Positions 1 to 58,516 of a stretch of 58,516 bases of DNA are shown here, in pieces. The translations under genes and the position numbers were made by a program. The notes beneath the pieces were generated by a model. That model worked only from the letters and a program-made list of their open reading frames with translations, had not been told where the DNA came from and ran no database searches. The stretch lies in assembly GCA_016839605.1 (NCBI GenBank), contig JAEOTX010000078.1:1-58516 (forward strand). The letters are read 5' to 3'. The stretch comes from Candidatus Thorarchaeota archaeon (GTDB taxonomy: Archaea; Asgardarchaeota; Thorarchaeia; Thorarchaeales; Thorarchaeaceae). Within the stretch, counting starts at the first letter, position 1; the number at the start of each line of letters is the position of its first letter.

Positions 1-1098
1 AAACTGACTGTGATAGAGGCGGTTCGGGCAGGAACAACCTCCTTCTGCGACTATGGGAATCATATGAGCGATATTGTGGAACAGGTATACAAGAATGCTG
101 GAGTGAGAGCCAACGTATGTTCCACGATTAATCAGATGGGCGGGGAGAAACGTGAAGCGGGGAAATTGTACACATTCGACGAGAGCGTGGGAGAGCAGAA
201 ACTAAAGGAGAACATAGCGCTGGTCCGTCGATGGCATGGAAAGGCGGATGGGAGAGTTACATGCCTCTTTGGCCCCCAGGCTGCAGACATGATGAGCAAG
301 GATCTGCTTTTGCACGTGAAAGAACTGGCAGATGAACATGAATTGCGTATCCATATGCACGTTGCACAGGGCGGCAGGGAAAGAGCACAGATGGAAGCGA
401 GATATGGTATGTCAACCATCAGCTACTTGGACAATCTTGGATTTCTTGACTCTCGGCTCATTGCAGTGCATTGTCACGATACAACTGAGTCTGAATTAGC
501 TTTCCTAGCGAAGAACGGTGCAAACATGGTGGGTTGCCCAGGCTCCATCGGACTCATAGACGGAATCACTCCGCCCTTGCATGCGTTTATGCGGGCTGGA
601 GGAACGGCCGCACTGGGGTCGGACCAGTGTCCTCCAGCAGGGCACAATATGTTTGCACAGATGAGATACGCAGCTGTACTAAGCAAAGTGAAACACACAG
701 ACCCGTCGGTGCTTCCTGCGTGGAAAGCATTGAGGATGGTAACGATTGAGGCTGCGAAATGTCATGGCTTAGAAAAGAAAGTCGGGACTCTTGAAACAGG
801 AAAACGGGCAGACGTAGTCATTATCAATATGCATCGACCTCACCTGACACCAATATTGAGAGCGCCCTTGAGGAATATAGTTCCCAATCTCGTCTACCAA
901 GCCACTGGTTCAGAGGTTGAAACCGTGATTGTCGATGGCCGTGTCATTATGGATAGACGCCAGATGATGACCATTAACGAGGAAAATGTCTTGGCCAATG
1001 CCCAAAAAGCTGCTGAGAATCTTGCAGAGAGGGCTGAGGAAGACTTCGTTGCTGCAGGATCCATGCTTGCCAAGATGATGCGGGATGGAAAGACATAG
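1..1098 (+). CDS. Amidohydrolase family metal-dependent deaminase (MtaD/SsnA-like), 5'-truncated by window edge
   Basis: HMHVAQ, AVHC, LGSD and GTLETGKRADVV motifs; N-terminal HxH motif missing, so the gene starts before the window. Confidence 0.85.
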   Translation, partial: KLTVIEAVRAGTTSFCDYGNHMSDIVEQVYKNAGVRANVCSTINQMGGEKREAGKLYTFDESVGEQKLKENIALVRRWHGKADGRVTCLFGPQAADMMSKDLLLHVKELADEHELRIHMHVAQGGRERAQMEARYGMSTISYLDNLGFLDSRLIAVHCHDTTESELAFLAKNGANMVGCPGSIGLIDGITPPLHAFMRAGGTAALGSDQCPPAGHNMFAQMRYAAVLSKVKHTDPSVLPAWKALRMVTIEAAKCHGLEKKVGTLETGKRADVVIINMHRPHLTPILRAPLRNIVPNLVYQATGSEVETVIVDGRVIMDRRQMMTINEENVLANAQKAAENLAERAEEDFVAAGSMLAKMMRDGKT

Positions 1099-1395
1099 CT
1101 ACTCTTCGCAGTCCGTGTCGTCAGGAACGCATTGAGTTGGGTGATTAACACATTCCAAGAACTGATTGAACGTGATGGGTGGATATCCCATATCATGTCG
1201 ACGCTCGTTATCTAAGAGATATGCCTCATAGACCTCCAGCTCGTGAACTCTGTTATCCTTTGCAGATTCTATAGCTTGCTTCTTTTCGGAATAGAATGTC
1301 CACATTGCACCACACCCCTCAAATCCCCAGACCCTTGTTGGAATCAAAGATTCAGTGCTAGTCTGTTGTGATGCATCATCTTGAGTGTGTTTCAT
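1099..1395 (-). CDS. Hypothetical protein
   Basis: 98-aa ORF filling the gap between two genes; no motif recognised. Confidence 0.45.
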   Translation of the reverse strand: MKHTQDDASQQTSTESLIPTRVWGFEGCGAMWTFYSEKKQAIESAKDNRVHELEVYEAYLLDNERRHDMGYPPITFNQFLECVNHPTQCVPDDTDCEE

Positions 1396-1522
1396 GACGT
1401 TCGTCCTGCCTTGCGTCCTAATTCATGATAGTACGCTTTGTACTGTAATAAGGAGTGACCTAGAGGAACATTGACAGAGACCTCAGGTAACAGTTAAGAA
1501 CATCGCAAGCTGTTCCCATAGT

Positions 1523-2611
1523 ATGGACCTCGAAAAGCGCTTCGAATTAATCACCGGAGTTGGCGAAGAGATAGTCACGAAGGAAGAGCTTCGGCAGTTG
1601 CTAGAAGAGAAGAAGAATCCAATTGCGTATGATGGTTTCGAACCATCTGGCATGGCCCATCTTCCATTCGGTGTCTATCGACCACTGCTGCTGAAGGATC
1701 TAATAAAGGCAGGAATCAGATTCAAGATTTGGCTCGCTGATTGGTTCGCTTGGATCAACAACAAGATGGGCGGCGATTTGGACAAGATAAGGACCACAGG
1801 GGAATACTTCATCGAGGTCTGGAAAGCTGCTGGTGTTCCCAGCAACAAGGTCGAGTTCCTGTTCGCATCCGATGCGATGGATTCGATTGACTATTGGGAG
1901 AGAGTGGTGAGGATTGCGAAAGTCACCACTGTAGCCAGAGCGACGCGAGCATTGACCATCATGGGAAGAAAAGAAGGAGAGATGTCAGAAGTTGCACAGT
2001 ACTTCTATCCGGTAATGCAAGCATCAGACATCTTTCATCTCGAGGCTGACATAACCCAACTAGGCATGGACCAGCGGAGGGCGAATATACTTGCGAGGGA
2101 GGTTGGTCCAAAGCTAGGTCTTTGGAAACCTGTTGTGATAAGTCATCACATGTTGATTAATCTCGAGGGGGCAATTGAACCCGAGGGGCTTGATGAGGCT
2201 GAACGGGACTGGCACATGATACAGACAAAGATGAGCAAGAGCAGGCCGTCCTCAAGCATATTCGTTCATGATTCAGAAGATGAGATTCGTTCCAAGATCA
2301 TGGCGGCATACTGTCCTCCTAAGGAAGTTGAAGGCAATCCACTTCTTGACTATGCAAAACACATAGTCTTCAGGTCTTTCGACTCGATGACAGTGGAACG
2401 AAAGGCAAAATTTGGAGGGGATGTCGAGTTCACAAACTATGAGGACCTGGAAAAGTGCTACATTGCTGGAGACCTCCATCCACTTGATCTCAAGAATGCT
2501 ATGACAATCTATTTGGACAGAGCTGTTCAGCCAATCCGAGAGCACTTCGAGAAGAAAGGAAGTGCTAATAGTCTCTACGAGCAGGTCACAAGCTACCAGG
2601 TCACTAGATAG
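1523..2611 (+). CDS. tyrS: Tyrosyl-tRNA synthetase (archaeal/eukaryal type)
   Basis: YDGFEPSG, YPVMQASD, LGMDQR and KMSKS motifs. Confidence 0.96.
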   Translation: MDLEKRFELITGVGEEIVTKEELRQLLEEKKNPIAYDGFEPSGMAHLPFGVYRPLLLKDLIKAGIRFKIWLADWFAWINNKMGGDLDKIRTTGEYFIEVWKAAGVPSNKVEFLFASDAMDSIDYWERVVRIAKVTTVARATRALTIMGRKEGEMSEVAQYFYPVMQASDIFHLEADITQLGMDQRRANILAREVGPKLGLWKPVVISHHMLINLEGAIEPEGLDEAERDWHMIQTKMSKSRPSSSIFVHDSEDEIRSKIMAAYCPPKEVEGNPLLDYAKHIVFRSFDSMTVERKAKFGGDVEFTNYEDLEKCYIAGDLHPLDLKNAMTIYLDRAVQPIREHFEKKGSANSLYEQVTSYQVTR

Positions 2612-2715
2612 CCATCTCTTGGATTTGTTTGACAATCAATGTTTGGCCTGCTTACTGTCAGAAACACAGTCAGTCGATACAATATGTTATCTGCAAGTAT
2701 CTATACCCCTGAGGC

Positions 2716-3246
2716 ATGTCAGAAGAGCCAAAGGAACTGATAACACTAGATAGGCGGGGTGATTTGTGCCCTCGAGTTGCATTTCTATTCTCAATGATGG
2801 ATAGAATGCGCAGTCGACTCCTGCGGGTAGTAGAAGACCTTCCAGACGATGTGTTAGATTATTCTCCAGACATGAAGAGAATTGAAACAATCGGCACACT
2901 TCTCCTCCATATAGCAGCAGTCGAGTGGTCATGGATTTTCGAGGATATTGATGGAGAGGAAATGGACTATGAGAAATGGAAACATGCATTTGCCCTAAGA
3001 GAAGAGAATCTTCCTCAGCTCACCAAGCAAGGTTTGCAGTTCTACATTGACCGGCTTATAGAAGTGCGGAGCGAAGTCTTTGTTAGACTAAGAAACCTCG
3101 ACGATTCAAATCTGCACACACTCGTTGAAGTAGGAAACGCAGAAGTTAGTATCGAATGGATCTTGTTCCATCTGTTGGAACATGAGGCAATGCACATTGG
3201 TCAAATCTCAATTCTAAAAAGACAGGCTAAGACCGGGGAGAAGTAA
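2716..3246 (+). CDS. DinB/DUF664 family protein
   Basis: TIGTLLLHIAAVE and WILFHLLEHEAMHIGQI His-triad pattern. Confidence 0.85.
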   Translation: MSEEPKELITLDRRGDLCPRVAFLFSMMDRMRSRLLRVVEDLPDDVLDYSPDMKRIETIGTLLLHIAAVEWSWIFEDIDGEEMDYEKWKHAFALREENLPQLTKQGLQFYIDRLIEVRSEVFVRLRNLDDSNLHTLVEVGNAEVSIEWILFHLLEHEAMHIGQISILKRQAKTGEK

Positions 3247-3284
3247 TCTTGGAACCCCATTGACTAAGCCAAGAGGCATGCTTC

Positions 3285-4049
3285 ATGGATGAACGCGAAA
3301 TCAAAGACTTTCTTGGATTTGCGGTTGATGCCGCTGTAGAAGCAGGCAAGATTACAAAGGAGTACTTTCTTGGTTCCATGGATGTTGACACTAAGAATGA
3401 TGATACACCAGTGACTGAAGCAGATAGATTGGCTGAAGCATACATTAGAGGGTGCGTAGAAGAAACATATCCATCTCATTCAATTCTCGGGGAGGAAGCT
3501 GGAGAGGAAGGAAGAGATTCCGACCATAGGTGGATCATCGACCCCATTGATGGGACTCAGTCCTTCATCCGCGGAGTACCTCTTTACACAGTTCTCATCG
3601 CCCTAGAAGTGAAAGGAGAGCCACTGGTGGGAGTAATTCATAATCCCCCACTTCAGGAGACTGTAGCTGGAGCAAGAGGAGTCGGATGTTTCTACAATGG
3701 CACCCCTTGTCAAGTCAGTACTACATCGAAACTCGAGAAGGCTTGGGTTCAGGTAACAGATTATGCTGATCTTGTAAGACGGCGACCCAAGTTTGCTAAA
3801 CGTCTTCTGGAAGGCTCGTATTCCTGTCGAACATGGGGAGATGCATATGGCTACCTTCTTGTAGCAACTGGGAGAGTAGACGTGATGATTGACCCTATTA
3901 TGAAGATATGGGACATCGCACCATTGAAACCGATTATTTCTGAAGCGCAAGGTGTCTTCACAGACCTTGATGGGACTCCAAATGCAATGGGTGAATCCTC
4001 TATTGCATGCAATAATACCCTACATAAGCAAATAATGCGACTTGTATAG
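3285..4049 (+). CDS. Inositol monophosphatase family protein (HisN-like histidinol-phosphatase)
   Basis: PVTEAD, GEE, WIIDPIDGT, WGDAYGY and WDIAP motifs. Confidence 0.88.
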   Translation: MDEREIKDFLGFAVDAAVEAGKITKEYFLGSMDVDTKNDDTPVTEADRLAEAYIRGCVEETYPSHSILGEEAGEEGRDSDHRWIIDPIDGTQSFIRGVPLYTVLIALEVKGEPLVGVIHNPPLQETVAGARGVGCFYNGTPCQVSTTSKLEKAWVQVTDYADLVRRRPKFAKRLLEGSYSCRTWGDAYGYLLVATGRVDVMIDPIMKIWDIAPLKPIISEAQGVFTDLDGTPNAMGESSIACNNTLHKQIMRLV

Positions 4050-4136
4050 TCATTTTCAGTCCATATACTCCTCAGAAAACCTTTACAGGATTTGTTTCGT
4101 AGTGATTCGGTGTGCGATGAATAGGGGACGATTCAT

Positions 4137-5279
4137 TTGAAAACATGTGCCAAGTGTGGAAAGGCTAACCTTCCAACCAGAAAATACTGTTTGCGCTGTG
4201 GAGCATCACTGATTTCTGCTCCGAAACCTGAACCTCAAAAGCCAGCTCCAGAACCAGTGGCTCCAGAAACTCCACCCAAAGATGTCAGCGCCACATCGGA
4301 TGATAAATGGGTCAGGCCGAGTGAGGTTTCCACAGATCGAGTGAGGACAAGTGCACCAAAGGCAAAGTCCGAGCTGGAAAAGGCACGAGAAGCATTTGCT
4401 AAAGCTGAAGAGGTCGGCATTGAAGAGGCGGACTCAGGCATTGTCGAAACTCGAATGCTTAGGGCAAGCGAAGTGAGAGAACTCCTAGAATCTGCTGCGG
4501 AGTACGAGGCTCAACCTCCGCCAATGCCAGCACAGCCAGAGATGACAGAACCTGGAGCCCCTCCGCCGCCAGCGGCTCCTCCTATGCCAACACCAAAAAC
4601 CCTAGAAGAGGGAATTCTGGGTGCAAAATCGTCACTTGTAGATAAACCTGCTCCCCCTCCAGAACCCACACCTCCCGCCGAACCAATTTCTACGCCCGGG
4701 GGCACTCCAGCTCCAGCAGCTCCTACACCACCAACCGCATCCGCACCACCTGCGGCCAAACCTCCACCGGCTGCACCGGCTCCTGCACCAGCTCCAGCTC
4801 CAGCACCTACTGCTGTTGCACCTATTAGCGTGCCCATTTCCGAGCAAGTAATCCCAGAGGTCGAAGTCATTGAGATGAAGATACCCGACTCAGAATACCT
4901 TAAGGATGGGAAGATAAGCAACACACTAACTGATCTTCGGCATCTCCACGTCGAATTAAAGCAGGCAAATGCAGATCTTGACACAGTGACCGCGCATCTC
5001 GAAAATGATGTTCAGAACTGCAGGAATTCGAATGAAGTAAAGAGAATTCATTATGAGAGCATTCAGGAACAAGCACGTCTCGCCAAAGAGGAGTGGAATG
5101 CCTCTGACAAAGAATTTCGTGCCGCTCAGGACCGTAAGAAGAAGGAGATTGCTACCAGACAGAAGAGAATCGAGAAGATAAAGAAGAGCATTAGCAAAGC
5201 AGAATCTACGGTTGAGAAGCGTGTTCGAGACCTAGAGAAAGCGAAAGAGAAACTGGCTCAGCAAGAGAAATCAAAATAG
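4137..5279 (+). CDS. Zinc-ribbon / proline-rich / coiled-coil protein
   Basis: N-terminal CAKC...CLRC, long Pro/Ala-rich centre, charged heptad-like C-terminus. Confidence 0.75.
   Translation: MKTCAKCGKANLPTRKYCLRCGASLISAPKPEPQKPAPEPVAPETPPKDVSATSDDKWVRPSEVSTDRVRTSAPKAKSELEKAREAFAKAEEVGIEEADSGIVETRMLRASEVRELLESAAEYEAQPPPMPAQPEMTEPGAPPPPAAPPMPTPKTLEEGILGAKSSLVDKPAPPPEPTPPAEPISTPGGTPAPAAPTPPTASAPPAAKPPPAAPAPAPAPAPAPTAVAPISVPISEQVIPEVEVIEMKIPDSEYLKDGKISNTLTDLRHLHVELKQANADLDTVTAHLENDVQNCRNSNEVKRIHYESIQEQARLAKEEWNASDKEFRAAQDRKKKEIATRQKRIEKIKKSISKAESTVEKRVRDLEKAKEKLAQQEKSK
4700..4812 (+). repeat. Low-complexity coding repeat (ccagct/ccggct units encoding PAPAPA)
   Basis: Imperfect 6-nt units inside the Pro-rich CDS; boundaries approximate. 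Confidence 0.6.
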
Positions 5280-5471
5280 GAGTGGCAGAAAGCGGGTATA
5301 TTCGTGATCAAGCTCCATGCATAGTATCTGGTCACTAAATCGACAAATGTAATGGGTTCTACGATATTCTTCTGAAATTCGTGTGGGCACAAGGATTTCA
5401 ATCAAAAAAGAGCGTATCATAGACCCAAAACTAGCATCACGTAAGTCCAAAATAGAATAATATCAAACAAT

Positions 5472-5996
5472 ATGCACTATAGGGGTGAATTGACACACAC
5501 TAAACCCGGTATCGTGAAACTAGCAGTCATTGGTGCAGTTGCAGCAGGCAAAAGTACATTGATTGCTAAATTGGTTTCAGGCGCCTATATTGATTCATCA
5601 ATGGAAATGGGGGTCGATGTTTCGTCTTGGATGATCTCAGTAGACGAATTCACTTCGATCGAGGCATCGCTCTTTGAGTTCGATGAGCACGAGGAATTCA
5701 AGTTCTTTCAGGCAGCTGCTGTGACAGGAGCAAGGATAGCGTTGATTGTCTTCGACTGTTCATCCTTTGAGTCATTGCTGGCTGTTGAAGAATGGGTGGG
5801 TATGGTTTCCAATATACCCCATGATAGAAAGATATTCGTGGGGACCAAACTCGATTTGTGTGACGATGTTGACTACGATGCAATACATGAGATTACATCA
5901 CGCCACGGGATTGACTTTCTGCTGGTGAGCTCAAAAGAGGGCACCAATATCGGTACTCTTGCTCGTCGTTTGGGTGAGATGGCCCAACGCGTCTGA
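5472..5996 (+). CDS. Ras/Rab-like small GTPase with degenerate G2/G3
   Basis: G1 GAVAAGKST, LIVFD, G4 GTKLD, G5 VSSK; DxxG replaced by EFDE. Confidence 0.85.
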   Translation: MHYRGELTHTKPGIVKLAVIGAVAAGKSTLIAKLVSGAYIDSSMEMGVDVSSWMISVDEFTSIEASLFEFDEHEEFKFFQAAAVTGARIALIVFDCSSFESLLAVEEWVGMVSNIPHDRKIFVGTKLDLCDDVDYDAIHEITSRHGIDFLLVSSKEGTNIGTLARRLGEMAQRV

Positions 5997-6358
5997 CATG
6001 TGACCCTTCAATTTCACCAAATAGCATGGTTAGTGGAATTATCAATGCGGAGTACAAGTGCGAAACTACACCAATTGGCAGGGCGGCTTGAATTCTTTCT
6101 ACACCTCGATTGGTCTGCATAGCTTTGATATCTGTTTAAACCTTAGATTTGTAGCCCGCTGCGCTGAAGCCCTGAGTTATATACAAAGAGGATGACGCAC
6201 GCATCGAGGCTCACAAAAATGAGTTCTTAGCCAAGACCAAGGTCACTTTCGGGATTAAGGTGGATCCGCGGTTCTTGGAGTTCTTTCTTGAAGAATAATC
6301 CTAATCCAGAAAGTAATTTCAGTTTGTGAGTTTGAATTAAAGAAAGGGGTTAGGATGA

Positions 6359-7393
6359 ATGTCAGGAAATCAAGTTAGTCATCGAGCGTTTCTATTTAGA
6401 TTAAGAAATCTGGCAAAGAAAGCTCTTGAGAGGTATGGGTTAGAGAGAGCTGAAATCAAATTCAAGAGCTATAGTGGTAATGGATTGTATCAGGTCATTA
6501 TTCCATCTAGTAGAAAATCGGAATTTCCCGTTCCCCCTGGACGTTATGCATTGCGACTACATCAATTCGGATACATGAAACCCGAATACATCCGTTCCGA
6601 GTTAGAGTGGCTGTCCGCTTTGTGTGAGGTGGGAATCGATGTTCCAAGACCTATCAGAAACGAAGATGGAGATTGGTTGACAACAGCTGAAAGTGGATAT
6701 GATGTTCCAAGACAAAGGAATTGTACTCTTCTCAGTTGGGTTGAAGGTAGATTCCTAGAGAAGGGCCTGCGTCCAAAGCATTTCGAATCATTAGGTAAAG
6801 TAGCTGGAAAAATGCAGGAACAATCAATGCTGTGGAAGAAACCCAAGGGGTTCAAACGCCCTCATTGGGATTGGGAAGGTCTCTTTGGAGATGGTTTCGA
6901 TTACGGTTTCGTTGCACAAGACGCACGGGATGCAATTCCGAAGAAACATCAACAGGTGTTCAATGACGTCTTGAAACGCGTTGAAGAAGCTAGCCAGCAG
7001 TTGGGAAAGGGCAAGAGGGTCTACGGATTGATTCATGCGGATCTTGGAAATACTGTATTTCGTGCTGGAAAGGCACGCCCCTTCGACTTCGACGATTGTG
7101 GATTCGGCTACTGGATGTTCGACTTAGGCGTAGTGCTAGCCCATTATATGCTTGATTCCGAAGGCAGCTCTCCAAAGATGCGGGATGCCTTGATTGTAGG
7201 ATATCAAGATACGAGTATATTACCAGAATCGAACTTGGAATACCTTGACCTCTTCACTGCTGCACGTTTTGCACAGCTTATGTTCTTCTATCAAGGAATG
7301 GGATTGAAGTTCCCTCGACACCGTGATGAGGCCTTGGGAGAGATCAATCAATCTGCAAGGTATCTAAAACGCATTCTCAAGAAGATGAGATAG
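6359..7393 (+). CDS. Aminoglycoside phosphotransferase / type II homoserine kinase-like protein
   Basis: YALRLH, SELEWL, GLIHADLGN and FDFDDCG motifs. Confidence 0.85.
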   Translation: MSGNQVSHRAFLFRLRNLAKKALERYGLERAEIKFKSYSGNGLYQVIIPSSRKSEFPVPPGRYALRLHQFGYMKPEYIRSELEWLSALCEVGIDVPRPIRNEDGDWLTTAESGYDVPRQRNCTLLSWVEGRFLEKGLRPKHFESLGKVAGKMQEQSMLWKKPKGFKRPHWDWEGLFGDGFDYGFVAQDARDAIPKKHQQVFNDVLKRVEEASQQLGKGKRVYGLIHADLGNTVFRAGKARPFDFDDCGFGYWMFDLGVVLAHYMLDSEGSSPKMRDALIVGYQDTSILPESNLEYLDLFTAARFAQLMFFYQGMGLKFPRHRDEALGEINQSARYLKRILKKMR

Positions 7394-7571
7394 CTATTAG
7401 TGAGAAGTAAGTTTGAAAGAGCGCTATGTAGCCATAACTTAGGAAACCGAAGGACTGGAAACACCTGTAAATGACTTCGAACCCTGCGTCCTCGAACTCC
7501 TTCCCCCGCCATTGCTTTAATAGTCTTCAATTATTCGACGTATCCAATGAACCAAAAGAGAGGCGTTCTAA

Positions 7572-9092
7572 GTGCCAGGCGATGAGCCACATACATCGAG
7601 TGAGAGATTGATAGTAGTTCTCTTCCTTTTTGCTCTCTTGCCAATTGCACTTTGTCATTTATTAGGACTCGCGCAAATTCTGCTGGCTCAAGATGATCTT
7701 CTATTAGGACTCATCCTGTTATTGGCAATGGGTATGGGAGTTAACAGCACACTCGTAGCCTATTCATTGGTAAATTACATGCAGGAACGAGATTTCAGAG
7801 ACCTCGCTCTTTTACTGATTGTGCTGGATGGTATCATCCTAATGCTGTTCTATCTAATCACTAATCCCGCTTCGGCATCATGGTCTCTCTTTGCGGACAG
7901 AGAGAAAAACAGGACCATCATAACAGCTTTCGCCTTCGTCTTGATTCCTTTCTTGCTATTTGGTTCACTTGAAAAGAAATCTACAGCGACCAAGAAGCAG
8001 GAGATTGTTTCGGCCGCTTGGGGATTGTGCTTAATGCCTTCGGTGCTATTGTGGTTTTTCCTCAGTCCGGAACCGGTATTTATCACATCTCAAAACGGGG
8101 GAGGAATCTCGGGGATAACACCCTTGGGATGGGTGATCCTCTTGGGATCTCTGATTACACTCGTAGGAAGTCTGGTAAAGAGCTTCTTTGCATGGATAAG
8201 GGAGAAGACCCGCATTACACTGGCCTATTTTTTGGCACTTGTCTTGTGGATGACTTCTGTATTGACCTTCGTTGTGCAAGGAGATCCGTTTCAACTTTCA
8301 GAGCTGCTCTGGTTCTGGGGAATTTCATCTGGATTCGCGGTAATAGCTGTGGCTATGCTCATCTCTAACGTAATCGAACCTCGCAAGGAATTATCAGAGG
8401 CTGTGAGGAGCAGAACAGAAGATCTTGAGTATGCCAAAAAAGAAACAGAGTTCTATCTCAATATCTGGGCGCACAAGGTCGGTAACCTCTTACAGGGCAT
8501 GACGACATATCTAGACCTATTCTCAGCGTCTATTGATCCTGAGTTTCTCTCTCGACCTCAAGAAACTGCTAAGGACCTATCTGGACAGGCGACAATAATC
8601 AATAGGCAGGTCGCAGCACTTCTCAGAGTAAAGGAAACCGAAGAACCGAGAACATGGCCAGTTCATCTGGCAAATATGATTAGAAGAGCCCATGAAGAAA
8701 CAATTGAAGCCCTCGACAGGGATTCAGAGGCCCTAGTTCTTGATGGTGAAAGCAAGGTTCATGTCATAGCTGATGATTTTCTTGATTTGGCCTTCAGTTG
8801 TCTGTTCAGATTCATTTTGGATAATCATCATCCTGATAATCCATTGAAATTAAAAATTGAAGAATCTAAAGACAAAGTCCAGGTTAGCATCACATGTGCA
8901 GGGATGACACTGACAAGTGATGCTGAGCTTGCTCTATCGGATGACATTATCCCAAATAGAAAACACCTTGGACTTGAAATCTTCACTGCGAAACTCCTGA
9001 TGGCATATTACGGTGGGCGCCTCGCATATCGGAAAGACAGTGAAGCCGGTGCTACCTCTTTCATCTTGGATTTCAAACAGTTTCGTAGATAG
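7572..9092 (+). CDS. Multi-pass membrane sensor histidine kinase-like protein with degenerate ATPase domain
   Basis: About 8 hydrophobic segments; H-box-like WAHKVGNLLQ; V-x-ADD and LGL...YGGRL HATPase remnants. Confidence 0.7.
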   Translation: MPGDEPHTSSERLIVVLFLFALLPIALCHLLGLAQILLAQDDLLLGLILLLAMGMGVNSTLVAYSLVNYMQERDFRDLALLLIVLDGIILMLFYLITNPASASWSLFADREKNRTIITAFAFVLIPFLLFGSLEKKSTATKKQEIVSAAWGLCLMPSVLLWFFLSPEPVFITSQNGGGISGITPLGWVILLGSLITLVGSLVKSFFAWIREKTRITLAYFLALVLWMTSVLTFVVQGDPFQLSELLWFWGISSGFAVIAVAMLISNVIEPRKELSEAVRSRTEDLEYAKKETEFYLNIWAHKVGNLLQGMTTYLDLFSASIDPEFLSRPQETAKDLSGQATIINRQVAALLRVKETEEPRTWPVHLANMIRRAHEETIEALDRDSEALVLDGESKVHVIADDFLDLAFSCLFRFILDNHHPDNPLKLKIEESKDKVQVSITCAGMTLTSDAELALSDDIIPNRKHLGLEIFTAKLLMAYYGGRLAYRKDSEAGATSFILDFKQFRR

Positions 9093-9181
9093 TAATGAAA
9101 CTAGGCCAGAAATGATTGCAAGAAATAGAAGTTTGAAGCTAGCCTGCTGATTAACTTGGAAAGAACCCATTAATGGCCAAC

Positions 9182-9739
9182 TTATGGAGGCGTCCAATCG
9201 AGAGGGATGTTTTCAGCGAGAGTTCTTAGCAGTTCCTTTGTCCTCTTATCGTCAAATCTACAGCTCTCCCACACCTTTTGTTCAAACAATAAATCATCAT
9301 TATTTCTAATCGAAAATGTAAGCACCGCCGCATTGGGGAGTGCTCTTTCTGAACAATTCTCCAGGTCCCATATCTTCTTCTTAACTAAGTCTTGTATGAA
9401 GACAGACAGCTTATCATTGGAAAACGCAATCTCTCTTTTCTTAGCGGCCTTGGTTTCTTTCTTGATATCGACTGGAGTTCCTTTTGGTATCTTCCAATGT
9501 ACAATATTTTTAGAGGTCACGGTGATTCTTAATCGTGAATAGTATGCCGTGTGTCCAGATTGATACTCGAATGAAAAGCTCGTTAAATCGGCTTTTCCCT
9601 TTAGCAGATTCTTAAGGTGGTTCCTCAGTTCTTTCTTAGTATACGTCACTTGCTTCGACCTCAAAATTCTGACTACTGATTCATGTCCAAGTAGAAATGA
9701 CACAAGATAAGGTATTGGAAGAGAAACTGGCGCTAACAA
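9182..9739 (-). CDS. Hypothetical protein (start uncertain)
   Basis: 185-aa ORF downstream of lysS in the same orientation. Confidence 0.55.
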   Translation of the reverse strand: MLAPVSLPIPYLVSFLLGHESVVRILRSKQVTYTKKELRNHLKNLLKGKADLTSFSFEYQSGHTAYYSRLRITVTSKNIVHWKIPKGTPVDIKKETKAAKKREIAFSNDKLSVFIQDLVKKKIWDLENCSERALPNAAVLTFSIRNNDDLLFEQKVWESCRFDDKRTKELLRTLAENIPLDWTPP

Positions 9740-9763
9740 AAAGGGAGATTCAATGTCTGTTGA

Positions 9764-11389
9764 TTACTGCAGAGTTCTCTTCAATGTTACAATAGCTTGT
9801 TCAACTCCAATCGTCTGAATATATGGACCTAATTTCGGACCACGATCCGTATTCAGAAGAATTTGATAAAGTAGTTTGAAGAAGTTTCTTGGTTTGATTT
9901 CATTTTCTCTTGCTGTTTCAAAGATCTTGGTTTGAATCTCGTCTGAGTCTTTCAAACCCTCTATTGCTCTAACTAGATACTTGATAGCAGCCTTTTGTTT
10001 TTCATCTAAGTCAATAGTAATGTCTTCAAGTTGAGCGAAATCGTTTACCCAATTATTTGCATACTGAACTCTTTCATTTACATCTCGAAGAGTTGCTCCA
10101 TTTCTAAGATACCCATATTCTACTAAGCGAGACTCGATGAATTCCTCATATGCACTCTTGGGTGCTACAGCTATTAGATTGACAAGCAATGAATAAGGAA
10201 TGTGGGTTGACCTCTTATCAGGTGGTTTGAGATGCCAGCAATATTCAAACAATCCTCTCAACTTTCTCTCTCGAGCAGGATTGCTTTCTTTTATTCGGCC
10301 AAAATAGACATCTTCCAGATAATCTAGTTCCTTCATGTAAGTTGGGATATCATCTACTGCTAAAGTCCTACTTCCAGTGATCCTTTTGAATGTCAGTAGT
10401 TGCAGTGATTGAGGTGAACCATAAAGGAACCAAGTTTGCGGAGTAAATACATTCCCAGCAGATTTCGATATCTTCGATCCACCTTTATCCAAGAACATCT
10501 CATACCTTGCATGAATAGGGGGCTCATAACCGAAAATCTCTGTGCATATCTGATCGTTGCATATAACAGATTCAAAGATGTCCTTTCCAAAAGCCTCAAA
10601 ATCGATTTGAAGTAGATCCCATCTTGCTGCAAATTCAACTTTCCAAGTGAGCTTACCTTCCCCTTTGGCTATATCTGACCAACCATGGTAGCCACACCCA
10701 TCAAGCATTTCGCCGCGAATTTCATCTCCTTCACAAATGTATTCCACTTGACCTTTCTTTTCATCAAAGCTGATTGCTTTGGTAGTATAGATTTTCCCAC
10801 ATTGCTTGCAAACAGCATGATAGGGGAGTACTTCCAAATATTTCGCCTGTCCGGTTGTTTCTTCAATTATTTCTCCAGCACGTTTTGCTTTAGCTAGCAG
10901 GGTTTTGACCTGTGGAGCCATTTTGCCGGTCGTATACAATTCATTTGCTGAGGTGGGGGTAAAGAGGATACCGGCTTGATCAATTGCATCGATTAACAGC
11001 GATGACATATGTTGACCATAGCTTTCATGACAACCCCAGGGATCAGGAATCATAGAAACTGGTTTTCCAAGATGTTCTTCCAATTCAGGTGGTGTTCCTG
11101 CAGGTACTTTACGCAAACCATCCATATCATCAGCAAAAGCTATAAACTCTGATTTTCTGCCCAAATCTTCGATTGCTAGTTTGAAGCCAAATGCACGTGA
11201 TGCATCTGCGAATGACCCAATATGAGGGAAGCCAGATGCGCCAAGTCCGCTCTCAGTTCTGATCACTTCTGGATGCTTGCCTTCTAAGTTGTCTTTACGT
11301 TCTAATACACTTAGAGCTAATTTATCGATCCAGGTTCCACGACCGATAACTTCCTCTGTGTCATCATCAAGGTCAAAATCTTGTGTCAA
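9764..11389 (-). CDS. lysS: Class I lysyl-tRNA synthetase
   Basis: SGFPHIGS, DDMDGLRKVP, KLTWKVE, FGKD and KISKSAGN motifs. Confidence 0.96.
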   Translation of the reverse strand: MTQDFDLDDDTEEVIGRGTWIDKLALSVLERKDNLEGKHPEVIRTESGLGASGFPHIGSFADASRAFGFKLAIEDLGRKSEFIAFADDMDGLRKVPAGTPPELEEHLGKPVSMIPDPWGCHESYGQHMSSLLIDAIDQAGILFTPTSANELYTTGKMAPQVKTLLAKAKRAGEIIEETTGQAKYLEVLPYHAVCKQCGKIYTTKAISFDEKKGQVEYICEGDEIRGEMLDGCGYHGWSDIAKGEGKLTWKVEFAARWDLLQIDFEAFGKDIFESVICNDQICTEIFGYEPPIHARYEMFLDKGGSKISKSAGNVFTPQTWFLYGSPQSLQLLTFKRITGSRTLAVDDIPTYMKELDYLEDVYFGRIKESNPARERKLRGLFEYCWHLKPPDKRSTHIPYSLLVNLIAVAPKSAYEEFIESRLVEYGYLRNGATLRDVNERVQYANNWVNDFAQLEDITIDLDEKQKAAIKYLVRAIEGLKDSDEIQTKIFETARENEIKPRNFFKLLYQILLNTDRGPKLGPYIQTIGVEQAIVTLKRTLQ

Positions 11390-11537
11390 TTTCTACGCCA
11401 AGAAGACATCCTCTCTCATCATTTTAATTCCTACTATATTGAACGTTAAAACCAGAAATTAGAAAATGAGAGAAACGGAGCGTAGTAGATTCTAAGCTGA
11501 TCGAAGCTTAGAGCCTTCAGAAAGCAAATAGAAGTTT

Positions 11538-11564
11538 GAAGGAGGGCTTTGCGGCCCTACCTTC
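11538..11564 (-). terminator. Hairpin followed by pyrimidine-rich tract after actin
   Basis: Minus strand GAAGGTAGGGC-CGCAAA-GCCCTCCTTC, then AAACTTCTATTTGCTTTCT. Confidence 0.55.
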
Positions 11565-11577
11565 AGAGACTGTTGGT

Positions 11578-12717
11578 CTAAATACACCTGTGAATGACTT
11601 CAGGTCCTGCTTCCTCGAACTCCTTTCTGGAAACCCACATCTTCTGGAAGGTCTTCAGTGAGGCAAGGATGCTTCCACCAATCCAGACAGAGTACTGTCT
11701 CTCGGGTGGAGCAATAATTCGGACCTCGATGTTCTCTGGGACTAGCTCGGTGATCTCCTTGTGGAGCCTCTCCTTGAGTCCTGGGAACATAGTCGAACCA
11801 CCGGACAACACAACGTTGGCGTACAGGTCACGTCGCAAGTCGACGTCACATGCCTTGATAGACTCAACAATGTGGTCATCTAGTGGTTGGGTGTCAAGAC
11901 CGATTGCGCTAGGATTGAAGAACAACTCGGGTGCCTGGAACCTCTCTGCTCCGACTGTGATTACCTCACCGTCAGGTAGCATGTAAGGCTTGTCAACACC
12001 TGCCTTATCGGCTACGGTTCGTTCTCTCTCAGGATCAAGGGCTACGTAACATAGCTTCTCCTTGACATCCCTGACAATCTCTTTTTCTGCACCGCTCACA
12101 AAGGAGTAGCCCCTCTGCCTGAGCAGTCTGCGCAGATACTCGGTGATGTCACGGCCTGCGAGGTCGATTCTTTTGATAGCGTGAGTGATAGCAAAGCCCT
12201 CGTAGATTGGGACAATGTGTGTCACACCATCTCCGGAGTCAATAACTAGTCCTGTCGTTCTTCCGGACGCGTATAGCGATAGCACTGCCTGTGTGGCAAC
12301 GTACACTGCTGGAACACCAAAGTTGTCAAACATAACTGAGGCCATTCTCTCACGATTCTCACGTGGGTTGAATGGTGCTTCAGTCAGTAGGACTGGGTTC
12401 TCACTTGGGTCTATTTTGAGGTCATTATAGAACGTGTAGCTCCAAATTTTCTCAATAGCGTCCCAGTCATCAATCACACCATGTGTGATGGGATAGACCA
12501 GTCGCAGAACACCACGCAGGTTGATGGCTTCCTCACCGATGTAGTAATCTCTGGTATAGTGATCAACATCAGTCATGATTGATTCGTATCGTGGATATCC
12601 AATCAGTGTGGGCCAAACACTTCGTGGCTGATCTTCGCCGGCGTATCCGTTCTTGCTAAGGCCAGTGCCGTTGTCAATGACAATGGGCTTCGCGCCAAGG
12701 AACTCGTCTTCAGCCAT
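11578..12717 (-). CDS. Asgard actin (eukaryote-like actin)
   Basis: [54 protein letters not shown] and [18 protein letters not shown] motifs; 379 aa. Confidence 0.97.
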
Positions 12718-12818
12718 TTTTTCGGTCCTCTTTTTTTTGGTTAATGAGTAGATCTCAGAACCTAGATTCTAACTCAGAGTTCACGGAACTCTTCGCTACT
12801 GTACAGTTCGCTTTCGAC

Positions 12819-12827
12819 TATATTTAA
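12819..12827 (-). promoter_or_regulatory. Putative TATA box of the actin gene
   Basis: TTAAATATA on minus strand about 100 nt upstream of the ATG. Confidence 0.5.
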
Positions 12828-13002
12828 GACTATTCTGTCTTAGTCTCTTTAATTCAAAGGAACATCTAAGATATATTCGATTGATACGAGACCTACATAG
12901 GTAATATATGTCTGGTACTTTTACTAGCTTTGAAATACCCTTCAAAATGCCGTATATACATCATCAGGCATACTTTTGTTTTAATCAGGAATGTAGTAAA
13001 TA

Positions 13003-13860
13003 GTGATATATAGACAGAATATATATATGTCATATACCTTTGAATTAAAGTGGCGTGAAACGATGTTTTGGGAAACTGCAGACACGGTCATCAGAAGGGA
13101 GATTCAGATTGATGCCAGAAGAATTATTCTGGACCTTCTAGAAGGAGGCCCTAAGACAGGGATAGAACTACGAGAGGCAATAAAACGGTTCAAGCAGACA
13201 CAAGAGATGGAGAAGGCAAGAGCGGAGAAGAGAAAGCTTACCAAGAAGCAGATTCAGGCCATCAATGTAACTGACCCTCATTTATATCACAATACAAAAC
13301 ACCTGGAGAATTTACAGATAATCACTAGCAGGAAGAGCTCAAGAATACGCCTCTTCGGACTGGTGCCTTGGGCAATCCAACCTGTAAGAAGGGTTTTAGG
13401 GGTGACTCGTCCAGCGGCACTCATCACCTCGATGTCACGTCCTGAAGATCAGAGACCATTCATTACTTGGCTGAATGAGCAGAAGGATTTCGACGTGAGG
13501 TCTCTCCATGTCATTGTCGAAGACAGGACCTTCGCTAGAGGATCATCGAGAAACCTAGCAAGATATCTGCCTGAGAAGGGTGAACCTAAGTGGGAGATTC
13601 AATGGCATGACCTACCTGTCGACTCTGCAGGCAACTACGACACAAACATACCAGGTGATGTTATGCTCACCCAGCGGGAGATAGAGAACATAATCACTGA
13701 CAATATCAAGCAATATGATCTTGTTATTGATCTCTCTACGGGGCCGCCCCTGATTGTGCTTGCACTCTCACTCTTGGCTATGCATTATTCATTGAGTGCC
13801 ATATTTGTGAATCACAAGGATGGAAGTAATATCATAACTAGAGTGTTACCAAGGGGCTAA
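13003..13860 (+). CDS. Winged-HTH plus CARF-like domain putative regulator (start likely 13063)
   Basis: RRIILDLLEGGPKTG...LYHNTKHLE ArsR-like N-terminus; C-terminal VIDLSTGPPLIVLAL resembles the CARF D-x-S/T-G motif. Confidence 0.6.
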   Translation: MIYRQNIYMSYTFELKWRETMFWETADTVIRREIQIDARRIILDLLEGGPKTGIELREAIKRFKQTQEMEKARAEKRKLTKKQIQAINVTDPHLYHNTKHLENLQIITSRKSSRIRLFGLVPWAIQPVRRVLGVTRPAALITSMSRPEDQRPFITWLNEQKDFDVRSLHVIVEDRTFARGSSRNLARYLPEKGEPKWEIQWHDLPVDSAGNYDTNIPGDVMLTQREIENIITDNIKQYDLVIDLSTGPPLIVLALSLLAMHYSLSAIFVNHKDGSNIITRVLPRG

Positions 13861-13865
13861 ACAAG

Positions 13866-14549
13866 TTGACACATGGAAGAGAGCTTTCATGGGAAGAAAT
13901 TGGTCTAGAAACCACCCTGAAAGACCTAGCGAACATTGTCCGAGATGTCGAAGCCTCCACCCCGCCACAGAACACACGAATGCTACGCAAGACAAAGAAG
14001 TGGAGTCAGCAGCTCTCTGAGGTCATAGACTCCTTGGTCCAAATCCGGACTGAGCTAAAGCCTCAGCTCGAGAAAGCACTAGGTGTGTCAATCAGAGGGC
14101 AAGAGCTACTCCAAGTAGCTATGTTCCAGCCAAGTACAAAGAACCTGTTCAGTGAGCTTCAGATCCAGCTATCATTGGACAAGAGAAGTCCGTTGGATGA
14201 AGAAGACTACGAAGTTCTTGTGTTTCTTAGTGAGATAGCGCAGTCTTTGGCATTGGTAGGTGATGCAGCAATCTCTATCGCGGTATTGCACCACATCTGG
14301 CAGCCAAAGGCCACTGATGTTGGTACACTGACTCAACGCAGAGCAGATATCGTGAGCAATGAGCATCTGGCGAAAGTCTGTGATTCGTGGGGGCTATATG
14401 AGCAACGCATCCACTTCGATCCCGCCAGTCCTAGTAAGTCAGAGATGAACCACGACAAAGGAACTCTTGTTGAAGCGATTTGCGGAATAGTCTACATCGA
14501 GCACGGGTTCAACAAGGTCAGAGAGCTGATTCCAGTACTCGTGGGATGA
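13866..14549 (+). CDS. Ribonuclease III domain protein (Mini-III-like, no dsRBD)
   Basis: LALVGDAAI, VSNEHLA and GTLVEAICG motifs. Confidence 0.75.
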   Translation: MTHGRELSWEEIGLETTLKDLANIVRDVEASTPPQNTRMLRKTKKWSQQLSEVIDSLVQIRTELKPQLEKALGVSIRGQELLQVAMFQPSTKNLFSELQIQLSLDKRSPLDEEDYEVLVFLSEIAQSLALVGDAAISIAVLHHIWQPKATDVGTLTQRRADIVSNEHLAKVCDSWGLYEQRIHFDPASPSKSEMNHDKGTLVEAICGIVYIEHGFNKVRELIPVLVG

Positions 14550-14562
14550 TGTTTTGAATATC

Positions 14563-16050
14563 TTAAGCTTCGGTCATGTCATATTCATCCCGTAGGTCCT
14601 TAGCATCAGTGGACGCAGGATATAGTTGAAGGAATCGTTTTCGAATAGTAACTGCGTCCTCAGGATCAGAATAGACCCGTACCGACGGGATAGTTTGCTT
14701 CTGTTTGTTAAGAATCTGCATCAAGGGTTGCCCCTCTTCAATGGAATCAAGTGTGACAATCTCAAGACCTGTAGTTTCACCGCCGACCAAGAGTGGAATC
14801 TTACCAAGAAGCGCTTCTCCTAGCTTGGGATTTACGACATCAATGATTACTTTTCCAATATCTCCCGCAACTTCAGTTTCCATATCGATCAGTTTCTCAA
14901 TATCTGTTAGTGTTGCCAGCAGTGCATCTCGAGATGCCTCCTCAAATGATGAGAGTGATCGTGCCAACACTACCTTGAACATTCTCCGGTGTCGTATTCT
15001 TCTTGCATAGTCTCTAACAAACTCAATCTCTGAATTCTTAAACCAAAGATAGAGGTCGGCATCAGTCATACGCGTAAACATTCCAAAGCATTCGTTCTTG
15101 GATAGCCCCTCTTCTCGAAGCCGGAAGTAAGTAGCTTTGGAGGTTATTGCTTCAGCGAGCTTCACGGCATGATGAAGGTAGAGATCACTGAACATCCAGT
15201 TTCTACTGAGGATTAGTGACTCCAATGAATGGAGGGCTTTTAGCATGAATGCCCTCACATAGTTGCCATCACGATTCTTGACAACACGGTTTGTCAGCAT
15301 AACTCTTTCAGCGGGAAAGATGCCTAGTTGAACTCCGCTGAAATGAGCATCTCGGATCAAATAGTCCGTCTTATCTATGTCAAGAGGATGGTCTAGAAAG
15401 TCAGACAGTAACATCCAGACGGGGTCTTTTGCTTTGCGCCTAAAGACATCAACCACAATACTTGGTTCAATACCATTTTCCTTCAGGATGTCAGAGAGTC
15501 CACTATGCTTGATGAGATACTCACCCAAGTCCAAGTGGTCAATCCCGGCCCAGCTCTCCAAAGCATACTCAATGGTGTGTGATGTTGGGGGATGGCCCAC
15601 GTCATGAAGAAGGGCAGCCGCTCTGAACACCTTCTGCTGATAGTCATCAAGTAGGTTAGATAGAGGATGGAAGCAGGGTTCATCTAAGTCATCGCAATAG
15701 TTGACAACTCTTATGCACTTCTGCGCTAAAAAGCTGGTTCCCACGCAGTGAAGAAATCGGGTGTGAGTCGCTCCTGGATATACCAAGTGAGCTGGACCAA
15801 GCTGCTTAACAAAACGCAGCCGTAGCATCTCAATACTTGATAAGATATCCAATTCCCAAGGTGCGAAAATGATAGCTCCATGTACAGGATCTTGGATTGC
15901 TTTCTGGCGAGTATGTTTCTCCTCTACAGACCATAGACGTCTACGACGTTTTATCTTGCTTTGGATTTCATCCCAGGCAGCCCCCTTAGCAGACTTTGCA
16001 TCAGCAATGGTCTGCTCCCGGAAACCTGTCAACCGAATCAGCTCAGCCAT
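14563..16050 (-). CDS. HD-domain phosphohydrolase, SAMHD1/dNTP triphosphohydrolase-like
   Basis: DPVHG, RLRFVKQLG, VYPGATHTRFLH, LLHDVGH, DIDKTDYLIRD and LYLHH motifs. Confidence 0.92.
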   Translation of the reverse strand: MAELIRLTGFREQTIADAKSAKGAAWDEIQSKIKRRRRLWSVEEKHTRQKAIQDPVHGAIIFAPWELDILSSIEMLRLRFVKQLGPAHLVYPGATHTRFLHCVGTSFLAQKCIRVVNYCDDLDEPCFHPLSNLLDDYQQKVFRAAALLHDVGHPPTSHTIEYALESWAGIDHLDLGEYLIKHSGLSDILKENGIEPSIVVDVFRRKAKDPVWMLLSDFLDHPLDIDKTDYLIRDAHFSGVQLGIFPAERVMLTNRVVKNRDGNYVRAFMLKALHSLESLILSRNWMFSDLYLHHAVKLAEAITSKATYFRLREEGLSKNECFGMFTRMTDADLYLWFKNSEIEFVRDYARRIRHRRMFKVVLARSLSSFEEASRDALLATLTDIEKLIDMETEVAGDIGKVIIDVVNPKLGEALLGKIPLLVGGETTGLEIVTLDSIEEGQPLMQILNKQKQTIPSVRVYSDPEDAVTIRKRFLQLYPASTDAKDLRDEYDMTEA

Positions 16051-16159
16051 CTCGAAATCAAGATCTTGGACAGCTGCTCTATCTCCATGTGGAATCTGCT
16101 TTCACCTACGCACCAAATATTCCGCTGTTATTTAAGCAATGACTTTGACAGAGGTCGCC

Positions 16160-16741
16160 TTACTCAGAAGGCAGGTCTCTAGATCTCTTGACCCGCTCCC
16201 GGGCAGCACTATATTCCAATGTATTCTCACGCTCCATTGCTCCACAATACTCGTCAGGAGTGCAGTAGTCCCATCCTCGGAGTGTCTTGCACCATGGAGC
16301 TGAACGTGCCTTGTAGAAGGGAGGATCGATAAGATTGGCCACGACGAGAAAGTCAGCAACGATTTTAATCGCATTATTCTTGAAGGCTTTCTGTATGCAA
16401 GGCGGAGCTCGTTCTACAATCCTTGAGTTAATTCTGAACAGTCGGAGCCAGAGAAGGCATTTTTTCGCAACATAGAGGAAATCACACTTTGGGCATAGAC
16501 TTGCATAAATTGAGAGTCGGCAAAATTCATCTCTACTATCCTTTGTCAACCCTGATTCACGCAGAAGGTGAAACTTGATGTCCACAAACCACTCTGGTGT
16601 GAAGGCACCAAACTCGTCTATGAATGATTGAAGCTCAGATTGAACTTCTTCTTCAGTCGAGTTCCAGGTATCCTCGGTAAGGAGTGGTTTTCGCTTCCTG
16701 TCAGACATCGAATATTCAATCTCATATCCTGCAAAGGTCAT
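16160..16741 (-). CDS. Protein resembling the primase large subunit C-terminal Fe-S domain
   Basis: PPCI...Y...PWCKTL...YC...YC...NTLEY Cys pattern. Confidence 0.55.
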   Translation of the reverse strand: MTFAGYEIEYSMSDRKRKPLLTEDTWNSTEEEVQSELQSFIDEFGAFTPEWFVDIKFHLLRESGLTKDSRDEFCRLSIYASLCPKCDFLYVAKKCLLWLRLFRINSRIVERAPPCIQKAFKNNAIKIVADFLVVANLIDPPFYKARSAPWCKTLRGWDYCTPDEYCGAMERENTLEYSAARERVKRSRDLPSE

Positions 16742-16863
16742 CTTAAACGCATCAGTTGGAAAAGCAATTGACTATTCGGATTCGAAGCTTGTTGGAACAA
16801 CTCTTAAATCAGGTAAACGGAGCTTCAGCCTAATAGCGCCTCTTCTGATGAGGTCACTGCCAG

Positions 16864-17877
16864 ATGACCAAGCTTAGCTTACTAACCGAACATTCCTTCA
16901 AAGAGGGAGTCACATCACTCGAGATTGTAGACCTGACCAGCAGCGGAACAGAAAACGTTGTGGTATCCACTATGAATGGGGATCTCAGGGTCTTTGAGTT
17001 GACAAAAGGTAAGAAGCCAAAGCTAAAGGAAATAGCGAGGACAAGTGACCTCCCACCAGTAGCCGCATTGGATACGGGGGATGTTTTGGGGAATGGAGTT
17101 CCTGACTTTGTTGTAGCAGGACTCGATAATCAGCTCCGTCTACTTGTGTACATGGACAACAAACTGCAAGTGAAGAGCTCAACTCCTGTAGGAGCCATTC
17201 CAACTTCATTGGTGGTAGCCAATGTACTTAGTGACAAGAGTGCTGAAGTTATAGTATCTACAACTGACCAGGCCCTCAGGTGCTATGGATGGTTTGATGT
17301 GGTTTTGGACAAGTTAGCTCACAAAGTAGTAGATAATCCCGTCCTGTCTATGCGACGTTTGTCAATAGAAAACGTTCCGTACAGTAGATTTGTTTTTGGA
17401 GATGAAAATGGCAACATCTTCGTGTATCAGTATGCTGATGATAGACTTCATGAAGTATGGAGGATGAAGGTGGGAAAAGAGGTCTATCATATTGCTACTG
17501 GTAATATCGCAGGCGGAAGATATGACGAAATCGTTAGTGTTTCAGATAAACGCACAATTACACTCCTTAGAGTAGAACAACAGGCCCTTGACAAAGTCTT
17601 GTCAATCAAGGCTCCTGAGTCTGTGACAGCAGTGAGAATGGGCAGGATTCTTCAAGACACCCCAGCTGGACAGATTCTCCTGAGTTTGCAAGATTCCACG
17701 ATATTATTACTGGGTTTCAACGGGTTGGAACTGATTGAGCTTGCATCGCTTAGAACCGCTTCAAAATCTGCTGAGTCGCTGGTGGCTTTTGGCGATCTTA
17801 CTGGTGATTCAAGAAATGAAATTGTTCAGGCGATTGGGAATAAGGTCTATCTGATCAAGATTGATGACGAGGATTGA
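16864..17877 (+). CDS. Beta-propeller protein with FG-GAP-like repeats
   Basis: Repeats GDVLGNGVPDFVV, ANVLSDKSAEVIV, GNIAGGRYDEIV and GDLTGDSRNEIV. Confidence 0.7.
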   Translation: MTKLSLLTEHSFKEGVTSLEIVDLTSSGTENVVVSTMNGDLRVFELTKGKKPKLKEIARTSDLPPVAALDTGDVLGNGVPDFVVAGLDNQLRLLVYMDNKLQVKSSTPVGAIPTSLVVANVLSDKSAEVIVSTTDQALRCYGWFDVVLDKLAHKVVDNPVLSMRRLSIENVPYSRFVFGDENGNIFVYQYADDRLHEVWRMKVGKEVYHIATGNIAGGRYDEIVSVSDKRTITLLRVEQQALDKVLSIKAPESVTAVRMGRILQDTPAGQILLSLQDSTILLLGFNGLELIELASLRTASKSAESLVAFGDLTGDSRNEIVQAIGNKVYLIKIDDED

Positions 17878-17880
17878 GAA

Positions 17881-18372
17881 CTACAACTCAGGCATGAATA
17901 CTTCGTTTGGTTGGCGTACTTCAATCATTTTCACTGAAGTCTTGGACTTGATTCGAGGTACTACTTCAGTATCAAGCCAGTCCTTCACACTTGCTCGGGC
18001 CATCTCGATATTCTCAGCTTCTGCATTCATGTCGAACCTGATGAACAAATTGTAGGGCTCTCTCTCTGACACTTCCTTTTTGACCATCGCCCAGAAGGCT
18101 TTGGAGCCAGCTGGGATGTCGATTCGGCCAAGGATTTCTGACCAAGATTTGCCCTCTAATCTCTTTGACACTATCGCCAAATCCTTCAGTTCTGGTAGCT
18201 CCTTAAGAGCATCAAGCACCAGCTGACCAGAGGCCTTAGGGTCCTTGATCTCTTCGAACTCCGCTATCAGGTAATGATCTGCTCTAAACTTGGGCATGGG
18301 CAAAGGCTCCATCCAAATGATGAAGCCGCCTGTCTGCCCTCTGCTCTTAAGTATGATGGTCCTGCAGTTCAC
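17881..18372 (-). CDS. Hypothetical protein (start probably further downstream, at MEP or MPK)
   Basis: ORF at the end of a minus-strand operon. Confidence 0.6.
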   Translation of the reverse strand: MNCRTIILKSRGQTGGFIIWMEPLPMPKFRADHYLIAEFEEIKDPKASGQLVLDALKELPELKDLAIVSKRLEGKSWSEILGRIDIPAGSKAFWAMVKKEVSEREPYNLFIRFDMNAEAENIEMARASVKDWLDTEVVPRIKSKTSVKMIEVRQPNEVFMPEL

Positions 18373-18982
18373 CCTTAGGGCTGAGAAGCTCCCCTTTGTA
18401 GTGATGGAATCGGTAGGCTGCAGTACAGATACCCATGAGTGTGACTACCACAAGCCCCCAAATAACGAGACTCAATAATGAAAAGATGACTAGTGTTAGT
18501 AGACGTTCAGACCGTGCACCTAATCCTACATCAAGGTCCACCACTCCGAGACTCGCTGCGAGTGATCTGCTGTAGCTGGTCAACAGCCATCCGGTTATGC
18601 AGAGAAGTACCCAGAGCGGAACTGGAATTCCAAGGACTGATGTCGCCTCATAAGCTGCCGCGATGGCAAAGAGCAGGATTGCTTCAGAAACTTTGTCTAT
18701 GAAGGAGTCGGTGAGTGCACCTGCTTTTGATGTCAAACCACTCTCTCTTGCCACGACCCCATCCACACCATCAAGAAAGCCTACGAGAAACACAAGAAGT
18801 CCGTAAAGCATCGGCGAATTCATGATGGATAACACAAGAAAGGCAAGCAGTGACATCAGAATAGTGATGTAAGTAATTGAGTCAGGTTTCACGTTACGGT
18901 CTGCAAGTGGCTTTGCTGTTCTGGTGACCAAGCCTCTAAAAAGGCCCCTGACTCTGAATTTACTTGGTGAGATGTCATTCAC
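18347..18982 (-). CDS. CDP-alcohol phosphatidyltransferase
   Basis: LDGVDGVVAR...GALTDSFID signature. Confidence 0.92.
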   Translation of the reverse strand: MNDISPSKFRVRGLFRGLVTRTAKPLADRNVKPDSITYITILMSLLAFLVLSIMNSPMLYGLLVFLVGFLDGVDGVVARESGLTSKAGALTDSFIDKVSEAILLFAIAAAYEATSVLGIPVPLWVLLCITGWLLTSYSRSLAASLGVVDLDVGLGARSERLLTLVIFSLLSLVIWGLVVVTLMGICTAAYRFHHYKGELLSPKGELQDHHT

Positions 18983-20036
18983 TCTCCTCTATGATGATTT
19001 TCCTGCCATACACAATGGCATCATTAATGTGAGCTCCTGCGTTGACACGAGCTGATCCAAAAAGAATGCATCTTTCTAAGGTCACCTCACGGGCGAGCTC
19101 GGTGCCATGCTCCATACTCACTCCCGGGCCAACTCTACAGCTCTGTTCGATTCTGCAGGCAGGACCAATGAATGCAGGCCCCTCAATGCTCACTCCTGAT
19201 GTTATCAGGGTTCCTGATGGGAACTTAATCTCCTCGCCAATCTCGATGGTATCACCAGGAGGAACTACGATGCAGCCCTTGGCGGGTTCAACCTGTCCAT
19301 TGAGAATCATATTACTCGCGCCAAGAAGATCTGAAATGGAATCTATATCAAACCACACTCCATCTACAGTTGCTGCGTAGACATTCATCCGCTTGGAAAC
19401 CATCTCATTCAAGACGGCCACCACTGTCTTCTCCCCTGATTCATGAGCTGAGTGGAAGTGGCGAATTGCTTCCGAATTGATAGCCACAATCATGGCACTT
19501 CGATGCACATCATTATAATCCATCAGAGATGTACATATGCCAGAAACGCGACCGTCGTTCTGAACGTAAATCGGTGACCCATATCTCGAATCCAAAGAAG
19601 TACTGACGGTCACGGCGCGTGAGTCGCCTCCACGCTTGTGTTCCTTTATGAGCTGCTTCACGATGATAGGAGATACAACATAGTCCACGGGACATATTAG
19701 AAATGGCTCGGCATTGCAGCACTCGAGGACAGTGGATAGTGTATGAAGAGGCCCCTTCTCAAGTGAGGATACCTGAACCACTTCTAGGGGATAAGAATCG
19801 GCCAGGGTCAACAAGTGTTTCTTGAAAAGTTCACCTTTCCATCCAACGCCAATATGTATAGAACGCACACCAGACTTCACCAAGACCTCAAGAAGTCTGG
19901 CAATAATGGTCTTGCCTGCGATAGGGATGAGCCCTTTTGGTATGGAGTCACTAAGGACGCCCATTCGAGACCCACGGCCCGCAGCAAGAATTATGGCGTG
20001 AATGCCTATTCCTCCTCTCAGCCTTTCAAACAACAT
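18975..20036 (-). CDS. Sugar-phosphate nucleotidyltransferase with C-terminal hexapeptide repeats
   Basis: ILAAGRGSRM...PK, WFDID and GPAFIG motifs. Confidence 0.88.
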   Translation of the reverse strand: MLFERLRGGIGIHAIILAAGRGSRMGVLSDSIPKGLIPIAGKTIIARLLEVLVKSGVRSIHIGVGWKGELFKKHLLTLADSYPLEVVQVSSLEKGPLHTLSTVLECCNAEPFLICPVDYVVSPIIVKQLIKEHKRGGDSRAVTVSTSLDSRYGSPIYVQNDGRVSGICTSLMDYNDVHRSAMIVAINSEAIRHFHSAHESGEKTVVAVLNEMVSKRMNVYAATVDGVWFDIDSISDLLGASNMILNGQVEPAKGCIVVPPGDTIEIGEEIKFPSGTLITSGVSIEGPAFIGPACRIEQSCRVGPGVSMEHGTELAREVTLERCILFGSARVNAGAHINDAIVYGRKIIIEESE

Positions 20037-20080
20037 GGTTCATATCAGTGTTTGTAGGGAAAAATGTGTGGTAACGTATC

Positions 20081-20779
20081 TTGACATCTAGAACCCTAAC
20101 AGTCAAGGATGAAAAGAGCTGCGATGATGTGATTCAAGAAGCAGTGAGAACTATTCAGGACGGTGGACTCGTTGTCTATCCCACAGATACTAGTTACGGT
20201 ATCGCATGTGACCCGATGCAGGAGCCCGCATTAGAGCGTTTGATATCAGTAAAGAAGAGAAACAAAGGGATTGGCGTGCCGCTTCTTTTCTCAGACATAC
20301 ATCAATGTGAGATGTATCATGATTTTGAGAGCCTCGAGAGAGTTTTAGCACGCCTCTTCTGGCCGGGTGCATTGACCTTGATTGTGACAACGAAGGACGC
20401 AATTCCAGCATACATCACTGGTGGTAGGGGATCTGCAGCTATAAGGGTTCCCGATCATTTCATACCTCGAAGGATTGCCAGAGAGTTGGGATTACCAATA
20501 GTTGGCACGAGTGCAAATTTGAGTGGCGGAGAGACCCCCTTTGAAGTATCTGCAGCAAAGAGGCAATTGGGAGATGGAGTGGACCTCTACATTGATGGGG
20601 GCCCATCGTCTGCAAAAGCCAACTCCACAATTCTTGGTGTAGAAGGAACAGAGGAGCCATTAAACATCAAGGTCTATCGAGAGGGAAGTCTGAGTGTAGA
20701 GAGGATAACAGATAGCCTTAGAATTGATTCGGATGCACTGCGATTTTGGACTAATCGTATCATCTATCCAGATATGTGA
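20081..20779 (+). CDS. sua5: L-threonylcarbamoyladenylate synthase (Sua5/TsaC)
   Basis: VYPTDTSYG, FWPGALT, IRVPDH and GTSANLSG motifs. Confidence 0.93.
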   Translation: MTSRTLTVKDEKSCDDVIQEAVRTIQDGGLVVYPTDTSYGIACDPMQEPALERLISVKKRNKGIGVPLLFSDIHQCEMYHDFESLERVLARLFWPGALTLIVTTKDAIPAYITGGRGSAAIRVPDHFIPRRIARELGLPIVGTSANLSGGETPFEVSAAKRQLGDGVDLYIDGGPSSAKANSTILGVEGTEEPLNIKVYREGSLSVERITDSLRIDSDALRFWTNRIIYPDM

Positions 20780-21323
20780 GGCGAGTGGTCTGCATAACTA
20801 CAATCTTCTTGTGGGCTGCCCCAGAGAGAGGGAAAGAGCTGCAAGATCTGAGGTTCAATACTTCATTGGCGACCTCTTAGAAGACTCCGAACTCAAGGTA
20901 TATCGTACCCCAATCTCAGGCCTACTCGCTGCATTGACAACTCTAAATCCATTTGACGTGATTCATAGGCTGAGAGAGTTCGCCTTGGAGAACGCCTATC
21001 AATTCAGATTCGCAATACGTTTCACACCAATCGAAAGGTGTGTTTCCACATCATTAGAGGAGATAGTGAAGGCTACAGAGGAATTGAGTGCAAAGATAGA
21101 AGAAGATGATTCATTCAGAGTAACAGTGAGACGCCGTCATACAGACTTGGAGAATATGGAGGTTGTGACTGCGGCGGCGGCTGTGATTCCTAGACGAGTG
21201 GATTTGGACCAGCCAGACAAGACTGTATGGATAGAAATCGTAGGTGAGTGGACAGGGGTCTCTGTTCTCAATCAAAACGAGGACATTCTCTCAATCATGA
21301 CCATGCGAGATGACATGTATTAG
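20724..21323 (+). CDS. THUMP domain protein (Tan1-like); start may be CTG at 20790
   Basis: SFRVTVRRR and VDLDQPDKTVWIEIVG motifs. Confidence 0.85.
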   Translation: MIRMHCDFGLIVSSIQICEASGLHNYNLLVGCPRERERAARSEVQYFIGDLLEDSELKVYRTPISGLLAALTTLNPFDVIHRLREFALENAYQFRFAIRFTPIERCVSTSLEEIVKATEELSAKIEEDDSFRVTVRRRHTDLENMEVVTAAAAVIPRRVDLDQPDKTVWIEIVGEWTGVSVLNQNEDILSIMTMRDDMY

Positions 21324-21333
21324 CCCCAAACTA

Positions 21334-21921
21334 CTACTCTAGGGCAACCATTGACACCCTGCTTGTCACACAGCCTGAAAGAGCATGATATCTTGCTTCA
21401 AGCGAGTCTGATGATGCGACTGCGGTGATTTCGGCTTCATTGATTCCAAAGTGCATCATTATGTATTGTAACCGTTCCTCTGTGGGAGCAAAAGGGCGCT
21501 GAACCGATGGCCCTAGCCTATCGACTATTTGATCAACATGACTCTTCAGATTCGATTCAGCCTTCGTCAAAACAACTGCAGCTACAGACTTACTCTCGTC
21601 AGTGACTCCTAGCTTTTCTAATGCAACTCCGATTTGATGCTGGCCTGATGCGTAGAGAAGAATTTCGACATCAAGATTTCTGGCGATGGAATAATTTCCC
21701 TTCCAAGCATTCAATGCATTCTGTGCTGCTGAGAGAAGGTGCTCTTCACCAGCTATAAGTGCGGAGTCAAGCAGTTGTACCGCAACGACTCCTTCAGCTT
21801 TCTCAGATGCTAGAGATATCATTGCATCCTTGTTCAAACCCTTAGCATTTCTGAGTTCCCCAATGCCTACATGAAAGACCTCGTCGCCATAAGTCAGGGT
21901 TTCAAGACGCACAGCAACCAC
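21334..21921 (-). CDS. cgi121: KEOPS complex subunit Cgi121
   Basis: HLLSAA...ARNLDVEILLYASGQHQIGVALEKLGV. Confidence 0.9.
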   Translation of the reverse strand: MVAVRLETLTYGDEVFHVGIGELRNAKGLNKDAMISLASEKAEGVVAVQLLDSALIAGEEHLLSAAQNALNAWKGNYSIARNLDVEILLYASGQHQIGVALEKLGVTDESKSVAAVVLTKAESNLKSHVDQIVDRLGPSVQRPFAPTEERLQYIMMHFGINEAEITAVASSDSLEARYHALSGCVTSRVSMVALE

Positions 21922-21932
21922 CGTTCTCCATT

Positions 21933-22532
21933 CTAGAGCCTCTTGATGAAATAGTCTGCAACCGTTGGTTCAAAACCAACCTCAAACACGAGCTTGCTGC
22001 GAATCTGCTTGAGATCCATAGAGGGATCTTCCTTCTTGAACACCTTCACTAAGGCGATGATTGACTCTCGCATCTCCCAAGGGTACACTGTCCAGCTCTT
22101 TGTCTGCACCATATAGAAATCTGGTTTCACTCGGGACCAAGGCTTCCAATGCAAGACTGCAGTCTTCACATCGCCTGCTCCCAGGGTTCTAACATGATCT
22201 ATTGCATAGTAGAGGCTGTCCCCGGTGTCCGCAACTTCATCTACCAACAAGATGCTTTTTCCTTTCATGGTCCCTGTGATTGGTTGCGTTATCTTTGGCT
22301 CACGGCCCTTTTTCGCTACATCACTATAGTACTCTATTCGGATATTCTGAAGGGTATCAGCATATAGTACATCAGAGAGGATACGAGCCGGTATCCAGCC
22401 GCCTCTTGCGATTCCAACCACTGCATTGGGCTTGAATCCGCTCTCAACAACACGCTCTGAAAGTCGAAGCGTGAGGTTGTACACGTCTTCCCAAGTTAGA
22501 ATTAGATACTCCATTCTACTCCATGACCCCAC
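21933..22532 (-). CDS. Type I phosphoribosyltransferase (purine PRT-like)
   Basis: GIARGG, ILLVDEVADTGDS and VYPWE motifs. Confidence 0.9.
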   Translation of the reverse strand: MGSWSRMEYLILTWEDVYNLTLRLSERVVESGFKPNAVVGIARGGWIPARILSDVLYADTLQNIRIEYYSDVAKKGREPKITQPITGTMKGKSILLVDEVADTGDSLYYAIDHVRTLGAGDVKTAVLHWKPWSRVKPDFYMVQTKSWTVYPWEMRESIIALVKVFKKEDPSMDLKQIRSKLVFEVGFEPTVADYFIKRL

Positions 22533-22641
22533 ACGGGCTTTGGAACTCAGTGTGCTTCTTCCATATTAACAGTACTGCTGAGAGCGCGCTTAGCACAATG
22601 TAGATTTAGGACGAAAGACTCCTCAATCAGCGTGAGTAGCG

Positions 22642-23907
22642 ATGAAACCAGACATTGTGCTCTCCCACATCGGTCAGCTAGCTACGCTAGCAGGACATAG
22701 TGATGCTCCGAAGACAGGACAGAGCTTGCAGGAATTGTCTATAATTGAGGATGGGGCTGTTGCCATTAAGGATGGAAGGATCGTTTCGGTTGGCATGACC
22801 AATGAGGTCATGTCTAGCCTCAGCGAAGAGCCCGTTCTACCTCCAATCGAGTTTCCCAATATGCTAGCAATTCCTGGCTTCGTTGATAGCCATACGCATT
22901 TGGTATTCGGAGGTTCAAGAGAGAATGACTTCGCCATGAAGCTTGCTGGCAAAGGCTACATGGAGATACTAGAGGGTGGCGGAGGTATACTAAACACCCT
23001 GAAAGCGACGCGTTTAGCAACTCAAGATGAACTCAGATCCAATGCATTCTCGTATGCCGAGAGTATGCTAACTAGTGGGACTACAACAATCGAGGCTAAG
23101 AGTGGCTATGGGCTTGATGTCGAGAATGAGGTAAAAATGTTACAAGTTGTAGAAACATTGCGAAACAAGCTGCCTTCAGAGTTCGTTTCTACGTTCATGG
23201 GAGCTCATGCGATTCCTCCCGAGTATAAAGACAGGGTTGACAACTATGTCGAACTTGTGATTAATGATATGATTCCAACAATTGCAGAACATAAGCTGGC
23301 CGAGTTTTGTGATGTTTTCTGCGAAGAGGGCGTATTCAGTGTCGAGCAGTCAAGAGAGATTCTCAATGCAGCACAAGACAAGGGTATGAAGCTGAAGGTT
23401 CATGCAGATGAGATAGTTCAACTAGGAGGCGCCGGTCTTGCAGCAGAGGTTGGAGCGATATCTGCAGATCACCTCTTGAGGTCCTCCGATGATGATTTAG
23501 AAGCTATGGCTAAAGCTGGAACCATAGCTACCCTACTTCCTGGGACTGCCTTTAGTCTCGATACTGAGTATGCAAATGCTCGCAAGATGATAGAGATGGA
23601 ACTTCCAGTGGCACTTGCCACAGACTTCAACCCAAATTGCGCAAACGAGTCTATGTTCTTCACAATAGCTCTGGCATGTTACAAGATGAAGATGCATCCT
23701 AGAGAAGCAATCTCAGCGGCTACGATAAACGGAGCACATGCTCTAAGCAGGAGTGAGGTGGTGGGAAGCATAGAACCTGGGAAGCGTGCAGATATCCTGA
23801 TATTGGACTGTCCTAATCCAGAGTATCTTTCTTGGAGGTTCGGGATTAATCTTGTACACACAGTCGTGGTAAATGGACAGGTTGTGCATACCAAGCTTGG
23901 ACCTTAG
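22642..23907 (+). CDS. hutI: Imidazolonepropionase
   Basis: PGFVDSHTH, EAKSGYGL, DVFCEEG, SADHL and LATDFNP motifs. Confidence 0.96.
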   Translation: MKPDIVLSHIGQLATLAGHSDAPKTGQSLQELSIIEDGAVAIKDGRIVSVGMTNEVMSSLSEEPVLPPIEFPNMLAIPGFVDSHTHLVFGGSRENDFAMKLAGKGYMEILEGGGGILNTLKATRLATQDELRSNAFSYAESMLTSGTTTIEAKSGYGLDVENEVKMLQVVETLRNKLPSEFVSTFMGAHAIPPEYKDRVDNYVELVINDMIPTIAEHKLAEFCDVFCEEGVFSVEQSREILNAAQDKGMKLKVHADEIVQLGGAGLAAEVGAISADHLLRSSDDDLEAMAKAGTIATLLPGTAFSLDTEYANARKMIEMELPVALATDFNPNCANESMFFTIALACYKMKMHPREAISAATINGAHALSRSEVVGSIEPGKRADILILDCPNPEYLSWRFGINLVHTVVVNGQVVHTKLGP

Positions 23908-24371
23908 GAAAGACATTCTTCAGAACGAGTTCCTGATTCTTGGTATTCCTTAAAATGTTCTAGCCATTTTGGGCTCTTTGGTGCAGACTTTACCCAATCC
24001 ACGAATTGAGTGAGCTTCTCTACCGTTTCAGGGTTGGCGATATGCTCGAATTCGCACGCATCGTCATCCGCAATCGTTTCATCAATTCCAATCATGCAGA
24101 AAAACCACTTGAGAGTCTTGTGCGCCCGATCAAGTTTTTCTGCAATCTCCTCTCCCTTGGGTGTAAGACTGACGCTACGATAACGCTCGTAGTTCACTAG
24201 TCCAATTTTCTTGAGCCTTTGAAGAACATATGTGACACTAGGAGCCTTTACTCCTCTCATCTCAGCTATGTCAGTTACACTTGCGGAGCCATGTTCTTGC
24301 TGTAACTCATATATCGATTCTAGGTACTGCTCCATTGCTTTTGTCAGACCTTTCAAGACTCCTTCACACAT
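23904..24371 (-). CDS. DtxR/MntR family metal-dependent regulator
   Basis: EQYLESIY, PSVT, LTPKG and ACEFEH motifs. Confidence 0.92.
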   Translation of the reverse strand: MCEGVLKGLTKAMEQYLESIYELQQEHGSASVTDIAEMRGVKAPSVTYVLQRLKKIGLVNYERYRSVSLTPKGEEIAEKLDRAHKTLKWFFCMIGIDETIADDDACEFEHIANPETVEKLTQFVDWVKSAPKSPKWLEHFKEYQESGTRSEECLS

Positions 24372-24416
24372 CCCTAGATACTTGAAAGACAGATAAAGCT
24401 TGATAATTGACCGGTT

Positions 24417-25949
24417 CTAACCTACCAAGAGGATCCCTGTAGTCTTCTCAACACTCGCTACAATGCTCTCCGAGTCGATTTTCTCACGGATTCTGTCTAT
24501 GTCAGGATGTAATGGTCGGTCATCATCCAGTTTTGGAACAACCTCTCTAATCACTTCAAACGCCAGTTTCAGAGGTTCAGATGGCTGCAGAGGTAATAAC
24601 AGGCTGAGACCCTGCGCCGCACACATGTATTCTATTGCAATCACGTTCTTCACATTATCAAGTATCTGTGCTGCCTTCCGAGCTGCAATTGCTCCCATGC
24701 TCACATGGTCCTCTTGGTCAGCACTGGTTGGAATCGAATCCACACTGGCAGGATGTGCTAGAACCTTGTTTTCCGATACAAGAGCTGCTGCAGTATATTG
24801 AGCAATCATCAGTCCGGACTCAAGACCGCCTTCAGTTGTTAAGAAGGCAGGTAAACCGCTCAGATTAGGATTAACGAGTCTATTCACCCTTCGTTCGGAG
24901 ATGTTAGCAATCTCAGACAGAGCAATGCCTACGAAGTCCATGGCAAGGGCTATTGGCTGACCGTGGAAATTCCCTCCTGAAACGACATCGTCACTTTTAG
25001 AGAACACGAGAGGGTTGTCAGTTGCTGAATTGATCTCAATCTTGAGTATGTTCTGTGCATACCTTATCGTATCTAGTGATGCACCTAGCACTTGAGGAAT
25101 ACATCGCAATGAATAGGCATCTTGTACAACACCACAGTCTGCATGAGACTGATTGATCTCGCTGTCTCCAAGTATCTCAAGCATCGCACGAGCAACGTCT
25201 GTTTGTCCCTCATGGCGACGTACACTATGAATGCGTTCATCAAGAGCAGCACGGGTTCCTTTTAGTGCCTCAAGACTCATTGATGCAGCAATACATGCAT
25301 CCTTGAGGAGAGTTAGTGCGTCATAGACAACTATCGAGCCAACTGCGCACATTGGTTGAGTTCCATTAATCAGGGCAACGCCCTCTTTTGCCTGCAATAC
25401 TAGAGGCTTGATTCCTGCTCGACTAAGAGCCTTGCCCCCATCGATTCTCTCACCCTTGTAGTATGCTTCGCCCTCACCAATCATGACCAATGCCATATGT
25501 GCTAGTGGAGCAAGATCGCCACTAGAGCCAACTGATCCTTGCTGTGGGACTACAGGAGTCACTCCAGCGTTCAGCATGTCAATGAGTAACTCTATGACAT
25601 CCAATCGTACTCCAGAGAATCCTTTTGCGAGTGCGTTGGCACGTAGAAGCAACATCCCTCTCACTACTTCCATAGAGAATGGAGGTCCGATTCCGGCACT
25701 GTGGCTTCGTATCAGATTGACCTGCAGTTTGGCCAGATCTTTGGATTCTATGCAAACATCAGATAGGTCTCCAAAGCCAGTGTTCACACCATAGATGGTC
25801 CGGCCTTCTTTCACTGCCCTCTCGATAACATCTCTGCTGCTCAAAATACCGTCAAGGGATGTTTCAGATAACTCCACAGACTCATTGTGCCGAGCTACCT
25901 TGACAACATCCTCGATGGTTAAATTAGTGCCATCAATGACCACAGTCAT
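24417..25949 (-). CDS. hutH: Histidine ammonia-lyase
   Basis: YGVNTGFG, GSVGSSGDLAPL (MIO region, SSG), QDAYSLRC, GNFHG and QEDHVSM motifs. Confidence 0.97.
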   Translation of the reverse strand: MTVVIDGTNLTIEDVVKVARHNESVELSETSLDGILSSRDVIERAVKEGRTIYGVNTGFGDLSDVCIESKDLAKLQVNLIRSHSAGIGPPFSMEVVRGMLLLRANALAKGFSGVRLDVIELLIDMLNAGVTPVVPQQGSVGSSGDLAPLAHMALVMIGEGEAYYKGERIDGGKALSRAGIKPLVLQAKEGVALINGTQPMCAVGSIVVYDALTLLKDACIAASMSLEALKGTRAALDERIHSVRRHEGQTDVARAMLEILGDSEINQSHADCGVVQDAYSLRCIPQVLGASLDTIRYAQNILKIEINSATDNPLVFSKSDDVVSGGNFHGQPIALAMDFVGIALSEIANISERRVNRLVNPNLSGLPAFLTTEGGLESGLMIAQYTAAALVSENKVLAHPASVDSIPTSADQEDHVSMGAIAARKAAQILDNVKNVIAIEYMCAAQGLSLLLPLQPSEPLKLAFEVIREVVPKLDDDRPLHPDIDRIREKIDSESIVASVEKTTGILLVG

Positions 25950-26072
25950 GGATTCACCTCGTGACTCCGTGCCCTTTCCTATTGCATGGAGGTCCTACTT
26001 TAGTAATTACCGGAGAAAGTGTCAGAACGGCGGCACACCAAGCTGATGCATTATATTATCGAAAGAGTAGAC

Positions 26073-28127
26073 CTATCGAAGCTTCTTCCTTACAATATCC
26101 TCCACAAGTCCTTCACCAGACACAAATGGCAGAGTTATGTGACCCCTGTTGCCCATCATCCTGTTCCAGTCTACAACAGCCTCAATGGAATGCTCATTTC
26201 TAGCCCATGCACGTCGAGCAACTCCACCCATTACATCCCAATCAAGGCCCAGACGGATAATGCTGTCCACTCTTTCACTCCCATCGAGCACGAGTCCAAA
26301 GCCGCCGTTGATAGCTTTCCCAGTTCCCACACCGCCGCCATTAGACAAGACGCAAAGAGTCATTCCCCGTGCTGCATTTCCAGCCCATATTTGATGAGCC
26401 ATATCACTGGTCACATTGCTGCCATCACGAATGTTCGCAGTTTCTCTAAAGGGAGAGTCAGTGCCGCCCGTGTCATGATGGTCCCGCCCCATCATAACGG
26501 GGCCAATCTTACCGTCACGGACTTTCTTATTGAACTCTAATGCAATCTTGACGCGTCCAGCTGCATCAGCATAGAGAATTCTTGCCTGCGATCCAACCAC
26601 CAGAGCGTTCTTTTCAGCATCTCGTATCCAGACGAAATTATCCCGGTCCTGGCCTCGTCTTTTTGGATCTATGCAAGACAAGGCTACTTTGTCAGTTTCA
26701 ATCAAATCATCATGCTTGCCGCTCAGGCAAACCCAACGAAATGGGCCATAACCATAATCAAAGCAGATGGGACCCATGATGTCCTCCACATAGGAAGGAA
26801 AGATGAAGCCATCATCAGGATTCTTGCCATTCCTGGCAATAGCAGCCACTCCTGCGTCAAATACTGCTTTCATGAAACTGTTGCCATAGTCCCAGAAGAA
26901 GGTGCCTCGCTTTGTCATTTTCCGGATGAACTCGAACTGCAGCTTTAGTGAATTGTCTGCGAGTGATTTGAATTCTCTGCGGTCATTCTTTAGGAGTTCT
27001 CGTCCCTGTTCAAAGGTCAGTCCCTGAGGTGTATATCCACCATTATAGACGTCGTGACATGAGGTCTGATCTGAGGACAGATCAATTGGTATATCGTTGT
27101 CTGAAACATACTTCCAGAGGTCAACGACATTGCCATAATAACCAATAGAAACAGGTTCACCCTTCTCCTTGTATTCTTCAACCCATTCGAAGATTTCAGA
27201 TAAATCGGATGAGTATTTACTGAGCCAGCCTTGATCATGTCTCGTTTCGATGCGGCTCTTGTCAACTTCTGCAATTATGCCAATACCACCGGCAATTTCC
27301 ACAGCCTTAGCTTGAGCACCGCTCATCCCCCCAAGACCTGAGGTCAGGAATGTACGAGCTCGAAGGTCTTGGTCCTCAGGCAGTCCCAAGTACATTCGCC
27401 CTGCATTAAGCAGTGTGATGTAAGTTCCATGGACTATACCCTGTGGGCCGATGTACATCCAACCGCCAGCTGTCATTTTTACGGGGTTTTAGCGAAATGC
27501 TAGATCCTGTCCGTAATTTGTGACGCCGAGGGCGGATGCTTTGTGAAAGTGTTCAGAGGTGTCATACATTCCAATCATGAGCCCATTTGTTGAAGTGACT
27601 CTGGGAGAGTGTTGGGTGCTTGGAAACAATCCAAGTGGGTGGCCAGAACTAACGACAAGCGTCTGCTCATCAGTCATTGCTTCCAAGTACATCATGATGA
27701 GCCTATATTGCATCCAATTCTGACAGACCTGTCCACTCTCGCCGTAGGTGACTAGCTCGTAAGGATAGAGCGCAATATCAAAGTCCAAGTTATTATCAAT
27801 CATGAGCTGGATTGCTCGAGATTCCAAGATACCTTTGTAATCATCAACCGATTTTGCCTTAATTTCTCCAGTTGGTCGATATCGGTACCCATAGATGCGA
27901 CCTCTCTCCAGGAGCTCATCGAGGAACTCCGGAGCGAGTTGCTCATGCACCTCTGATGGGATGTACCGCAGAGCGTTCTTGAGTGCAATCACAGTTTCAG
28001 ATTCGGCAAGATTGAAACCTCTATTTGGGGCTCTCCTGATTCCGGGGTCAAATGTGGGATCAGGAGGTATTTCAGGACCTAATTTAATCCTCATTGACTT
28101 AGACACATCAATCATTGTATGCACCAC
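26073..28127 (-). CDS. hutU: Urocanate hydratase (long eukaryote-like type), predicted complement(join(26073..27478,27509..28127)), 674 aa after removing a 30-nt intron
   Basis: The 212-aa and 467-aa ORFs are in the same frame; motifs PYELVTYG, SGHPLGLF, YGQ|MTAG, GLGGMSGAQ, SDQTSCH, WDYGN and GRDHHD; the insert carries an in-frame TAA. Confidence 0.93.
27479..27508 (-). other. Putative bulge-helix-bulge (BHB) archaeal-type intron in hutU mRNA
   Basis: AUU-ACGG-[AC^A]-GG...CC-CCGU-[AA^A]-AAU forms hBHBh'; excision gives UAC GGA CAA AUG ACA GCU GGC (YGQMTAG). Confidence 0.85.
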
Positions 28128-28327
28128 TCATGATGAAATAGATTCAGAAACTGTCAGCATAAAACGCTTGTCTTGAATAGATTGCCTTCAGTAACCATCA
28201 TGAAGAACTATGCATCTTTGACTTCCTACGCGTGAGAAAGTCATCAATTGAGAGATGCCATCTTGTTTGCTCAATACATGCCAAAATCCATATCTCCAAA
28301 ATGATATATTAGATAATTGAAGTTTCG

Positions 28328-29215
28328 ATGAATCGATACAAGCCTACAAGATGCATCCTTATTTTGTTCATACTAGTGGTTGCTGTGGTCTGGCTGCAGA
28401 GAACACCTCATGCTGAGGCGGCAACATACACAGTGTCATATAGTACCGGAATCGTGTCACCAGACCATTCCAATGTGAGTACGGATATGGCAGATGTCAA
28501 CATCTCGATTGTTTCTGAAAGGATGAATGAGGTGAACTTCACTCACAATGTCACAATTGGCTATGCAATAAACGTCAGAAATGCAAGGGAACAACATGCT
28601 AGCATCCTTCTAGCTTATACTGCGATTTCGCAAGGAGTCGACATTACTGCCCTCTCTTTCGAATGTGGAATGGAAGGAGAGGAACAAAACTACACTTTAG
28701 ATTCATATCAATCAACGAGCCTCCCCGGTACATACGAACAATGGGCTGCTGAAGCTTCTGGTTTTCACATTCTAAATATTACCCTGGAAGGATATACAAA
28801 TGCACTTGTGAGTATTGATGTGCGATTTCAGGTCTGGACATCGGCAGATTATTTCAATCTCAAGTTCGCTATGGGGAGCTCGTTACCTTGGGGTGACTCG
28901 GCCTTCCAAGACATGAAGATATCAGTTCTTAATGCAACAGCGTTTCATAGTATTGATTTCGAACCAAAAGAAACTCTTAATGTAATCAGATCTGCAATAG
29001 ATACCACCGGTACTTGGCACTTTAACATGAGCAATTTCAGTGAAGACTTCGTAGGGGTGACGCTGCAGCAAAACGTCTACATGCCACCTGGATACAATCC
29101 AACAGTTCCAGCCGCACTCATTATCATGACAATATTCCTTGTAGGTTCATATATACTGTGGAAGTACACCAGGACCAGGGACCTCGGACACAGGAACGAA
29201 CCTTTAGTAGAATAG
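28328..29215 (+). CDS. Secreted / membrane-anchored surface protein
   Basis: N-terminal signal-like segment, many N-x-S/T sequons, C-terminal TM helix. Confidence 0.7.
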   Translation: MNRYKPTRCILILFILVVAVVWLQRTPHAEAATYTVSYSTGIVSPDHSNVSTDMADVNISIVSERMNEVNFTHNVTIGYAINVRNAREQHASILLAYTAISQGVDITALSFECGMEGEEQNYTLDSYQSTSLPGTYEQWAAEASGFHILNITLEGYTNALVSIDVRFQVWTSADYFNLKFAMGSSLPWGDSAFQDMKISVLNATAFHSIDFEPKETLNVIRSAIDTTGTWHFNMSNFSEDFVGVTLQQNVYMPPGYNPTVPAALIIMTIFLVGSYILWKYTRTRDLGHRNEPLVE

Positions 29216-29450
29216 GTGCAAACGGTATGCACTATTAAGACATTCAGCTCAACATTACAGATGTCTAAAATGGCTAAATCGAATGCATGAACCACTCCAT
29301 GAATAGAGAGCACGGTTCCTATAGTATTTTCATATCATGAACAAGACAAGCGATATGTCGTTCCTTGAGGTGCCAAAGAACGACCTTAGGTTCCGCTTAA
29401 AAGAACTGCATGAGAGGATTGTTACTGCAATCAACTGAAATTCTCCGGGA

Positions 29451-29708
29451 TTACATTGGAACTTTTCCGAACCTTAGAAATACCGCTCTGGCCCTCTCAT
29501 TGTCAGCAATGTAGAGAGGCTGACGCATGTCGCTAAGATTGGGAATCCTGCGACAGAGCTTGCCCTTTCGTAAGTGGCGTAGCGCAAAGGAAACCGTCCT
29601 AAGTGGAAGGTTGGCCTTCTTGCTTATTACTTTGGGCGAGTGGGGTCCCTTCTTGGTCAGAAAGTCGAGTACTATTAACGCACTCATTGGTAACTCCATA
29701 GACATCAT
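29451..29708 (-). CDS. Small winged-HTH protein
   Basis: LPLRTVSFALRHL...PNLSDMRQPLY archaeal wHTH pattern. Confidence 0.8.
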   Translation of the reverse strand: MMSMELPMSALIVLDFLTKKGPHSPKVISKKANLPLRTVSFALRHLRKGKLCRRIPNLSDMRQPLYIADNERARAVFLRFGKVPM

Positions 29709-29723
29709 TAACCACCTTTCACT

Positions 29724-30218
29724 TTACGATGCATATCTGAATTGAGAGATGACAGAGCTCTCAGCACTCCATGGAACACATTTAGAAGGAGGGCTTAGCA
29801 ATTCGAAGAATTCTTGACGAGGAGATTCCTTGAAGTCTCTAGAAGCAGTCCAAAGACACTCCTGTCCTATTAGATCAAGAGTGAATCCTTCATCCTGGAG
29901 AAGGGTCATATAATGGAGATGCTCTATGACCTGATTTGCAAGCTTCTTCGTATCTCGTTCTGCTTTTTCTAAATCACCTTTTTCGCGCATACCTGAAGGC
30001 ACCGTTGTACTACGCGCAGGAAGTGACAGTTCAACCTCAATTGAAACCAAATCTGCAGGTTCCTTACGCTGAATCACAAGGATGCGAATCCATTCAGATT
30101 GGCAGAGTATTGCCACTGATTCACCGTGCTCATTGAAACTCAACTCTTTTGCAGGAGTATCAATGATATGTTCGTATCTCTTGTTCAGTTCTGAGGGATC
30201 TGTCATCTCTATTCTCAT
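29724..30218 (-). CDS. Hypothetical protein
   Basis: 164-aa ORF directly upstream of the wHTH gene. Confidence 0.6.
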   Translation of the reverse strand: MRIEMTDPSELNKRYEHIIDTPAKELSFNEHGESVAILCQSEWIRILVIQRKEPADLVSIEVELSLPARSTTVPSGMREKGDLEKAERDTKKLANQVIEHLHYMTLLQDEGFTLDLIGQECLWTASRDFKESPRQEFFELLSPPSKCVPWSAESSVISQFRYAS

Positions 30219-30333
30219 TACAAAATAACTCGTAGAAGGAATATCTATGCTCGGGAGATGCTGGATTCCTGTTTTTGCACTCCCACCTATGAAAACAGCA
30301 AGATTCCGAAGAAAGTGGTTCGGAAATAGGCGT

Positions 30334-30924
30334 TTAGACTATGTCCTTGATAACATCATTGCCCTGTAGGGTCCCCCATGAACAGAATTTCAATCTCTGC
30401 CACCTCGGAAATACCTTCTCAACTCCCAAGAGGCTAGCGAAATGCATTGAAAGAACGAGTCCATGTGATATGACAAGCGCCTCTTTGAAGCCGCCTTTGT
30501 TCGTAATCTTCTTCAGACCTGCTTGAAAGCGAGCCATGGCATGCTCCCTAAACTCCCATCCAGGAATTGCATCATGCCTGTTCAAAATGCATTCTACGGA
30601 TTGCAGATACTCAACATTAGAGAGGAATCTTCCTTTTGATCTGTCAAGCTCTCTGAGTTCTGGATAGCTATCAATATCGATTCCGAGTCTATCAGCAAAG
30701 GGACGAGCCGTTTGCAACGCCTTTGGTTCAGGAGATGAGATGATACTGTCAATAGAATCAAAGATACCCATGGAGGCAAGATTTCTAGCCTGACGAAAGC
30801 CTTCCTCTGTGAGTAACCACTCATGAGCCGGGATTTTTTCGTCAATCGCAGTCTCCGCATGTCTCATCAGATGTAAGAGGCCAATCATGATAGATTTCAT
30901 CAAGTCTATTCCAGCACCTCCCAA
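30334..30924 (-). CDS. Histidine phosphatase (phosphoglycerate mutase-like) family protein
   Basis: LMRHAET, SSPEPKALQTA, LRE and ISHG motifs. Confidence 0.88.
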   Translation of the reverse strand: MGGAGIDLMKSIMIGLLHLMRHAETAIDEKIPAHEWLLTEEGFRQARNLASMGIFDSIDSIISSPEPKALQTARPFADRLGIDIDSYPELRELDRSKGRFLSNVEYLQSVECILNRHDAIPGWEFREHAMARFQAGLKKITNKGGFKEALVISHGLVLSMHFASLLGVEKVFPRWQRLKFCSWGTLQGNDVIKDIV

Positions 30925-30976
30925 TGATTGTATCGCTTACCTCTGGATTTATCATTTCGAGTGACGACGATTCAAC

Positions 30977-31384
30977 GTGGCTGCTGAGAAGAATCCAGAG
31001 GTGATGGGAATGGCAGGTATCATATTCCTTCGAACTGAGAATCTAGACGAAACCATTCAATTCTATACTGAGAGATTGGGCATGATTGTGTGGCTTGAGC
31101 AGAAGGGGTGCACAATTCTCAATCATGGAAATCTGCTTCTTGGATTTTGTCAGAAGGATGTATGTGAAACCGAGGGAGTGCTCACCTTCTTTTCGGAAAC
31201 AAAAGAAGATGTAGACAGGATGTATTGTGAACTTCAGGACATTGCTACAACCTCCCCCGAGAAGAATGACATCTATAACATATACCAGTTCTATGCAACA
31301 GATCCGGAAGGTAGAACATTGGAGTTTCAGTCGTTCTTACACGGGCTGAAACGGATTAAAATAGAGCAATTCCTGCATGGGTAG
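30977..31384 (+). CDS. VOC/glyoxalase family protein
   Basis: FYTERLG and FYATDPEGRTLEF motifs. Confidence 0.88.
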   Translation: MAAEKNPEVMGMAGIIFLRTENLDETIQFYTERLGMIVWLEQKGCTILNHGNLLLGFCQKDVCETEGVLTFFSETKEDVDRMYCELQDIATTSPEKNDIYNIYQFYATDPEGRTLEFQSFLHGLKRIKIEQFLHG

Positions 31385-31396
31385 ACCAAGACGTGT

Positions 31397-31990
31397 TTAT
31401 AGCGCTACAAAATCACTGGTGGCGCTGTCCCAGCCAAGCTTCTTTGCCTTCTTGAAGGCTTCACTAGATTCCTTATGCTTGCCAAGAATCCAAAGCAAAA
31501 GACGTAGCTTGTTCCAGAGGTCAGGATTCTCTGGGTCAGCCTTGATTTCCCTTCTAACGCCTTTCTCAATTTGCTTGAAAGTCTTAATTTCTCTCTTGCG
31601 CTCTTTCTTGGCAGCTTCAAGAACTTCATGAATGTGGTCTGAAGAACGTACAAACTGATAGGAGAGAAATTCCGCTGGAGCACCCCTTATTGCGGCATTG
31701 AGTGCAGACTGGGGGGTATCGGCAGCTCTCCATAGTTCACCATCAACTAGTTGTTTCTCACAACCGCCTTGCATGAAAGTTAGAAGTGATTCTAAATGCG
31801 ATGTTACTGGGTGGTCTTCTCCTAGCAAGTGCTGAGCTTGGGTCCATTCGAAATACACTACTTCACGACCGATGTTGTCAAGGATTCGAGGAGAGCAACC
31901 TATCTTCTTCAGGTCAGTGACTAGATTCTTGACTGAATACTTCTTCCTCTTCGTGAGTTTGGTAGACTTTTTCCCAGACATTCTCCTCAC
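31397..31990 (-). CDS. Hypothetical protein with C-terminal TPR-like repeat
   Basis: DPENPDLWNKL...LGKHKESSEAFKKA. Confidence 0.65.
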   Translation of the reverse strand: MRRMSGKKSTKLTKRKKYSVKNLVTDLKKIGCSPRILDNIGREVVYFEWTQAQHLLGEDHPVTSHLESLLTFMQGGCEKQLVDGELWRAADTPQSALNAAIRGAPAEFLSYQFVRSSDHIHEVLEAAKKERKREIKTFKQIEKGVRREIKADPENPDLWNKLRLLLWILGKHKESSEAFKKAKKLGWDSATSDFVAL

Positions 31991-32056
31991 CTACTGAAGC
32001 ACTATAGCAAGTACTTCTGGGATTAGATAAATAAACTCCATATGGACCATGGATTC

Positions 32057-32827
32057 CTAGAAGGGTAATTGAAGCAGCATCCAAGCAGGAAGCGGGACAA
32101 ATAGTCGAACATAGATACTGGTGACCAATAGGAGAAGTGATGCAAATAGAACCGCCCAGTCCCTCTTTCTGAACTTCAATAGTTCCATGTACGTTCGATT
32201 CTCACTAGCTCCGAATCCCCTCGATTCCATACTCTCAGCTACAGACAATGCTCTTCTTATTGATACAATGATGAGAGGAACTATGATTGGTACTATGTTG
32301 CGGATACGCTTCAGAACGTTTCCTTTGTCCAACTCGACCCCACGTGCCTTCTGGGCATCCATGATTGCATAGGCTTCCTGACCGAGTGTGGGAACATATC
32401 TCATAGCCATACTCATAGCAAAAGCAAACTCGAAACGAACGCGCATCTGAATAAGGGCTTGGGCGAGCTGGTCAGGATGCACTGTTAAGAAGAAAATAGA
32501 GAAAGATGTCATCAACGCAAGAAGTCTGATAGCTAGTGCTATTGAATGGGAGAACGGATTTGATACGGTCGAGAGAAGTGTGTTGAAGATGATGATAAAG
32601 AGCAACAGATAGGACATCCCTTTCATACTACGAGCCCATCTTCGAAGTGATTTGGCTGACGCAAGAAGTGGAATCATGGCCATTAGGATTATCATTAGTG
32701 GAACAATGTTCAAGAAAAGTAGAGAAATAGCAGCAAGCGTGAACGCTAGCATCATTTTGGACCGCGGATCAAGATTGTGAACCAAAGATTCCTGACGAGT
32801 ATATTGGAATACTTCAAGGAATGACAT
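32057..32827 (-). CDS. ecfT: ECF transporter transmembrane component
   Basis: LDPRSK, AQKARG and MESRGF motifs. Confidence 0.93.
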   Translation of the reverse strand: MSFLEVFQYTRQESLVHNLDPRSKMMLAFTLAAISLLFLNIVPLMIILMAMIPLLASAKSLRRWARSMKGMSYLLLFIIIFNTLLSTVSNPFSHSIALAIRLLALMTSFSIFFLTVHPDQLAQALIQMRVRFEFAFAMSMAMRYVPTLGQEAYAIMDAQKARGVELDKGNVLKRIRNIVPIIVPLIIVSIRRALSVAESMESRGFGASENRTYMELLKFRKRDWAVLFASLLLLVTSIYVRLFVPLPAWMLLQLPF

Positions 32828-33654
32828 TACGGCACCACTCCAAGTATTTCAGAAACAGCATTTTCCAACTCTGATAACAGTGCTAAACGCTCCGGCACCT
32901 GTGGAAAGACCTTGTGAAGCGCTCGTGCCGCCACTGTCAGCTGCGGTGGTGTCAAAGAACAACGCTCTAGAACATCTTCATTGCTTAAGACAGAGCTTGT
33001 AGAGCCGTCGGCGACAATCCTTCCGTCAGCCATTGCTATTGTTCTTGGGAAGTTTTCGATTACGAACTCAACGTCGTGTGTCACGACTATCACTGTTCTC
33101 TCCCGCTCATTGAGGTCCAACAACATGGATGCCAGTCGCTCTTTCTGATGTGCATCCTGACCAATGGTTGGTTCGTCAAGTGCAAGCACCCTCGGCTCCG
33201 TGGCTAATACAGTCGCCAGTGCAACACGCTTCCGTTCGCCTCCAGAAAGAGCAAACGGAGACCGTTCTGCAAGTCCCTCCAGTCCAAGATTCTTCAGGGT
33301 CTGAGTACACTGTTCATTCGCTTCTTCAGGAGAAAAGCCCAGGTTCTTCAGCCCAAATTCAATCTCTTTTCTTACACTATCGAGAAACAGCTGGTGGTCA
33401 GGGTTCTGCCAGACCAGACCGACAGTCCTTGAGAGTTCTGCAATTGAAAGACTCTTTGCATCAGTTCCGTCAACAATTACTCTTCCATGCTGAGGTCGTA
33501 GAAGACCATTCATATGTTTGATCAGCGTCGTCTTGCCCGCTCCGTTGGTGCCCATTATTGCAACACGTTCACCCTTTTCTATCTGAAGAGAGACTCCTTG
33601 GAGCGCCGTGTAGATGCCATCATAGGAAAAGTGAATGTCTTCAACCAGTATCAT
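32827..33654 (-). CDS. ecfA: ECF transporter ATPase
   Basis: GTNGAGKT, QNPDHQL, LSGGE and LDEPT motifs; adjacent to ecfT. Confidence 0.92.
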   Translation of the reverse strand: MILVEDIHFSYDGIYTALQGVSLQIEKGERVAIMGTNGAGKTTLIKHMNGLLRPQHGRVIVDGTDAKSLSIAELSRTVGLVWQNPDHQLFLDSVRKEIEFGLKNLGFSPEEANEQCTQTLKNLGLEGLAERSPFALSGGERKRVALATVLATEPRVLALDEPTIGQDAHQKERLASMLLDLNERERTVIVVTHDVEFVIENFPRTIAMADGRIVADGSTSSVLSNEDVLERCSLTPPQLTVAARALHKVFPQVPERLALLSELENAVSEILGVVP

Positions 33655-34499
33655 GAACTAGTCACCTCCCCGACCAGCATCGCGAGCTCTTCGCCAGTGA
33701 GAGGGACCCGACTCAGTTCAATACCCTTTGTCTGAAGTCGTTTGTAGACCTGTGTTGCTTTTGGAATCCCCACTCCAATCTCCATTGAGATGTCCTGCGG
33801 CAAGATATCTCGTGGAGCACCATCAGCTACAATCTGCCCCTTGTCCAATAGAATGATTCTAGATGCATCCTTAGCCACCAAGTCCAGCCTATGCTCTACA
33901 AGAATGACAGTCATTCCGTTTCGCTTGTTAAGTTCAGAAATGATATCTAGTATCAATTCGGCACTCTTTGGATCAAGGTTAGATGTGGGTTCGTCAGCCA
34001 CCAACACTTTCGGCTTCAGAGCCAGCGTGGCAGCCATAGCAAGACGTTGTTGTTCTCCACCACTCATCTCATGGGGGTGTTTTTCTCTAAGATGTTCGAG
34101 ATTCAATAGGTCAATAATCTCTTCGACTCGTTTTCTGATTTCCTGGGGCTCCACCCCGAGATTCTCCGGCCCAAAAGCAAGTTCCTTCTCCACGTTCAGT
34201 GTAACTAGCTGATTCGCTGGATTCTGAAAAACCAAGCCAACTGATGATGCCAACAAAGCTACTGTTGCATCACGTGTATTCTGTCCATCAACATACACAT
34301 TTCCTGCAATGTACCCTCTATGAAAATGCGGGACAAGGCCGTTAATGGCTCGGCACAATGTTGTTTTACCACATCCAGATGGCCCAGTTATGACTACATA
34401 TTCACCCTCATTGATTGATGCACTGACCTTGCGTAGAGCAAGAGAATCAGCTCCCAGATACTTGAAACTAAAATCTGCGAACTCCACCAAGGCCATCAA
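33651..34499 (-). CDS. ecfA: ECF transporter ATPase
   Basis: GPSGCGKT, FQNP, MSGGEQQR and DEPT motifs. Confidence 0.92.
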   Translation of the reverse strand: MMALVEFADFSFKYLGADSLALRKVSASINEGEYVVITGPSGCGKTTLCRAINGLVPHFHRGYIAGNVYVDGQNTRDATVALLASSVGLVFQNPANQLVTLNVEKELAFGPENLGVEPQEIRKRVEEIIDLLNLEHLREKHPHEMSGGEQQRLAMAATLALKPKVLVADEPTSNLDPKSAELILDIISELNKRNGMTVILVEHRLDLVAKDASRIILLDKGQIVADGAPRDILPQDISMEIGVGIPKATQVYKRLQTKGIELSRVPLTGEELAMLVGEVTSS

Positions 34500-34509
34500 T
34501 GTACGCCTC

Positions 34510-35508
34510 CTAACCTACTTTCTCTCCTACGCTTTTTTCTATTGCTGATTGCAGAAGCTCAAGTGCCTTGGTCATCCCCTCACTTCGATTCTTAGTGCCA
34601 TTTGCTCCAGCTGCGTTGGCATGTCCTCCTCCCTCGCCTCCTATGATTTTGCCGATATGCTCCATTACATCGGTTCCAAGGTTTACGCCAGTTTCTGAAG
34701 AAAAGTGACGGGTACTTCGCGAACTGAATCTAACGACACCCTTTGAGGTCTTACCTGCGACAATAGCTACATCCGCTCCAATCTCAATCATGGCCCTGCA
34801 TGCACTCGCCTCATAAGCTCCAATCTTGGATATGGCGACAATCCAGTCGTTCATATTATGTACCTGCAGTCTTCCCGCAGCTTTCAGCCTAGCAATCCTC
34901 TCGGATCTGTCAGGCTTGATAATCAAGGACCGTATGCATGAGTCATAGTTGGCACCTGCATCTATGAGTTTCACAGCCATTAGAAACGAGTCACGTCCTG
35001 AGTGGAAGAATCGACGGGTATCAAACAGCATACCTGTAAGAAGCAGATTGGCCATGGTAGACGAAATGGGGACATCCAAGTCATCGTATAAACCAATGAC
35101 AAGTTCACACGTGGAAGAGGTATTACTATCGACTATCTGATGCTGCGCTATTGATGATAGTTCGGAATTGACTTCATGATGGTCAATAGCAACGGTTCTA
35201 GCTGGGTCAGTGAGAAGTGTTCGCACACGAGGCCCCAGCTGAAATTCACTATTGGTGTCCAAAAGGATGACAAGATCATGTGTGTCCTCGGAAAAATCAG
35301 AATAGGTGACGTCTATTGAGAAATGACTCAGGACCTGATTGGCCAAACGGCTTACATCATCACAAACGAGCGTAGCTTTACCCTCAGGGCGAATTGCCAG
35401 ATATAGATCTCTCATCGCAATCATTGAGCAAATAGCATCAGGATCAGCATTCTGATGACCTAATATCAGGGGGTTCAATGATTCAGTGAGAAGAGACCTG
35501 AGGTTCAA
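34510..35508 (-). CDS. DHH/DHHA1 family phosphoesterase
   Basis: HQNADPDA, DHH and GGGHANAAG motifs. Confidence 0.92.
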   Translation of the reverse strand: MNLRSLLTESLNPLILGHQNADPDAICSMIAMRDLYLAIRPEGKATLVCDDVSRLANQVLSHFSIDVTYSDFSEDTHDLVILLDTNSEFQLGPRVRTLLTDPARTVAIDHHEVNSELSSIAQHQIVDSNTSSTCELVIGLYDDLDVPISSTMANLLLTGMLFDTRRFFHSGRDSFLMAVKLIDAGANYDSCIRSLIIKPDRSERIARLKAAGRLQVHNMNDWIVAISKIGAYEASACRAMIEIGADVAIVAGKTSKGVVRFSSRSTRHFSSETGVNLGTDVMEHIGKIIGGEGGGHANAAGANGTKNRSEGMTKALELLQSAIEKSVGEKVG

Positions 35509-35816
35509 TCAGCCTTCAGCTCCTTCAGTCGTTTCTCCAACCATTCTGTACCATATCTTGCTGCACTATCCAGAATCTCATCAAGTTGGTGTCCAGTGTC
35601 ATAATTCTGTTCAAGATCTACCTGAACATCGACATCGAGCTCCTCATTAAATTCCAGAATACAGCTAACGGAGATTTCTGCTAAACTCTTCTTGGGAATC
35701 TTGCCAAGTATGAACTTGGTTATCTCGTCCTCACATTCCTCAGCCAGGTTCTCTATCTGCTGGGTGTTAAGACTGGGCAACCCAATCTCTGTAGGAGTGG
35801 GACTCATATGATTCAC
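35505..35816 (-). CDS. Conserved archaeal protein (DUF3194-like)
   Basis: IGLPSL...IENLAE N-terminus and position after pfdB. Confidence 0.65.
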   Translation of the reverse strand: MNHMSPTPTEIGLPSLNTQQIENLAEECEDEITKFILGKIPKKSLAEISVSCILEFNEELDVDVQVDLEQNYDTGHQLDEILDSAARYGTEWLEKRLKELKAD

Positions 35817-36175
35817 TGAACCTTTAGGTTTCGTGTGGAAATATCCAGCTGAATCTTCTTTGTCAGCTCTTCGATCCCCTTCCGGTCTTTTTCAGCACCC
35901 TTTGTCTTAGCTTCTAGCCAAATCTTGAGGTCACTCACTCTGCTCGTCAGCTCCTCCTGAAGCTGTGCCTTGTCAACCTGAAACATGATCTGGCCAACAG
36001 ACTTGTATGTGACTGCATCATCAGGGTGTTTCTTCAGTTCTTCCAGCGTGACCTCCGATTCTCTCAATTCAGACTGTCTGGTTTGTATTGCAGCCATTAG
36101 CTGTTCGAACTGACGTCTCATATTTTCAAGCTTCATAATCTCGTGTTCAAGCTCTGGTGGTATCTGTTGTGCCAT
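35813..36175 (-). CDS. pfdB: Prefoldin beta subunit
   Basis: Coiled coils flanking YKSVG; superoperon context. Confidence 0.92.
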   Translation of the reverse strand: MAQQIPPELEHEIMKLENMRRQFEQLMAAIQTRQSELRESEVTLEELKKHPDDAVTYKSVGQIMFQVDKAQLQEELTSRVSDLKIWLEAKTKGAEKDRKGIEELTKKIQLDISTRNLKVQ

Positions 36176-36232
36176 CGTTATCTATCCCTCTTGATGTGGG
36201 GTTTACTTCGCCTGCGCCATCTGGTAAGCGAC

Positions 36233-36496
36233 TTAAGGATTTTGGCCTAGGACTGCATCGATTGTATCGAGGCTCGCTGACACCCATGCGATATACGAGT
36301 TCATTGCGGCTCTCATCGAAGTCAAATCACCTGATGAAATCTGAATGACTAAGACTGAGCCGCGGACTGTTACTTCAGCAAGTGCTCTATCCGACGGAGC
36401 AGAGCCAGTTTCAGGGCTCAACGCGGAGCGAATCATTTCAGCCAGCTCCTCCGACTCTAATGGAATTTCAATGACGGCTCGTCCATGCTCTATCAA
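36233..36496 (-). CDS. pcc1: KEOPS complex subunit Pcc1
   Basis: ALSPE and DLTSMRAAMNSY motifs. Confidence 0.88.
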   Translation of the reverse strand: MIEHGRAVIEIPLESEELAEMIRSALSPETGSAPSDRALAEVTVRGSVLVIQISSGDLTSMRAAMNSYIAWVSASLDTIDAVLGQNP

Positions 36497-37065
36497 GCGG
36501 ACACCCTCCTCAAGTTGGAGATTCGAATGCGAGGGCCTATCTCTGATCCATTGCGTGTGTTATAGAATGTCCACAAGAGTTTCTCACTGGGAAGATCGGT
36601 AATTCTGATCTCAACCATGCCGGAACCAGCTTCACCTAGAATGACTGGATGTTGTTCGCTTCTCACATCAGTATCAAGAGTGGAGGCAATAACAGATGCA
36701 AGTTCTCGACCATTTGATGAGCAGGTATCTTCAACAGTAAGTCCATAGACAGAATGTATTCTAGATCCCTTATTCTCTGAGACCTCACGCCTAAGTGCAG
36801 CGCTCTCGATTTTGAGTTCCAATACGTCAGCATCAGTCGGATAAAGAAATCTGATGGTCCTTGGATTACCCTTCCAGATTGAAACAACTATTGCAAGCGT
36901 AGCACCAGATTGTTCCACTCTTGACCGCAACTCCGCAAGGCTCATGCCGCCTCGATTGAACCTCTCAGTGCCGGGCAGTACTGACCAGAGGTCTCGTACA
37001 AAAGATCGAACTCGGTTTGAAGTTTTGCGAGAGGTGGTAATCAATGCCTGGGGCAATGCTCTCAC
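36493..37065 (-). CDS. Brix-domain ribosome biogenesis protein
   Basis: LITTSRK...RSFVRDL, NRG, KGNP and GPRIRI motifs. Confidence 0.88.
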   Translation of the reverse strand: MRALPQALITTSRKTSNRVRSFVRDLWSVLPGTERFNRGGMSLAELRSRVEQSGATLAIVVSIWKGNPRTIRFLYPTDADVLELKIESAALRREVSENKGSRIHSVYGLTVEDTCSSNGRELASVIASTLDTDVRSEQHPVILGEAGSGMVEIRITDLPSEKLLWTFYNTRNGSEIGPRIRISNLRRVSA

Positions 37066-37079
37066 TGCCCTGAAGTTTC

Positions 37080-37487
37080 TTACTCGCTATCCTCAGGTTC
37101 CTCAATGGGAACATCTGAGTCTTCGTCAACGGTGACTGCTGCAACAACTTCCTCCTCAATATTCGGGAGGAACTCGGAAGGATCAACAGCCTCATCTTCG
37201 TCTCTCAACGCAAGAAAGTCACCTGAAACTCTCTGTGCAATTGCACGTTTTGCAGCCTTACCAGCATCAGTAAACGGAACATATGCGCCACCTGCAAAGC
37301 TCAGACCACACTTCTTGCAGTTCCAAAGGCCCACAGCCTTCCTAGTTAGTGCTCTTGTGGCACAAGATGGGCAACGTTGCGGATCAGCACGGCGCTTTTC
37401 AATATCAAGTACTCTACGTCGTAGCTTTGCACCGTACCTGGCACCGAACCTTCCGGTGCTGCCAACTTTCTTTGTCTTTCTTCCCAA
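37080..37487 (-). CDS. rpl37ae: 50S ribosomal protein L37ae (eL43) with acidic C-terminal extension
   Basis: KKVGSTGRFGARYG, CPSC...CKKC and FAGGAY motifs. Confidence 0.96.
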   Translation of the reverse strand: MGRKTKKVGSTGRFGARYGAKLRRRVLDIEKRRADPQRCPSCATRALTRKAVGLWNCKKCGLSFAGGAYVPFTDAGKAAKRAIAQRVSGDFLALRDEDEAVDPSEFLPNIEEEVVAAVTVDEDSDVPIEEPEDSE

Positions 37488-37598
37488 ACTGGTAATCTCC
37501 TAGTGTGGTCATATGGAGCGCCAAATCTCGGCACTCTGAATCTATCAGTCGCCCACCGATTGCGCTTATTAGCATATCTATCGGTGAAGAGAACAGAA

Positions 37599-37623
37599 CG
37601 TGTCCCGGACTAGCCGAAACACG
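37599..37623 (-). terminator. 10-bp hairpin plus U-rich tract after rrp42
   Basis: CGUGUUUCGG-CUAGU-CCGGGACACG followed by UUCUGUUCUCUU. Confidence 0.55.
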
Positions 37624-37632
37624 CATTGGTTC

Positions 37633-38463
37633 CTATTCTGTGCTCTTCATGGTATCAGTGATGAGCTTCCGAATCTCCTTGGCGCTCTCAAGCGCCATGC
37701 CCATTGCCTGGTCAATCATCTCAAGAGACATGGGACCAGCACCGCCACCTTTCTGCATGGCAGTGAAGTGTTCATCCTTGTCCACAGCCATGGTCAAACG
37801 GCAATCTTGGACGAACTCTTCTCTGAGAATTGGATCGATAACAAGGTGATCGCCAATCCTTGACACTGTATGCTCGATAGCCATGTTCTGAAGGGGCAGA
37901 GAGAGCTCTTTACCTGTAGCTACTGCCTTATCATCTTCCCACTTCATCTCCTGATACTTTGTACCAAGTAGGGCTGCATTGACCGCTATCGAAGATGCAT
38001 CAATCAAGTTGCCATCATGTTCAAGCGTGTAGACGTCTGCGAAGACCATATACACCATCTTACCTGGCTCGATGCATAATGCCTTGGTATCCAGAGTTTC
38101 AGACTCACGGACTCCTCTGTCAACGATTCTGGCTAGTTCTATAGCTGGCTCCTTTGGGGGACCCAACTCGAATAGAGGAGAGGCCATAGGTGCCAGCTCA
38201 GCTGTGACCATTGTAACACCCTGATCAGGTGTATCTGGATATGGCGCTCCTGTAAGGACTTTCACGCCAGCAACAACGGAAGATCCACCAATGCGAACAA
38301 TCGCAGATCCTTCTGCCTTAGCAGGCACTACATGGGGCTCAATTGTAATCTCTCTATACTTGTCAAAGGCTCGTCCATCAAGCCTCTCACCCTTGCTCAG
38401 GAGATCTTTAACGAAGTCCCTATCAATGTGGCTGATTATCTTTGAACCAGTCATTCTATTCAT
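37633..38463 (-). CDS. rrp42: Exosome subunit Rrp42
   Basis: RLDGR, AEGSA, ELARIVDRG, DGNLIDA and AMQK motifs. Confidence 0.95.
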   Translation of the reverse strand: MNRMTGSKIISHIDRDFVKDLLSKGERLDGRAFDKYREITIEPHVVPAKAEGSAIVRIGGSSVVAGVKVLTGAPYPDTPDQGVTMVTAELAPMASPLFELGPPKEPAIELARIVDRGVRESETLDTKALCIEPGKMVYMVFADVYTLEHDGNLIDASSIAVNAALLGTKYQEMKWEDDKAVATGKELSLPLQNMAIEHTVSRIGDHLVIDPILREEFVQDCRLTMAVDKDEHFTAMQKGGGAGPMSLEMIDQAMGMALESAKEIRKLITDTMKSTE

Positions 38464-39268
38464 CCTCCATTATGTCGGCTTCTCCGAGGTCAGTCTCGAG
38501 ATCGTCTTCATAATCATCCAACTCTTCATCCACGCCCTCGGGGGTCTTCTTTGAGTAGGATCGCTTCAGAGCGTCCTTCTGCAGTTCATGCAGATATTTG
38601 CAGGCATTGACGCCCATTTGCATGGCTTCCATGAGCTCTTCACGTGTGAATGACCCGTCTTGTTGAAGTAGAGTCAATTCATTTGTGCCTGGAAGAATAG
38701 CTAGTGGAACATCACCTTGACCGTATTTATCCTCCTCATCACCAAGATCTACAATAAGTGTACCTTCGGCTTTGCCAACAGCAACAGAGGGTACAAGCGA
38801 TCTCATAGGGATGCCAGCGTCAGCTAGCGCAAGCGAAGCTGCGTTAATTGCAGCACATCTAGTGCCACCATCCGCCTGGATGACCTGTATGAATACATCG
38901 ATCACAGCCTTTGGATATTGTTCTAAGAACAACACAGGTTGTAGTGCATTCGCAATAACCATAGAGATCTCGCGTTCTCTACGAGAAGGTGCCGGTCTCT
39001 TTCTGTCAGGAACTGAGAACGTGGCCATCCTGTAGACTACTCTGAGATAAGCTCGGTCATTGAGAGTCAAATGTCTGGGATGCAGCTCGCGCGGACCATA
39101 GACTGCAGCCAAGATGTAGGTCTTACCCTGCCTTATGGATGCTGACCCGTCTGCAGTCTTGAGTACGCCAACCTCCATCTGAATCGGCCTAAGCTCGTCA
39201 ACTCTTCTACCATCAAATCGTAAGCCCTCAGCGTTTAGCAAAGAGTCGGGTTTTACTTCTGGACTCAT
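38456..39268 (-). CDS. rrp41: Exosome catalytic subunit Rrp41
   Basis: DGRRVDELRP, VYGPRE, QADGGTR and EEDKYG motifs. Confidence 0.96.
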   Translation of the reverse strand: MSPEVKPDSLLNAEGLRFDGRRVDELRPIQMEVGVLKTADGSASIRQGKTYILAAVYGPRELHPRHLTLNDRAYLRVVYRMATFSVPDRKRPAPSRREREISMVIANALQPVLFLEQYPKAVIDVFIQVIQADGGTRCAAINAASLALADAGIPMRSLVPSVAVGKAEGTLIVDLGDEEDKYGQGDVPLAILPGTNELTLLQQDGSFTREELMEAMQMGVNACKYLHELQKDALKRSYSKKTPEGVDEELDDYEDDLETDLGEADIMEDE

Positions 39269-40209
39269 TATTTACTCACTTCCTCCTTAGTTTCAGTTTC
39301 TGTCTTGTCAGACTCAGTTTCTTCTTCTATGACATCTTTAGGTGAGTCATCCTTTACCTCATCGACTACTTCAGTCTCAGGGGGTTCATCAGGTACCACG
39401 GGCGCCTCACCTTCAGCCGTGTCCTTTTCTTTTCCTTCTTCAGCAGGCTCAGCAATTTCTTCAGCATCCCCAGAATCCTCGATATCTAGCGGCTCCTCTG
39501 CCACATCTTCTGGATGCCCTCCGCCACTAATCTTAGCCATCTCTTCTTCAAGCATCGTTTTCACACGATCTGTAAGCTTTGATGTGTGGGCTTGAGTCTC
39601 AATCATTTTGAACGCCTTTATTGCTAGGCGCATTACTTCAGTGCTTGACGTACGAATCCAAATCCGACCATTTTGACCAACCATTGTCTGGATTCGAAGA
39701 ATGTCCTGAATCATGTTGATCATTGATCCTCGTCTTCCAATCACACGCGGTATCTTTGCTGGACTGATATTGAGAATCATGCCGGATTCTAGGCGTCGCA
39801 GACCTCTTCCCTTCATTCCAAGAAAAGGTCCTGTCACCCTGTCAAATGCTATTATTTCAGCAGCAACGACATCTCCTATGTCCATGTATCTGCTGATATC
39901 GTCATCATATGGCCGTCGCAGTGCGTTGTTTGCATGAAGAGATGCCAAGTATGGCCCTCCGACGTCCACCTTCCAATTATTTCCCGTCACCATTGTAATG
40001 GTTCCGAGAACCAGATCGCCCTCTCGAGGAATGTAAACCCCCTCAAGTGCAACCACTTTGACGGTGTTGCCACGCAGCTCAGCGAGGCCCACCAATGCGG
40101 AGTATATCTTATCTCCGTCATCATAGGTCCCAAAAGAGGCTCGGTATCTGCCTTCAGCCAATAACTGTCCTGGGACCACTACTTCTCGTTTTTGAAAGTA
40201 TACTGCCAA
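39268..40209 (-). CDS. rrp4: Exosome RNA-binding subunit Rrp4 with long acidic tail
   Basis: VVPG, YIPREGD, KIPRVIGRRGSMI, GQNGRIW and AHTSKLT motifs. Confidence 0.95.
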   Translation of the reverse strand: MAVYFQKREVVVPGQLLAEGRYRASFGTYDDGDKIYSALVGLAELRGNTVKVVALEGVYIPREGDLVLGTITMVTGNNWKVDVGGPYLASLHANNALRRPYDDDISRYMDIGDVVAAEIIAFDRVTGPFLGMKGRGLRRLESGMILNISPAKIPRVIGRRGSMINMIQDILRIQTMVGQNGRIWIRTSSTEVMRLAIKAFKMIETQAHTSKLTDRVKTMLEEEMAKISGGGHPEDVAEEPLDIEDSGDAEEIAEPAEEGKEKDTAEGEAPVVPDEPPETEVVDEVKDDSPKDVIEEETESDKTETETKEEVSK

Positions 40210-40260
40210 TGTATTCCCTCATTTCAATTTGTTATCATCAATATGTTCTATTCATAACCG

Positions 40261-40998
40261 TCATCGAACGGTTTCTATCTTTACTTGTCCTTTACAGAGC
40301 TTGTTCAAGTCATCATAAAGCTCCTGACGCTTTGAGGCAGGAATCTCAACAAGACCGGACCACTCCCCATTCTGAGCCCATGTCTCGGACTTGATTAGTC
40401 CAGCTTTGGCAACTACGTTGTAACCCTTCCCTGAGAATGCTGCAGGTAGTGTAATCTGAAGCTTGACGCTCTCAAATGATATTGGAATGATTACCAGGAG
40501 CGCTTTTACAATTCCAGGAATTTGTTCATCCGCTTTAATGAAGGGGTCGACTTGGACCTTTGCTTCCTCCATTGCCTGTCTGATTCTGTCAGGAGGATGC
40601 GGATGGCCTGTCTGTGGATTCATCGCACGTTTCGAAATGCTTTCGATAATAACCTCAGTCTTTTCCTTGACAAGTTGAATGCGTTGTTCATGAGTCAGCC
40701 TGAACTCTCCATCCTTGAGTATGAGAGCTGCTATCTGGAACACATCTGAGGTTCCAAACTCCTCTTCTGCAAGTTCATCAGATGCACGGTCACCCCTCTT
40801 GGCATTCTCGTAGAGATCATAGCTCTTCAAGATGTCTTCTATGGGGATGTCACCGCCTCTTCGATATTCAAATGCCAAATCGGGGTCTACGAACAGCTCA
40901 AATCGTAAGTGGCCTTTTTGGATACCAATTACAACCGCATCAAGTTCAAGCCACTTCTCACCCGATTTTTTCCCTGAACCCATCAAGTTCCATTCCAC
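40261..40998 (-). CDS. sdo1: Ribosome maturation factor SBDS/Sdo1
   Basis: RFELFVDP, FGTSD and NPQTGHPHPPDRI motifs. Confidence 0.95.
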   Translation of the reverse strand: MEWNLMGSGKKSGEKWLELDAVVIGIQKGHLRFELFVDPDLAFEYRRGGDIPIEDILKSYDLYENAKRGDRASDELAEEEFGTSDVFQIAALILKDGEFRLTHEQRIQLVKEKTEVIIESISKRAMNPQTGHPHPPDRIRQAMEEAKVQVDPFIKADEQIPGIVKALLVIIPISFESVKLQITLPAAFSGKGYNVVAKAGLIKSETWAQNGEWSGLVEIPASKRQELYDDLNKLCKGQVKIETVR

Positions 40999-41000
40999 TC

Positions 41001-41756
41001 CTATTCATTTGATGTTGTACTGGAGGGTTCCAAGATCACCTGCTTTTCCGATCTGCTGAGCTTCTGGAACTTCCGTGTACTCACCGGAATCTTGGCAATC
41101 TCCACATTATCAGGCGTGAGGTCAGTCTCAGTTGCCTGACGAAGTGCTTCAAGTGCAAGTTGAGTGGCTTGCCCGAGCGTTTGTTTCTTGCTCAAGTCAT
41201 ATTTGCTCTCCAGGTATTCGCCTGCCCTCGCGCTCCCACGACCAATCACTACTGCTAAGTAACCCCAATACGTACCCACTGGATCTGTCACATAGAGACG
41301 TGGCGAATCATCATGATCTGCTGAGCCGATAATCATTGAAACACCATAAGGTCTTGCTCCGCCCCCTTGTGTAAACTGAGCCTTCACATCACAGATGTGC
41401 TCAGCTAGTACTTCTCCAGGAATTGGCTCTTCGTAGGTCAGCCAATATGATTGAGCCTTGACCCTGGCCTCCTGAATCAGTTTCCGAGAATCTGCCATCA
41501 GCCCAGATGTCGCTACACCGATGTGTTCATCAATCTTTGAGAGTTTCTCTATGCTTTCAGGCTCTTGAAGAGGCTTGATGTTTTTCTCAGCAAGCAGAAC
41601 AATCCCTTCGTTCACAAGGATTCCTATTGATGTGGCTCCTTGTTCGACTGCTTTCTTGGCATATTCTGCCGCGAAAATCCGTCCTTCGGGACTGAAAATG
41701 CTTGTAGACATATCATAGCCTTGTCCGGGTAAACCAAACACGGTGTTTTCCTCCAA
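41001..41756 (-). CDS. psmA: Proteasome alpha subunit
   Basis: GYD...FSPEGR...EYA, GARPYGVS and TDPVG motifs. Confidence 0.95.
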   Translation of the reverse strand: MEENTVFGLPGQGYDMSTSIFSPEGRIFAAEYAKKAVEQGATSIGILVNEGIVLLAEKNIKPLQEPESIEKLSKIDEHIGVATSGLMADSRKLIQEARVKAQSYWLTYEEPIPGEVLAEHICDVKAQFTQGGGARPYGVSMIIGSADHDDSPRLYVTDPVGTYWGYLAVVIGRGSARAGEYLESKYDLSKKQTLGQATQLALEALRQATETDLTPDNVEIAKIPVSTRKFQKLSRSEKQVILEPSSTTSNE

Positions 41757-41943
41757 GTAGTCAACCTGTATCTATCCGGAAGCCAGAACCTCACAGTGGG
41801 CAACGCCTGACAATTCCGAAAAGCTACTGTCAAACTCCTTTATTTTGCCAGCCCTCGGCATTTCTGCATCTTAGGCTCAAATGGCCTTCGTTGACCTAGA
41901 CTCATAAAGCTTCTGGTGTGCATGTGGTTGGTTTGGCACCTGC

Positions 41944-42342
41944 TTACTCTTGCAGCATGTATAGATACACAATGACAGCCAATGAAAGCAGAAGGGTAAC
42001 TATGGCCACACCAGACTCGAACATTAGGAATGTCATCACAAAGACTACGATGAGAAGAAGAATCAACTCTGTCCAACCTGATCGGATTTGAGTTAGATAC
42101 AGGCGAATATTGACCACCGTGATCGTAAGAAAGAGGAACATGCCGGACATGACAAGGATTTCGATTATGAGAACGAGGAATGGATTCATGTCGTTGAGTG
42201 CGCCGACAGGACTCGTGTCAATGACTTCTGGAGCCGACCATGCCCAAAGTGCCAATCCTAGACTCAACAGAACCACTGTTAGAATAACAGTGATGATTGT
42301 GGACCGTACAATCTCGCTTCGTTCAGGAATCTCGTCGCTCAA
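41944..42342 (-). CDS. Small multi-pass membrane protein
   Basis: About 4 hydrophobic helices. Confidence 0.65.
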   Translation of the reverse strand: MSDEIPERSEIVRSTIITVILTVVLLSLGLALWAWSAPEVIDTSPVGALNDMNPFLVLIIEILVMSGMFLFLTITVVNIRLYLTQIRSGWTELILLLIVVFVMTFLMFESGVAIVTLLLSLAVIVYLYMLQE

Positions 42343-42496
42343 TGTCTCTCACACCGGCCTTGGAGTCCGAGATGTTTGTGTGTCGCACTTAAAGATACCG
42401 ACCGATTCAAGGTTGTTTTCCTTCATGCTGAGCTAAGTGCTTGATGTGATAGAGATTTAAGAAAGGAGCCTGCTTTGACGAAACTGGGTAAAAGGC

Positions 42497-43948
42497 GTGG
42501 GCAGGATCACATCATACTTTGGTCTCTCCGACGACAAACCACATGTGATTAGGCTCACGAGTATTGCAATCAGTCTGAGTACCCTCATGCAGGCCACTAT
42601 TGCGATCTCGACCACATTCTATCTCATTTTTGTCGCAGAAGCACTAGGAAACGGCGATTTCATTGTCGGGATGACCCTGGTTGCAGTACTAGTCGTGATA
42701 CAGATGACTGTTCAAACCACATTTGACTACCCAACAGGGGTCATCGGCGACTGGATTGGTCAGCGATACATCTTGGCCACGGCGTTCCTCACTTACGCTG
42801 CAGCGTTCTACACTGTGTCCCTGGTGACAAGCACCACCCCAATCGGACTGCTCGTCCTTGTTTATGTTCTAATGGGCTTCGCTTCTTCTCAACAGAGTGG
42901 AGCACTTGGCAGCTGGTTCGATAATAACTGGAGAGTCGCAATGCCCGAAGATGAGGGGCGTAAGCAGTACGGTGTGCTTCAGGGCAAGTGGGGGATGTTG
43001 TCTTGGCTAACAAATGTCCTCATCCTCATTCCGGGAGGTATTCTGGCCACAGTGTTTGCTCGAGCCTGGGTGTTTCAGGTACAATCAGTCCTTTGTGTGG
43101 TCATCGCCTTAGCATCATGGAGATTCGTACGGAATCTTCCTGAAGCTGAGCAGAATAGGCAATCAAAGCCAGATATTGGCGAGTATTTCTCGCTATTGAG
43201 AGAGGGCGTAACATACCTGTTTAGTAGTGAGTATGTGAAGTATCTTCTAATTGGCTCAATGCTCGTCAACAGCGTAATCTCAGTATGGGGCAACCTCATA
43301 CTCTTCCCAATGTACTACACATACTTGGTATCCGACGTAGCTGTGGCTAGCTTTCGCACCATTGTCATGGTGCCACTTGTAGTCTATTCAGAACGCTCGG
43401 GCATCTGGGCAAAAAGGTACGATCCAGAGAAGTGGATACCTCGTTTCAGATTTATCCAGACATGTGGAGCTGTGTTCTTCTGGGTGTTTGCAGTGCTGAT
43501 GATTGTGTTCCAACCACCTCCCGCGAACTCACCAATGATAGACTACATCCTTCCGGGTACTGATATTCTATTACTCAGAGTTCCTGTGGCTTCATTGGTA
43601 CCTGTATTTCTGATGGTTGTCATGTTCTTCATCGGTGGCGCTTTCCTCCAACTGGGAGGAGTTCTGACTTCACGTGTCTTTGTTGATGCGATTCCAAATA
43701 GAGTAAGGAATGGCGTATACTCTTTGTTCCCGACAGTTGTATTGATTTTCGCAATACCCCAGATTGCTTTCTTCGGATGGTTGATTCCATTGCTGGGTAT
43801 TTCCACCACGCTGTTCCTATGTGGATGCATATCAACAATAGGAGTGCTTATGATTCGGAAGGGTCTAAGCTATCCAAAGCCTTGGCTCGATGACACTGCT
43901 GTGTCCACAGAACAAGAGCCAGGCCAAGAACTTGAGGATGAGCACTAG
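42497..43948 (+). CDS. MFS transporter
   Basis: DYPTGVIGDWIGQR motif A; about 12 TM segments. Confidence 0.88.
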   Translation: MGRITSYFGLSDDKPHVIRLTSIAISLSTLMQATIAISTTFYLIFVAEALGNGDFIVGMTLVAVLVVIQMTVQTTFDYPTGVIGDWIGQRYILATAFLTYAAAFYTVSLVTSTTPIGLLVLVYVLMGFASSQQSGALGSWFDNNWRVAMPEDEGRKQYGVLQGKWGMLSWLTNVLILIPGGILATVFARAWVFQVQSVLCVVIALASWRFVRNLPEAEQNRQSKPDIGEYFSLLREGVTYLFSSEYVKYLLIGSMLVNSVISVWGNLILFPMYYTYLVSDVAVASFRTIVMVPLVVYSERSGIWAKRYDPEKWIPRFRFIQTCGAVFFWVFAVLMIVFQPPPANSPMIDYILPGTDILLLRVPVASLVPVFLMVVMFFIGGAFLQLGGVLTSRVFVDAIPNRVRNGVYSLFPTVVLIFAIPQIAFFGWLIPLLGISTTLFLCGCISTIGVLMIRKGLSYPKPWLDDTAVSTEQEPGQELEDEH

Positions 43949-44256
43949 AACTCAACAGAGGTCCCGAGTCGCATGTTATAGACCTCAAATTCTAGTTCAG
44001 TCAATTCGTCCTGAAGCTTACGGTACTTCTTCTCAAACTCGTCGTGTCCGATGGTGCCAGCCTTCTTCTCCATCACAAGTCGTTTCAGTTCACTCTGACG
44101 CTCTCTTATCTTCTCCTTGATCTCTTCCCAATGGCTGCGGCGAGTTGATACTGATTCCCCCCAACTATCACTCGATTTAGAATCCTGCTCAAGCTTGCCA
44201 ACTACTTCATCGAGCGAACTTTTGATCTCCTCAGCGTCCTTGCTGTCCTCTTTCAA
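43945..44256 (-). CDS. Small coiled-coil protein
   Basis: Highly charged helical sequence with GTIGHDEFEKK. Confidence 0.6.
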   Translation of the reverse strand: MKEDSKDAEEIKSSLDEVVGKLEQDSKSSDSWGESVSTRRSHWEEIKEKIRERQSELKRLVMEKKAGTIGHDEFEKKYRKLQDELTELEFEVYNMRLGTSVEF

Positions 44257-44320
44257 ACTCTACACCAGACTCATTTCGATTTAGATTCGATATATGCGTT
44301 GAGATGGGGCCATAGGCGAA

Positions 44321-45244
44321 TCAACCAAGCAAGAGTAGTAGTAGTGGGACTACTGGGAGAAGAAGAATGGTTCCTACTGTAACAGCCGTTGCAGCGGATT
44401 CAGTGTCCAGGTTGAGGCCACCTGCAAATACCACAGTAAATACAGCAGGGGGCATCAATGCCTCAATAATTACCACCTTTGATGCTAGGTCTGAAAGGCC
44501 CAGAAAGAGTAGCAAAATGCCCATCAGAATTGGAACAAACAGTTGCCTCACAGCAGCCACCTCGAAGCCACCTATAATGTCTACTCTGGAGAATCGCGAT
44601 CCGATTCCAAGGCCAACTGTGACAAGAGATAGGTAGGTTGTGATAGTGCCATTGACTGAGAGTAAGGAAGCGACCTCATGAGGCAGTGAAACTCCTAGAA
44701 TCAGAAGTACAGACGCCAAGATAGCAGCGATAAACGGAGGAAACTTCAGCCACTGGCTTGCCATTTCCCTCCAATTTGCGCCTGTTTCACTATACCTGGA
44801 GCCAATTACAGAACCCAGGCTGACTAGAAGAATCATCTGAGTAAGGGAGAACATGATGACAAAGGGGACTGCTTGATCTCCAATGAAAAGAATTGCTAGA
44901 GGGAGGGGAATGAAGAGAGCGTTCTGAAAAGTGGAACAGAGCAGAAGAACGCCCTTTCTTGGATTCTCGATTGTGCTCTTCCTTAATCGCACATACATGA
45001 TTATTGTACCAGATAGGTGAACGATTAATGCAGCAAGGAGGACCAATGGAATCTCAATGAGAGTTTCTAGGGATGATGTGAGTAAAGACTGAACAACTAG
45101 AATGGGCACTAGAAGATTCACAAGGAGTGCTATCAAGTGCTTGTTGACCTCTTGTCCCCGGCCTGAGATTTTAGCGATGACATAACCTATGACAATCGAA
45201 CCATAGAAAGAGCCTAAGTTCGTAATGAGGTCGATAACTTGCAG
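44321..45244 (-). CDS. AEC (auxin efflux carrier / malate permease) family transporter
   Basis: FQNALFIPLP, KFPPFIA and EALMPPA motifs; frame stays open and hydrophobic upstream of 45136 to a CTG at 45244. Confidence 0.85.
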   Translation of the reverse strand: MQVIDLITNLGSFYGSIVIGYVIAKISGRGQEVNKHLIALLVNLLVPILVVQSLLTSSLETLIEIPLVLLAALIVHLSGTIIMYVRLRKSTIENPRKGVLLLCSTFQNALFIPLPLAILFIGDQAVPFVIMFSLTQMILLVSLGSVIGSRYSETGANWREMASQWLKFPPFIAAILASVLLILGVSLPHEVASLLSVNGTITTYLSLVTVGLGIGSRFSRVDIIGGFEVAAVRQLFVPILMGILLLFLGLSDLASKVVIIEALMPPAVFTVVFAGGLNLDTESAATAVTVGTILLLPVVPLLLLLLG

Positions 45245-45271
45245 CTCTATCCACCAGCCTCGATTCCTCGC

Positions 45272-47077
45272 TCATAGACCCAATCTCTCAAGGGTCTCAT
45301 CGCTGGGTGCTCCCGTGGCACGGTTCCATCCTCTATATTCGTAATAATCTTTCAACTGCATATCCATATCTGGCACGAAATCGTCTGTAGCATAGTCTGG
45401 AAGTGGTTTCAGGAGTGGCGCAGGAAGACAATCATCATCTGGTCTTAGTCCACACTTGAGATTGAACAACCTCTTTTGAGTGACTGCACGTGAACCTATC
45501 AAAAGAACATCCTCGCTGGTAAGTGACGCTCCGGTTGCCTTGTTCACAAGTCCCAGAATCGTGTCAAATGGCACCTGAGCGAAGTGGCACATCATGATAG
45601 AGTCAAAGAACGCTCTGAAATCTTGCGCACGTGCAGCAGTGCTTCCCTTGTCTTCATTCTCCAGTCGATCACCTGAATTGATTCCAATTTCACGCACCTC
45701 CACGCCCATGTCAACGCTGTACATGTCACCCTCCAGGTGAGTTGCGCCACGGGATGCAGTAGCATATACTGTGGCCATTCCTGCAAAGGCTCGTGGGTCG
45801 TGATTGGGTACTTCTTGTCCTTTCACATGGATGACCAAGTCAGATGCATCATGTTTCTTTGCAAACCGCACAGAACCATCAGCTAATTCATCTCCGACAC
45901 CTGACCTTGCTGCAATCGCATGTACAAGCTCAATTACCTTGTCTGCATCTCCCCATTCCAGACCAAGATTCAGTTTACCGAGATCACAGAGGTGCATTGC
46001 GAATGCAATTGCACTGCCACAACTAATAGTGTCCAATCCATACTGATTGCATAGATTGTTGATCACTGACACTTTCTTCAGGTCAGACACCATTAGGTTA
46101 GACCCAAAGGCTGCAATTGTCTGAAACTCCGGTCCTGCTATCTTCTCGAGACCCTGCTCCTGCAAGGTGATAACTCGACCACATGCGATTGGGCACGAAT
46201 AGCAGGCAGTCCTACCAGTTAGGAACTCCTTCATTGCCGTTGAAGTCAATGAATCGTATTCGAATTCAATTTCTTGGAAGTATTTGATGGGCATGTCATT
46301 GAACATCATTCCAACTTCAACGTACATAGATGTGCCTGAGTCGCGAAGATGATGCATGACCTCACCGAGAATTTTGGATGATTCTCTGGCAAGACTTGTG
46401 AATCCCTCAGGATCAGCCACCTCTATCTTTTTGGAGCCGGATACTGTGATCGCCTTCAAGTTCTTTGAGCCCATCACCGCTCCTAAACCACATCTAGCTG
46501 CAGCCCTTTCATCGGTCATGATGCCAGCGAACCTGACGAGATTCTCTCCCGCAGGTCCTATGCAGGCTATACGAACTCGCCCCAGTTTCTTCTTCAGGAG
46601 AGTCTGAACTTCATCTGTCTTCATACCCCATAAGTCAGCGGCAGATGCAATCTCTGCTTTACCTTCTTTGATGTGAAGAATTGCAGGTTCTTCAGAACGA
46701 CCCTTGACGAGAATGCCATCGAAGCCCGAAAACTTCAGATTCGCTCCAAAATGGCCTCCCACATGTGCCTCGCCCCAGATGCCAGTCAAAGGGGATTTTC
46801 CACAGACCACAAGCCTCCCCGTACTTGGAGCCAAAGTACCTGTCAATGGGCCAGTCATGAATAGCAGCATGTTATCTGGTCCCAGAGGGTCTGCAGAATG
46901 ATCCATCATATCGTACAGAAGCTTGCTCGCATAGCCGCTCCCGCCAATGAACTTTGATGCAATTCCCTCATCGATAGGATGCAGGGATGTAGTTTTCTCA
47001 GTAAGGTCCACTACAAGGATTTGACCCATGTACCCATGCATGGCCATCCCTCCTAGAAGTCCCTCATGATTTCCCAC
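45272..47077 (-). CDS. aor: Tungsten-dependent aldehyde:ferredoxin oxidoreductase family protein (start likely at MAMHGY, ~47042)
   Basis: KSPLTG, CIGPAGE, GAVMGSKNLKA, CYSCPIAC, GLDTIS and DPR motifs. Confidence 0.93.
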   Translation of the reverse strand: MGNHEGLLGGMAMHGYMGQILVVDLTEKTTSLHPIDEGIASKFIGGSGYASKLLYDMMDHSADPLGPDNMLLFMTGPLTGTLAPSTGRLVVCGKSPLTGIWGEAHVGGHFGANLKFSGFDGILVKGRSEEPAILHIKEGKAEIASAADLWGMKTDEVQTLLKKKLGRVRIACIGPAGENLVRFAGIMTDERAAARCGLGAVMGSKNLKAITVSGSKKIEVADPEGFTSLARESSKILGEVMHHLRDSGTSMYVEVGMMFNDMPIKYFQEIEFEYDSLTSTAMKEFLTGRTACYSCPIACGRVITLQEQGLEKIAGPEFQTIAAFGSNLMVSDLKKVSVINNLCNQYGLDTISCGSAIAFAMHLCDLGKLNLGLEWGDADKVIELVHAIAARSGVGDELADGSVRFAKKHDASDLVIHVKGQEVPNHDPRAFAGMATVYATASRGATHLEGDMYSVDMGVEVREIGINSGDRLENEDKGSTAARAQDFRAFFDSIMMCHFAQVPFDTILGLVNKATGASLTSEDVLLIGSRAVTQKRLFNLKCGLRPDDDCLPAPLLKPLPDYATDDFVPDMDMQLKDYYEYRGWNRATGAPSDETLERLGL

Positions 47078-47691
47078 AGGTCTTCCTCATCCTCGACAAC
47101 GTCTTCTGGAAGAGGGATGGGCTCGCCTGCCCTGAGCGCAAGTAGATAGATTCGGCATGTTCGCTCGAGAAGAATCGCATTGTCAAGAGCCTTTCTAATA
47201 TTATTCCCACACGTCACTGCTCCGTGATTGGCAATGAGCACCGCACTTCTCCGATTCATAGCCTCAACGACATTTTTCGCAAGGTCCTTTGTGCCTGGCA
47301 TTGCATAGGAAGTGACCCGAATCTCGCCACCTAGCTTTGGGACCACCTCGTCCAATATTGGCGGCAGCGGCTTTTGTAGAACTGCTAGAGCTGTGGCATA
47401 TACACTGTGGGAGTGAACGACTGCGTTTGCATCTTCTCGCTGTTTGTATATCTCAAGATGCGTCGGGGTCTCAACACTAGCATTCCGGTCGGCCTCTATG
47501 ACATCACCCTCCATATTGACCACGACCACGTCATCCAAGGTCATTTTAGCGTAAGGAACCGAGCTTGGTGTGATTACGGCATGTTCATCACTCACTCGGA
47601 TGCTCGCATTGCCAGCTGAGATAATGACAAGATTCTCTTTGATCATCTCACCACATGCTGCTAGAAGTTCTTCTTTTTCCTTCTCGTACAC
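47053..47691 (-). CDS. Class II aldolase (fuculose-1-phosphate aldolase-like)
   Basis: GNAS, ITPS, SVETPTH, VVHSHS and NHG motifs. Confidence 0.92.
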   Translation of the reverse strand: MYEKEKEELLAACGEMIKENLVIISAGNASIRVSDEHAVITPSSVPYAKMTLDDVVVVNMEGDVIEADRNASVETPTHLEIYKQREDANAVVHSHSVYATALAVLQKPLPPILDEVVPKLGGEIRVTSYAMPGTKDLAKNVVEAMNRRSAVLIANHGAVTCGNNIRKALDNAILLERTCRIYLLALRAGEPIPLPEDVVEDEEDLWEIMRDF

Positions 47692-49196
47692 TATTCGTCA
47701 CTTCCTAGAGACCATATCTCTTTCCAGCGGGAGTAGTAGAATTCATACTCAGACGCTCTCTCATCAGGTTCCAGTGTTGGTTGCCAGGCCACCATTGCTT
47801 CTGAAGCCTTATTGAGATTAGGATACCAGTCGGCTCCAACCGCAGCACAAATCGCGGCTCCAATGAGGCTGCCTTCGAACTGCTTAGGATTCATCACTGG
47901 TTTTCCAATTGAATTACTAAGAATCTGTCGCCATACCTGCGATCTGGAGATACCACCAATGGCCTTTACAATCGGCGGATCCTCAAACTCCTGCAACTGC
48001 TCTATGTTGCCACGTACTGCAAACGCGATGTTTTCTAGAACTGCATGAATCAGGCTCGCAGAGTCAAGAGGTTTGACCTGGGGCAATGCTGGCTGTGGAA
48101 AATGAAGCCGAGCTAACGGGATGTCAGCCATCCGGGTTGAGTCCATGATTCTGGGTCCTAGACCAGCAAAGGCCTCATTGCTACCCGGGGGAATATCCTT
48201 GAGAAGCTCGGGTAAACTATCAAATGTCTTCTTTCTGCACCTTTCAGGATCCTCCGAGAGCTCGCACAATAGCCCTATGACCCACTCGATGTATGCTCCT
48301 GTGAGCATGGCATTACTCTCCAATGTCCACATACCCGGAACCGTGTGACAGGAAGACCAGAGTGTCTGTTCAGAAGAGCAGACATGGTTGTCCAATGTGA
48401 GCATCACAGGAGTTGTACTCCCTGCAATGACAGTAATCTCTCCAGGCCCTGCCTGTGCGGCAAGAAGCGCACAATGTGTGTCAGTGCTTCCCTGGGTCAC
48501 AGATAGCCCGTCAGGAAGTCCTGAATCCTTGGCAGCTTCGGATGTGACACTGCCAACAATTTCACCAGCCCTCCTCAAGCTAGGTAGGATTGCTTTGTCG
48601 AAACCTAGCGCTGAGAATATTTCTTCACTCCACTTCTGGGCCTTAATATCATAGCATCCAGTGGCACTAGCAGAGGCTGGCTCAGTGACATACTCTCCGC
48701 TCAGTCTAAACGTAATCCAGTCATTGATCGGAAGAACGTGAGCCACAGTTTGATGAATCTCAGGCTCTTCCTCCTCAAACCATGCCATTCTTGCAGGAGT
48801 AAACATCATGGGAGGCCAGCAACCTGTGACCTCCAGGAATTTCTTCCCAAGAGCATCTTCGATGACATACTGGGACATCGCGCCCCGCGCATCTATGTTC
48901 GGGCCACTGTAAAGCTCCTTTCCATCCGAATCAAGAAAGACGACACCATGACGCTGACTTGTGGTAACCACACTCTCTATCTTTGAAGGTGACAATTCAG
49001 AGGCGTTTATAGCTTCTTTGGTCACAGCACATATCAAGTCCCAGAATCGTGAGGGATTGAACTCCTTTGCTATCTCAAGAAACTCTGGAGTTTCGTAACC
49101 CCAGGTCCTCCTTCCCAGACCCAGAACTTCACCGTCTTTTCCAACAATCATGCATCGTACGCCGGTCGTACCAGCATCTATCGCAGCAACAGGCAC
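47691..49196 (-). CDS. FGGY family carbohydrate kinase (LsrK/xylulokinase-like)
   Basis: IDAGTTGVR, TSQRHG, PNIDAR and GGISRS motifs. Confidence 0.9.
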   Translation of the reverse strand: MPVAAIDAGTTGVRCMIVGKDGEVLGLGRRTWGYETPEFLEIAKEFNPSRFWDLICAVTKEAINASELSPSKIESVVTTSQRHGVVFLDSDGKELYSGPNIDARGAMSQYVIEDALGKKFLEVTGCWPPMMFTPARMAWFEEEEPEIHQTVAHVLPINDWITFRLSGEYVTEPASASATGCYDIKAQKWSEEIFSALGFDKAILPSLRRAGEIVGSVTSEAAKDSGLPDGLSVTQGSTDTHCALLAAQAGPGEITVIAGSTTPVMLTLDNHVCSSEQTLWSSCHTVPGMWTLESNAMLTGAYIEWVIGLLCELSEDPERCRKKTFDSLPELLKDIPPGSNEAFAGLGPRIMDSTRMADIPLARLHFPQPALPQVKPLDSASLIHAVLENIAFAVRGNIEQLQEFEDPPIVKAIGGISRSQVWRQILSNSIGKPVMNPKQFEGSLIGAAICAAVGADWYPNLNKASEAMVAWQPTLEPDERASEYEFYYSRWKEIWSLGSDE

Positions 49197-49197
49197 T

Positions 49198-50214
49198 CTA
49201 GGTTTCCTCCTTATTGAGGACCTCAGGATTCAGAACGTTCTCTGGACGGCCTCCTTCTAGGATTGCCTGAATGTCCTTCGCAATCATCATGGACTGTCGT
49301 TCAATCGTATCGACAGTGTTGCCACCAATATGCGGAGTCACTGTGACATTTTCCAATTCCAAAAACTCGTTATCGCAGTCTACAGGCTCCATTGAGAAGA
49401 CATCAAGACCTGCGCCTGCGATTCTCCCTGACTCCAGTGCTTCGCGCAGAGCATACTCGTCTGTGATAGATGCGCGTGCAGTGTTGATGAAGATTGCAGA
49501 CTTCTTCATCATTTCAAACTGCGCTGCTCCCAGCATTCCTTTGGTTTCGTCTGTTGGTGGGCAGTGGACTGACACTATGTCTGAGTTTCTGAGGAGGTCT
49601 TCTAATGACGCAGCCTTGGCACCCGCTTCCTTCAATCTGTCCTGAGGCGCGTACGGATCATGCACTAGAATATCAACTCCAAAGGCTTGGAGTCGCTTTG
49701 CTACCTCAAAACCAATCTTTCCAAGACCTATTATTCCCACTGTCCGACCATGCAGCTCAAAACCTCTCGTAGTCTTGTACATCTGTGCGAAGTCCGAGTA
49801 GTCATCTACCATGAAATCGTTCTTCAGCATCCGGTCCGCTGCTACAATTCGTCGTGCTTGACTCAGCATGAGCGTGAGCGTCAATTCTGCAACTGCTACT
49901 GTGTTTCGACCTGGTGCTCCAATCACAGGGATTCCTTTGGCGTTTGCAGCAGTTATTGAAACATTGTTTGGATTGTCTCTCGCAGAAGCAATAATCTTCA
50001 GTTCAGATCCCTCAATAACCTCCTCCTTCACCTCGTCACCCTCAACGATGACAATTTCATAGCCGCCATCCTTGATGACATCTAGAAGCTTTTCCCCGAG
50101 GTAGAGCTTACCGGTTTCTAGCCAGCTCCTATGGTGCACCTCTAGCCCAGCATTCTCAAGCATCTTCAATCCTGACTCTGAGAATGGAGCGGTGATTAGC
50201 GCCTTCATTTTCAT
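49198..50214 (-). CDS. D-isomer-specific 2-hydroxyacid dehydrogenase (SerA-like)
   Basis: PGRNTVAVAE, GIIGLGKIG, INTAR, LDVF and TPHIGG motifs. Confidence 0.92.
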   Translation of the reverse strand: MKMKALITAPFSESGLKMLENAGLEVHHRSWLETGKLYLGEKLLDVIKDGGYEIVIVEGDEVKEEVIEGSELKIIASARDNPNNVSITAANAKGIPVIGAPGRNTVAVAELTLTLMLSQARRIVAADRMLKNDFMVDDYSDFAQMYKTTRGFELHGRTVGIIGLGKIGFEVAKRLQAFGVDILVHDPYAPQDRLKEAGAKAASLEDLLRNSDIVSVHCPPTDETKGMLGAAQFEMMKKSAIFINTARASITDEYALREALESGRIAGAGLDVFSMEPVDCDNEFLELENVTVTPHIGGNTVDTIERQSMMIAKDIQAILEGGRPENVLNPEVLNKEET

Positions 50215-50250
50215 GGTCTCCTCGAAGTTGAGCAGGTTTGGTGGTCATCA

Positions 50251-50583
50251 CTAAAGCATTAGCTTCTGCAGCTTGAGAAGGTCCGGAACTTCTCCCTTGG
50301 TCTTGAGCTTCCCAGCTTGGTATGCCGCCATTGGACTCTCACTCTTGTCCATTATTTTGAAGAAGACTATGGAATCCATTGTCACCGTCATCTCTGCATC
50401 TACAGTCCCTTCAGCCAGCTCAAGCAACTCTGCATCTCCTATCTTCATGTACATCTGAGTATCGATGTCAGGGAAGATGAACTGCAGAGTCTTGTTGAAC
50501 TCCTTAAACCGTCGTTGAATCTTTGGATCTTCAAACCTGGTCCCTAGCTGTTTCAATTGCGCCAAGATTTCTTCCTTAGTCAT
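50251..50583 (-). CDS. SCP2 sterol/lipid-binding domain protein
   Basis: PMAAYQAGKLKTKG...LLKLQ; the ATG at 50583 (MTKEE) is a more plausible start than 50700. Confidence 0.85.
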   Translation of the reverse strand: MTKEEILAQLKQLGTRFEDPKIQRRFKEFNKTLQFIFPDIDTQMYMKIGDAELLELAEGTVDAEMTVTMDSIVFFKIMDKSESPMAAYQAGKLKTKGEVPDLLKLQKLML

Positions 50584-50657
50584 TCGAGCACCACGCAGAA
50601 CCGCGTGCATTATGCGATATATCTTGTGTGCATATAGACATTGAATGGATAGAAAGT

Positions 50658-50691
50658 CACTTTGCGCCGCAAAACACTTTCCGCCGCAAAA
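50658..50691. repeat. 17-bp tandem repeat with internal palindrome (candidate operator)
   Basis: CACTTTGCGCCGCAAAA / CACTTTCCGCCGCAAAA in a divergent intergenic region. Confidence 0.7.
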
Positions 50692-50732
50692 AGATTCCAC
50701 GTATTATATACTAACTATGCAGTAGCATACGC

Positions 50733-51491
50733 ATGTCATCTACAATTACTGAACATGCGATAAAGATAGAGAATCTGACAAAGAGGTTTGAGGAAGTCAC
50801 TGCTGTTGATAGACTCAGCCTAGAGATTGGTTGGGGTGAGCTGTTCGGGCTTCTAGGTCCCAATGGAGCTGGGAAATCTACTGTAATCAATATTCTAAGC
50901 ACATTGCTTGAACCCTCTGAGGGAGTAGCAGCAGTTGCTGACCACGATGTGGTGTTCGATGCTGATGCAGTTCGAGAGATGATCGGAGTCTGTCCTCAGG
51001 AACCGGCGTTCTATGAGCATCTCACTGGAAGAGAGAACATCGAGCTTTTCGGAGACCTTCATGATGTGCCAAGAGATGTCCTAAAGGAAAGGGTCGAGAA
51101 TATGCTCGAGAAGATCGGAATGGTTGAGGATGCGGACCGAAGAGCCGGACAATACAGCGGCGGAATGATACGCCGTGTCAGTACTGTGATGGCCCTCATT
51201 AACGACCCTCGGGTTGCCCTACTTGACGAGCCCACAGTGGCCATGGATCCTGTTTCCAAGCGTGCGGTGTGGGACTTCATCCGTGAGCTGAAGAGCAACG
51301 GGAAGGCTATCATCCTAACGACTCACTATATGGAAGAAGCTGAGGAGCTCTGCGACAGGGTTGGAATCATAGACCAAGGCAAGCTCATAGCTCTTGGCAC
51401 TCCCACTGAGCTGATGCTGCAGCACAATGCTGAGAATCTCGAAGAGGTATTCATCAAACTCACTGGAAAGCAACTGAGGGAGGCGGTCTAA
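50733..51491 (+). CDS. ABC-2 exporter ATP-binding protein (DrrA-like)
   Basis: GPNGAGKS, YSGGM, LDEPT and TTHYMEEA motifs. Confidence 0.93.
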   Translation: MSSTITEHAIKIENLTKRFEEVTAVDRLSLEIGWGELFGLLGPNGAGKSTVINILSTLLEPSEGVAAVADHDVVFDADAVREMIGVCPQEPAFYEHLTGRENIELFGDLHDVPRDVLKERVENMLEKIGMVEDADRRAGQYSGGMIRRVSTVMALINDPRVALLDEPTVAMDPVSKRAVWDFIRELKSNGKAIILTTHYMEEAEELCDRVGIIDQGKLIALGTPTELMLQHNAENLEEVFIKLTGKQLREAV

Positions 51492-52652
51492 ATGGGTCTT
51501 AGACGTGTAACAGCTCTTACCAAGAAGAACGTGAAGATGTTCACAAGACAGCCAGCAGTTCTATTCCTACTCCTGCTGTTCCCAATAATTGTTACTGCAA
51601 CCTTCGGCTTGGCTTTTGGAGGCATGGGTGAAGGAGGTGTGACCAACTTCGACGTGGGACTGCTGAATCTAGACACAGCCACAACTGATGCTCAATGGGC
51701 CGGCAACTTCGAAGGGAACCTCACTGAACTTGACGGCATCACAGTGCTCCATTACGAGGCCAACGAAACCGGTCAGGCAGAGTTGCTTCAAGGAAATCTT
51801 GATGCATTCATTGTGATTCCAGAAGGCTTTGGCGACAGCTGCACTTCCTACTGGAATTCTCCATTCAACGGAAGCTCCTGGACCAACACCACTGTGGAAC
51901 TCTATGTAGACAGTGGTTCCATGATTGCAAGCAGTGCAGTGCCACCATTAGTGCAGCAGATTATCTTGACGACTATGTTCGGAAGCGAGGCCACCACTCT
52001 AGACCTGCCAGTGGATATGGGGAGTCCCTCCATGGTAGAAGCAAGCACTTTCTCGCAATGGGACTTCATGGCACCAGGGATATTCGCGTTTGCTAGCATC
52101 TTCATGATAATGATAGTTGCACAGTCTTTGACAATGGAACGAGATGGTGGACTATTGAAGAGGTTGGGTACGACTCCACTCAAGTCACACGAGTTCATGT
52201 TGAGTCAAGTAATCGCGTACATGGTCATCGCGGTCATCCAAGTGCTTCTAGTGTTCACCACGTCTTATGCCATTGGCTATCGACCTGCAACTGATGTCAG
52301 TGGATTGGCATTCGCGTTCGCGATTTTGCTGGCTTTCTCCCTTGTGAATGTGGGCTTTGGCTTGATTGCAGCAACCATTTCCAAGTCAGCTGAGATCGCA
52401 TCTGGAGTGTCATTCATCTTCATTATGCCACAGATGTTCCTCGGCACCTTCATGCCATTAGGCGGAGGTGCAGAGATTGTAGGACAGTTTATGCCAAGTA
52501 ACTACGTGACTAATGCCTTGACCACCATTTTCCTGCGGGGCGCTCCAGTGTCCACTCTCTCGATCTGGATAGATTTGGCACTGGTGTTTGCGATTGGCAT
52601 GGTAGTCCTTCTTGTGGGCATAGTTCTCTTTCGCCGATATGGAACTAGATAG
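51492..52652 (+). CDS. ABC-2 exporter permease
   Basis: TM + extracellular domain + 5 TM; ERDGGLLKRLGTTP. Confidence 0.9.
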   Translation: MGLRRVTALTKKNVKMFTRQPAVLFLLLLFPIIVTATFGLAFGGMGEGGVTNFDVGLLNLDTATTDAQWAGNFEGNLTELDGITVLHYEANETGQAELLQGNLDAFIVIPEGFGDSCTSYWNSPFNGSSWTNTTVELYVDSGSMIASSAVPPLVQQIILTTMFGSEATTLDLPVDMGSPSMVEASTFSQWDFMAPGIFAFASIFMIMIVAQSLTMERDGGLLKRLGTTPLKSHEFMLSQVIAYMVIAVIQVLLVFTTSYAIGYRPATDVSGLAFAFAILLAFSLVNVGFGLIAATISKSAEIASGVSFIFIMPQMFLGTFMPLGGGAEIVGQFMPSNYVTNALTTIFLRGAPVSTLSIWIDLALVFAIGMVVLLVGIVLFRRYGTR

Positions 52653-52662
52653 GAAATCCTAG

Positions 52663-52700
52663 GGAAGGGACAGATGTTCCTTCTCATTCTCTTTTTTCTT
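52663..52700 (+). terminator. Hairpin plus T-rich tract after the ABC permease
   Basis: GGAAGGGAC-AGAT-GTTCCTTCT then CATTCTCTTTTTTCTT. Confidence 0.55.
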
Positions 52701-52773
52701 CTCAATTCAGGTTATAGAGGAGCTTTTATCAAGGAAATGAAGATACGCCATTCTCCGCTGAGAGGAAAGAAAG

Positions 52774-53850
52774 ATGACTTCTGAAGATCAATCTATGGAA
52801 ACTGAATCAGCACCAATAGAAAAGAAATCCAGAGCAGCATATGTGCTCTGGGCAGGGGGAATCGCATTTGCATTTGGATTCACCTTTCTTATCTGGTTCT
52901 TTGGTCCGCTGCTTGATCGATTCGTCTTAGGTCCTGATACAGGTCCTGAATGGTACTATTGGCAGCTACCATCCCCTGATGTAATTGCTCAGTTCATAGT
53001 ATGGTCTTTCTATCTTGCCCATCAGTTTGTTGTTTGGTTTACAATTTATTGGGCTCAAAAGAACCTGATAGCACAGAAAACAAAGCCGACAACATCACTC
53101 ACTAAGTACAACTGGGCAATGGTAGTCATCAATGTCGTATTTGTGGTACTGCACTTAATCCAGACCCAGATTTGGTTTGATGGACTTGCTCAAGATGTTC
53201 CGATTTGGACCAGCCAGGGCTCAGTCATAGTAATGCTCGTTCTAATACTTGCGATCGAGAATCCCAGACGGGGTCTGATTCTTGGAAAGCGGGCTGGTAG
53301 GCCATTCACGGCACGCGTGTCAGGACTCGTAAGACGTATTCACATGTACCCAATTGCATGGGCGCTAGTCTACACGTTCTGGTTCCATCCGATGTTCTAT
53401 GACCCACAGCTACTCACAGGGTTCTTTTACATGTTCCTTCTGTTCACGCAGATGACGGTGGCATACACATCAGTCCACATCGACAAGAGATGGGTCATCA
53501 CTGTTGAGGGGTTTGTTGGCGTGCATGCTCTTATCGTTGCGGTCTTCAATACACTAGACCATGGTAGCACTGACATGTGGGCCATGTTCCTGTCTGGATT
53601 TGTCTTCATGTGGGTCTTCACCTACATGTATGCATTGAATGTGAGAAAAGAAGTGAAAGTGCTTGTCACTCTACTGTACTTCGCATTCCTTGCCTGGATC
53701 TACATCCCTGCACCATTTGGATATGGGCGAGATATCTCCTTCCTGCTGCGTTTGGAGATGCTGTGGATCCCAATCATCTTGTATCTGCTTGCCGCTGTTG
53801 TGGCTGGAATTGGTTACGTCTATCTAAAAGCCACTAAGAAGGCGGAGTGA
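52774..53850 (+). CDS. Multi-pass membrane protein of unknown function
   Basis: About 10 TM segments; His/Trp-rich motifs (HQ, HLIQT, FWFHP). Confidence 0.75.
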   Translation: MTSEDQSMETESAPIEKKSRAAYVLWAGGIAFAFGFTFLIWFFGPLLDRFVLGPDTGPEWYYWQLPSPDVIAQFIVWSFYLAHQFVVWFTIYWAQKNLIAQKTKPTTSLTKYNWAMVVINVVFVVLHLIQTQIWFDGLAQDVPIWTSQGSVIVMLVLILAIENPRRGLILGKRAGRPFTARVSGLVRRIHMYPIAWALVYTFWFHPMFYDPQLLTGFFYMFLLFTQMTVAYTSVHIDKRWVITVEGFVGVHALIVAVFNTLDHGSTDMWAMFLSGFVFMWVFTYMYALNVRKEVKVLVTLLYFAFLAWIYIPAPFGYGRDISFLLRLEMLWIPIILYLLAAVVAGIGYVYLKATKKAE

Positions 53851-53925
53851 GAGAACCTCGCCAGAATGATTCATCCATACTCCTCAATAATGCCTGTAAG
53901 CTTCCACTATTAGTTAGGTGGTTGA

Positions 53926-55026
53926 GTGGAAAGAGTGAGATTGAGGTTGAAGCCTGGGAACATAAAGCTCGTCGGAATGGCATTGATTCTGATGCTATTC
54001 GGTTCACTTGTAATAGTCCTTAGCCCTCATCCACGTTACTACGCTCCTCGTGAACAACCACCACATCCTCACTCTGTTTCTTTTAACGTTTCATTAGATA
54101 ATTCTGTGCGGAATTATCCAATTGAACCACTTACCTACTTCGGCATGCCCACTCGAATTGGAATTACTGACATGAAAACAAATGGGACACCGATTGGATT
54201 TGCTATCCAAGATGGGAGTAACGCTACTGTCTTTGAAATCTCTAGTGTAAACCAAATTGTAAATAGCTCTCTGGTTGTCCAAGTTTCAGAAGACTTCAAA
54301 ATCGTTGTGACTAGAGAAACTGGCAACGCCAATGGCAGTCTTGTGATATTGATTTGGGAAAGAATGCCGCCTCCTCCGGACTTTGATCCTATAGTCATAG
54401 GTTTCGTATATACCAACTTTTTGCTTCTAGTATTTGCAGTGATTGTTCTTTGGAAAATAGTCACAATGAAGACGACACGTCAAAGCATTCGACCAGCCTG
54501 GGTAGCTGTTCTGGTATTATTCGGCCTCGTATTAGTAACTCCTTACATTTCCGGTTCTCTGGGGGGTTTCTTCACTCCCACAGAAGTGACAGAGCAAGTC
54601 TATTCTGATAGGAAAACTCTGGTGTTGAATGGCACCAATCCAAACAGCCTTGTCCCCTTTGGCAATCAAGTTCCAAATAACGCAGAATCATTCAGAATCC
54701 ATTCGTTCGAGGATGCCAACAAAAAATATCATTTTGAATTGGTCGGTGCTAGTGGCGAAGTTTTCCTCTCTGCAACTCATCAAAACTCCACTATAGAATG
54801 GGAAATTCTTGGGGAATATGTCAGTCAGGAGCACAGTCTGATTCTTGAAAGAGTGGATATTGACATTGATGTTAGCCTCTCCATAGAAGCCAGTGTCATG
54901 ATGACAAGAATCCCAGTTGACGTTCTACCAAGCTTAATTCTAGGAGTCATGGGATTCATAGCACTAATCCTAGCAATAGTAACAGGTTTCTCTGTTCAAA
55001 CACGAGAGAAGGTCGGACAAAACTAA
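53926..55026 (+). CDS. Membrane protein with two extracellular beta-rich domains (paralog A)
   Basis: TM-domain-PPPP-TM-TM-domain-TM layout; many N-glycosylation sequons. Confidence 0.7.
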   Translation: MERVRLRLKPGNIKLVGMALILMLFGSLVIVLSPHPRYYAPREQPPHPHSVSFNVSLDNSVRNYPIEPLTYFGMPTRIGITDMKTNGTPIGFAIQDGSNATVFEISSVNQIVNSSLVVQVSEDFKIVVTRETGNANGSLVILIWERMPPPPDFDPIVIGFVYTNFLLLVFAVIVLWKIVTMKTTRQSIRPAWVAVLVLFGLVLVTPYISGSLGGFFTPTEVTEQVYSDRKTLVLNGTNPNSLVPFGNQVPNNAESFRIHSFEDANKKYHFELVGASGEVFLSATHQNSTIEWEILGEYVSQEHSLILERVDIDIDVSLSIEASVMMTRIPVDVLPSLILGVMGFIALILAIVTGFSVQTREKVGQN

Positions 55027-55158
55027 GAGATATTCTTCCTATGGAATCTATTGGCTGTTATGTCAAGAATGATTCATACATACCATTCATCCACACCATT
55101 CAATATGCAATGTATGTCATGCCAAAGTGACTTGGCCGTGATTAGAGGGTGCATCAGC

Positions 55159-56259
55159 TTGAGTCGATGGGTGATAAATGGCAAGGTGATTGGATTCTCA
55201 TTGATGATATTCTTTGGAGGCACCGCGGCTGTTGCACTCTTGGGATATCCATATTATACCTACTCATATCGGGAGTATTCATACTTCAATCCCTACACCT
55301 TCGTTATCACTAGCGATGAGCCAAGCTGGAATGAAACATCAGATCGGACCTTCACCTCACAGATTGGGATCACTGACTTAGAAACAAATGGCACAGCAGT
55401 GGATGTGCTTATTATTGCATCAAATGACGAAATCGTGTTATGTCTTTCCAACGTTACCAAAATTAGCAATGTGACCGTTACCTGCTATATTGCAGGACAG
55501 TCCACCGTTATTGTAGAGAGGACAGATGGTGATGCTGAAGTTGCTCTCACTGTCGTAGTAATCGAAGTCATTCCACCGCCCCCAACTGCCATTGCGTCTC
55601 CTTTTCCGAATATACTGTTCTGGTCATTAGTAGCCATAATTGGTTTCGTGATGTTGATTCTAGTGAAGGGTGAATCTCGTTGGGTGGGTCTGTGGGGAAG
55701 GCGGCTACACTTCTTGATTGTATTTCTAGTCTTGCTAAATATCATCCTTACTGCACCGTATATCGCAGGGTCTCTTGATGGTTCGTTTGTTCCGATAGAA
55801 CAGACTGAAACAATCAACAGTGGAAGTCAGACATTCGTTTTGGATTCAGGAAGCCCAACAGATTACCTGGAGATTGGCAGGGGAATAGAATCAGTGAACT
55901 ACAGTATTCGCAGTGGGCTCCAGATTAACCCTGAAATGATATACCGAATGGTGATTCAAGACTCTCATGGAAGTAGTCTTTTAGAGGCATCCTTTGTGAA
56001 CTCAACTAATTGGTTGATTGAGGGAACCACAACTGGTGGTGCATACCATACTCTGTTGCTTGAGAGAATCGATAGAGATGTGGAGATAGAACTGTCCTAC
56101 TTAGAAACCCAGACTGTCATAAGACCTGACGTAGATCCTACACTAAGCACACTTCAGGCTTTTGCGGGCGGAGCTGTCTTATTCTTGGCATTATTACTGG
56201 GCCTTATTATGGAACCAGAGGGGAAACCGTCAAATCTAGTGAAGTCTGAATATGAGTGA
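55159..56259 (+). CDS. Membrane protein (paralog B)
   Basis: Same architecture and shared motifs as the upstream gene; TTG at 55159 gives the same length as paralog A. Confidence 0.7.
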   Translation: MSRWVINGKVIGFSLMIFFGGTAAVALLGYPYYTYSYREYSYFNPYTFVITSDEPSWNETSDRTFTSQIGITDLETNGTAVDVLIIASNDEIVLCLSNVTKISNVTVTCYIAGQSTVIVERTDGDAEVALTVVVIEVIPPPPTAIASPFPNILFWSLVAIIGFVMLILVKGESRWVGLWGRRLHFLIVFLVLLNIILTAPYIAGSLDGSFVPIEQTETINSGSQTFVLDSGSPTDYLEIGRGIESVNYSIRSGLQINPEMIYRMVIQDSHGSSLLEASFVNSTNWLIEGTTTGGAYHTLLLERIDRDVEIELSYLETQTVIRPDVDPTLSTLQAFAGGAVLFLALLLGLIMEPEGKPSNLVKSEYE

Positions 56260-56289
56260 AGGGTTCTCGAATATTGCAAAAGAAATGGA

Positions 56290-56307
56290 AGCGGCATTAT
56301 AGCCGCT
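56290..56307 (-). terminator. Hairpin plus U-tract after catalase
   Basis: AGCGGC-TATAAT-GCCGCT then TCCATTTCTTTT on minus strand. Confidence 0.5.
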
Positions 56308-56326
56308 CCGTTGTTGATTCAATATC

Positions 56327-57766
56327 CTAAAGACCTAATCTTTCTTTGATGCCTTTTCCGTAGTCGGGATCAGCTCTCGTGAAATGCTCGACCATCCGCT
56401 TTTGGATTTCCTTTGGAACATTACTTAGTGGTCCAGCGATGTTGTCCATCAACCGTCCCTGCTCTTCAGCAGACATGAGACGGAATAGATTTCCAGGCTG
56501 TATGTAGTCATCATCGACTCCTCTAGGCTGGTCATATCTATCAGCATCACCGGAGATCTTCAAAGGTGGCTCACGATAGGCAGGATCAGCCTTCGGCCCT
56601 CCGAAGCTGTCAGGTTCGTAGTTATACCCTGGACCTCCGTCCATATATCTCATGTATCCATCGCGCTGATTATTGGCGACCTCAGCATTTTTCGCTTGAT
56701 TCACAGGAAGTTGCTGGTGATTGACACCAAGTCTGTATCTGTGAGCATCGGCATATGAGAAGATTCTAGCTTGAAGCATCTTATCTGGCGAGAAGGATAT
56801 TCCAGGCACGATATTTGACGGAGCAAAGGCAGCCTGTTCAATATCTGTGAAGTAGTTCGTTGGATTCTTGTTGAGTTCCATGACTCCTACGTCAATCAGA
56901 GGATAGTCTTCATGAGGCCATATCTTTGTGAGGTCGAATGGATTCCAACGGTAATCAGTGGCCTCCTCTTCAGGCATAATCTGGACTTTGAAGTTCCACT
57001 TGGGATAATCTCCTCGTTCGATCCGTTCAAAGAGGTCTCCTGTGGCCCAATCAGGGTCTTCAGCCGTCAACCTAGCTGCTTCCTCCGCAGAGAAATTCTC
57101 TATGCCTTGAGCAGTCTTGAAATGGAACTTCACCCAGAATCGTTCATCCTTGTCGTTGATGAAACTGTAAGTATGACTTCCATAGCCGTTTACATGAGCA
57201 TATCCTTTTGGTGTTCCTCGATCTGAGAATAGGATTGTCACTTGATGCAAGGACTCTGGAACTAATGACCAGAAGTCCCACTGCATCTCATCAGACCTGA
57301 GATTCGTCTGCGGGACACGTTTTTGGGAGTGAATGAAGTCGGGGAATTTTAAGGGATCACGGATGAAGAATACAGGAGTATTATTTCCAACAAGATCCCA
57401 GTTGCCCTCCTCAGTATAGAACTTGATTGCAAATCCGCGAACGTCACGTACAGTATCCGCTGAGCCTTTTTCTCCAGCCACAGTTGAAAAACGTAGCACG
57501 AGATCGGTCTTCTTTCCAACCTTAGAGAACATCTTTGCCTTGGTGTATTTGGTTATGTCATGTGTGATAGTCAGGGTGCCGAAGGCACCTGCACCTTTAG
57601 CATGAACTACTCTCTCCGGTATACGCTCTCGATTGAAGTGAGCTAGTTTCTCAATGAGATGAAAGTCTTGCAGTAGTACTGGTCCTCTCTCTCCCGCAGT
57701 AAGAGAATTTTGATTGTCTGCAACAGGGATTCCTGATGCAGTTGTCATTTTCTTTTCCTTTGTCAT
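56327..57766 (-). CDS. katA: Monofunctional small-subunit heme catalase
   Basis: [26 protein letters not shown] and RIFSYADAH motifs. Confidence 0.97.
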
Positions 57767-57813
57767 ATGATTACACTTCCCTCTAGCATATCATCTAGAC
57801 TATTTTACAAATC

Positions 57814-57841
57814 GTAATGATTACTAACTAGTAATGGTTAT
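57814..57841. promoter_or_regulatory. Fur/PerR-box-like palindromes
   Basis: GTAAT-G-ATTAC (57814-57824), near-copy GTAATGGTTAT (57831-57841), overlapping dyad ATTACTA-AC-TAGTAAT. Confidence 0.65.
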
Positions 57842-57879
57842 ATTTAACCGTTTTGTCATATAGTTAGCAATTAATAGAG

Positions 57880-58335
57880 ATGCAAGTTCAGAAGGTAGAA
57901 AGTGAAAGAGAAATGACAATGACCGAGGACCAACTTATCTCGATTTTGCGGGATAGTGGGTATAAGGTCACGCCGCAACGACTTGCAATCTGCAATTACG
58001 TTCTTTCGAGCAAGGAACACCCTACTGTTGAACAAATTCATTCTGAGATATTGGAGAAAAATCCTACAATCAGCTTGAACACGATCTATCAAACAATGGA
58101 CATGCTCATTGACCTGGGTCTTGTCCAAGAGATGCGGTTTAGTGGTAGTTCATCAAGGTTTGACCCAAATACTTCAGTACATGCCAACATTATTTGTCAG
58201 AACTGCAGCAAGATACGAGATTTCGAATCTGAGGGTATCCGAGAACTCTGGTCACGTATTGTCATGGAGATGAATGTTGAGCCTTTAGGGCAGCGTTTGG
58301 ATGTCTATGTGCTCTGTGATGAGTGTAGGAAATAA
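57880..58335 (+). CDS. Fur family regulator, PerR-like (start likely 57913)
   Basis: TPQRLAI, HPTVE, TIYQT, H...CQNC and CDEC motifs; divergent from catalase. Confidence 0.92.
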   Translation: MQVQKVESEREMTMTEDQLISILRDSGYKVTPQRLAICNYVLSSKEHPTVEQIHSEILEKNPTISLNTIYQTMDMLIDLGLVQEMRFSGSSSRFDPNTSVHANIICQNCSKIRDFESEGIRELWSRIVMEMNVEPLGQRLDVYVLCDECRK

Positions 58336-58412
58336 CCATTGGTCCATGACAGAAAGGTTATATCACCAGTCCGCTGAGGCCCCCAGTACAACCGCAGCTT
58401 GGAGACTCCAAG

Positions 58413-58516
58413 ATGGCCAGTACTTCAGCTAAAGACTCAAAGGCTCCGACTAAGCCAACAGATGTCCTCATAATTGGAGGCGGAATGGCAGGCATTAGTG
58501 CTGCACTCGCTCTCGC
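58413..58516 (+). CDS. FAD/NAD(P)-dependent oxidoreductase, 3'-truncated by window edge
   Basis: MASTSAK...DVLIIGGGMAGISAALAL Rossmann motif. Confidence 0.75.
   Translation, partial: MASTSAKDSKAPTKPTDVLIIGGGMAGISAALAL

What the first reader, a model, noticed from the sequence alone, without database searches (positions are those of the whole stretch)
27472..27524. Candidate bulge-helix-bulge mRNA intron interrupting the urocanase (hutU) gene
Seen in sequence: the minus strand reads AAU UAC GGA C[AGGAUCUAGCAUUUCGCUAAAACCCCGUAA]AA AUG ACA GCU GGC. The 30-nt bracket (27508-27479) holds an in-frame UAA and splits the motif YGQMTAG. The junctions fold as a canonical hBHBh': exon stem AUU(27517-15)/AAU(27477-75), 4-bp central helix ACGG(27514-11)/CCGU(27484-81), 3-nt bulges ACA(27510-08) and AAA(27480-78), closing pairs GG/CC, and an internal UAGC-AUUUC-GCUA hairpin. 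Established: archaeal tRNA splicing endonuclease (EndA) cuts after the second nucleotide of each bulge and RtcB ligates. Applying that rule gives GGA C|AA AUG, restoring Gly-Gln-Met and a 674-aa ORF. The well-known protein-coding example of a BHB intron is cbf5 of some Crenarchaeota. Inference: this is an mRNA intron in an Asgard metabolic gene, making HutU synthesis dependent on the tRNA-splicing machinery.
Basis: partly seen in the sequence, partly recalled or inferred. Interest (0 to 1): 0.95.

Follow-up and report, generated by a model that had tools for sequence, protein, structure and literature searches.

The report
Small splicing-type intron inside archaeal urocanase gene
A 30-base insert that breaks the urocanase gene of an Asgard (Thor-type) archaeon has the shape of the introns that archaea cut out of tRNAs, and relatives keep that shape, so it is very probably a rare intron in a protein-coding message.

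Summary
hutU on the minus strand is split at 27479-27508 by a 30-nt insert with an in-frame UAA, inside the NYGQ|MTAGGW motif. The insert and its flanks form a canonical hBHBh' motif.

The motif is not chance. Only 179 of 200,000 shuffled inserts form it. Nine genomes from two families carry a 29-30-nt insert at this exact site. In them 94% of structure cells pair, 7 pairs show compensatory changes, and slid controls give 36-43%.

Cutting after the second nucleotide of each bulge is the only rule that restores Gln in all nine. It also restores Glu at a second hutU site interrupted by 31-32-nt, frame-shifting inserts in four other genomes.

Intron-bearing genes are under strong purifying selection (dN/dS 0.038). 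Their exons carry an extra exon-exon helix that no intron-less allele has in full. EndA and RtcB are encoded in the genome. Relatives with the insert are titled Thorarchaeota.

In a protein database, 34 of 47 short urocanase N-fragments inspected stop just after NYG, so the feature looks widespread and overlooked.

No RNA data could be obtained, so splicing itself is inferred. Verdict: new member of the rare archaeal mRNA BHB-intron kind (cbf5). Confidence 0.85, interest 0.72.

The parts
27509..28127 (-). hutU exon 1 (Urocanase_N domain). It ends after the first base of the Gln codon. Start codon uncertain: GTG at 28127 or ATG at 28115.
27479..27508 (-). 30-nt bulge-helix-bulge intron, bounded by cuts after the second nucleotide of each bulge. 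Single copy in the genome.
26073..27478 (-). hutU exon 2 (Urocanase Rossmann-like and C-terminal domains), stop codon included.
27511..27514 (-). 5' strand of the 4-bp central helix (ACGG, exon). It pairs with 27481-27484.
   Evidence: C-G changes to U-A in 4 of 9 genomes, a compensatory change
27481..27484 (-). 3' strand of the central helix (CCGU, intron).
27508..27510 (-). 5' bulge ACA, with the cut between 27509 and 27508.
27478..27480 (-). 3' bulge AAA, with the cut between 27479 and 27478.
   Evidence: The middle base varies A/G/C/U among genomes.
27485..27507 (-). Intron helix h' and its hairpin. GG/CC closing pairs at 27507-06 with 27486-85. UAGC/GCUA stem at 27502-27499 with 27493-27490. 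Loop at 27498-27494. In-frame UAA at 27491-27489.
   Evidence: 6 of 9 pairs of this helix show changes on both sides
27515..27517 (-). Exon strand of the short outer helix h (AUU). It pairs with 27475-27477 (AAU).
   Evidence: 9 of 9 genomes paired, but 32 of 60 intron-less alleles too
27521..27532 (-). Exon-1 strand of an extended exon-exon helix. It pairs with 27463-27475 in exon 2.
   Evidence: 10 of 10 pairs in 8 of 9 intron-bearing alleles; mean 6.7 and never 10 in 60 intron-less alleles
27463..27475 (-). Exon-2 strand of the extended exon-exon helix (codons of MTAGG).
24417..25949 (-). Context: hutH (aromatic amino acid lyase family), directly downstream of hutU.
   Evidence: E 8.5e-203
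22642..23907 (+). Context: amidohydrolase, a candidate imidazolonepropionase (hutI). The role is inferred from the neighbourhood only.
27400..29431 (.). Tract in which this genome differs strongly from its sister species G001, while both flanks are 92-99% identical. It covers the intron, all of exon 1, about 25-75 nt of exon 2, and an extra 295-aa ORF (28328-29215, +) that G001 lacks. The low boundary is approximate.

Best explanation
The 30 nt at 27479-27508 (minus strand) are an archaeal bulge-helix-bulge intron in the hutU messenger RNA.

Proposed mechanism: in the transcript, exon and intron bases fold into helix, 3-nt bulge, 4-bp helix, 3-nt bulge, helix. A 9-pair-scale intron hairpin and a longer exon-exon helix brace this fold. 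The tRNA-splicing endonuclease EndA cuts after the second nucleotide of each bulge. RtcB joins the exons, restoring Gly-Gln-Met and a urocanase of about 674 aa, and releases a 30-nt intron that is probably circularised. Unspliced message ends at the intron's UAA and gives only a 212-aa N-terminal fragment.

Shown here: the motif, its conservation and covariation, the exact restoration of the frame, selection on the gene, and the presence of the enzymes.

Inferred: that cleavage and ligation happen, and by these enzymes.

The intron is an old, patchily distributed feature of Thor-type hutU genes. It travels with its flanking exon sequence by homologous recombination.
For: 1. Motif. The hBHBh' has 4 of 4 central pairs, 3-nt bulges, h = 3 and h' = 2. 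The free fold recovers its core (-19.9 kcal/mol, z -3.72, 0 of 200 shuffles as good). Only 179 of 200,000 shuffled inserts form it.

2. Recurrence. The same site carries an insert in 8 of 72 family-f1 hutU loci that span the junction (75 examined), and in 1 of 81 hutU-bearing genomes of a second family, f9.

3. Covariation on 9 sequences. 94.4% of 143 cells pair. Seven of 16 pairs change on both sides. The covariation score is 0.479 against 0.219 for shuffles (0 of 500 reach it). Slid controls give 36-43%. The central pair C-G becomes U-A in 4 genomes, and the closing GG/CC becomes CA/UG in 3.

4. Cut rule. Cutting after bulge nucleotide 2 restores Gln in 9 of 9, and Glu at a second site in 4 of 4. 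Cutting after nucleotide 1 fails in 6 of 9 and 2 of 4. Cutting after nucleotide 3 fails in G278 (Leu) and G063 (Val). Inserts of 29, 31 and 32 nt shift the frame, so they cannot be read through.

5. Not a dead gene. G017 and G092 share the identical intron, yet dN/dS is 0.038 at dS 0.93 over 665 codons. No other stop or frameshift lies in exon 1 or exon 2 of the window's gene.

6. Exon constraint specific to intron-bearing alleles. The last 30 nt of exon 1 are 85.3% identical among them, against 64.6% among 60 intron-less alleles. Further upstream the figures are 68.8% and 72%. The extended exon-exon helix forms 10 of 10 pairs in 8 of 9 intron-bearing alleles. In 60 intron-less alleles the mean is 6.7 and none reaches 10.

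7. Machinery. EndA is present with N and C domains and so is RtcB (592.7 bits). ARAGORN flags introns in 14 of 27 tRNA genes. Asgard EndA is reported as the (alpha-beta)2 type with the L1 loop, linked to broad substrate range (PMC5829648, passages read).

8. Not an artefact or a repeat. It is single copy in the genome. It was assembled independently in 9 genomes. The exon-1 peptide with its intron-coded tail is on record from NCBI, Logan and JGI.

9. Prevalence. Of the 47 short urocanase N-fragments fetched, 34 stop within 6 residues after NYG.
Against: - No RNA evidence. Spliced junctions, a circular intron and a full-length protein were not observed.
- In 3 of 9 site-1 introns the outermost central pair is A.C or A.G.
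- At the second site only 3 of 4 central pairs (2 genomes) or 2 of 4 (2 genomes) are standard.
- The unconstrained folds prefer a fifth or sixth central pair and an internal loop on the 3' side rather than a clean 3-nt bulge with the AUU/AAU helix. The outer pairs never covary, so the two versions cannot be told apart.
- Only one EndA subunit was found, even at E <= 10. The genome is 80% complete.
- My strict motif scan is not validated on this genome's own tRNAs. At ARAGORN's intron boundaries it recovered none of the 10 short tRNA introns. ARAGORN's boundaries are themselves doubtful.
- The window's hutU is a mosaic. Without reads, a chimeric contig cannot be excluded. That would change whose gene this is, not the existence of the intron.
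Confidence: 0.85

Rival explanations
1. Inactivating insertion. hutU is a pseudogene, and the hairpin is the relic of a small insertion or footprint.
For: There is an in-frame stop. Distribution among relatives is patchy. One relative (G060) does have a plain 1-nt frameshift in hutU.
Against: - dN/dS is 0.038 between two genomes that share the identical insert.
- There are no further defects in 674 codons.
- Compensatory changes keep the helices.
- Exon bases next to the insert are more conserved, not less.
- The element is single copy, so it is not a repeat family.
Confidence: 0.04
2. Split enzyme. The two ORFs are translated separately, the second from the AUG of QMTAG, and the two polypeptides assemble. 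The hairpin would be an intercistronic element.
For: Exon 2 begins exactly with an ATG. Public gene callers do call two proteins.
Against: - That Met is a conserved residue of all urocanases, so the ATG is there anyway.
- No Shine-Dalgarno-like purine run is visible in the 3' part of any of the 9 inserts (read).
- The second-site inserts leave no start codon at the junction.
- This reading does not explain why the bulge-helix-bulge geometry and the exon-exon helix are kept.
- The break lies inside a conserved motif in the middle of a domain junction.
Confidence: 0.04
3. Translational bypassing. Ribosomes hop over the structured 30-nt gap, as in phage T4 gene 60 or the yeast mitochondrial 'byp' elements (both recalled, not looked up here).
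For: The gap is short and structured, has a stop soon after the take-off region, and has lengths that need not be multiples of three.
Against: - Matching take-off and landing codons are expected. The codon before the gap and the codon before the AUG are identical in only 1 of 9 (G057, CAG/CAG; read).
- In 4 of 9 the codon before the gap is His or Leu, so Gln would not be made.
- The precise two-bulge geometry and the covarying exon-intron central helix are not features of bypass elements.
Confidence: 0.04
4. Assembly or sequencing artefact.
For: The genome is a fragmented metagenome bin (259 contigs, 80% complete, 4.6% contamination). The gene is a mosaic relative to the sister species. Contigs of other bins break at this very spot.
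Against: Nine separately assembled genomes carry diverged but structurally equivalent inserts at the same base. The intron-tailed exon-1 peptide is on record from three sources.
Confidence: 0.01

Closest known systems
cbf5 pre-mRNA intron of Crenarchaeota (Watanabe 2002, cited only; Yokobori 2009, PMC2738675, abstract and outline read)
   Same: It is a BHB-type intron inside a protein-coding region and interrupts the reading frame. It is thought to be removed by the tRNA-splicing endonuclease. It is patchily distributed, with lineage-specific loss. The host has a hetero-oligomeric EndA.
   Different: The host gene here is a catabolic enzyme, not an RNA-modification enzyme. The lineage is Asgard (Thor-type), not Crenarchaeota. 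Two different insertion sites occur in the same gene. There is presence/absence polymorphism between sister species, tied to recombination tracts. An added exon-exon helix is present. No experimental proof of splicing exists yet.
BHB intron in the 5' UTR of HVO_1309 mRNA, Haloferax volcanii (PMC7714728, passages read)
   Same: It is an mRNA substrate of the splicing endonuclease outside tRNA and rRNA.
   Different: That one lies in the untranslated leader and was shown to be cut in vivo and in vitro. This one lies in the coding region, must be removed precisely for the protein to be made, and is untested.
tRNA BHB introns of Asgard archaea (PMC11291895; preprint 10.64898/2026.10.13.758758; passages read)
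   Same: Same motif definition: 4-bp helix, two 3-nt bulges, flanking helices. Same presumed enzymes. Repeated gains and non-canonical variants are reported in Asgard lineages.
   Different: Those papers deal with tRNA genes only. The preprint has no occurrence of 'mRNA'.
Unconventional HAC1/XBP1 mRNA splicing in eukaryotes (IRE1 cut, RtcB-type ligation). XBP1 and RtcB are mentioned in the PMC8718801 abstract listing; the rest is recalled.
   Same: A short intron is removed from a coding mRNA by a protein endonuclease that recognises stem-loop geometry. The exons are joined by an RtcB-family ligase. Removal changes the reading frame or the product.
   Different: The endonuclease is different (IRE1, not EndA), the recognition motif is different, and the event is stress-regulated. 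Any evolutionary link is speculation.

Membership tests
Archaeal bulge-helix-bulge (EndA-type) intron | [quoted passage not shown] | tested here: met
   Window: 4 of 4 standard pairs. Across 9 genomes: 4 of 4 in 6 and 3 of 4 in 3. One pair covaries, C-G to U-A.
Archaeal bulge-helix-bulge (EndA-type) intron | Two 3-nt bulges on opposite strands that hold the cut sites | tested here: met
   ACA and AAA. The free folds draw the 3' side as an internal loop instead, so the 3' bulge is the weaker half.
Archaeal bulge-helix-bulge (EndA-type) intron | Flanking helices h (exon) and h' (intron) of at least 2 pairs | tested here: met
   In the window h = 3 and h' = 2, followed by a 4-bp hairpin. h' is 4-10 pairs in the other genomes, and 6 of its 9 pairs covary.
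Archaeal bulge-helix-bulge (EndA-type) intron | Excision at the canonical positions gives the functional product | tested here: met
   Only the cut after bulge nucleotide 2 restores the conserved residue in 13 of 13 cases. The exons abut at residues 209 and 210 of 6uek_A. The rule itself is recalled from the literature; no paper read here states it.
Archaeal bulge-helix-bulge (EndA-type) intron | Host encodes the splicing endonuclease and an RtcB-type ligase | tested here: met
   EndA is at G000:C93 and RtcB at G000:C192. A second (beta) EndA subunit was not found in an 80%-complete genome.
Archaeal bulge-helix-bulge (EndA-type) intron | Spliced RNA, and a released or circular intron, observed | not testable with these tools
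Archaeal bulge-helix-bulge (EndA-type) intron | Cleavage by EndA in vitro | not testable with these tools
   This is a bench experiment.
Pseudogene | Relaxed selection and accumulating defects | tested here: not met
   dN/dS is 0.038 between two intron-bearing genes. There are no other stops or frameshifts.
Translational bypass element | Matched take-off and landing codons flanking the gap | tested here: not met
   Identical in 1 of 9 alleles (read from the alignment).
Repeated palindromic or miniature mobile element | Many copies in the genome | tested here: not met
   blastn-short of 27472-27524 against the whole genome gives only the self-match. The next best is 14 nt at E 0.39.

The most novel reading that the evidence does not exclude
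These are members of one mobile family of BHB mini-introns that colonise coding sequence in Thor-type Asgard archaea.

- Both insertion sites in hutU have the same 7-nt exon motif (UUACGGA) just upstream of the cut.
- Hairpin loops recur between the two sites (AUUUC, AUUCU).
- One database protein (P0063) appears to carry inserts at both sites.
- The intron sits at the edge of recombination tracts in at least three sister-species pairs.
- It occurs in two families with nearly identical flanking exon bases.

This would mean that the introns spread between alleles, lineages and sites, by recombination with intron-bearing alleles and perhaps by reverse EndA/RtcB reactions followed by reverse transcription. 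Splicing efficiency could then gate histidine catabolism. It would make protein-coding BHB introns a regular, overlooked part of Asgard gene structure.
Probability: 0.2. Interest if true: 0.9.

Novelty: new member of a known kind. Interest (0 to 1): 0.72.

Why it matters
Introns of the tRNA-splicing type inside protein-coding genes have been known for over twenty years from essentially one gene, cbf5 of some Crenarchaeota, plus one 5'-UTR case in Haloferax (PMC7714728, passages read).

- **New host and lineage.** This is a second coding host gene, of a quite different function. It lies in the archaeal group closest to eukaryotes, where tRNA introns are already known to be unusually abundant.
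- **Natural experiment.** Two insertion sites, intron-plus and intron-minus sister species, frame-shifting and in-frame variants, and a clear exon signature together form a comparative system for asking how such introns are gained, lost and tolerated.
- **Annotation.** Gene callers and public records list these genes as truncated or 'partial' urocanases. Of the 47 short fragments inspected, 34 end at the intron's stop. Metabolic reconstructions of Thor-type archaea may therefore wrongly score histidine degradation as broken. The same blind spot probably hides other split genes.
- **Testability.** A 70-nt substrate and two enzymes suffice.

I found no paper reporting an intron in hutU or an mRNA BHB intron in Asgard archaea. 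This rests on searches of the held library only. Subscription journals and supplements were not searched.

Tried and rejected

3. **Genome-wide search for other intron-split genes in G000.** I scanned for strict hBHBh' motifs whose removal joins two open frames of at least 80 codons.
   - It gave 2394 hits.
   - 1537 remained after requiring abutting frames.
   - 274 remained for introns of at most 60 nt.
   - Nearly all are ordinary neighbouring genes joined by chance motifs, so the scan is not specific without a homology test.
   - Restricting it to the hutU-type central helix left 5 hits, of which only hutU is credible.
   - The C179 hit is a continuous gene next to a non-coding frame.
   - The C256 hit, which shares a 10-mer with the intron, is a normal stop followed by a normal start.
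   - Whether this genome has other mRNA introns therefore remains open.

4. **More DNA examples by pattern.** The metagenome-contig scan gave one spurious match (L044).

5. **Calibrating the cut rule on this genome's own tRNA introns.**
   - At ARAGORN's boundaries, 0 of 10 short tRNA introns gave a strict motif with the same product.
   - Re-calling tRNAs after in-silico splicing did not discriminate: 54, 55 and 57 calls for cuts after nucleotide 1, 2 and 3.
   - The rule was instead tested on the hutU inserts themselves.

6. **Resemblance to tRNA introns.** The tRNA gene sequences I could read (the printout was cut partway through) showed none by eye. Searches printed nothing because of parsing slips.

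7. **Other split genes in the window.** The overlapping ORF pairs 20081-20779/20724-21323 and 17881-18372/18347-18982 are different families, not split genes.

8. **Short open frame in G312.** It is a contig end, not an interruption.

9. **The 295-aa ORF at 28328-29215.** It has no Pfam match.

10. **Rejected explanations.** Group I or II intron and intein are ruled out because 30 nt is far too small. Stop-codon readthrough and frameshifting are ruled out by the 29, 31 and 32-nt variants and by the stops.
Full report
**What is there.** On the minus strand the window carries a urocanase gene (hutU) in two same-frame ORFs: 27489..28127 (212 aa) and 26073..27476 (467 aa). Pfam assigns Urocanase_N to the first, and the Rossmann-like and C-terminal urocanase domains to the second. 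Between the Gln and the Met of the conserved NYGQ|MTAGGW motif lie 30 extra bases (27508-27479) with an in-frame UAA. Against the solved urocanase 6uek_A, exon 1 ends at residue 209 and exon 2 begins at residue 210, so nothing but the insert is out of place. hutH lies directly downstream. An amidohydrolase that could be hutI, and a DtxR-type regulator, lie next to it.

**The motif.**
- an outer AUU/AAU helix;
- a 4-bp central helix ACGG/CCGU;
- 3-nt bulges ACA and AAA on opposite strands;
- GG/CC closing pairs;
- a UAGC-AUUUC-GCUA hairpin.

An unconstrained fold of 27465-27530 recovers the 5' bulge, the central helix and the inner helices. Its energy is -19.9 kcal/mol (z -3.72; 0 of 200 shuffles fold as well). 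It extends the central helix by two pairs and pairs the flanks differently on the 3' side. When the 30 bases are shuffled in place, 179 of 200,000 versions give an hBHBh' at this boundary. The insert is single copy in the 3.08-Mb genome.

**Relatives.** The genome is an 80%-complete archaeal bin of 259 contigs. In its family (f1), 81 of 86 genomes have this hutU.
- I fetched 75 loci. Of these, 72 span the junction and 8 carry an insert at exactly this base: G000, G003, G023, G017, G092, G056, G057 and G094, from five genera.
- A ninth insert is in a different family (G278, f9). There it is the only interrupted gene among 81 hutU-bearing genomes of 135.
- Eight inserts are 30 nt long and all of these contain an in-frame stop. 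The one in G003 is 29 nt and shifts the frame.
- Two of the intron-bearing contigs, one from the window's own genus, are titled 'Candidatus Thorarchaeota archaeon'. That phylum sits in Promethearchaeati, the Asgard group.

**Structure is conserved by compensation.** On the 9-sequence alignment A2, the BHB structure pairs 94.4% of 143 cells.
- Seven of 16 pairs have changes on both sides.
- The covariation score is 0.479 against 0.219 for shuffles (0 of 500 reach it).
- Sliding the 3' partners by 1-3 columns drops pairing to 36-43%.
- In the central helix, the synonymous change of the Tyr codon (C to U) in the exon is matched by G to A in the intron in four genomes.
- The closing GG/CC becomes CA/UG in three genomes.
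- Three genomes have A.C or A.G at the outermost central pair.
- RNAalifold independently finds the central and inner helices, plus a long exon-exon helix outside them.

**The cut rule.** Established knowledge, recalled and not stated in any paper I read, places the EndA cut after the second nucleotide of each bulge. Applied to the nine site-1 inserts, this rule gives Gly-Gln-Met every time.
- A cut one base earlier gives Lys, Glu or a stop in 6 of 9.
- A cut one base later gives Leu in G278.
- In four genomes the unspliced codon is His or Leu, so Gln exists only after splicing.

**A second site.** Four other family members are interrupted about 80 codons upstream, inside ELVTYGE|SGQ. These are G012, G063, G099 and G101, from three genera.
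- The inserts are 31-32 nt long and all shift the frame.
- The exon bases before the cut are again UUACGGA.
- The same cut rule restores Glu in 4 of 4.
- The inner hairpins are strong.
- The central helix has only 3 of 4 standard pairs (G012, G063) or 2 of 4 (G099, G101, identical inserts). These are relaxed motifs.
- Published work assigns Asgard archaea the (alpha-beta)2 EndA with the L1 loop, which is linked to broad substrate range (PMC5829648, passages read).

**The gene is alive.**
- G017 and G092 carry the identical intron, yet their genes differ at dS 0.93 with dN/dS 0.038 over 665 codons.
- The last 30 nt of exon 1 are 85.3% identical among the nine intron-bearing alleles, against 64.6% among 60 intron-less ones. 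Further upstream the figures are 68.8% and 72%.
- Those bases form the exon-exon helix with the MTAGG codons. It has 10 of 10 pairs in 8 of 9 intron-bearing alleles. In 60 intron-less alleles the mean is 6.7 and none has 10.
- This constraint exists only where the intron exists, which points to RNA structure and not to shared descent.

**Machinery.** The genome encodes a 215-aa EndA with both Pfam domains and RtcB. ARAGORN flags introns in 14 of 27 tRNA genes, though its boundaries are unreliable. A second EndA subunit was not found.

**History.**
- On the hutU protein tree, intron-bearing genes sit next to intron-less sisters.
- The state changes at least 7 times on the exon-2 tree and at least 5 times on the exon-1 tree.
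- G000 is 92-99% identical to G001 through exon 2 (dS 0.18) but only 55-80% identical through exon 1 (dS 1.77).
- The divergent tract runs from about 25-75 nt downstream of the intron to 29431. It includes a 295-aa ORF that G001 lacks. Beyond it, identity returns to 96%.
- The same excess of exon-1 over exon-2 divergence appears in G056/G052, G094/G093 and, for site 2, G012/G007.
- On the exon-1 tree G000 pairs with G003, the other intron-bearing member of its genus (SH-aLRT 92, not starred).
- I read this as the intron moving with its 5' exon by homologous recombination. A chimeric contig is the alternative for G000 alone.

**Prevalence.** A search of 5.8 billion proteins with exon 1, restricted to lengths of 116-371 aa, gave 2447 hits at E <= 1e-20. 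Of the best 120 I fetched the 47 that are at most 230 aa long.
- 34 stop within six residues after NYG, with varied tails.
- 9 run on into MTAGG and are contig-end partials.
- 4 end otherwise.
- Several sit on contigs of 15 kb to 1 Mb, so they are not cut by contig ends.
- Sources name them 'urocanate hydratase, partial'.
- One (P0063) also has an in-frame 10-residue insert at site 2, so it appears to carry both introns.
- I had no DNA for these proteins, so they support prevalence only, not structure.

**Literature.** In the held library, BHB introns in mRNA are described for cbf5 of Crenarchaeota (PMC2738675) and for the 5' UTR of HVO_1309 (PMC7714728, which states that cbf5 was the only other case). 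Papers on Asgard introns deal with tRNA (PMC11291895; preprint 10.64898/2026.10.13.758758). Searches found nothing on hutU introns or on Asgard mRNA BHB introns.

**Verdict.** The best explanation is a genuine BHB intron in a coding mRNA (confidence 0.85). It is a new member of a known but very rare kind, with unusual features: two sites, polymorphism tied to recombination, and an added exon-exon helix. What is missing is any RNA or biochemical evidence that it is cut and rejoined.

Noticed in passing
L009:3100-3230(-), L036:150-270(+), L041:140-260(+), L035:470-570(-): A second intron site in hutU (ELVTYGE|SGQ) in G012, G101, G099 and G063. The inserts are 31-32 nt long and all shift the frame. 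The exon motif before the cut is the same UUACGGA. The canonical cut rule restores Glu.
   Followed up: partly
protein P0063: A 215-aa database protein has an in-frame 10-residue insert at site 2 and then stops 2 residues after NYG at site 1. It looks like one gene with both introns. No DNA was available.
   Followed up: no
window ~27400-29431: Mosaic tract relative to the sister species G001. Exon 1, the intron and an extra 295-aa membrane-like ORF (28328-29215, +, no Pfam match) are divergent or absent in G001, while both flanks are 92-99% identical. It is either a recombination tract or a chimeric join.
   Followed up: partly
L037/L103 (G089:C117 end), L043/L104 (G064:C79 start), L106 (G089:C34 end): Contigs of two other bins end exactly at the splice junction. 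In G089 two contigs overlap by about 55 nt starting at the first base of exon 2, with an intron-less junction on one of them. In G014 and G090 contigs end within about 30 nt of it. This suggests assembly-graph branching from mixed intron-plus and intron-minus populations.
   Followed up: partly
alignment A2 columns 42-44 (window 27491-27489): All 8 in-frame site-1 introns keep a stop codon. In the 7 from family f1 it sits at the same place although the letters differ (UAA, UGA, UAG) and lie in a covarying stem. UGG never occurs. With so few sequences this is not significant.
   Followed up: no
intron hairpin loops: Loop sequences recur between the two sites. AUUUC is in G000 (site 1) and G063 (site 2). 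AUUCU is in G056 (site 1) and G012 (site 2). AGCUC is in five site-1 introns. This may mean common descent or a functional loop.
   Followed up: no
L033:240-360(+) (G060): hutU of G060 has a plain 1-nt insertion (frameshift) about 40 codons upstream of site 1. It is either a sequencing error or a real pseudogene, and is not an intron.
   Followed up: no
G000 contigs C106, C108, C120, C205: ARAGORN reports tRNA genes with 'introns' of 1200, 689, 1414 and 213 nt. These were not checked and may be false calls or large inserts.
   Followed up: no
The Thor-type urocanase is the long form of about 675 aa, closest to the 681-aa solved enzyme 6uek_A. It is only 35-38% identical over exon 2 to the hutU found in several other families of the phylum.
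   Followed up: no
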